Notes: generated from the sequence alone by a model not told the origin. Shown: positions 1 to 20,000, numbered from the stretch's first letter. The stretch is DNA of 20,000 nucleotides from an uncultured virus (IMG/VR IMGVR_UViG_3300035130_000143) (IMGVR_UViG_3300035130_000143); one strand, 5' to 3'. Numbers and translations: made by a program.

Positions 1-1161
1 GACAAGCACCTCGCCTTGTCCAACCACGCCGTTGTATCCAGACAACTGCAACAGGTTGCGCTGCGTGGTATCCATTGCTACGCTAAATGTTAAGCTGCCG
101 CCTATGTCGCCATTTGTGACATCTAATGATTCGCTCAGGATAAATGCGAACTGGCCTTTAGCGCCAGTAGAAGTGTCTCCATAAAATTCTATGATTCCCA
201 AGTCATCGTCATCAGCAGGGCTGGCGCCGTTTTTGTAAAACTGCAAGCGCCCGCTCAAAGCATCAGCATTAGTATTTTCAATCTCCAGCGTGGGCCATGT
301 GCTATTTGATGACTTTAGAGAAACGTCCACGCTATCAAATAGCCAGTTGACGCCCGTCCATTCTACCTGATTATTGCCGCTGACGTATTGTCCAACACCA
401 TCCGCGCCGTCTCCAAAATTCAATGGCTGGTCATCGGACACCTCAAGCCCGGCGTCAAAATTGTGCAACCCTGACCAGTTAGGTGTCTGGTCCCATATTA
501 CATCCGTCGCGTCAGTTGTCAGCGCATACCCCGCCGCGCCCGGATGCGCGTAGGCTTCCCAGTCAGCCGCGCCGCCCCGGATAATTGCGCCTTGCGCCCA
601 CGAGGCCAGGTCAGTAAGCGGAAGCGGACCGCTCGATAGCACACCCCCTACATTAGATTGCACGGCTCCTGCGCCAAGAGCGCCCAGTGTAATCTGACCG
701 TCAGAACCTTGCACCTGGAGCGCATCGGCTACACCAGTGGCCTCGACGTGAAAATCAACGTCAAGGCCGCCATCGTTGAATTTTATCACGGGCTGCGCGT
801 TGGTGGAAATGATACGTAGATAATTCAGTCCGCCATCGTCGTATAGCGTCAGCGCATCAGCGGCATTATCTGGCACGTACAGGTCGCCGCCGTTCAGATT
901 TAAGTCGCCGCTGGTCAGCACGATCTGGTCGGGCGCGGGCGTTGAATCAAATACGAGCCGTCCGCCGCCGGGCAGGCCAATATAGGCGTCATCGTTCATC
1001 GTCAGGTCATTGACGCTGACCCACGTCACGCCATTATCTTCCAGGTGGTAATATTGATTTCCGGCGGCTGGCAAGACGCCGCCGCCGCCAGTATGAACTT
1101 CCTGGCGCGTGACAAAATAGTGCGTGAGGTTCTCTATTAATTCAGGATTATTTTTTTGCAT
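1..1161 (-). CDS. Putative tail fibre/receptor-binding protein, 3'-truncated by the window edge (at least 387 aa); absent from the ORF track
   Basis: ATG at 1161 overlaps the TAA of the upstream gene (TAATG). The frame is open to position 1: MQKNNPELIENLTHYFVTRQEVHTGGGG...KFNDGGLDVDFHVEATGVADALQVQGSDGQI...YNGVVGQGEVLV. Gly/Asp/Thr-rich beta composition, located after the hub gene. Confidence 0.8.
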   Translation of the reverse strand, partial: MQKNNPELIENLTHYFVTRQEVHTGGGGVLPAAGNQYYHLEDNGVTWVSVNDLTMNDDAYIGLPGGGRLVFDSTPAPDQIVLTSGDLNLNGGDLYVPDNAADALTLYDDGGLNYLRIISTNAQPVIKFNDGGLDVDFHVEATGVADALQVQGSDGQITLGALGAGAVQSNVGGVLSSGPLPLTDLASWAQGAIIRGGAADWEAYAHPGAAGYALTTDATDVIWDQTPNWSGLHNFDAGLEVSDDQPLNFGDGADGVGQYVSGNNQVEWTGVNWLFDSVDVSLKSSNSTWPTLEIENTNADALSGRLQFYKNGASPADDDDLGIIEFYGDTSTGAKGQFAFILSESLDVTNGDIGGSLTFSVAMDTTQRNLLQLSGYNGVVGQGEVLV

Positions 1162-2339
1162 TATGCCGCCTTTGTGCCTAATCCAGTCTGCGCCAATTTT
1201 TGAGCAAACGTGTCAGTTTTGCCCCCGCGCAATTGCAATCCCCAGGGCGCAGTATACGTCACTGATTCGATGAACATGGCGCGGGGGTCCTGGCGCAAGT
1301 CATCTGGTTCGGCCTCGCCCACCAAAAAGTCGGAAAATGCCAGCCATTTGCCAGGCAACACGTGCCAGGGCAGCACGCGCCCCCCGCCCAGGGTGGTGAT
1401 TTTTTGCTCCGGGTCACTCAATTGTTGCTGGTATTCCAGCGTCATTGGAGCCTGTTCGTACACGGGCATTTGATTAGCATAAATTCCAAACAGGTAACGG
1501 TTGTATGATGCGTCGCCAAACGATAGTAGACGCTTTATTACCTGCCAGCCGCTATTTTGTCTATTTTCATACGGCGCTACTTGGCGAGTGTTGCTCGTAA
1601 TTCTCGACCAGCTTGTGTCAATCACGTCATTTAATTGCGCATCCAGCACGGCTATTATTTTGTCCGACAGGTCTATATCCACACCCGCCGCCGCATCGTA
1701 GGGCATTTTATCGTACATATAAATGTAGCCCAGGCATTCGACCGAAACCTGCGGGGCGTTGGCGCTGCCCAGGTTGACGCTTTTTGAATTTGTTGGATAG
1801 GCATTTTCTAATAAATAGGTGGCGAGTTGATCGGCTGCCCGCGCATCGCTGATGTCGCCGCCCGATAGGGACGTGGGCCAATAGCCATATTTTGCAATAG
1901 AATCAGTATCATCCTGACTCAATTGTTTCTGAGCGCCAAATACCGGTGTAACGCCCGTCGTGTCGAGCGTCGTGTACTCTAAATCAACGTCGTTATCCAC
2001 GTCCATCATAGGACCCGCTACAAAATCAAGCGGACCAATGGACGTGCTCACCTTATTGACAAATCCTTCCCAGATGATGACGCTTGCGCTATCTGTTACC
2101 TCGATGTGCCTGCCTAAACCTTCCGTGATCCATTTTTCAAGCTCGCGTTGATTGGTATTGATCTTGAACTGCGCAGACCAGTAACCGCCAATCGCCTGGA
2201 TAGTGTGCGAATAGTTCTCGATTTGCCTGGCGAGCGTGGGCAATACGGGCGTCCCTGGCAATATGTAATTGTCTGGCGAACCGCCAATGATGGGATTGAA
2301 CGCCGTGATGGTGGGCGAAAACTCTTGTTTGTGACTCAT
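1161..2339 (-). CDS. Putative baseplate hub / Tal-like tail tip protein (392 aa)
   Basis: Directly follows the Dit-like gene. Size and motifs (IWEGFVNKV; DTDSIAKYG; FIESVTYT) fit gp27-like hub proteins. ATGA coupling. Confidence 0.65.
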   Translation of the reverse strand: MSHKQEFSPTITAFNPIIGGSPDNYILPGTPVLPTLARQIENYSHTIQAIGGYWSAQFKINTNQRELEKWITEGLGRHIEVTDSASVIIWEGFVNKVSTSIGPLDFVAGPMMDVDNDVDLEYTTLDTTGVTPVFGAQKQLSQDDTDSIAKYGYWPTSLSGGDISDARAADQLATYLLENAYPTNSKSVNLGSANAPQVSVECLGYIYMYDKMPYDAAAGVDIDLSDKIIAVLDAQLNDVIDTSWSRITSNTRQVAPYENRQNSGWQVIKRLLSFGDASYNRYLFGIYANQMPVYEQAPMTLEYQQQLSDPEQKITTLGGGRVLPWHVLPGKWLAFSDFLVGEAEPDDLRQDPRAMFIESVTYTAPWGLQLRGGKTDTFAQKLAQTGLGTKAA

Positions 2340-4915
2340 CGCTCGCCCCGCAGTGACAGGTAGCGCGCGTTGTTGAATGCCTGCATTCTTGCGCCCATCG
2401 AGAAGCGTCCAGCCCAGCCGTCAGTTGTGCCCCCGGTGTCCCAGTTCATCAACAAAAACCAAAGGCGCTGGTCGGCGTTGCTCTGTAGAAATGCCAGCGC
2501 GCCCTTCGTGCGCCAGATGGACAGCACGCGCCCGGTCGTATCGCGCGTCAGCGAGCGAATGGTAGCCTTTGGGTTGGTTGTACTATCAATGCTCAAAGTC
2601 TCATCCTGCGCCACTGCGCCGCCGTCTGTTTTCTCTGTTTTGATCTGAGCGTCTATCAACATTTCGTCAGCGGGCATTAGAATCAGGTCGTAAAAATCAA
2701 GCGTGCCCGCGCCTTGTGAGCTGGCGTGAATCTCGATAATGAGCGTTTCCAATCGCTCGTCGCCCGTCAATACCCCCGTGCCGTCTGGGATGTCAATGCG
2801 GCCCAGGTCTACGATTTCAGGAAAGTCAACGTCTTTCACCGACGCCGGGCTATTGCTACTGTTGTAAGTCTGGTCTCCAATGTCAATAGTGAGTTGGAGT
2901 TCAAAATCATCCACCGCCCCCGCCGTTTGATCTACGCGGGCAAATGCGTGGTACGAACCGTACCATTGCAATGTGGGGTTAATTACGCTTGAGCCAACGT
3001 CCTGAAACGTCCATTTCCACCGGCGCGCCATCGCTACCGCCCCGCCAGGAGACCAGCGCCCTATGCGCTCAGTGGGAGCCTGGGCGCTCGTGGTAATGGT
3101 GGCGGGCGCATCAGCCGTTGCATCTATGGCGGGTATTTCTTGCTGGTCGCTACAGTTCAGATACGGCGTGAAATTTAAGCCCCGCTCGTTGGAGCGCAGA
3201 GCCATAATGACGCGCGCAATGTCAGCGTCCGTACCGTAACGCGCCTGATTGTCAAGCGCAGCGCGCAAAAGCGCCTCAATGTCGCCCAGGACTTGGCCCT
3301 CGTCTGTTTCTACGTAAGGCCAGAGAGTGGTATACACATCGCGGTTCTGTTGTGTCGGGGGCGTGGGCGCCGCCGCCGCCGTGACGATCAAGCGTACCCA
3401 GTAGCCCGTGACGGCGTTCACGGCGTTGGCGGCCCACGTACTTTCCTCTTGCCAATGCACTGAATTGACGCCCGTGGTATCGAGCGGCTGACCGCCGTCG
3501 TCTGTATTGTCAGCCACGGTCAGCGCGGCCCACGCGCCGCCATTCCAAAATTCCCAACCATTGCCAAATGTACAGCCTGTTTGCCCGGCTGACAAATCGA
3601 AAACGAGTGAGAAAAACGGGCCGCCGCCCGTGATACTGCTCAGCGGGCCATCTTCAATGCCAAAATATAGCACATCGTTGACTGCTGGCACAGCGGGCAA
3701 GAGATTGTACGGCGTCCCAGAACCTAGCAGATTGGCCGAAAACACGCCGCCGTCGTCATACCAGACATGTGTCAGGCCCTTGTAATTGTGTTTGTTGGCT
3801 ATGTACACTTCAGCGTCGCACGTTGCGGAGCGCCCAGCGCCTTTGGATGAGATATAGGTAATGTGCAACTCTGCCGGAGCGCCTACGCCGTCCACGATAC
3901 TATAAAACTCACGGTGTATATTCAGCGGCGAGCCATTATCTTCGGCGGCAACGACGATACTATTACCTGACTGCCAATCAGGCTTGTTGATGATGAGTTG
4001 AATCAGGCTCACGAGGCTGGGCGTGTCATATTGATTTCCCATCACCCAGGCCCCAGGATTCCACGCAATGCCCGCGCTCAGGTCGCGGGCTTCCCAGTCA
4101 GTTGTCGTGGTTAGAGTATCCGTATCGGCATCATCCTGGACTTTAACGGACAGCACTGGCGCGCCGCCGTCGTTGGCCGCCGCCTCGTAGCGCACAAGGG
4201 CTGTCGTGATGATACTGCCCTGCGGAATGGTCACGTTCTGAAAGCGCACCAGGCCGTCATATTCAAGGTTCGCAATAGCATTGCCCATATAGTTTGAGTT
4301 TGATGTCAGCGTCATGGCCGGGCTATTGTCATAACTTCCGTCATCGCTATGCAGCACGGGGTAGAAAATATCGTCGGTTTCGTGACCCTCGCCGCCCATC
4401 CCGCTGATTTCAATGCAGGCTTCGTCTCCTGGCGGATTTGCCAGCCAGTTACCGCGCTCAATACTAATGGAAAAGTTGACCATGCCTGGCGTCTTGCCAG
4501 CGAATGGCTCGCGCAAAATCTGGTCCAGGCCAGGAATAGCATAATCATAGATGAGCGCGTAGCGTCTTTCGGTCTCGCACCCCGCCTTGTCTACCCAATA
4601 CACGGGAGTATTTTGCCACGCGGCAGTCCAATACTGGACGGCTTTTTCCATCAGCCGTTCAAGTTCTTGCAACTGATGCGCCCAACTGTCTTGCGTAGCG
4701 GCGCTGGCTGACAACTCTATAGTCTCAATCGCGTTGCCGCGCTGGCGATTCACCAGCCGTCGCCCCTCGGCCAGCGGGGAACTTTGCCACGTCCCGCCGC
4801 CTTTGGCCTGGACGATGGTCATGCGGCGCGATTCGACTTTGAAAAATGGCTCAAGCAATGAAACCGTGCCTGCCGCCGTACCGTCTGTAAATTCTAACAG
4901 TGGATAACTGGTCAT
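2336..4915 (-). CDS. Putative evolved distal tail protein (Dit) with inserted beta-sandwich/carbohydrate-binding-like modules (859 aa)
   Basis: Immediately after TMP. The N-terminal ~160 aa resemble a Dit belt/arm. aa ~180-355 (RFQNVTIPQGSII...ELHITY) and ~380-525 (WEFWNGGAWAALTV...YWVRL) look like separate beta-sandwich modules. Confidence 0.6.
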   Translation of the reverse strand: MTSYPLLEFTDGTAAGTVSLLEPFFKVESRRMTIVQAKGGGTWQSSPLAEGRRLVNRQRGNAIETIELSASAATQDSWAHQLQELERLMEKAVQYWTAAWQNTPVYWVDKAGCETERRYALIYDYAIPGLDQILREPFAGKTPGMVNFSISIERGNWLANPPGDEACIEISGMGGEGHETDDIFYPVLHSDDGSYDNSPAMTLTSNSNYMGNAIANLEYDGLVRFQNVTIPQGSIITTALVRYEAAANDGGAPVLSVKVQDDADTDTLTTTTDWEARDLSAGIAWNPGAWVMGNQYDTPSLVSLIQLIINKPDWQSGNSIVVAAEDNGSPLNIHREFYSIVDGVGAPAELHITYISSKGAGRSATCDAEVYIANKHNYKGLTHVWYDDGGVFSANLLGSGTPYNLLPAVPAVNDVLYFGIEDGPLSSITGGGPFFSLVFDLSAGQTGCTFGNGWEFWNGGAWAALTVADNTDDGGQPLDTTGVNSVHWQEESTWAANAVNAVTGYWVRLIVTAAAAPTPPTQQNRDVYTTLWPYVETDEGQVLGDIEALLRAALDNQARYGTDADIARVIMALRSNERGLNFTPYLNCSDQQEIPAIDATADAPATITTSAQAPTERIGRWSPGGAVAMARRWKWTFQDVGSSVINPTLQWYGSYHAFARVDQTAGAVDDFELQLTIDIGDQTYNSSNSPASVKDVDFPEIVDLGRIDIPDGTGVLTGDERLETLIIEIHASSQGAGTLDFYDLILMPADEMLIDAQIKTEKTDGGAVAQDETLSIDSTTNPKATIRSLTRDTTGRVLSIWRTKGALAFLQSNADQRLWFLLMNWDTGGTTDGWAGRFSMGARMQAFNNARYLSLRGER

Positions 4916-7836
4916 GGTATCGCCTCTGCCAATACGCGTCGGATCATAGCCTCGAATTGCGCCTCGTCCATTCCGCTGTTGATATTATTGCCGCCCAGTT
5001 GAAATGTGTTTTGCGTGCTGTTGCTGACGCCGGCCATCGTGGGCGGCGCAAAAACAGGCGCTTGCGTCATCGTTGTGGCAGACGAGCCGCCAAAGTTCAA
5101 GTCGGCCTGCGTCTGCTCAATGATCTGCTGCATCGCTGCTGTTGTGGCCTCTACGATCTCGGATGCGCTGGCGTCAGCCGTTAGCCCCCCCAACACCTCT
5201 TGAGCATCGAGGCCGTGTTCTTGTACCAGTTTCATCAAATCAAGTTGCTGTTGCAAGAGCTGCATTTGCTGCTGCGCCTCTTGAAATTCTGCAATCCGCG
5301 CCTCTTGTTCAGCGCGTTCGGCGGCCAACCTGGCGCGTTCCGCCTCAAGCTCGCCGATTTGCTGGAGCGCCTTTTGCTGGTCCTCGAGGTCGGCGGTAGG
5401 GTCTTCAAGCGCCCGCCGCCATTGCTCTAGCGACTCATCTACTGTTTTTAGCTCCTCGTCTAGCGGCTTCAGCTCATCCTCTAGCGTCTTCATGGCCGTC
5501 TGGCCCAGGCCAGAAAGCGCGTCAAAGAGTCGGCCTGGCAATTCCTCGGCAGCCTTTGCCGCCGCCTCCATTTCACGTTCTATATCACGCGCCACTTTTT
5601 CGGCTAGCTTTTCGGCCTCTCGCTCAGCCTTTTCTCGCTCGCGCTCTGCATCGCGTTCGGCCTCTTTGCGCTGGCGTTCAGCCTCTTTTTCGACCTCTTT
5701 GGCCGCGCGCTCGGCTTCTTTTTCAGCTTCTTTGATAGCCTCGGCCTGCGCTTTTGTAGCTTCAATGGAACCAACTTGTGTATCAATGAGTGCATCCAAT
5801 TGCGCCCGGTAGTCTTCCATCGAAAGTGTACCGCTTGCAAGTCTGGCGTTTAGCGCGTCCATGCCCTCGGCCAGCGCGCGCCCTTCCTCACCAACCAGGC
5901 CATAATCGTCTTGAACGCCGCGCACAAGCTCTTGATATTCTTCAAGCGACAGCGCGCCCTCGTCAAGCAATTGGTTCAGGCCATCTATCGCCGCGCTTGC
6001 GGCTCCGGCGGCGTCAACGTCGCTCAGGGCTTCAGCCTGTTCCAATAATGCAACCGTGTGCTCTTGCGCGGCCTGCGCGGCTTCCTCTTGCCGCTGGCGC
6101 GTTTCCTCAAGTTTTTGTTGATAAGCTTCCTGTTTTTCTCTGCTTTCCTCAAGCGCCCATACGAGCCGTTTTTGCGCCGCCTCTTCCTCATCGGTGACAA
6201 TCACGCCGTCCTCTTTGGCTTTTATCAGCGTGAACATTTTGGCATCCACTGCGGACATGGCCTCGTCAACGGCCTTTAATTCCTCAGCGGTCATCTTGAT
6301 GGCATCAATGTCGGCCTCGCGGGCGGCTTTCGCTTCAATTTCAGCCCAGGTCAACCCCTGCGTAGCCTGAATTGAATCCATGATGGCCTCTTGATTTTCG
6401 CGTTCAGCGTTAGTCAAGTTTTCCCAATCTACTTTGGATTGCTGAATGCGCTTGTGCATTTCAAATGAGGCCTGGTCCACGGCGACGATAGACTGGCCCG
6501 TCTCTTTTAGCGCCTCATTGGCAAGCTCCACCTGGGTTATGTATTGACTATAGTTTTCTGTTCCTTCCTGTATTTCCCGATCAAGCGCAGAGACCGCAGC
6601 GCCCATCGTGGCGGCAAATTCCGCGTCAGTGCCCAACATATCCCCCAGGATGCCGCCAGTGACAATATTCTTGTTGTATTTCTCGGTTGCCTGCTCCATC
6701 TTGGCGGCGATAGAGTCTATTTCCGCGCCCCACGCCGTACTTCCTGCTGTCAGGTCTTTTAGCCCGTCGGCAACTCCCGCGCCGCTCTCCCGGGCGGCGT
6801 CTTGGGCCTTTTCCATTTTTTCAAATTGTGCATCTGCCCGTTCAAGCGCAGCTACCAAAATGGCAAGCTCTACACCTAGCGCGCCCAGGGCCTTGCCAGA
6901 TGTGCCCAATTTTTCAATGAGCGGCCCCAGGCCCCCGCTGAATTTTGTAGCAATGCCAAACGCGCCAGTCATGGCTGTTACCAGCGCGATAGTTGAGCTT
7001 TCCATCTCTGCGATAGTCCCAGCGGCCACCCCTGCAGCCCCGGCCAGCTTTTGTCCAACCTCAATGCGTGTGTCCTCGATCTTGGCCCGCGCCTGCTCCA
7101 TTTTGGCGGCGTTGTCCTCGACTCTATCGCCTAGCGTCGCCAGGCTACGCTCGCTGGCCTCGAACACGGCTTGGGCAAACGCCTGCTCTCGCGTCATGTC
7201 AAAATTAGCCTCTTGCAACTCTATGATGCGCTCGCGCACATAGCCCGCGCTCAGGCCGTAGGCATCGAGACGGGGAATTGAGGTATTTGCAAGCATTAGC
7301 GCAAAGTCACTAACCCTATCGCCCGCGCTTTGCGTCTGGTCTCCCAGTCGGGTGGCCGCCTCAACTACCTTTTCCATTTCGGCGGCGTTGCCGACAATGC
7401 CCATCTGCAACAACTGTGAGGCCGATGTCATGGCCTCCATCTTGTTGACGGTCCCGCCCGCGCCGCGCTGGAACGCTTCAAGGTTTGCAGCCGCGCCCCC
7501 GGCCTGTTCAGCAAAAGCCTCAAAGCGCGCTTGCTGGCGGTCGAAATTAGCGCCCAGTTCTGCCAGCCCCAGCCCGGAGCGGATCAACTCCTCGGCTTGT
7601 GAATAGGCTTTTTCGACAAGCTCAACGCTGGCGGCCAACTCAACGTTGCTCTGGGCCGATTCCTCAATAGACGTATCAACCCCCTTGAGCGCCTGCGACA
7701 TCTGCATAGCGCCAGATTTCGCCTCGCCGGTAGCCGCCTCCATAGCATCAAGCCCGGCCAGGTAGCGGTCTAGCCCGGCTTGAAATTGTTCATCCAGGAG
7801 TACGGCTTCTAGCCCTATTCGCTCGCCGTCCGTCAT
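4912..7836 (-). CDS. Tail tape measure protein (974 aa; start revised from 7872 to 7836)
   Basis: Long Ala/Glu/Gln-rich helical protein with a hydrophobic Gly/Ala stretch and a typical C-terminus (NSTQNTFQL...QFEAMIRRVLAEAI). ATG at 7836 has a GAGGAG RBS and overlaps the TGA of the TAC extension (ATGA). Confidence 0.9.
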   Translation of the reverse strand: MTDGERIGLEAVLLDEQFQAGLDRYLAGLDAMEAATGEAKSGAMQMSQALKGVDTSIEESAQSNVELAASVELVEKAYSQAEELIRSGLGLAELGANFDRQQARFEAFAEQAGGAAANLEAFQRGAGGTVNKMEAMTSASQLLQMGIVGNAAEMEKVVEAATRLGDQTQSAGDRVSDFALMLANTSIPRLDAYGLSAGYVRERIIELQEANFDMTREQAFAQAVFEASERSLATLGDRVEDNAAKMEQARAKIEDTRIEVGQKLAGAAGVAAGTIAEMESSTIALVTAMTGAFGIATKFSGGLGPLIEKLGTSGKALGALGVELAILVAALERADAQFEKMEKAQDAARESGAGVADGLKDLTAGSTAWGAEIDSIAAKMEQATEKYNKNIVTGGILGDMLGTDAEFAATMGAAVSALDREIQEGTENYSQYITQVELANEALKETGQSIVAVDQASFEMHKRIQQSKVDWENLTNAERENQEAIMDSIQATQGLTWAEIEAKAAREADIDAIKMTAEELKAVDEAMSAVDAKMFTLIKAKEDGVIVTDEEEAAQKRLVWALEESREKQEAYQQKLEETRQRQEEAAQAAQEHTVALLEQAEALSDVDAAGAASAAIDGLNQLLDEGALSLEEYQELVRGVQDDYGLVGEEGRALAEGMDALNARLASGTLSMEDYRAQLDALIDTQVGSIEATKAQAEAIKEAEKEAERAAKEVEKEAERQRKEAERDAEREREKAEREAEKLAEKVARDIEREMEAAAKAAEELPGRLFDALSGLGQTAMKTLEDELKPLDEELKTVDESLEQWRRALEDPTADLEDQQKALQQIGELEAERARLAAERAEQEARIAEFQEAQQQMQLLQQQLDLMKLVQEHGLDAQEVLGGLTADASASEIVEATTAAMQQIIEQTQADLNFGGSSATTMTQAPVFAPPTMAGVSNSTQNTFQLGGNNINSGMDEAQFEAMIRRVLAEAIP
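5566..5730 (-). repeat. About five 11-residue E/K/R/A-rich repeats within the tape measure protein
   Basis: EAEKEAERAAK / EVEKEAERQRK / EAERDAERERE / KAEREAEKLAE / KVARDIEREME. Confidence 0.6.
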
Positions 7837-8093
7837 GTCTCCTCTTTTGGCCTGCTCAAGTATGCAATCCAATCACTCATAGTGCGCTCTGATTTCCATA
7901 CCTCGACCATTCTGCCGCGATGCTCGTCGCTCAATTCGTCCCAGATATGGAGTGGAACGCGCCAGGCGTAGGCCGCCCGGTCGTAGGTGAACTGTTGATT
8001 ATGATACCAACTGCCTAGCGATCCGGACGCTTTTGCTAACACCTCACGAATTTGTGATAGCGTCCAGCCGTCCGATTTGTTCCATCGCACGTC
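7833..8093 (-). CDS. Tail assembly chaperone C-terminal extension (gpT-like), probably expressed by +1 frameshift
   Basis: ORF in the +1 frame overlapping the TAC 3' end, with no RBS before GTG 8090. Ends in ATGA coupled to TMP. WDELSDEHRGRMV helical motif. Confidence 0.7.
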   Translation of the reverse strand, partial: DVRWNKSDGWTLSQIREVLAKASGSLGSWYHNQQFTYDRAAYAWRVPLHIWDELSDEHRGRMVEVWKSERTMSDWIAYLSRPKEET

Positions 8094-8613
8094 GAAATGT
8101 ATCGGCGGCTAATTGCCGCCCCGCCTCTGTAAAATTGCTCTGACCCTGGATGAGCTTAACCAGCCAAATTAACTCCTGATTGGAAACCACGACCTCGGTT
8201 TCTATCCAGTGCATTTTGCGCTCGTCTGGGTCTTCTGGTATTTCGAGCCCGCGCCGCTCTTGTTTTTCTACCCAGCCGTTTTCGGGCGGGTCCGGCATTC
8301 CATCCAGTAGATAAACGCGCGCCGTGCGCGTCCATACCAGCCCGTTAAGCTCACGCCTTAGTTCAATATAGCGCGCCCAAAGCGCCTTTTCTTCCTCTGT
8401 GCCGTCTAGTATGGTTTTCTCGGTGTGCGTGCGCGTTTCGGTCCAATTGCCAAACGGGCCGCCGCCGCACTTGATCTCGTAGGTGGGCCGCTCTGGCATA
8501 GCGCCGTGCTCTTTTTCAAATTCTGCTTGTACCTGGGCACGCACCTTTGTAATGAGGAAATCCGACACGGGGCGCAATTCTAATTCTGTGCCGTTTTGCG
8601 TAATGTGTGTCAT
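8044..8613 (-). CDS. Tail assembly chaperone (gpG-like, 189 aa)
   Basis: Lies between the tube-like genes and TMP, charged and helical, with an overlapping downstream ORF as in G/GT pairs. Confidence 0.75.
   Translation of the reverse strand: MTHITQNGTELELRPVSDFLITKVRAQVQAEFEKEHGAMPERPTYEIKCGGGPFGNWTETRTHTEKTILDGTEEEKALWARYIELRRELNGLVWTRTARVYLLDGMPDPPENGWVEKQERRGLEIPEDPDERKMHWIETEVVVSNQELIWLVKLIQGQSNFTEAGRQLAADTFRRAMEQIGRLDAITNS
8092..8100 (-). promoter_or_regulatory. Candidate +1 ribosomal frameshift site ACA_TTT_CGA
   Basis: In-frame UUU_CGA, 4 codons after a TAG that closes the +1 frame upstream. tRNA-Phe can re-pair from UUU to UUC. Confidence 0.6.
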
Positions 8614-8990
8614 GATATTGTCCCCCAGTTGGGAGTTTCAATATCGCAGGTAAAGGCTATTTTGATCCTTAGCATGTTCCCGTTAGCCTCAACGGCATTC
8701 GGTATACGTCTATCGTCTATTTTGCAATCCACGAAACGGTGCATTAAAACACCGTTGATGCACGCCTCGTTTTTGGGGCCGCATTCGGTGTAATAAAGCT
8801 CGAACGCTTCACCATCTAGCATTGTAATTAAATCTTGTCGAAAAGGAAGCGCGCCAATCAGGCGAAAACCCATAACGGGATTGAATTGTATCTCTGACAC
8901 ACAAATATGATCGAGATACAGCAAGTCTCCGTTGGTTTTTTTCCAAAAAAGCGCCGTACCATCATTAGTTATTGGAAGTCCCGGTATCAT
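8610..8990 (-). CDS. Short divergent paralogue of the putative tail-tube domain (126 aa; start revised from 9050 to 8990)
   Basis: ATG 8990 is preceded by AAGGGGACAAAAA. DCKIDDRRIPNAVEANGNML aligns by eye to DCTFTDDPIENAVETEADTL of 10599..12077, and FELYY to FNLYV. Confidence 0.65.
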   Translation of the reverse strand: MIPGLPITNDGTALFWKKTNGDLLYLDHICVSEIQFNPVMGFRLIGALPFRQDLITMLDGEAFELYYTECGPKNEACINGVLMHRFVDCKIDDRRIPNAVEANGNMLRIKIAFTCDIETPNWGTIS

Positions 8991-8993
8991 TTT

Positions 8994-9064
8994 TTGTCCC
9001 CTTTTTGGAGTGCGGGCGACTATCCGGGAAGGGGACAACCAACCCCTCAAGTCACCCGCGAACT
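8994..9064 (-). promoter_or_regulatory. Structured intergenic RNA element (hairpin with anti-SD loop; possible pseudoknot or switch)
   Basis: 10-bp stem 9050-9059:9012-9021 (one G-U). Inner stem 9043-9048:9029-9034. Perfect 10-bp complement between 9029-9038 (UUGUCCCCUU) and the RBS 8994-9003 (AAGGGGACAA). Confidence 0.65.
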
Positions 9065-9074
9065 CATACTAAAA

Positions 9075-10577
9075 CTATCCGCTGACGCTAGCAATAAATG
9101 AGGTTGCCGCGTTCACCTCGCCAACCAAAAATGCCTGGTTGGAGTGGCAGATATTTAGCCAATTCATGCCACTGTTAGTGACTGTATTTTCAGCCACCCA
9201 CGAGTCGCCGCCGTCAATGGATTTATACACGCGCCCCACCGGTGCAGCGGTGTTTTTGAGCAAAAAGCCCGTCAGGCCATCTGGCAAAAACGTCACGCAC
9301 TCAATGGTGTCCGTGGCCGCCGCACTCAAACCAGTGCTCTTGACTTCCCAGGTCGTCGTACCGTCAAATGACATGTACAGCGGGACTGCGGCTGCTACGC
9401 CGTTGTTGGTGCCGACAATCAGCCGGTTCTCGCTGAAAACGCAGACGGTGTTAAGCGTGTCGCCGCTGCCCGTGGCCGTCTGCGCCGTCCAGTTCACGCC
9501 GCCGTCCACCGTGCCGATTATCACGTCAGTTGCACCCACGGCATAGCCCACATTTTCGTCACAGAAATGTATGGCGCTCAAAGACGTTGCGCCGCTGGCT
9601 GATAGCGCCGTCGTTTGTTCAGCCCAACTCGCGCCGCCGTCAAGGCTTTTGTAGACCCTGCCGCCATCTGTGCAAATGTAGCCAATGGTCGTGCCGGGCA
9701 CAAAAAACATACTGCCGCCGCCGACTGTGGCCTCTGCGTTAGTTGAACCGACATCAACCTGCGTCCATGTAGCCGTCGCATCATCGCTGTACTCCACCTG
9801 CAATGGCGTAGCCGCCAGCGTGCCGCGCACGTAGATGTATCGCTCGGTGTTGGTGTCAATTTGCAAAATCTTTCCGCTGTTAACGTTCGTGCCAGCTGCA
9901 AATCCCGATGCCGGACTGGTCCAAGTCGCGCCTGTATCAGTGCTCAAGAACACGTCAGGAATAGCCGCCGCGACGGTATCGGCGCTGGCCGTCATCACCT
10001 CACATTTCCCACGCCTCGCGCCGCAAGCCCCGGCACAGCGTTGAGCGGCTGCCGTGATGTGGTTTAGCGCCGCCGTCTCGCTGGTGGCAATGCGCGCCAC
10101 GGTAAGCGGTCTGTGGTCAATGCGCCCAATCCAGCCGGTCACAGCCCACGTGTGATCGAGCAGTGTTCCCGTTTCGCGCTGCACGGGATTGACAACAACG
10201 TCGTCAGTCAAGCGCGCGCGGCGATACACCCATGCGCGCTCGCGGTTGCCAAACACCTGCTTGCTGTCACACTTGCTCACGACGACATACAGATTAAAGG
10301 GGCACCCGTCGTCTTTGACGCGCTCCAGGAAATTCGCCGCCGGGCCTTCGTAGGACGTGATATTAAACGCCGGTTGCGCGGCAGGCGACAATTCCTCTGC
10401 CACCTGTTTGTACTCCCTGGTTACGCTATCAACACAATGGCGCGGCGTTGGCGTTGGTTTAGGATTGGGCAGATTGTCTACCATGACGCACTCACCCAAC
10501 GGGAATACCTCTGTCCCATCTCCAAATTGGATGAATACCGCACCGTCTAGGCCATCATAAAGTGTCGGATCACTCAT
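9075..10577 (-). CDS. Putative major tail tube protein fused to a YCF48/BNR Asp-box beta-propeller (paralogue B, 500 aa)
   Basis: Strong RBS AAAGGAG. The N-terminal ~155 aa beta domain sits at the tail-tube position. Six Asp-boxes (STDTGATW, SDDATATW, SLDGGASW, TVDGGVNW, SFDGTTTW, SIDGGDSW). The propeller is well supported; the tube role is inferred from synteny. Confidence 0.7.
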   Translation of the reverse strand: MSDPTLYDGLDGAVFIQFGDGTEVFPLGECVMVDNLPNPKPTPTPRHCVDSVTREYKQVAEELSPAAQPAFNITSYEGPAANFLERVKDDGCPFNLYVVVSKCDSKQVFGNRERAWVYRRARLTDDVVVNPVQRETGTLLDHTWAVTGWIGRIDHRPLTVARIATSETAALNHITAAAQRCAGACGARRGKCEVMTASADTVAAAIPDVFLSTDTGATWTSPASGFAAGTNVNSGKILQIDTNTERYIYVRGTLAATPLQVEYSDDATATWTQVDVGSTNAEATVGGGSMFFVPGTTIGYICTDGGRVYKSLDGGASWAEQTTALSASGATSLSAIHFCDENVGYAVGATDVIIGTVDGGVNWTAQTATGSGDTLNTVCVFSENRLIVGTNNGVAAAVPLYMSFDGTTTWEVKSTGLSAAATDTIECVTFLPDGLTGFLLKNTAAPVGRVYKSIDGGDSWVAENTVTNSGMNWLNICHSNQAFLVGEVNAATSFIASVSG

Positions 10578-10598
10578 TGTAACTACTCCTTTCGCGGA

Positions 10599-12077
10599 TT
10601 ATCCGCTAATTTTTGCTATAAAACTTGTGCCGCCCTGGGCGTCGCCCACTACAACCCCCAAGTTGGGCTGGCAAACCGCTAATGCTTTTAAGAAGTTACT
10701 CGTAGGCGTTTCAATCAAGCGCCAGTTATAGCCACCGTTTATGCTCTTGTAAATGTTGCCTGCGCTGGCAACCACACTTTTGATAGCATATCCCGTCAGG
10801 CCATCTGGCAAAAACCGGACATCGTAGCCCACCGTCACGCCTGTGACAACGGCCCAGCGCGTGACATCAGTCCAGGTAGTAGCGGCATCGTAGCTCATGA
10901 ACAAATTGCCGCCTGAACCAGCGATAGAATAGTTGCCCATTATGAGACGTTGACGGTCAAAGACATGCAAGGCCAGCCAATCCTCGCCGAGGCCGCTGGG
11001 ATTATCGGTCCAGGTCTTGCCGCCATCTGTAGTAGACAAAATGGTATCGTTGTCGCCTACGGCGTATCCCACCAGCGCGTCAGCAAAATGAATGGCAATT
11101 AGCTGGTCGCCGCCGCTGGCCGTCGCCGCGCTATCCTGTTCGGTCCAGTCTACGCCATTGTAAAAATAGACTCTGCCGTCATTGCTACACATCCAGCCAT
11201 GACGGCGGTCAAGGAAAAATAATGATGTGTCCTTAGGAGTTCCATCGCCGGGCGTTTCACCCACTACAGTATCCACCCACGAGCCGCCCCAAAGCGCGGT
11301 TTCAACTTGCGCCGCCAGGCCAGTTACACTCTCTCGCGCCAGAAATACTCTGCGCCCGTCTGGAGTTGGGACGCACGAAACGGCGGTTATGCCGCTGCCG
11401 GCCTGAAATCCAGATGCGGAAATGGTGATATTGTCACCGCCGTCAGTTGTGCTATAAACATCCGGCGCTGCGCCGCCTACCGTGTCAGCGCCCATGGCGA
11501 ACTGCTCACAGGCCCCTAGCGCCTCGCTGCAATCTGTAGCACAGTTGGGCGCGCAAATTCCCAGGCCGTTCAGGTCTGCCGTGCCAATTGTGGAGATGCG
11601 CGTTATCGTCACCGGTCTATGATCCACGCGCCCGTTGCGCGCCGTGACGTTGAACGAGTGCATTGTCAGCGTGTCGGCTTCAGTCTCCACAGCATTCTCT
11701 ATGGGATCGTCTGTAAATGTGCAATCACGATAGGCCCACGCACGCTCATAATTGTCGAAAGATCGAGCCGTCCCCTTGCGCGCCTGCAACACGTACAGAT
11801 TGAACGGGCAATTTGCCTCTTTGGCCCGCTCCAAATAATGCGCCGCTTCTCTGACGTACACGGTGATGGTCAGATTGGTTGCAGCCGGGGGGCCTGGCTC
11901 AAACCCAATCTGGTTGTAATCGCGTGCGCCAATGGAACTATACACGGGACGTCTGTCAGGCGAGGGGCTGGGCAGCGTCGGCAGAACAGTACAGTCTCCC
12001 AGGTAAAATATCTCTGTCCCGTCGCCAAACTGGACATAGACAAAAGTATCGAGAGAGTGAATCAACTTTTCGTCCAC
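10599..12077 (-). CDS. Putative tail tube protein fused to a YCF48/BNR beta-propeller (paralogue A, 492 aa)
   Basis: Full-length similarity to 9075..10577 (QFGDGTE, CPFNLYV, ERAWxYR, GRxDHRP, AIHFxDxxVGYAVG, FLPDGLTG, YKSIxGG, SFIAxxSG). GTG start with AGAGGT RBS. Confidence 0.7.
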   Translation of the reverse strand: MDEKLIHSLDTFVYVQFGDGTEIFYLGDCTVLPTLPSPSPDRRPVYSSIGARDYNQIGFEPGPPAATNLTITVYVREAAHYLERAKEANCPFNLYVLQARKGTARSFDNYERAWAYRDCTFTDDPIENAVETEADTLTMHSFNVTARNGRVDHRPVTITRISTIGTADLNGLGICAPNCATDCSEALGACEQFAMGADTVGGAAPDVYSTTDGGDNITISASGFQAGSGITAVSCVPTPDGRRVFLARESVTGLAAQVETALWGGSWVDTVVGETPGDGTPKDTSLFFLDRRHGWMCSNDGRVYFYNGVDWTEQDSAATASGGDQLIAIHFADALVGYAVGDNDTILSTTDGGKTWTDNPSGLGEDWLALHVFDRQRLIMGNYSIAGSGGNLFMSYDAATTWTDVTRWAVVTGVTVGYDVRFLPDGLTGYAIKSVVASAGNIYKSINGGYNWRLIETPTSNFLKALAVCQPNLGVVVGDAQGGTSFIAKISG

Positions 12078-12078
12078 G

Positions 12079-12471
12079 CTACCTCTTTGCCGCTCGCTTT
12101 AGCATTTCCTCAAGCAGGGGATTGACCAGGACGCGCTGTAGGGCGGCGCGCGCTTCAGCGGACCCGGCAAGAAAATCACGCCTGGTGTAAATTCGCGCTG
12201 CGTACAACTGCGCGGCAAACTCATCAGCGCCAGGCCCGTCCATCCAGGTGCGCCAGTCCTCGCCATAAAGCGTGCATTTTTCAAGGTCGGATTCCGAGAT
12301 TTCGTTACCCTTGAGTTTATCAACCGGGCAAAAATATCGCCTGTCATCGTGCTGGATAATGACACCCTGGTTGTCACGGTCTATGATCGCAACGGTCAGA
12401 TTGCGTGCCCGCATGCTTTTCTTGCTTCGCTTAGAGCTTTCTCCATTCGTCTCTTGAATATCGTCTGCCAT
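12079..12471 (-). CDS. Hypothetical neck/tail-region protein (130 aa; start uncertain)
   Basis: Fills the gap between the gp10-like gene and tube paralogue A. Overlaps the upstream gene by 76 nt if ATG 12471 is used. Confidence 0.65.
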   Translation of the reverse strand: MADDIQETNGESSKRSKKSMRARNLTVAIIDRDNQGVIIQHDDRRYFCPVDKLKGNEISESDLEKCTLYGEDWRTWMDGPGADEFAAQLYAARIYTRRDFLAGSAEARAALQRVLVNPLLEEMLKRAAKR

Positions 12472-12914
12472 TTTTTCTCTATCTCCCTGCTAAACTCTCG
12501 CGCTTTAATGCCTGGGTGTGTCACGTAAGGCCGCACGGTGTCAATTGAGCCTCGCGCCCCTGCGCTTGAGCCGATGACGCCTGGAATTGTTTTGGGTGCA
12601 AACTGGCTAGAAAATGCCAGGGCTTTTTTGTTGCTCTTGCCGGTGAATATTCCGGCAAAAATTGGATACGGTCCCTTTGTGCCCTTGTCCACGTAGCCAT
12701 AGATTTTATTTTCCGTGTATACCTCAACCGACAGACCGCCCGAAAGGCTGATCTGCATTTCAAACTTGACATCAGTATCCCAGGTCGCCGTCGTCTTCTT
12801 AAAGTCCGCTATGATGTCGCGCCCAGCCTTGCGCAACTCGTTTAGAAATATCGGGCGAAAGGCGTCGCGGCGTAGCGTGGCAGGTTTCAATTCTTTGATT
12901 ACAAGCGCGCTCAT
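12396..12914 (-). CDS. HK97 gp10-like neck/tail completion protein (172 aa)
   Basis: Basic protein with YGYVDKGT and VTHPGIKAREF motifs, typical of the HK97 gp10/Ne1 family. Neck position. Confidence 0.7.
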   Translation of the reverse strand: MSALVIKELKPATLRRDAFRPIFLNELRKAGRDIIADFKKTTATWDTDVKFEMQISLSGGLSVEVYTENKIYGYVDKGTKGPYPIFAGIFTGKSNKKALAFSSQFAPKTIPGVIGSSAGARGSIDTVRPYVTHPGIKAREFSREIEKKWQTIFKRRMEKALSEARKACGHAI

Positions 12915-13162
12915 TCATCCACCACCTCAAAAAAAACCTGCTGACCGTCCTCGACCTCTGCGGCAAACATTCCAGCGTCAAAGGCGTCAACGAATTTTTG
13001 CGCGCCAGGCGAGAAAACGTAAAGCGCCTCGGTCGTGCGGCTCTGCATCATTTTCACCCTTTCCTTACCGCGATACTCTATCAACAAATACCCATCACGC
13101 AAGGGTAGGTTTTTCTTGATCTCGCCAATCGCGCGCCTTCGCGCCGCTGGACAACAACTCAT
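12911..13162 (-). CDS. Hypothetical protein (83 aa, N-terminal MSCCP)
   Basis: ATGA-coupled on both sides. Confidence 0.7.
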   Translation of the reverse strand: MSCCPAARRRAIGEIKKNLPLRDGYLLIEYRGKERVKMMQSRTTEALYVFSPGAQKFVDAFDAGMFAAEVEDGQQVFFEVVDE

Positions 13163-13845
13163 GATGACGTTATAGCGATGCGATTAGCTATAATCCGAGC
13201 AGCATTGAACACGGTAAGCGACTGTTCGGCCCAAGCGGCGCTAGGATAATCACTCCCCGTTGCTCCATCGCACACGTCAAGCTTGCCCGTTCTAATGGCG
13301 TCAAGTTGCATATTAGACTGTGTAAGCCAATGCGTGCGCTCCTCCGGCGTCATGCGTTGGCCTGGCATTCCACAACGACACGTGTGATAAGCTCCGGCCT
13401 CTATGATGTTGATTTTGCCAAGAAAGTCGGAACCGTCCAGGTTGCCATTGTAGGCCCAGGACGCCAGTGTGCAATCGCAGGCTCCAACGCTGGCAAGTAC
13501 GGCATAGATATTTCCAGCCGTCACGTTCAGATAGTGTTCAATCGTTGCTATTTCTGAGCCACTAATTGAAACTGTGCGATAGGCGTCGCCATCGTCCCAG
13601 GCGACGCCCGTCGCTGTTAAAGTCGTCTCTGTAACCGCTGTAATAGACCCGCTCGTGTTCTGCGTGGTGTTGTAAAGGATCATTCCTTCGTTTGGCTGCA
13701 ATCCAGCGTTGTCGAAGTTGGCCTGGCTGTCTTGCAGGCTTGGATTAGCCGCGCCGCCAGAATCGTCAAGGCCCATTTGCAACGAACCAACACACCAGAA
13801 AACAGCGTATGCCCAAGCATTGGCGTATTTGCTAGAACATGTCAT
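13159..13845 (-). CDS. Putative head-tail adaptor (Mu gp36-like C-terminus) with an inserted beta domain (228 aa)
   Basis: AAGGTG RBS. C-terminal HWLTQSNMQLDAIRTGKLDV resembles the Mu gp36/DUF1320 'L..Ia.Gk+.L' motif. Located between MCP and the gp10-like gene. Confidence 0.55.
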   Translation of the reverse strand: MTCSSKYANAWAYAVFWCVGSLQMGLDDSGGAANPSLQDSQANFDNAGLQPNEGMILYNTTQNTSGSITAVTETTLTATGVAWDDGDAYRTVSISGSEIATIEHYLNVTAGNIYAVLASVGACDCTLASWAYNGNLDGSDFLGKINIIEAGAYHTCRCGMPGQRMTPEERTHWLTQSNMQLDAIRTGKLDVCDGATGSDYPSAAWAEQSLTVFNAARIIANRIAITSS

Positions 13846-13860
13846 TTGACACCTTTTGCT

Positions 13861-14088
13861 CTATCCCGCTAACGCATCCATTCGCGCCTGCAAGACATCG
13901 CAGAGCAAATTGCGGTCCTTTTGCTCCAGGTGCGCCACGGCCTGCTGTACAGCCGCCATATCAGGGGCGGTATTGACAGCCTCGATTTCAGCGCCCAGCT
14001 TATCCAGACGCTTCTGACGCGCCTTGCGGTCCTTTATTATTGCAGCCTGTCGTTTTTCATACAACTCAACCGCTGTCAATTCTGTCAT
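13861..14088 (-). CDS. Hypothetical small helical protein (75 aa)
   Basis: AGGAG RBS, coiled-coil-like sequence, fills the gap exactly. Confidence 0.75.
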   Translation of the reverse strand: MTELTAVELYEKRQAAIIKDRKARQKRLDKLGAEIEAVNTAPDMAAVQQAVAHLEQKDRNLLCDVLQARMDALAG

Positions 14089-14100
14089 GTCAAAACTCCT

Positions 14101-15085
14101 TTACGCAGGCGGTAGAATCGTAATGCCGTTGTCAGCCACCTCTACTTCGGCTATGTCCGGGCTGAAATTCCCGTACCACTCGTCAGCCGCGCCGCCTCGA
14201 TAACCACCAGCTATCGAGTAGTCGCCAGCAAAATAATTGCCAACGACGTGATTATCGTCGCCAGGATTGGCTACAATAGATGTGTTGAACGCCTGTACCA
14301 TTGAATAGGCGTATCCCACCGGCTTGACATAGTTGTGAGCAAAACGGCTTCCATTGCTAGGCCAAATCATTCCGTTATCGCTGTCCTCAAAGATGTTGCA
14401 AAGGACATGATTGCGATATGGAATAGCCAGCGGAGTCGTGGTAACTTCCATGCCAATGGCCGTATTGCCTACGTTATTCCAGAGCATGAACGTATTGCCG
14501 ACTACCCAGACATCGTAACAGCCGTGACTCTCCAATCCTCGCAGGCCAGTTGTTAGGCCATCAAAGTAGTTGTTGTCTATAATAGTCCTGATGGCAATGT
14601 CATTAGCCCCGGTGTCGGTGTGACGCAACACAACTGCCGCCGCGCCAGTTTTGCCGTAGAACCTGAAGCCGCTGACGCGCCAGCCAACGCAACGCAAGTC
14701 CAGGCTTGCTGTGTTGGCATCAGAACCTTCCCATGCCGGGCTATAGCGCGACGGTCCTACGCCAATGATACTGACGTAAGATGGCATAGTCACATAATCG
14801 CCCGTCTGCACATCCTCGGCAACAGTGCCGCTAACCCAGATCGTGCTATAGTTCTGCAACGTTACGGGATTAACTGATGCGCCGGTCGAGCGATCAATAA
14901 GTTCCTGAACAGTCGCTAGAGGATACTCTGGATCAAGTCCTTCATTGCCATCGTTGGCATTGGCATGGCCGCTATCAACGTAAAACTGCGGCGCGTTCGC
15001 GCCCCGTGCCAAAGAAACCAAGTATTCCCTGGCGCTGTTCCTGAAATCCTTGCGGAACAGTCGGTGCTGGAAATCCTAAAGTCAT
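14101..15085 (-). CDS. Pectin-lyase-like right-handed beta-helix protein (possible head fibre/depolymerase), split into a 36-codon leader (15085..14975) and the main frame (to 14101)
   Basis: FYVDSGHANANDGNEGLDPEYPLATVQ N-cap and Asn-ladder repeats (IIDNNYF, VVGNTF, VLCNIF, VVGNYF). The only strong RBS (GGAGGTGA) precedes ATG 15085, which is one base out of frame with the main ORF. Confidence 0.7.
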
Positions 15086-15095
15086 GACTCACCTC

Positions 15096-15440
15096 CTATG
15101 CCGCGCCAGTAACACGGGCATGCTGCCGCCTGCGCCAGGCAGAACGAGTGGAAATCACGGCTGGTTTGGCCTTGAGCGCGGCAAGATATGCCTTGGCTTT
15201 CTTGTAATCTGCCATAGGCCAGCGTGTCGGGTCTGCGTCGCGTTCTTTGATAATGGCCTCGGCCTCGTCTTTGGTCATTCCGTCATAGCCGGTTGATAGC
15301 AGTTGCTCGTGCGCTTTAGTGCCTCTTTCAATTTTAGGCTGCGCTTTTTCAAGCGCCTCGACACTATTGCCCTGATTTGCTCGCTTGACCAGTTCGTCAA
15401 GCAATTGTTGCGTTCGCCTTATCTCAGCTTGAATATCCAT
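15096..15440 (-). CDS. Hypothetical helical protein following MCP (114 aa)
   Basis: TAAGGAG RBS, fills the gap. Confidence 0.8.
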   Translation of the reverse strand: MDIQAEIRRTQQLLDELVKRANQGNSVEALEKAQPKIERGTKAHEQLLSTGYDGMTKDEAEAIIKERDADPTRWPMADYKKAKAYLAALKAKPAVISTRSAWRRRQHARVTGAA

Positions 15441-15449
15441 TTCGTCTCC

Positions 15450-16640
15450 TTATGGCGTTGTGCCGCTTGAATAATAAATGCCGCGAAAGTCCGTTACACC
15501 GACATAGTCCGCGTCATCCCAGCCGCCGATAATATCCTCGACAGCAAACTCAATATCCCCTGTGGCAAAACTGCCCATTAGAAATGCTTGCGGAACCGTG
15601 CCGCTTACCATCTGAATGTCAGAGCGTTTCATAAACGCGACTGGACCATCCCAGCCCTGCAAACGCGCCACCGTTACGGTCGGAACCTCAGACGGGTCAG
15701 CAAACAGATACCACGGCACATTAGCGCCGGCAAAACCGATATACGGATCAACGCGCACACCAGCCACGAATTGATTCAGTACATTGCCGCCAGCGCCGCC
15801 GTATTGCAATAGGTCTTGAAGAATCTGCGCTGCCTGAAGCTCCAACACTTTCGGGATAACCAACCAAACTCGATTAATGTTCATCTGGTTGCCATTCACG
15901 TCCACACGCTGCATCATGGCGTTGAGTCCAATTGCCAGATTCGCAGGAGTCAAGCGCCCCGTCCCGGCATAGACTACACCAAGAGCAACAAGCGCCGCTT
16001 GAGTTGTGGCATTGTCATACAGCGCCGATACCCACTCGTCCAACCAACGCCGCGCTGCATTCACCATGCGCGTTGGCGTCTCGCGGATCTTGCCCAGGTC
16101 ATCGTTCAAGATGGTCTGCCAGCTCACATCGAACTGATCTCCATATTCCTCAACACCGTACTGAATCTGCGTTGGAGTGATGGATGTGGCGGAGAGCTGC
16201 TGTTTGTCACGCCGCTTGTACAGCGTGCCTGGCTCTGACATCCTGAACCGCTTTACATCCCGAAAGTCCGGCGTGGTATCAGGGTAGGTATAATCGCGCC
16301 AGCTGCCAACGTCGTACTGATAATCATCATAAAAGGCGCGACTCAGCGCGTCTGCAAAGTAGTTAGCGAAATGTCCCCGCGTCATTACCTCTAAAAAGGT
16401 TTCGCTATCTCGTATTTCGCGCCATTCACGCAACTCGCGCAAAGCGGCAAGATGCTGGGCGCGTTGCTGTGGATTGAGCACCTGACGCGGCGTACCTCGC
16501 GGCGTGGTACTCACCCGGCTGGTTCCAATAAGTTGCGCCAGGTCACTCTCGCTCAAATTGACCGCATGGCGCGTTTCGTCTTCATTCAGTCCCGCGTCTC
16601 CGCAGGCCGAATCGTAAACCCATCTTATTACACTATCCAT
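15450..16640 (-). CDS. Major capsid protein (HK97 fold, Mu gpT-like family; 396 aa)
   Basis: YGDQFDVSWQTILNDDLG matches the 'YG..F.++.+.+INDDLG' signature. Also PDFR, WLVIPKVLE, WYLFADP and DFRGIY. Follows the protease and decoration genes. GGAG RBS. Confidence 0.9.
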   Translation of the reverse strand: MDSVIRWVYDSACGDAGLNEDETRHAVNLSESDLAQLIGTSRVSTTPRGTPRQVLNPQQRAQHLAALRELREWREIRDSETFLEVMTRGHFANYFADALSRAFYDDYQYDVGSWRDYTYPDTTPDFRDVKRFRMSEPGTLYKRRDKQQLSATSITPTQIQYGVEEYGDQFDVSWQTILNDDLGKIRETPTRMVNAARRWLDEWVSALYDNATTQAALVALGVVYAGTGRLTPANLAIGLNAMMQRVDVNGNQMNINRVWLVIPKVLELQAAQILQDLLQYGGAGGNVLNQFVAGVRVDPYIGFAGANVPWYLFADPSEVPTVTVARLQGWDGPVAFMKRSDIQMVSGTVPQAFLMGSFATGDIEFAVEDIIGGWDDADYVGVTDFRGIYYSSGTTP

Positions 16641-16652
16641 GTCTCATTACTC

Positions 16653-17144
16653 CTATATGCCAGCGCCGCGTATCATGACCTGGCAGTTCTGCGTTGAAGC
16701 TGTAGCGCCGCCAAGTGGATACAATGCCGCTGCTTCACTGGTAATGGTAGCGATTGCGCCAAGCAATGTATTGGCTACACCCAGGTTGTCAAGCGGCGAT
16801 GTGCTCAGATAAACGCCCGCTGGCATCGTGGCGCTATTGTCGTAATAGATCAAATCGCCGTAACCAATCGCGCCCCAGGTGGCCTCGACCGCCGCTGCAT
16901 AGGTCCGCACATTGCGCACCTGCCAGTTGAAAATTGCACTAGACGCAACGTTAACGATAGCAATAGAATCATTTGCATCCAGGCTCGTAATCGCGCCACA
17001 CACGGCAGTTCCAGCTAGCAAACTGGCAATCTCACATGGATTGCCCAGCGTTGGCGTAGCGTCAGTAAGTTCAGCATACGGCACGGCTATAGTAAAGACC
17101 GGGCCGCTGCTGTGCTGATAATCGTTCAAAATTTGTTCCGTCAT
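16653..17144 (-). CDS. Putative capsid decoration/cement protein (DUF2190-like; 163 aa)
   Basis: Between protease/scaffold and MCP. Small, Ala/Thr/Gly-rich beta protein with an AIGYGDLIYYD motif. Confidence 0.65.
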   Translation of the reverse strand: MTEQILNDYQHSSGPVFTIAVPYAELTDATPTLGNPCEIASLLAGTAVCGAITSLDANDSIAIVNVASSAIFNWQVRNVRTYAAAVEATWGAIGYGDLIYYDNSATMPAGVYLSTSPLDNLGVANTLLGAIATITSEAAALYPLGGATASTQNCQVMIRGAGI

Positions 17145-17148
17145 TTTA

Positions 17149-19176
17149 CTATCTCCCTAGCCAGCGCGCATTGATATTACTCTGGCGTTCTCTTTGCTTT
17201 TCTGCTAATTCCGCGATGTTGACGACCGGTTCAGGCTCTTGCCTTCCTGCCGTAACCGGCTTGCCGCTATTGGTAACAGCCATGAGATAATCAATCTCAA
17301 TGGCAATCACGCGACGCGCTTCGTCTTCATTTGGAAACTGGCGTTCTAGCAAACGTAACTTTGTCTCGTTTGGCAGATGGTCAGGCACTAGCGCCCTGAC
17401 ATCCGCCTCGCTCAAGAATGCTGGTTCGGTCTCGATAGATGCGGCCTCTTGCGATTCCGCCGGTTCAGCCTGCGCTTCCCCAGGTTCAGCTTGCACATCT
17501 TCCTCTATCTGGACTTCCTCAACTGGCGCTTCCTGCGTTGCGCTTTCATTCTCGAGCTCTCGTTCTTGCGTCTCTTGTTCGGCCATTTCTTCCTCGCTTT
17601 CGAGCAGGCGCATAGCATGACCGCCAGCGCCCGCCCGGCTAACCCAATCTATAGAATGCCCCGTCGATAACTCTTGGACTTTTTTGCCCTTGCGGCCATT
17701 CAATTCAAATCCAGGCGTTGCGTTGCCGCTGCCGCGAATGGAACACTCTAGTTTGCTTAACAACGGCTTGCCCGTTGACTTTTCCAATTCGTACAAATTC
17801 ACAACGCGCTGTGCAAAGGACGGATTGTGAATTCCAACTATGCCAATCGGCGCGCCGTTGTGAAACTCTTTAGTTTCAATATATGTAGAAACCCAGTTGC
17901 GATTGTTGGTTTCCTCTGCCACGTGATTTGTTTCGTACATTTTTACGCCGTCGAACGCTTTAGCAAAGTCGCGCTCTAGCATATCAGCAGGATAAAAATT
18001 GTTGTCGCGCTCATTGCCCCAACCGGGCTCAATTGGAGCTATTTCTAAAAGCAATGGCTTGCTGCCGCCCTCTGCCACGTCGCCAACTTCTACCAGGCGC
18101 GTGACGTGACCGACTGATGACTCGGAAATATCTATCGTGGCAAATTGGCTATTGTTGCCAGTGGTTTCATTTTCTTTTGGCTCGACCTGTTCTACCATCG
18201 CCTCGCCAAGCGTCTCACGAATCAGCGTGACAAATTCTCCTGCCAGCGATTCGATAGCGGTAGTCTTGTCTGTAATAGTGACATCGGCCATGATGTTGCT
18301 AATCAGGCTTTGAAACTGATACGTGAGCCGATGAACCTCTGACGCGGCCATATCCGCCTGTTCGGCGGTATGCAAATCAGAGAAGCTAGTTGCTCCCTGC
18401 GGCGTATAAGACATGGCGCACACATCAGCCATTTCGGTTGTTGCTGATTCAGTGGATGGCATTTCAATATCCTCGTCTCTGTACATCGCTCTCAAATCGC
18501 GAATGGCCTGCTCTTTACCGGGGCCCTCGTATTTGTTGCCATGTGAACCCTTGTGCAAAGCTGCCCAGGCCGCGCCCATCAAGCGCCGGTCAATCTCTCC
18601 GTTGACCTTGACAGGCAAATGCCAGGTTGACGGCTTCTCTGGATCGTCTACTACCAAAAAGTCGCCTGCCGGGCGTGGCTTGCCATCAACCGTCTTCGTC
18701 GCTTCTGATAATTGCATTTCTTCTACCTCGTCGCCGGCTACCAACGCCGCACTGCACTCTGGACACTCTAGTGAGCGGCACGGTACGCCGCGCTCTTTTT
18801 CAATTTTGTAATCGCAGTCCGGGCAAACACACATGCCAGGGCCGCCCAGCGCTTGCTCTGCATAGCCGTTCAGCTTCGATAGTATTCCGCGCGCCCAGTC
18901 AGATGTGTCACCGTCGTCTCGCTCGACCAGACTACGCAACTCGATGACCGACACAGCGCCGTCAATCCTGGTAAATTTTGGCGCGGTGAATATCGCCATT
19001 TCGTCAAATACCACGCCGTTCGCCATGCGAAACGCGACTCCCTCGCAATCGTCGCCGTTCTTTTCCTGGCAGCGCTCAAAGGCGCTGTTCCACACATCAA
19101 CCCATTGGCGGCGCTTTTTGTCACCCAGGGCCTTGACGTTATCTGGCAGGCGGGGATCATCCACGGTATACGGCAT
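17149..19176 (-). CDS. Multidomain prohead protease/scaffold protein: ChaB-like + Cys6 Zn-ribbon + two unknown domains + T4 gp21-like protease + acidic scaffold (675 aa)
   Basis: MPY...LPDNVK...WVDVWNSAF (ChaB-like); GGPGMCVCPDC...GVPC...CPEC; protease motifs YPADML, KMYETNH, CSIRGSG, SIDWVSRAGAGG; Glu-rich C-terminal ~150 aa. Confidence 0.75.
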   Translation of the reverse strand: MPYTVDDPRLPDNVKALGDKKRRQWVDVWNSAFERCQEKNGDDCEGVAFRMANGVVFDEMAIFTAPKFTRIDGAVSVIELRSLVERDDGDTSDWARGILSKLNGYAEQALGGPGMCVCPDCDYKIEKERGVPCRSLECPECSAALVAGDEVEEMQLSEATKTVDGKPRPAGDFLVVDDPEKPSTWHLPVKVNGEIDRRLMGAAWAALHKGSHGNKYEGPGKEQAIRDLRAMYRDEDIEMPSTESATTEMADVCAMSYTPQGATSFSDLHTAEQADMAASEVHRLTYQFQSLISNIMADVTITDKTTAIESLAGEFVTLIRETLGEAMVEQVEPKENETTGNNSQFATIDISESSVGHVTRLVEVGDVAEGGSKPLLLEIAPIEPGWGNERDNNFYPADMLERDFAKAFDGVKMYETNHVAEETNNRNWVSTYIETKEFHNGAPIGIVGIHNPSFAQRVVNLYELEKSTGKPLLSKLECSIRGSGNATPGFELNGRKGKKVQELSTGHSIDWVSRAGAGGHAMRLLESEEEMAEQETQERELENESATQEAPVEEVQIEEDVQAEPGEAQAEPAESQEAASIETEPAFLSEADVRALVPDHLPNETKLRLLERQFPNEDEARRVIAIEIDYLMAVTNSGKPVTAGRQEPEPVVNIAELAEKQRERQSNINARWLGR

Positions 19177-19730
19177 TAGTCATGCTCCCAGTAGACAACG
19201 CTGATCGTGATTGTGGCCTGGTTCGCCAGCCCGTCGCTGGACGCCAGCCGCGCGCGAATCTGAGAATTGGCCGCTACTTCCTCAGAACCTAGTATGTACA
19301 CCTGATTCCCAAAAAAGCCCCCCGCTACGGCAAAGCGCACCGCCGTGATAATATCATCAGCGGCGCCTTTGTATAGCTCTAGCTGAAAGACGGCGTTCTT
19401 GTCGCAGGACTCTATTGATACAGCGGTAATGTGAAAGTCAGCGGCGATAGTGTTGATGGGCACGACGGTAGCATACGCGCCATAAGCCCAGTCAGCGTTA
19501 GCCGACACGACTGTTGCGCCAGCCGCCAGCGTGGGGTATACTTTTCTCTCAAGCTGAAACGCATCGTACAACTCATCAACGCGAGAGTACAGGCTGTTCC
19601 CGTTGTGCGTGTCTTGCTTGCCGCCAATAACATCGCCCCAGTCTTCATTGTCGGCGCTGTCTACCGCCGGTACGTCAAAAAAGCCCTCTTGTACCTGCGC
19701 TTGCTGCGTCAAGGATACTCCGTCTGTCAT
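19176..19730 (-). CDS. Hypothetical protein, probably virion accessory (short helix plus beta-sandwich; 184 aa)
   Basis: Coupled at both ends (ATGA, TAATG). Beta-rich C-terminal ~120 aa. Confidence 0.75.
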   Translation of the reverse strand: MTDGVSLTQQAQVQEGFFDVPAVDSADNEDWGDVIGGKQDTHNGNSLYSRVDELYDAFQLERKVYPTLAAGATVVSANADWAYGAYATVVPINTIAADFHITAVSIESCDKNAVFQLELYKGAADDIITAVRFAVAGGFFGNQVYILGSEEVAANSQIRARLASSDGLANQATITISVVYWEHD

Positions 19731-19999
19731 GAAAACACCGCCTCGATTTGCAGCGTGCCAGGATTGCCCACTGCACCGCTCTCCCTGGCCCTGACTCGAA
19801 TCCGCTCAATCGTGCCCCGAAGTTCGATGGGGCCAAAGCTGAAATCCTCAGCCGGCGCGCCTTGGCTGGTGTAGCTCTGTAGCTCGCGCTGCACCAGGCT
19901 GGTAGTATCAACGCCAGCCGCCACGGCTCCGGCTGCGTAAATGCTCTCTGTCACCCACTCGCTAGCGCCGACAGGCGCGTTGGCTGCTATGCTGTATGG
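19727..19999 (-). CDS. Hypothetical protein, 5'-truncated by the window edge
   Basis: The frame stays open upstream of GTG 19954 to the window end (PYSIAANAPVGASEWVTESIY...). Confidence 0.7.
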   Translation of the reverse strand, partial: PYSIAANAPVGASEWVTESIYAAGAVAAGVDTTSLVQRELQSYTSQGAPAEDFSFGPIELRGTIERIRVRARESGAVGNPGTLQIEAVFS

Positions 20000-20000
20000 G

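Follow-up and report, generated by a model that had tools for sequence, protein, structure and literature searches.

Two adjacent genes of an uncultured virus (IMGVR_UViG_3300035130_000143), both on the minus strand of the 20,000-nt stretch of DNA analysed here at its full length (the window), probably encode the subunits of the tail tube (major tail proteins) in a phage of the siphovirus type with a propeller-coated shaft. We give this reading, together with the mechanism proposed for it, a probability of about three in four. Both proteins, named A and B, share a three-part layout consisting of an N-terminal domain of ~160 aa, a Cys-rich linker and a seven-bladed BNR/Ycf48-type propeller (Table 1). 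In the proposed mechanism, rings would be built by head-to-tail polymerisation of the N-terminal domain, each subunit pairing its long hairpin (residues 122-140) with strand 29-45 of the next, and a stack of such rings, enclosing the tape measure protein, would make up the channel for the DNA. Both proteins would thereby be part of the virion. Every subunit would bear its propeller on the tube exterior and, with one propeller per subunit outside the tube, the shaft would be coated with propellers. B would be the canonical subunit, like the single gene of most relatives, and A a conserved paralogue with the tube domain kept and propeller blades 1-3 remodelled, which is probably co-assembled with B or placed in a particular part of the tube.

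Table 1. Features of the window discussed in the text; positions are counted from the first letter of the window.
Feature	Position	Strand	Remarks
Gene A	10599..12077	-	492-aa tube-propeller protein, diverged paralogue; GTG start coupled to upstream stop
Gene B	9075..10577	-	500-aa tube-propeller protein, canonical paralogue; ATG start, AAAGGAG ribosome-binding site
A, predicted tail-tube-fold domain (aa 1-166)	11580..12077	-	aligned with B's modelled domain, 45% identical; N-domain HMM E 6.6e-53
B, predicted tail-tube-fold domain (aa 1-168)	10074..10577	-	beta-sandwich, one helix (83-90), long hairpin (114-147); AF2, Foldseek, VIA
A, Cys-rich linker	11508..11555	-	C175, C179, C183, C190
B, Cys-rich linker	10002..10037	-	C181, C185, C192
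A, propeller, seven-bladed BNR/Ycf48-type, only 2 strict Asp-boxes	10602..11501	-	Pfam PSII_BNR 31.8 bits
B, propeller, seven-bladed BNR/Ycf48-type, 6 strict Asp-boxes	9078..9995	-	Pfam PSII_BNR 39.1 bits; VIA Z 29.8
Major capsid protein	15450..16640	-	PF25209 E 3.5e-27; PHROG major-head families
172-aa neck or tail-completion candidate (HK97 gp10-like lead)	12396..12914	-	in relatives, conserved immediately ahead of the tube gene
130-aa ORF, start uncertain, between neck gene and A	12079..12471	-	stop abuts A's start
126-aa orphan ORF, between B and chaperone-like gene	8613..8990	-	weak, low-confidence tube-like lead
189-aa tail-assembly-chaperone candidate	8044..8613	-	by position
85-aa ORF, +1 frame, overlaps end of 189-aa gene	7833..8090	-	possible chaperone frameshift extension
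986-aa coiled-coil tape-measure candidate	4912..7872	-	position and weak SMC coiled-coil match

An earlier note on this DNA had described two ~500-aa paralogues similar throughout, and this description was confirmed. The BLASTP alignment of A and B spanned 498 columns, including 7 gaps, at 39% identity (E 7e-112), and by sequence the two proteins are paralogues over their whole length. The start signals were likewise found as described in the note: the AAAGGAG motif lies 8 nt ahead of the ATG of B, and the GTG of A, 1 nt past the stop of the upstream gene, is preceded by the weaker AGAGG. The public gene call for B (P0003, 469 aa) begins 31 residues too late; the longer reading frame is the conserved form, being 100% covered by P0004 and having its Q17 conserved at 90% or above. 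The AF2 model of full-length B reached a pLDDT of 92.5 and a pTM of 0.90.

A tail-tube fold of the N-terminal domain, as the earlier note had proposed, is supported by the AF2 model of B residues 1-168 (pLDDT 91.8), in which the hallmarks of the class, namely a beta-sandwich, one flanking alpha-helix and a long beta-hairpin, were all observed. In this fold class, the long beta-hairpin lines the lumen. The Foldseek search against the PDB returned 71 matches at E ≤ 0.001, with tube proteins of Streptomyces CIS, AFP, PVC, 80alpha, NF5 and lambda at the top. When compared by VIA, the domain matched the PVC tube with Z 13.2 (rmsd 2.8 Å, 137 of 148 residues), SPP1 with 11.5-11.6, lambda gpV with 11.5, 80alpha with 11.3 and T4 gp19 with 10.3, and the matches to solved tubes covered B residues 1-159. 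Among all 48,161 PDB representatives, 43 chains had Z of at least 8, and the 42 that were listed are all phage-tail, tailocin, eCIS/injection-system or Hcp entries. The BFVD search gave 221 matches at E ≤ 0.001, many of them called tail tube protein. No tube family of Pfam, PHROG or NCBIfam was detected on the N-domain of A, B or 49 family members; the Pfam scan of this domain returned nothing even at E up to 10, and a profile of 15 N-domains showed no significant match to PDB sequences (best E 0.38). The N-domain thus forms a family of its own at the sequence level and, because neither a sequence family nor the PDB-sequence profile matched, the tube assignment rests on predicted fold and gene position.

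For four copies of the tube domain, head-to-tail self-association was predicted with a score of 0.73 versus 0.02 for the best control, a high score that may reflect likeness to solved tubes. In the calibration of the complex score, which used two copies versus the four predicted here, 20 of 30 proteins whose solved structure is a pair of one chain attained the mark, compared with 1 of 23 proteins solved as a single chain. The contacts agreed by at least 89% between runs, the partner pLDDT was at least 77, and each copy used two different faces. The prediction concerns the head-to-tail contact between copies; closed rings of a given subunit number would be a further step. At the predicted interface residues, A and B were 39-41% identical versus 47% for the rest of the tube domain, indicating that these residues are no more conserved between the two proteins and lend no specific support to A-B co-assembly.

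The YCF48/BNR-type propeller noticed earlier in both proteins was recognised by Pfam PF14870 PSII_BNR (YCF48) above the cut-off of 27 bits, and 49 of 49 family members matched the same family. In the model of B, the seven-bladed propeller occupies about residues 155-500 and gave Z scores of 29.6-29.8 against seven-bladed propellers (VIA, residues 157-500). With ~310-340 aa, it is about twice the size of the tube domain. The strict Asp-boxes of B are spaced ~45-50 residues apart, and those of A are the more degenerate, in agreement with the note. SPP1 gp17.1* has an FN3 domain, and Ig-like tail-tube decorations are often dispensable; no Ig-like or FN3 Pfam domain (Big_1, Big_2, FN3) was found in A or B, and a weak Big_12 match was found in 1 of 49 family members. 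Across the family, mean pairwise identity was 35.5% for the propeller and 29% for the tube domain. A propeller more conserved than its tube domain does not look like a dispensable adhesin, and such conservation would be unexpected for a host-specific one. The propeller might bind a host surface polymer reversibly and/or form a stiffening outer coat; the two specificities and the glycan or S-layer adhesion suggested in the earlier note are likewise conjectural.

BNR/Asp-box propellers include sialidases, and the propeller could be an enzyme, that is, a glycosidase of the sialidase or GH74 kind or a depolymerase with which the shaft digests capsule or slime. Weak PDB sequence matches to sialidase L and anhydrosialidase (E 0.006-0.014) and matches to NCBIfam F510_1955 glycosylhydrolase (E 7e-6 and 3e-5) are in line with this reading. 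However, the scores were far under the cut-offs for F510_1955 (23-25 bits versus 175) and BNR_2 (16.9 bits versus 31.4) and below that for BNR_3 (23.2 versus 27), the best sequence matches were to the non-catalytic Ycf48 and Sortilin-Vps10 families, and no catalytic motif was identified in the propeller sequence. We consider an enzyme distinctly unlikely. The Ycf48 equivalog model (NCBIfam NF010237) gave only 33.8 and 40.6 bits for the two proteins versus a cut-off of 326. Apart from this model and F510_1955, both below threshold and on the propeller, NCBIfam returned no match, and the PHROG scan of A and B was empty.

The Cys cluster described in the earlier note was present in both proteins. 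Three Cys pairs, C92-C181, C103-C185 and C192-C477 (B numbering), co-occur across 177 family members, and the Cys-rich linker would probably staple tube domain, linker and propeller through disulfides.

The earlier note had placed the two genes between the neck genes and the TAC/TMP genes, and this order was seen in the window, where the capsid gene is followed by seven small or medium ORFs, A, B, the ORFs of 126, 189 and 85 aa and the 986-aa coiled-coil ORF. The IMG/VR synteny search suggested by the note showed the same gene order in relatives, and in 26 of 26 loci that carry the tube domain, this domain lies inside an ORF of at least 490 aa. The ORF in the tape-measure slot scored above the cut-off for PF20155 TMP_3 in two relatives (L009 and L014), and SPP1_Dit and Sipho_Gp37 come after this slot in relatives. 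Upstream of A, the 172-aa ORF had tblastn matches in 10 of 14 relatives tested, and its nearest Atlas clusters include PF04883 at TM 0.62-0.65, under the naming bar of the tool. The slot of the 130-aa ORF, for which no family was found in Pfam and PHROG scans, holds ORFs of 94-160 aa in all mapped relatives except L003 (8 of 9). In 6 of 14 relatives tested, the gene that immediately follows the tube gene is a homologue of the 189-aa ORF, and the overlap arrangement of this ORF with the 85-aa ORF recurs in L003. No sheath family was detected in the window (Pfam and PHROG scans), and no sheath or tube families were detected among 70 flanking ORFs of 5 relatives. These results support the position of A and B in the major-tail-protein slot, the window's own chaperone and tape measure being assigned by position.

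The tube fold is not confined to shaft proteins: it also occurs in tail terminators, in tube initiators and in distal tail proteins. A and B could be read as distal tail proteins (Dit-like) and not as shaft subunits, given that Dit proteins combine a tube-like N-domain with a C-terminal (carbohydrate-)binding module and that the fold matches include tail-tip entries with lower Z (T5 7.9, Bxb1 8.5). This reading is barely credible: shaft tube proteins scored higher (Z 10-13), the place of a Dit gene is directly behind the tape measure gene whereas A and B precede the chaperone and tape-measure candidates, and in L009 the TMP_3 gene is followed by a distinct SPP1_Dit-like gene.

The 126-aa orphan ORF, which sits between B and the chaperone-like gene, might instead be the true inner tube, leaving to A and B an outer layer or another role. 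Its model resembled Atlas clusters labelled Phage_tube_2, Phage_T4_gp19 and 'virion structural protein' (TM 0.57-0.60), but the model had a pLDDT of 0.49 and a pTM of 0.41, and the matches lay under the naming bar of the tool and were equalled by those to FMN-binding and PilZ barrels. A word-based search of 5.8 billion proteins found only the ORF itself and no homologue. The ORF was absent from 14 of 14 relatives tested, 3-114 nt separate the tube-propeller gene from the start of the chaperone-like gene in 6 of 9 mapped relatives, and hhalign revealed no similarity to the A/B tube domain. An inner tube made by this ORF is highly improbable, and the data support the view that no convincing alternative tube gene is present.

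The family comprises 850 cluster representatives at E ≤ 0.001. Among the best 150 of the 850 matches, lengths were taken for 149 proteins (all but P0057), of which 125 are 470-520 aa long; nine short proteins in the same set end in the tube domain, the linker, the first blade or unrelated sequence (P0184, P0238) and look like fragments, not bare tube domains. The N-domain HMM found the tube domain in 26 of 51 IMG/VR loci, 24 of which carry a single copy within ~10 kb on either side; two copies were found in L003 and L007. The best BFVD match to full-length B was A0A1P8DJ39, an unnamed protein of 497 aa (TM 0.67). The 'outer capsid protein' of VP2 was also retrieved by Foldseek with full-length B (E 3e-12, TM 0.54, rmsd 13.3) and was rejected as a family member, because only the propeller is common and the gene lies beside a podophage tail fibre gene. 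No family member was detected in 50,697 records of deposited phages by tblastn with B, P0038 and P0116, the only match being the phiVC8 propeller. Among GTDB genome contigs, a single match was obtained, a propeller-only one in an Ignavibacteriae MAG, and therefore no host was identified. A full-text literature search listed no paper on a tube-propeller fusion. The tube-propeller design is common in uncultured phages and, as far as this search shows, unstudied.

In the phylogenetic tree, A belongs to a clade of 6 rows (support 100/100, stem 0.81) inside a 23-row clade that holds B. Orthologues of A found by protein search are 54-64% identical, and within the A lineage the identity is 64-67% for the tube domain and 48-56% for the propeller. 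This 6-row clade is itself conserved; A thus belongs to a conserved and fast-diverged paralogue clade and is not a decaying copy. Metagenome contigs scanned with A yielded 50 loci with propeller-level matches only. The one clue to A-B pairing in relatives is indirect: an A-like fragment (P0276) and a B-like protein (P0005) share the same value, 6293 nt, for their longest listed contig. The tube-propeller gene of L003 was duplicated independently, and L007, which is outside the tree, carries two tandem tube-propeller reading frames.

The suggestion of the earlier note that B is the major and A the minor subunit is consistent with the resemblance of B to single-copy relatives and with the long stem and lost Asp-boxes of A. 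In a stricter form, B alone would build the shaft and A would be a specialised minor tube-fold component, e.g., a ring next to the tail tip or neck, much as contractile systems have tube-initiator or adaptor paralogues. The length of the stem branch after the duplication (0.81), the loss of 4 of 6 strict Asp-boxes, the GTG start with its weaker ribosome-binding site and the sufficiency of one gene in 24 of the 26 related IMG/VR loci in which the tube domain was found would all fit such a role. On the other hand, A has kept the whole architecture, propeller included, and has been retained across 6 rows with 54-64% identity, and the independent duplication in L003 together with the tandem copies in L007 suggests that two shaft subunits are advantageous more widely. 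A as a minor component is less likely than not, and we favour the reading in which A and B both serve as tube proteins of the coated shaft. An extended form of the favoured reading, in which the tube is a heteropolymer of the two paralogues, rigid and possibly disulfide-stapled propellers form along a non-contractile tail a continuous 'propeller sheath', a structural and adhesive layer that is essential and not a dispensable ornament, and the remodelled blades of A offer a second binding surface, is tentative and in our view rather unlikely.

If the favoured reading holds, hundreds of uncultured phage lineages have a tube domain with an obligate fusion partner of twice its size, the propeller. 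Tandem tube-propeller genes occur in at least three lineages, with independent duplications in two. Questions are raised about the accommodation of about six propellers per ring by a siphophage shaft, about a coat that stiffens the tail versus one that binds host surface polymers, and about a tube built from two subunit types. For annotation, proteins of ~500 aa labelled 'photosystem II stability/assembly factor-like' would, when encoded within a phage structural module, be called major tail proteins. Builders of protein nanotubes may also take an interest in a self-assembling tube that bears propellers in a rigid, repeated array.

The known tube decorations are small Ig-like domains, as the earlier note had stated and as the accessible text of a 2021 review (PMC8718954) agrees: this text describes a Big_2 Ig-like C-domain on the major tail protein gpV of lambda, a duplicated tube domain plus Big_2 in T5 pb6, and an inserted domain plus Big_1 in YSD1_22, and the word 'propeller' appears 0 times in it. 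Like these decorated siphophage major tail proteins, A and B have a predicted tube-fold N-domain (Z 11.5 to lambda gpV, 11.5-11.6 to SPP1 and 9.3 to YSD1), an extra C-terminal domain that must face outwards, and a gene position ahead of the chaperone and tape measure genes. They differ in appending a seven-bladed propeller of ~310-340 aa in place of the Ig/FN3 module of 80-100 aa appended by gpV-type proteins, in the greater conservation of the appended domain than of the tube domain, and in a propeller joined by a Cys-rich linker and confidently placed in the model (pTM 0.90), not loosely tethered.

The best structural matches of the N-domain were eCIS tubes (Pvc1, Afp1, Streptomyces CIS; Z 12.3-13.2, rmsd 2.6-3.4 Å over 134-141 residues) at an identity of only 6-12%. 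However, eCIS tubes lie inside a sheath, for which no family was found in the window or the 70 flanking ORFs of 5 relatives, and the tail-tip genes of the relatives are, unlike those of eCIS, siphovirus-type (SPP1_Dit, Sipho_Gp37). The propeller resembles Ycf48/HCF136 in its seven-bladed BNR/Asp-box form, with a PDB sequence match to Ycf48 at residues 302-364 (E 3e-4), and many propeller-only relatives of A and B carry T9SS sorting domains (YCF48-related secreted Bacteroidota propellers). Unlike Ycf48, A and B are not orthologues of that protein (34-41 bits versus 326), carry the propeller fused to a tube domain and occur in a non-photosynthetic context. The 'outer capsid protein' of the epsilon15-like Vibrio podophages VP2 and phiVC8 shares the BNR propeller (25% over 223 columns, E 0.003 by BLASTP; phiVC8 propeller versus P0038, 30% over 40% of P0038 by tblastn) but has no N-terminal similarity, and its gene follows the tail fibre gene of a short-tailed phage and is not in the tube slot; it shows that BNR propellers occur on phage tail appendages. 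In the Bacteroides fragilis Hcp2-Hcp3 heterohexamer (PDB 9vnd, a fold match), more than one tube-fold paralogue is retained, as in the A-B gene tandem. A and B would be decorated tail tube proteins, a known kind, with the propeller as a new decoration and, if the extended reading is true, a propeller sheath would be a third long-tail design beside the bare or Ig-decorated tube and the contractile-sheathed tube.

The earlier note had described two tandem tail-tube-like proteins, each carrying a complete Asp-box propeller, and this observation was confirmed. Proteins A and B are paralogues over their full length (39% identity over 498 columns, E 7e-112), and a YCF48/BNR-type propeller was detected in both, with Pfam PSII_BNR scores of 31.8 bits in A and 39.1 bits in B versus a gathering score of 27. 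In each protein, a cluster of Cys residues separates the N-terminal domain from the propeller. The Asp-boxes are indeed more degenerate in A, with two strict copies versus six in B, the latter located 45–50 residues apart. The ATG of B is preceded by AAAGGAG, and A starts from a GTG that is preceded by AGAGG and lies 1 nt past the stop of the upstream ORF. The public gene call of B (P0003) has 469 aa and starts 31 residues late at an internal Met; the public calls of two relatives (P0005 and P0016) likewise start from an internal Met and give 469 aa. In the model, the tube domain's first strand falls within the 31 residues that the public call removes. The longer B frame is conserved in homologues, and in the models it supplies this strand as well as residues of the interface.

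An AlphaFold2 model of full-length B, built from a 49-member family alignment, reached a pLDDT of 92.5 and a pTM of 0.90, and residues 1–168 alone gave a pLDDT of 91.8. The modelled N-terminal domain of B is a beta-sandwich with one helix (residues 83–90) and a long hairpin (residues 114–147). Foldseek returned 71 PDB matches for this domain at E ≤ 0.001, led by tube proteins of the Streptomyces CIS (E 6e-7), AFP, PVC, 80alpha, NF5 and lambda, with Hcp also among the matches. VIA-align gave a Z of 13.2 with the PVC tube (rmsd 2.8 Å, 137 residues aligned), followed by lambda gpV (11.5), SPP1 gp17.1 (11.5), 80alpha (11.3), R4C (10.8) and T4 gp19 (10.3). A Foldseek-independent search of 48,161 PDB representatives identified 43 chains at Z ≥ 8, and the 42 listed were all from phage tails, tailocins, contractile injection systems or T6SS Hcp. 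BFVD yielded 221 matches at E ≤ 0.001, many of them labelled tail tube protein. The earlier note had proposed lambda gpV, SPP1 gp17 and Hcp as comparisons, and the modelled domain matched all three. By profile comparison, no Pfam family matched the N-terminal domain of any of the 49 members, PHROGs had no family for A or B, NCBIfam models matched A and B on the propeller only and well under cut-offs, and a profile of 15 N-terminal domains had no match among PDB sequences (best E 0.38).

All long ORFs of the window are encoded on the minus strand, and in transcription order they constitute a phage structural module. The IMG/VR record matching the window is 36.5 kb in length and rated 62% complete.

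Features of the structural module, in transcription order
Feature	Position	Strand	Remarks
675-aa protein	first in transcription order	minus	weak PHROG matches, portal/protease-type
Major capsid protein	15450-16640	minus	PF25209, E 3.5e-27
Seven ORFs, 75-306 aa	between capsid gene and A	minus	ORF map
Gene A	10599-12077	minus	492 aa
Gene B	9075-10577	minus	500 aa
126-aa ORF	8613-8990	minus	ATG taken at 8990
189-aa ORF, chaperone-like	8044-8613	minus	end overlapped by 85-aa ORF
85-aa ORF	7833-8090	minus	+1 frame relative to 189-aa ORF
986-aa ORF, tape-measure candidate	4912-7872	minus	sole profile match weak, SMC coiled coils
859-aa ORF, downstream of 986-aa ORF	2336-4915	minus	ORF map
ORFs of 392 and 387 aa	last in transcription order	minus	ORF map

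The window capsid protein matches NCBIfam models of protease/capsid fusions over their capsid portion. One relative has a 1212-aa ORF (L001:3706-7344) that lacks any Pfam match and precedes its neck and tail genes, and the head genes of the group may be fused in differing ways. The frame of the 85-aa ORF can equally be written as -2, and this frame relation recurs at L003:2745-3462; -1 is the usual frame for such an overlap at the chaperone-like gene. The 85-aa ORF could be a programmed frameshift product or a separate gene.

Scanning IMG/VR with a profile yielded 51 loci, and the N-domain HMM was positive in 26 of them, each time in a stop-to-stop ORF of 490–592 aa. Each of the 26 has one such tube-propeller ORF within ~10 kb on each side, except L003, which has two copies, the first of them truncated at the end of the contig, and L007, in which a second reading frame stands in tandem with the tube-propeller gene. 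By tblastn, 10 of 14 relatives have a homologue of the 172-aa protein encoded upstream of A immediately before their tube-propeller gene, and 6 of 14 have a homologue of the 189-aa protein immediately after it. The nearest clusters to the 172-aa protein in an Atlas search were HK97 gp10-like, a lead under the naming bar of the tool. The order in nine mapped relatives was ~160–190, ~95–160, ~490 (tube-propeller), ~160–240 and then 630–1640 aa. The long ORF of L009 and of L014 is a TMP_3 protein above cut-off (74.3 and 57.2 bits versus 41), an SPP1_Dit-like gene follows the TMP_3 gene in L009, and Sipho_Gp37-like tail-tip genes are present in L001, L004 and L009. None of 70 flanking ORFs scanned in five relatives matched a sheath or tube family. 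The synteny search proposed earlier revealed a conserved slot between neck-like and chaperone/tape-measure-type genes. The gene order, the TMP_3 and tail-tip genes of the relatives, and the lack of a sheath or tube family nearby indicate that A and B fill the place of the major tail protein in a siphovirus-type tail module; a Dit-like role for them is contradicted by this gene position.

The tube-propeller gene is the only tube-fold candidate seen in the single-copy relatives. Within the window, the 126-aa orphan ORF is a low-confidence candidate for the tube: its model gave a tube-like structural lead at a pLDDT of 0.49, against which it had no homologue among 5.8 billion proteins and was missing from all 14 relatives tested. 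The G+C content of this stretch is lower than that of its flanks (0.50 versus 0.55–0.59).

In three relatives, the structural module includes a PF00535 family-2 glycosyltransferase gene (E 3e-23 to 2e-44; L009:6296-7576, L014:5900-7801 and L008:6430-8148), with a DUF1360 ORF next after each, at a distance of two to three genes before the tube-propeller gene. These phages may glycosylate their own virion proteins; the window has no Pfam match of either kind.

Four copies of the tube domain modelled with a 49-row alignment scored 0.73 in all three runs versus 0.02 for the best control, with at least 89% of contacts agreeing and a partner pLDDT of at least 77. Among 30 proteins solved as one-chain pairs, 20 attained the score mark, as did 1 of 23 solved as single chains, a calibration made with two copies and applied here to a four-copy run. 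Each copy uses two different faces, with hairpin 122–140 pairing with strand 29–45 of the next. Tube rings are built via head-to-tail contacts of this kind. Of the ring assembly that the earlier note had proposed to model as hexamers and hetero-hexamers, it is head-to-tail binding that was predicted, in four copies. The prediction supports self-association of the tube domain, and the score may reflect likeness to solved tubes. Residues of the predicted interface were no better conserved between A and B than the rest of the tube domain. With the predicted fold, the synteny and the predicted self-association combined, assignment of A and B as tube proteins is well supported.

Residues ~155–500 of B match 7-bladed propellers at Z 29.8–28, including virginiamycin B lyase, a designed 7-bladed protein and WD40 proteins, all at the level of a generic fold (7–12% identity). 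The C-terminal part of A and B is a seven-bladed propeller, which by sequence groups with Ycf48 and Sortilin-Vps10 type BNR propellers. A Ycf48 orthologue was ruled out (34–41 bits versus the equivalog cut-off of 326). The propeller may conceivably be enzymatic; glycosidase-type models scored far under their cut-offs on it. In relatives, the large protein after the tape-measure candidate carries a Rax2 propeller, CBM_4_9 plus Kelch, or Sortilin-Vps10 (L001:14886-17408, L004:14112-16910 and L014:16704-19781), and the L014 protein is homologous to the 859-aa protein of the window (42–46% identity). These phages seem to use propellers at the tail tip and shaft alike. BNR propellers were found beside podophage tail fibre genes too.

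Cys co-occurrence was counted over 177 members with kinship ignored (both/first only/second only/neither). The counts were 149/1/3/24 for C92 with C181, 114/1/20/42 for C103 with C185, 96/0/5/76 for C192 with C477, and 74/2/6/95 for the columns of B residues 177 and 237. Such pairing suggests that disulfides bind the linker to the tube domain and close up the propeller and, taken with the full-length pTM of 0.90, that the propeller is held rigidly instead of being flexibly tethered.

In a 31-row maximum-likelihood tree, A and five proteins formed a clade (support 100/100, stem of 0.81 changes per column) nested in a 23-row clade (100/99) that holds B and its relatives, its place within which is not fixed by the tree. 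The orthologues of A are 54–64% identical to A, and the A-type proteins have in common that C48 and the blade 2 Asp-box were lost. Compared with three relatives, the B lineage showed propeller/tube identities of 80/74, 66/57 and 62/50%, and the A lineage was reversed, with 64–67% in the tube and 48–56% in the propeller. Mean identity over 15,576 pairs among the 177 members was 35.5% for the propeller and 29% for the tube domain. We read this history, from sequence comparison, as a duplication followed by rapid remodelling of the propeller of A and then purifying selection on both copies. The two copies of L003 group together (SH-aLRT 91, quick tree), indicating that the duplication in L003 was independent.

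Searching 1.84 billion proteins with the N-domain profile identified 850 cluster representatives at E ≤ 0.001, including 581 at E ≤ 1e-10 and 150 at E ≤ 1e-30. Among 149 of the best 150 (P0057 was left out of the count), 125 were 470–520 aa in length, 13 were shorter than 300 aa, 7 were 300–469 aa and 4 exceeded 520 aa. Nine short members examined look like fragments: two of them, P0184 and P0238, continue into unrelated sequence, and the others stop within the tube domain, within the linker or at the first blade. P0134 (723 aa) and P0165 (696 aa) have an extra insert of ~200 aa within the propeller, which in P0134 resembles a lectin/LamG-type domain by eye. P0256 (547 aa) has a 56-aa N-terminal extension. 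In P0180 (772 aa), the tube domain is preceded by a tape-measure-like N-terminus resembling the start of the 986-aa protein of the window, a fusion possibly produced by chimeric assembly or by a read-through gene call.

Our reading is that A and B build the shaft: their tube domains would form a conduit around the tape measure protein, and their propellers would cover the outside. A may alternatively be a position-specific, minor subunit; a minor role for A had been considered in the earlier note. Tail length follows a ruler of ~1.5 Å per tape-measure residue, so a 986-aa tape measure would correspond to a tail about 150 nm long, or at a rise of ~40 Å some 37 rings and more than 200 propellers. 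By generic dimensions (~50 Å wide, 30–35 Å thick), we estimate that six propellers would fit per ring provided that their axis is roughly parallel to the tail. The obvious reading, by analogy with decorations of the Ig-like and carbohydrate-binding kinds, is that the propeller coat would serve reversible adhesion to a surface polymer. A structural coat, or a ligand that is itself conserved, would account for the strong propeller conservation no less well than adhesion. The functional reading of A and B as a propeller-coated shaft is plausible.

Three different queries against the 50,697 phage records deposited found no family member, and full-text literature search found no paper on a tube-propeller fusion. 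The propeller-decorated major tail protein is widespread in uncultured phages and, within the reach of these searches, undescribed. In passages of one review (PMC8718954), the extra tail-tube domains described are Ig-like, and the word "propeller" is absent from the review. A and B represent a variant of the decorated major tail protein, a kind already known.
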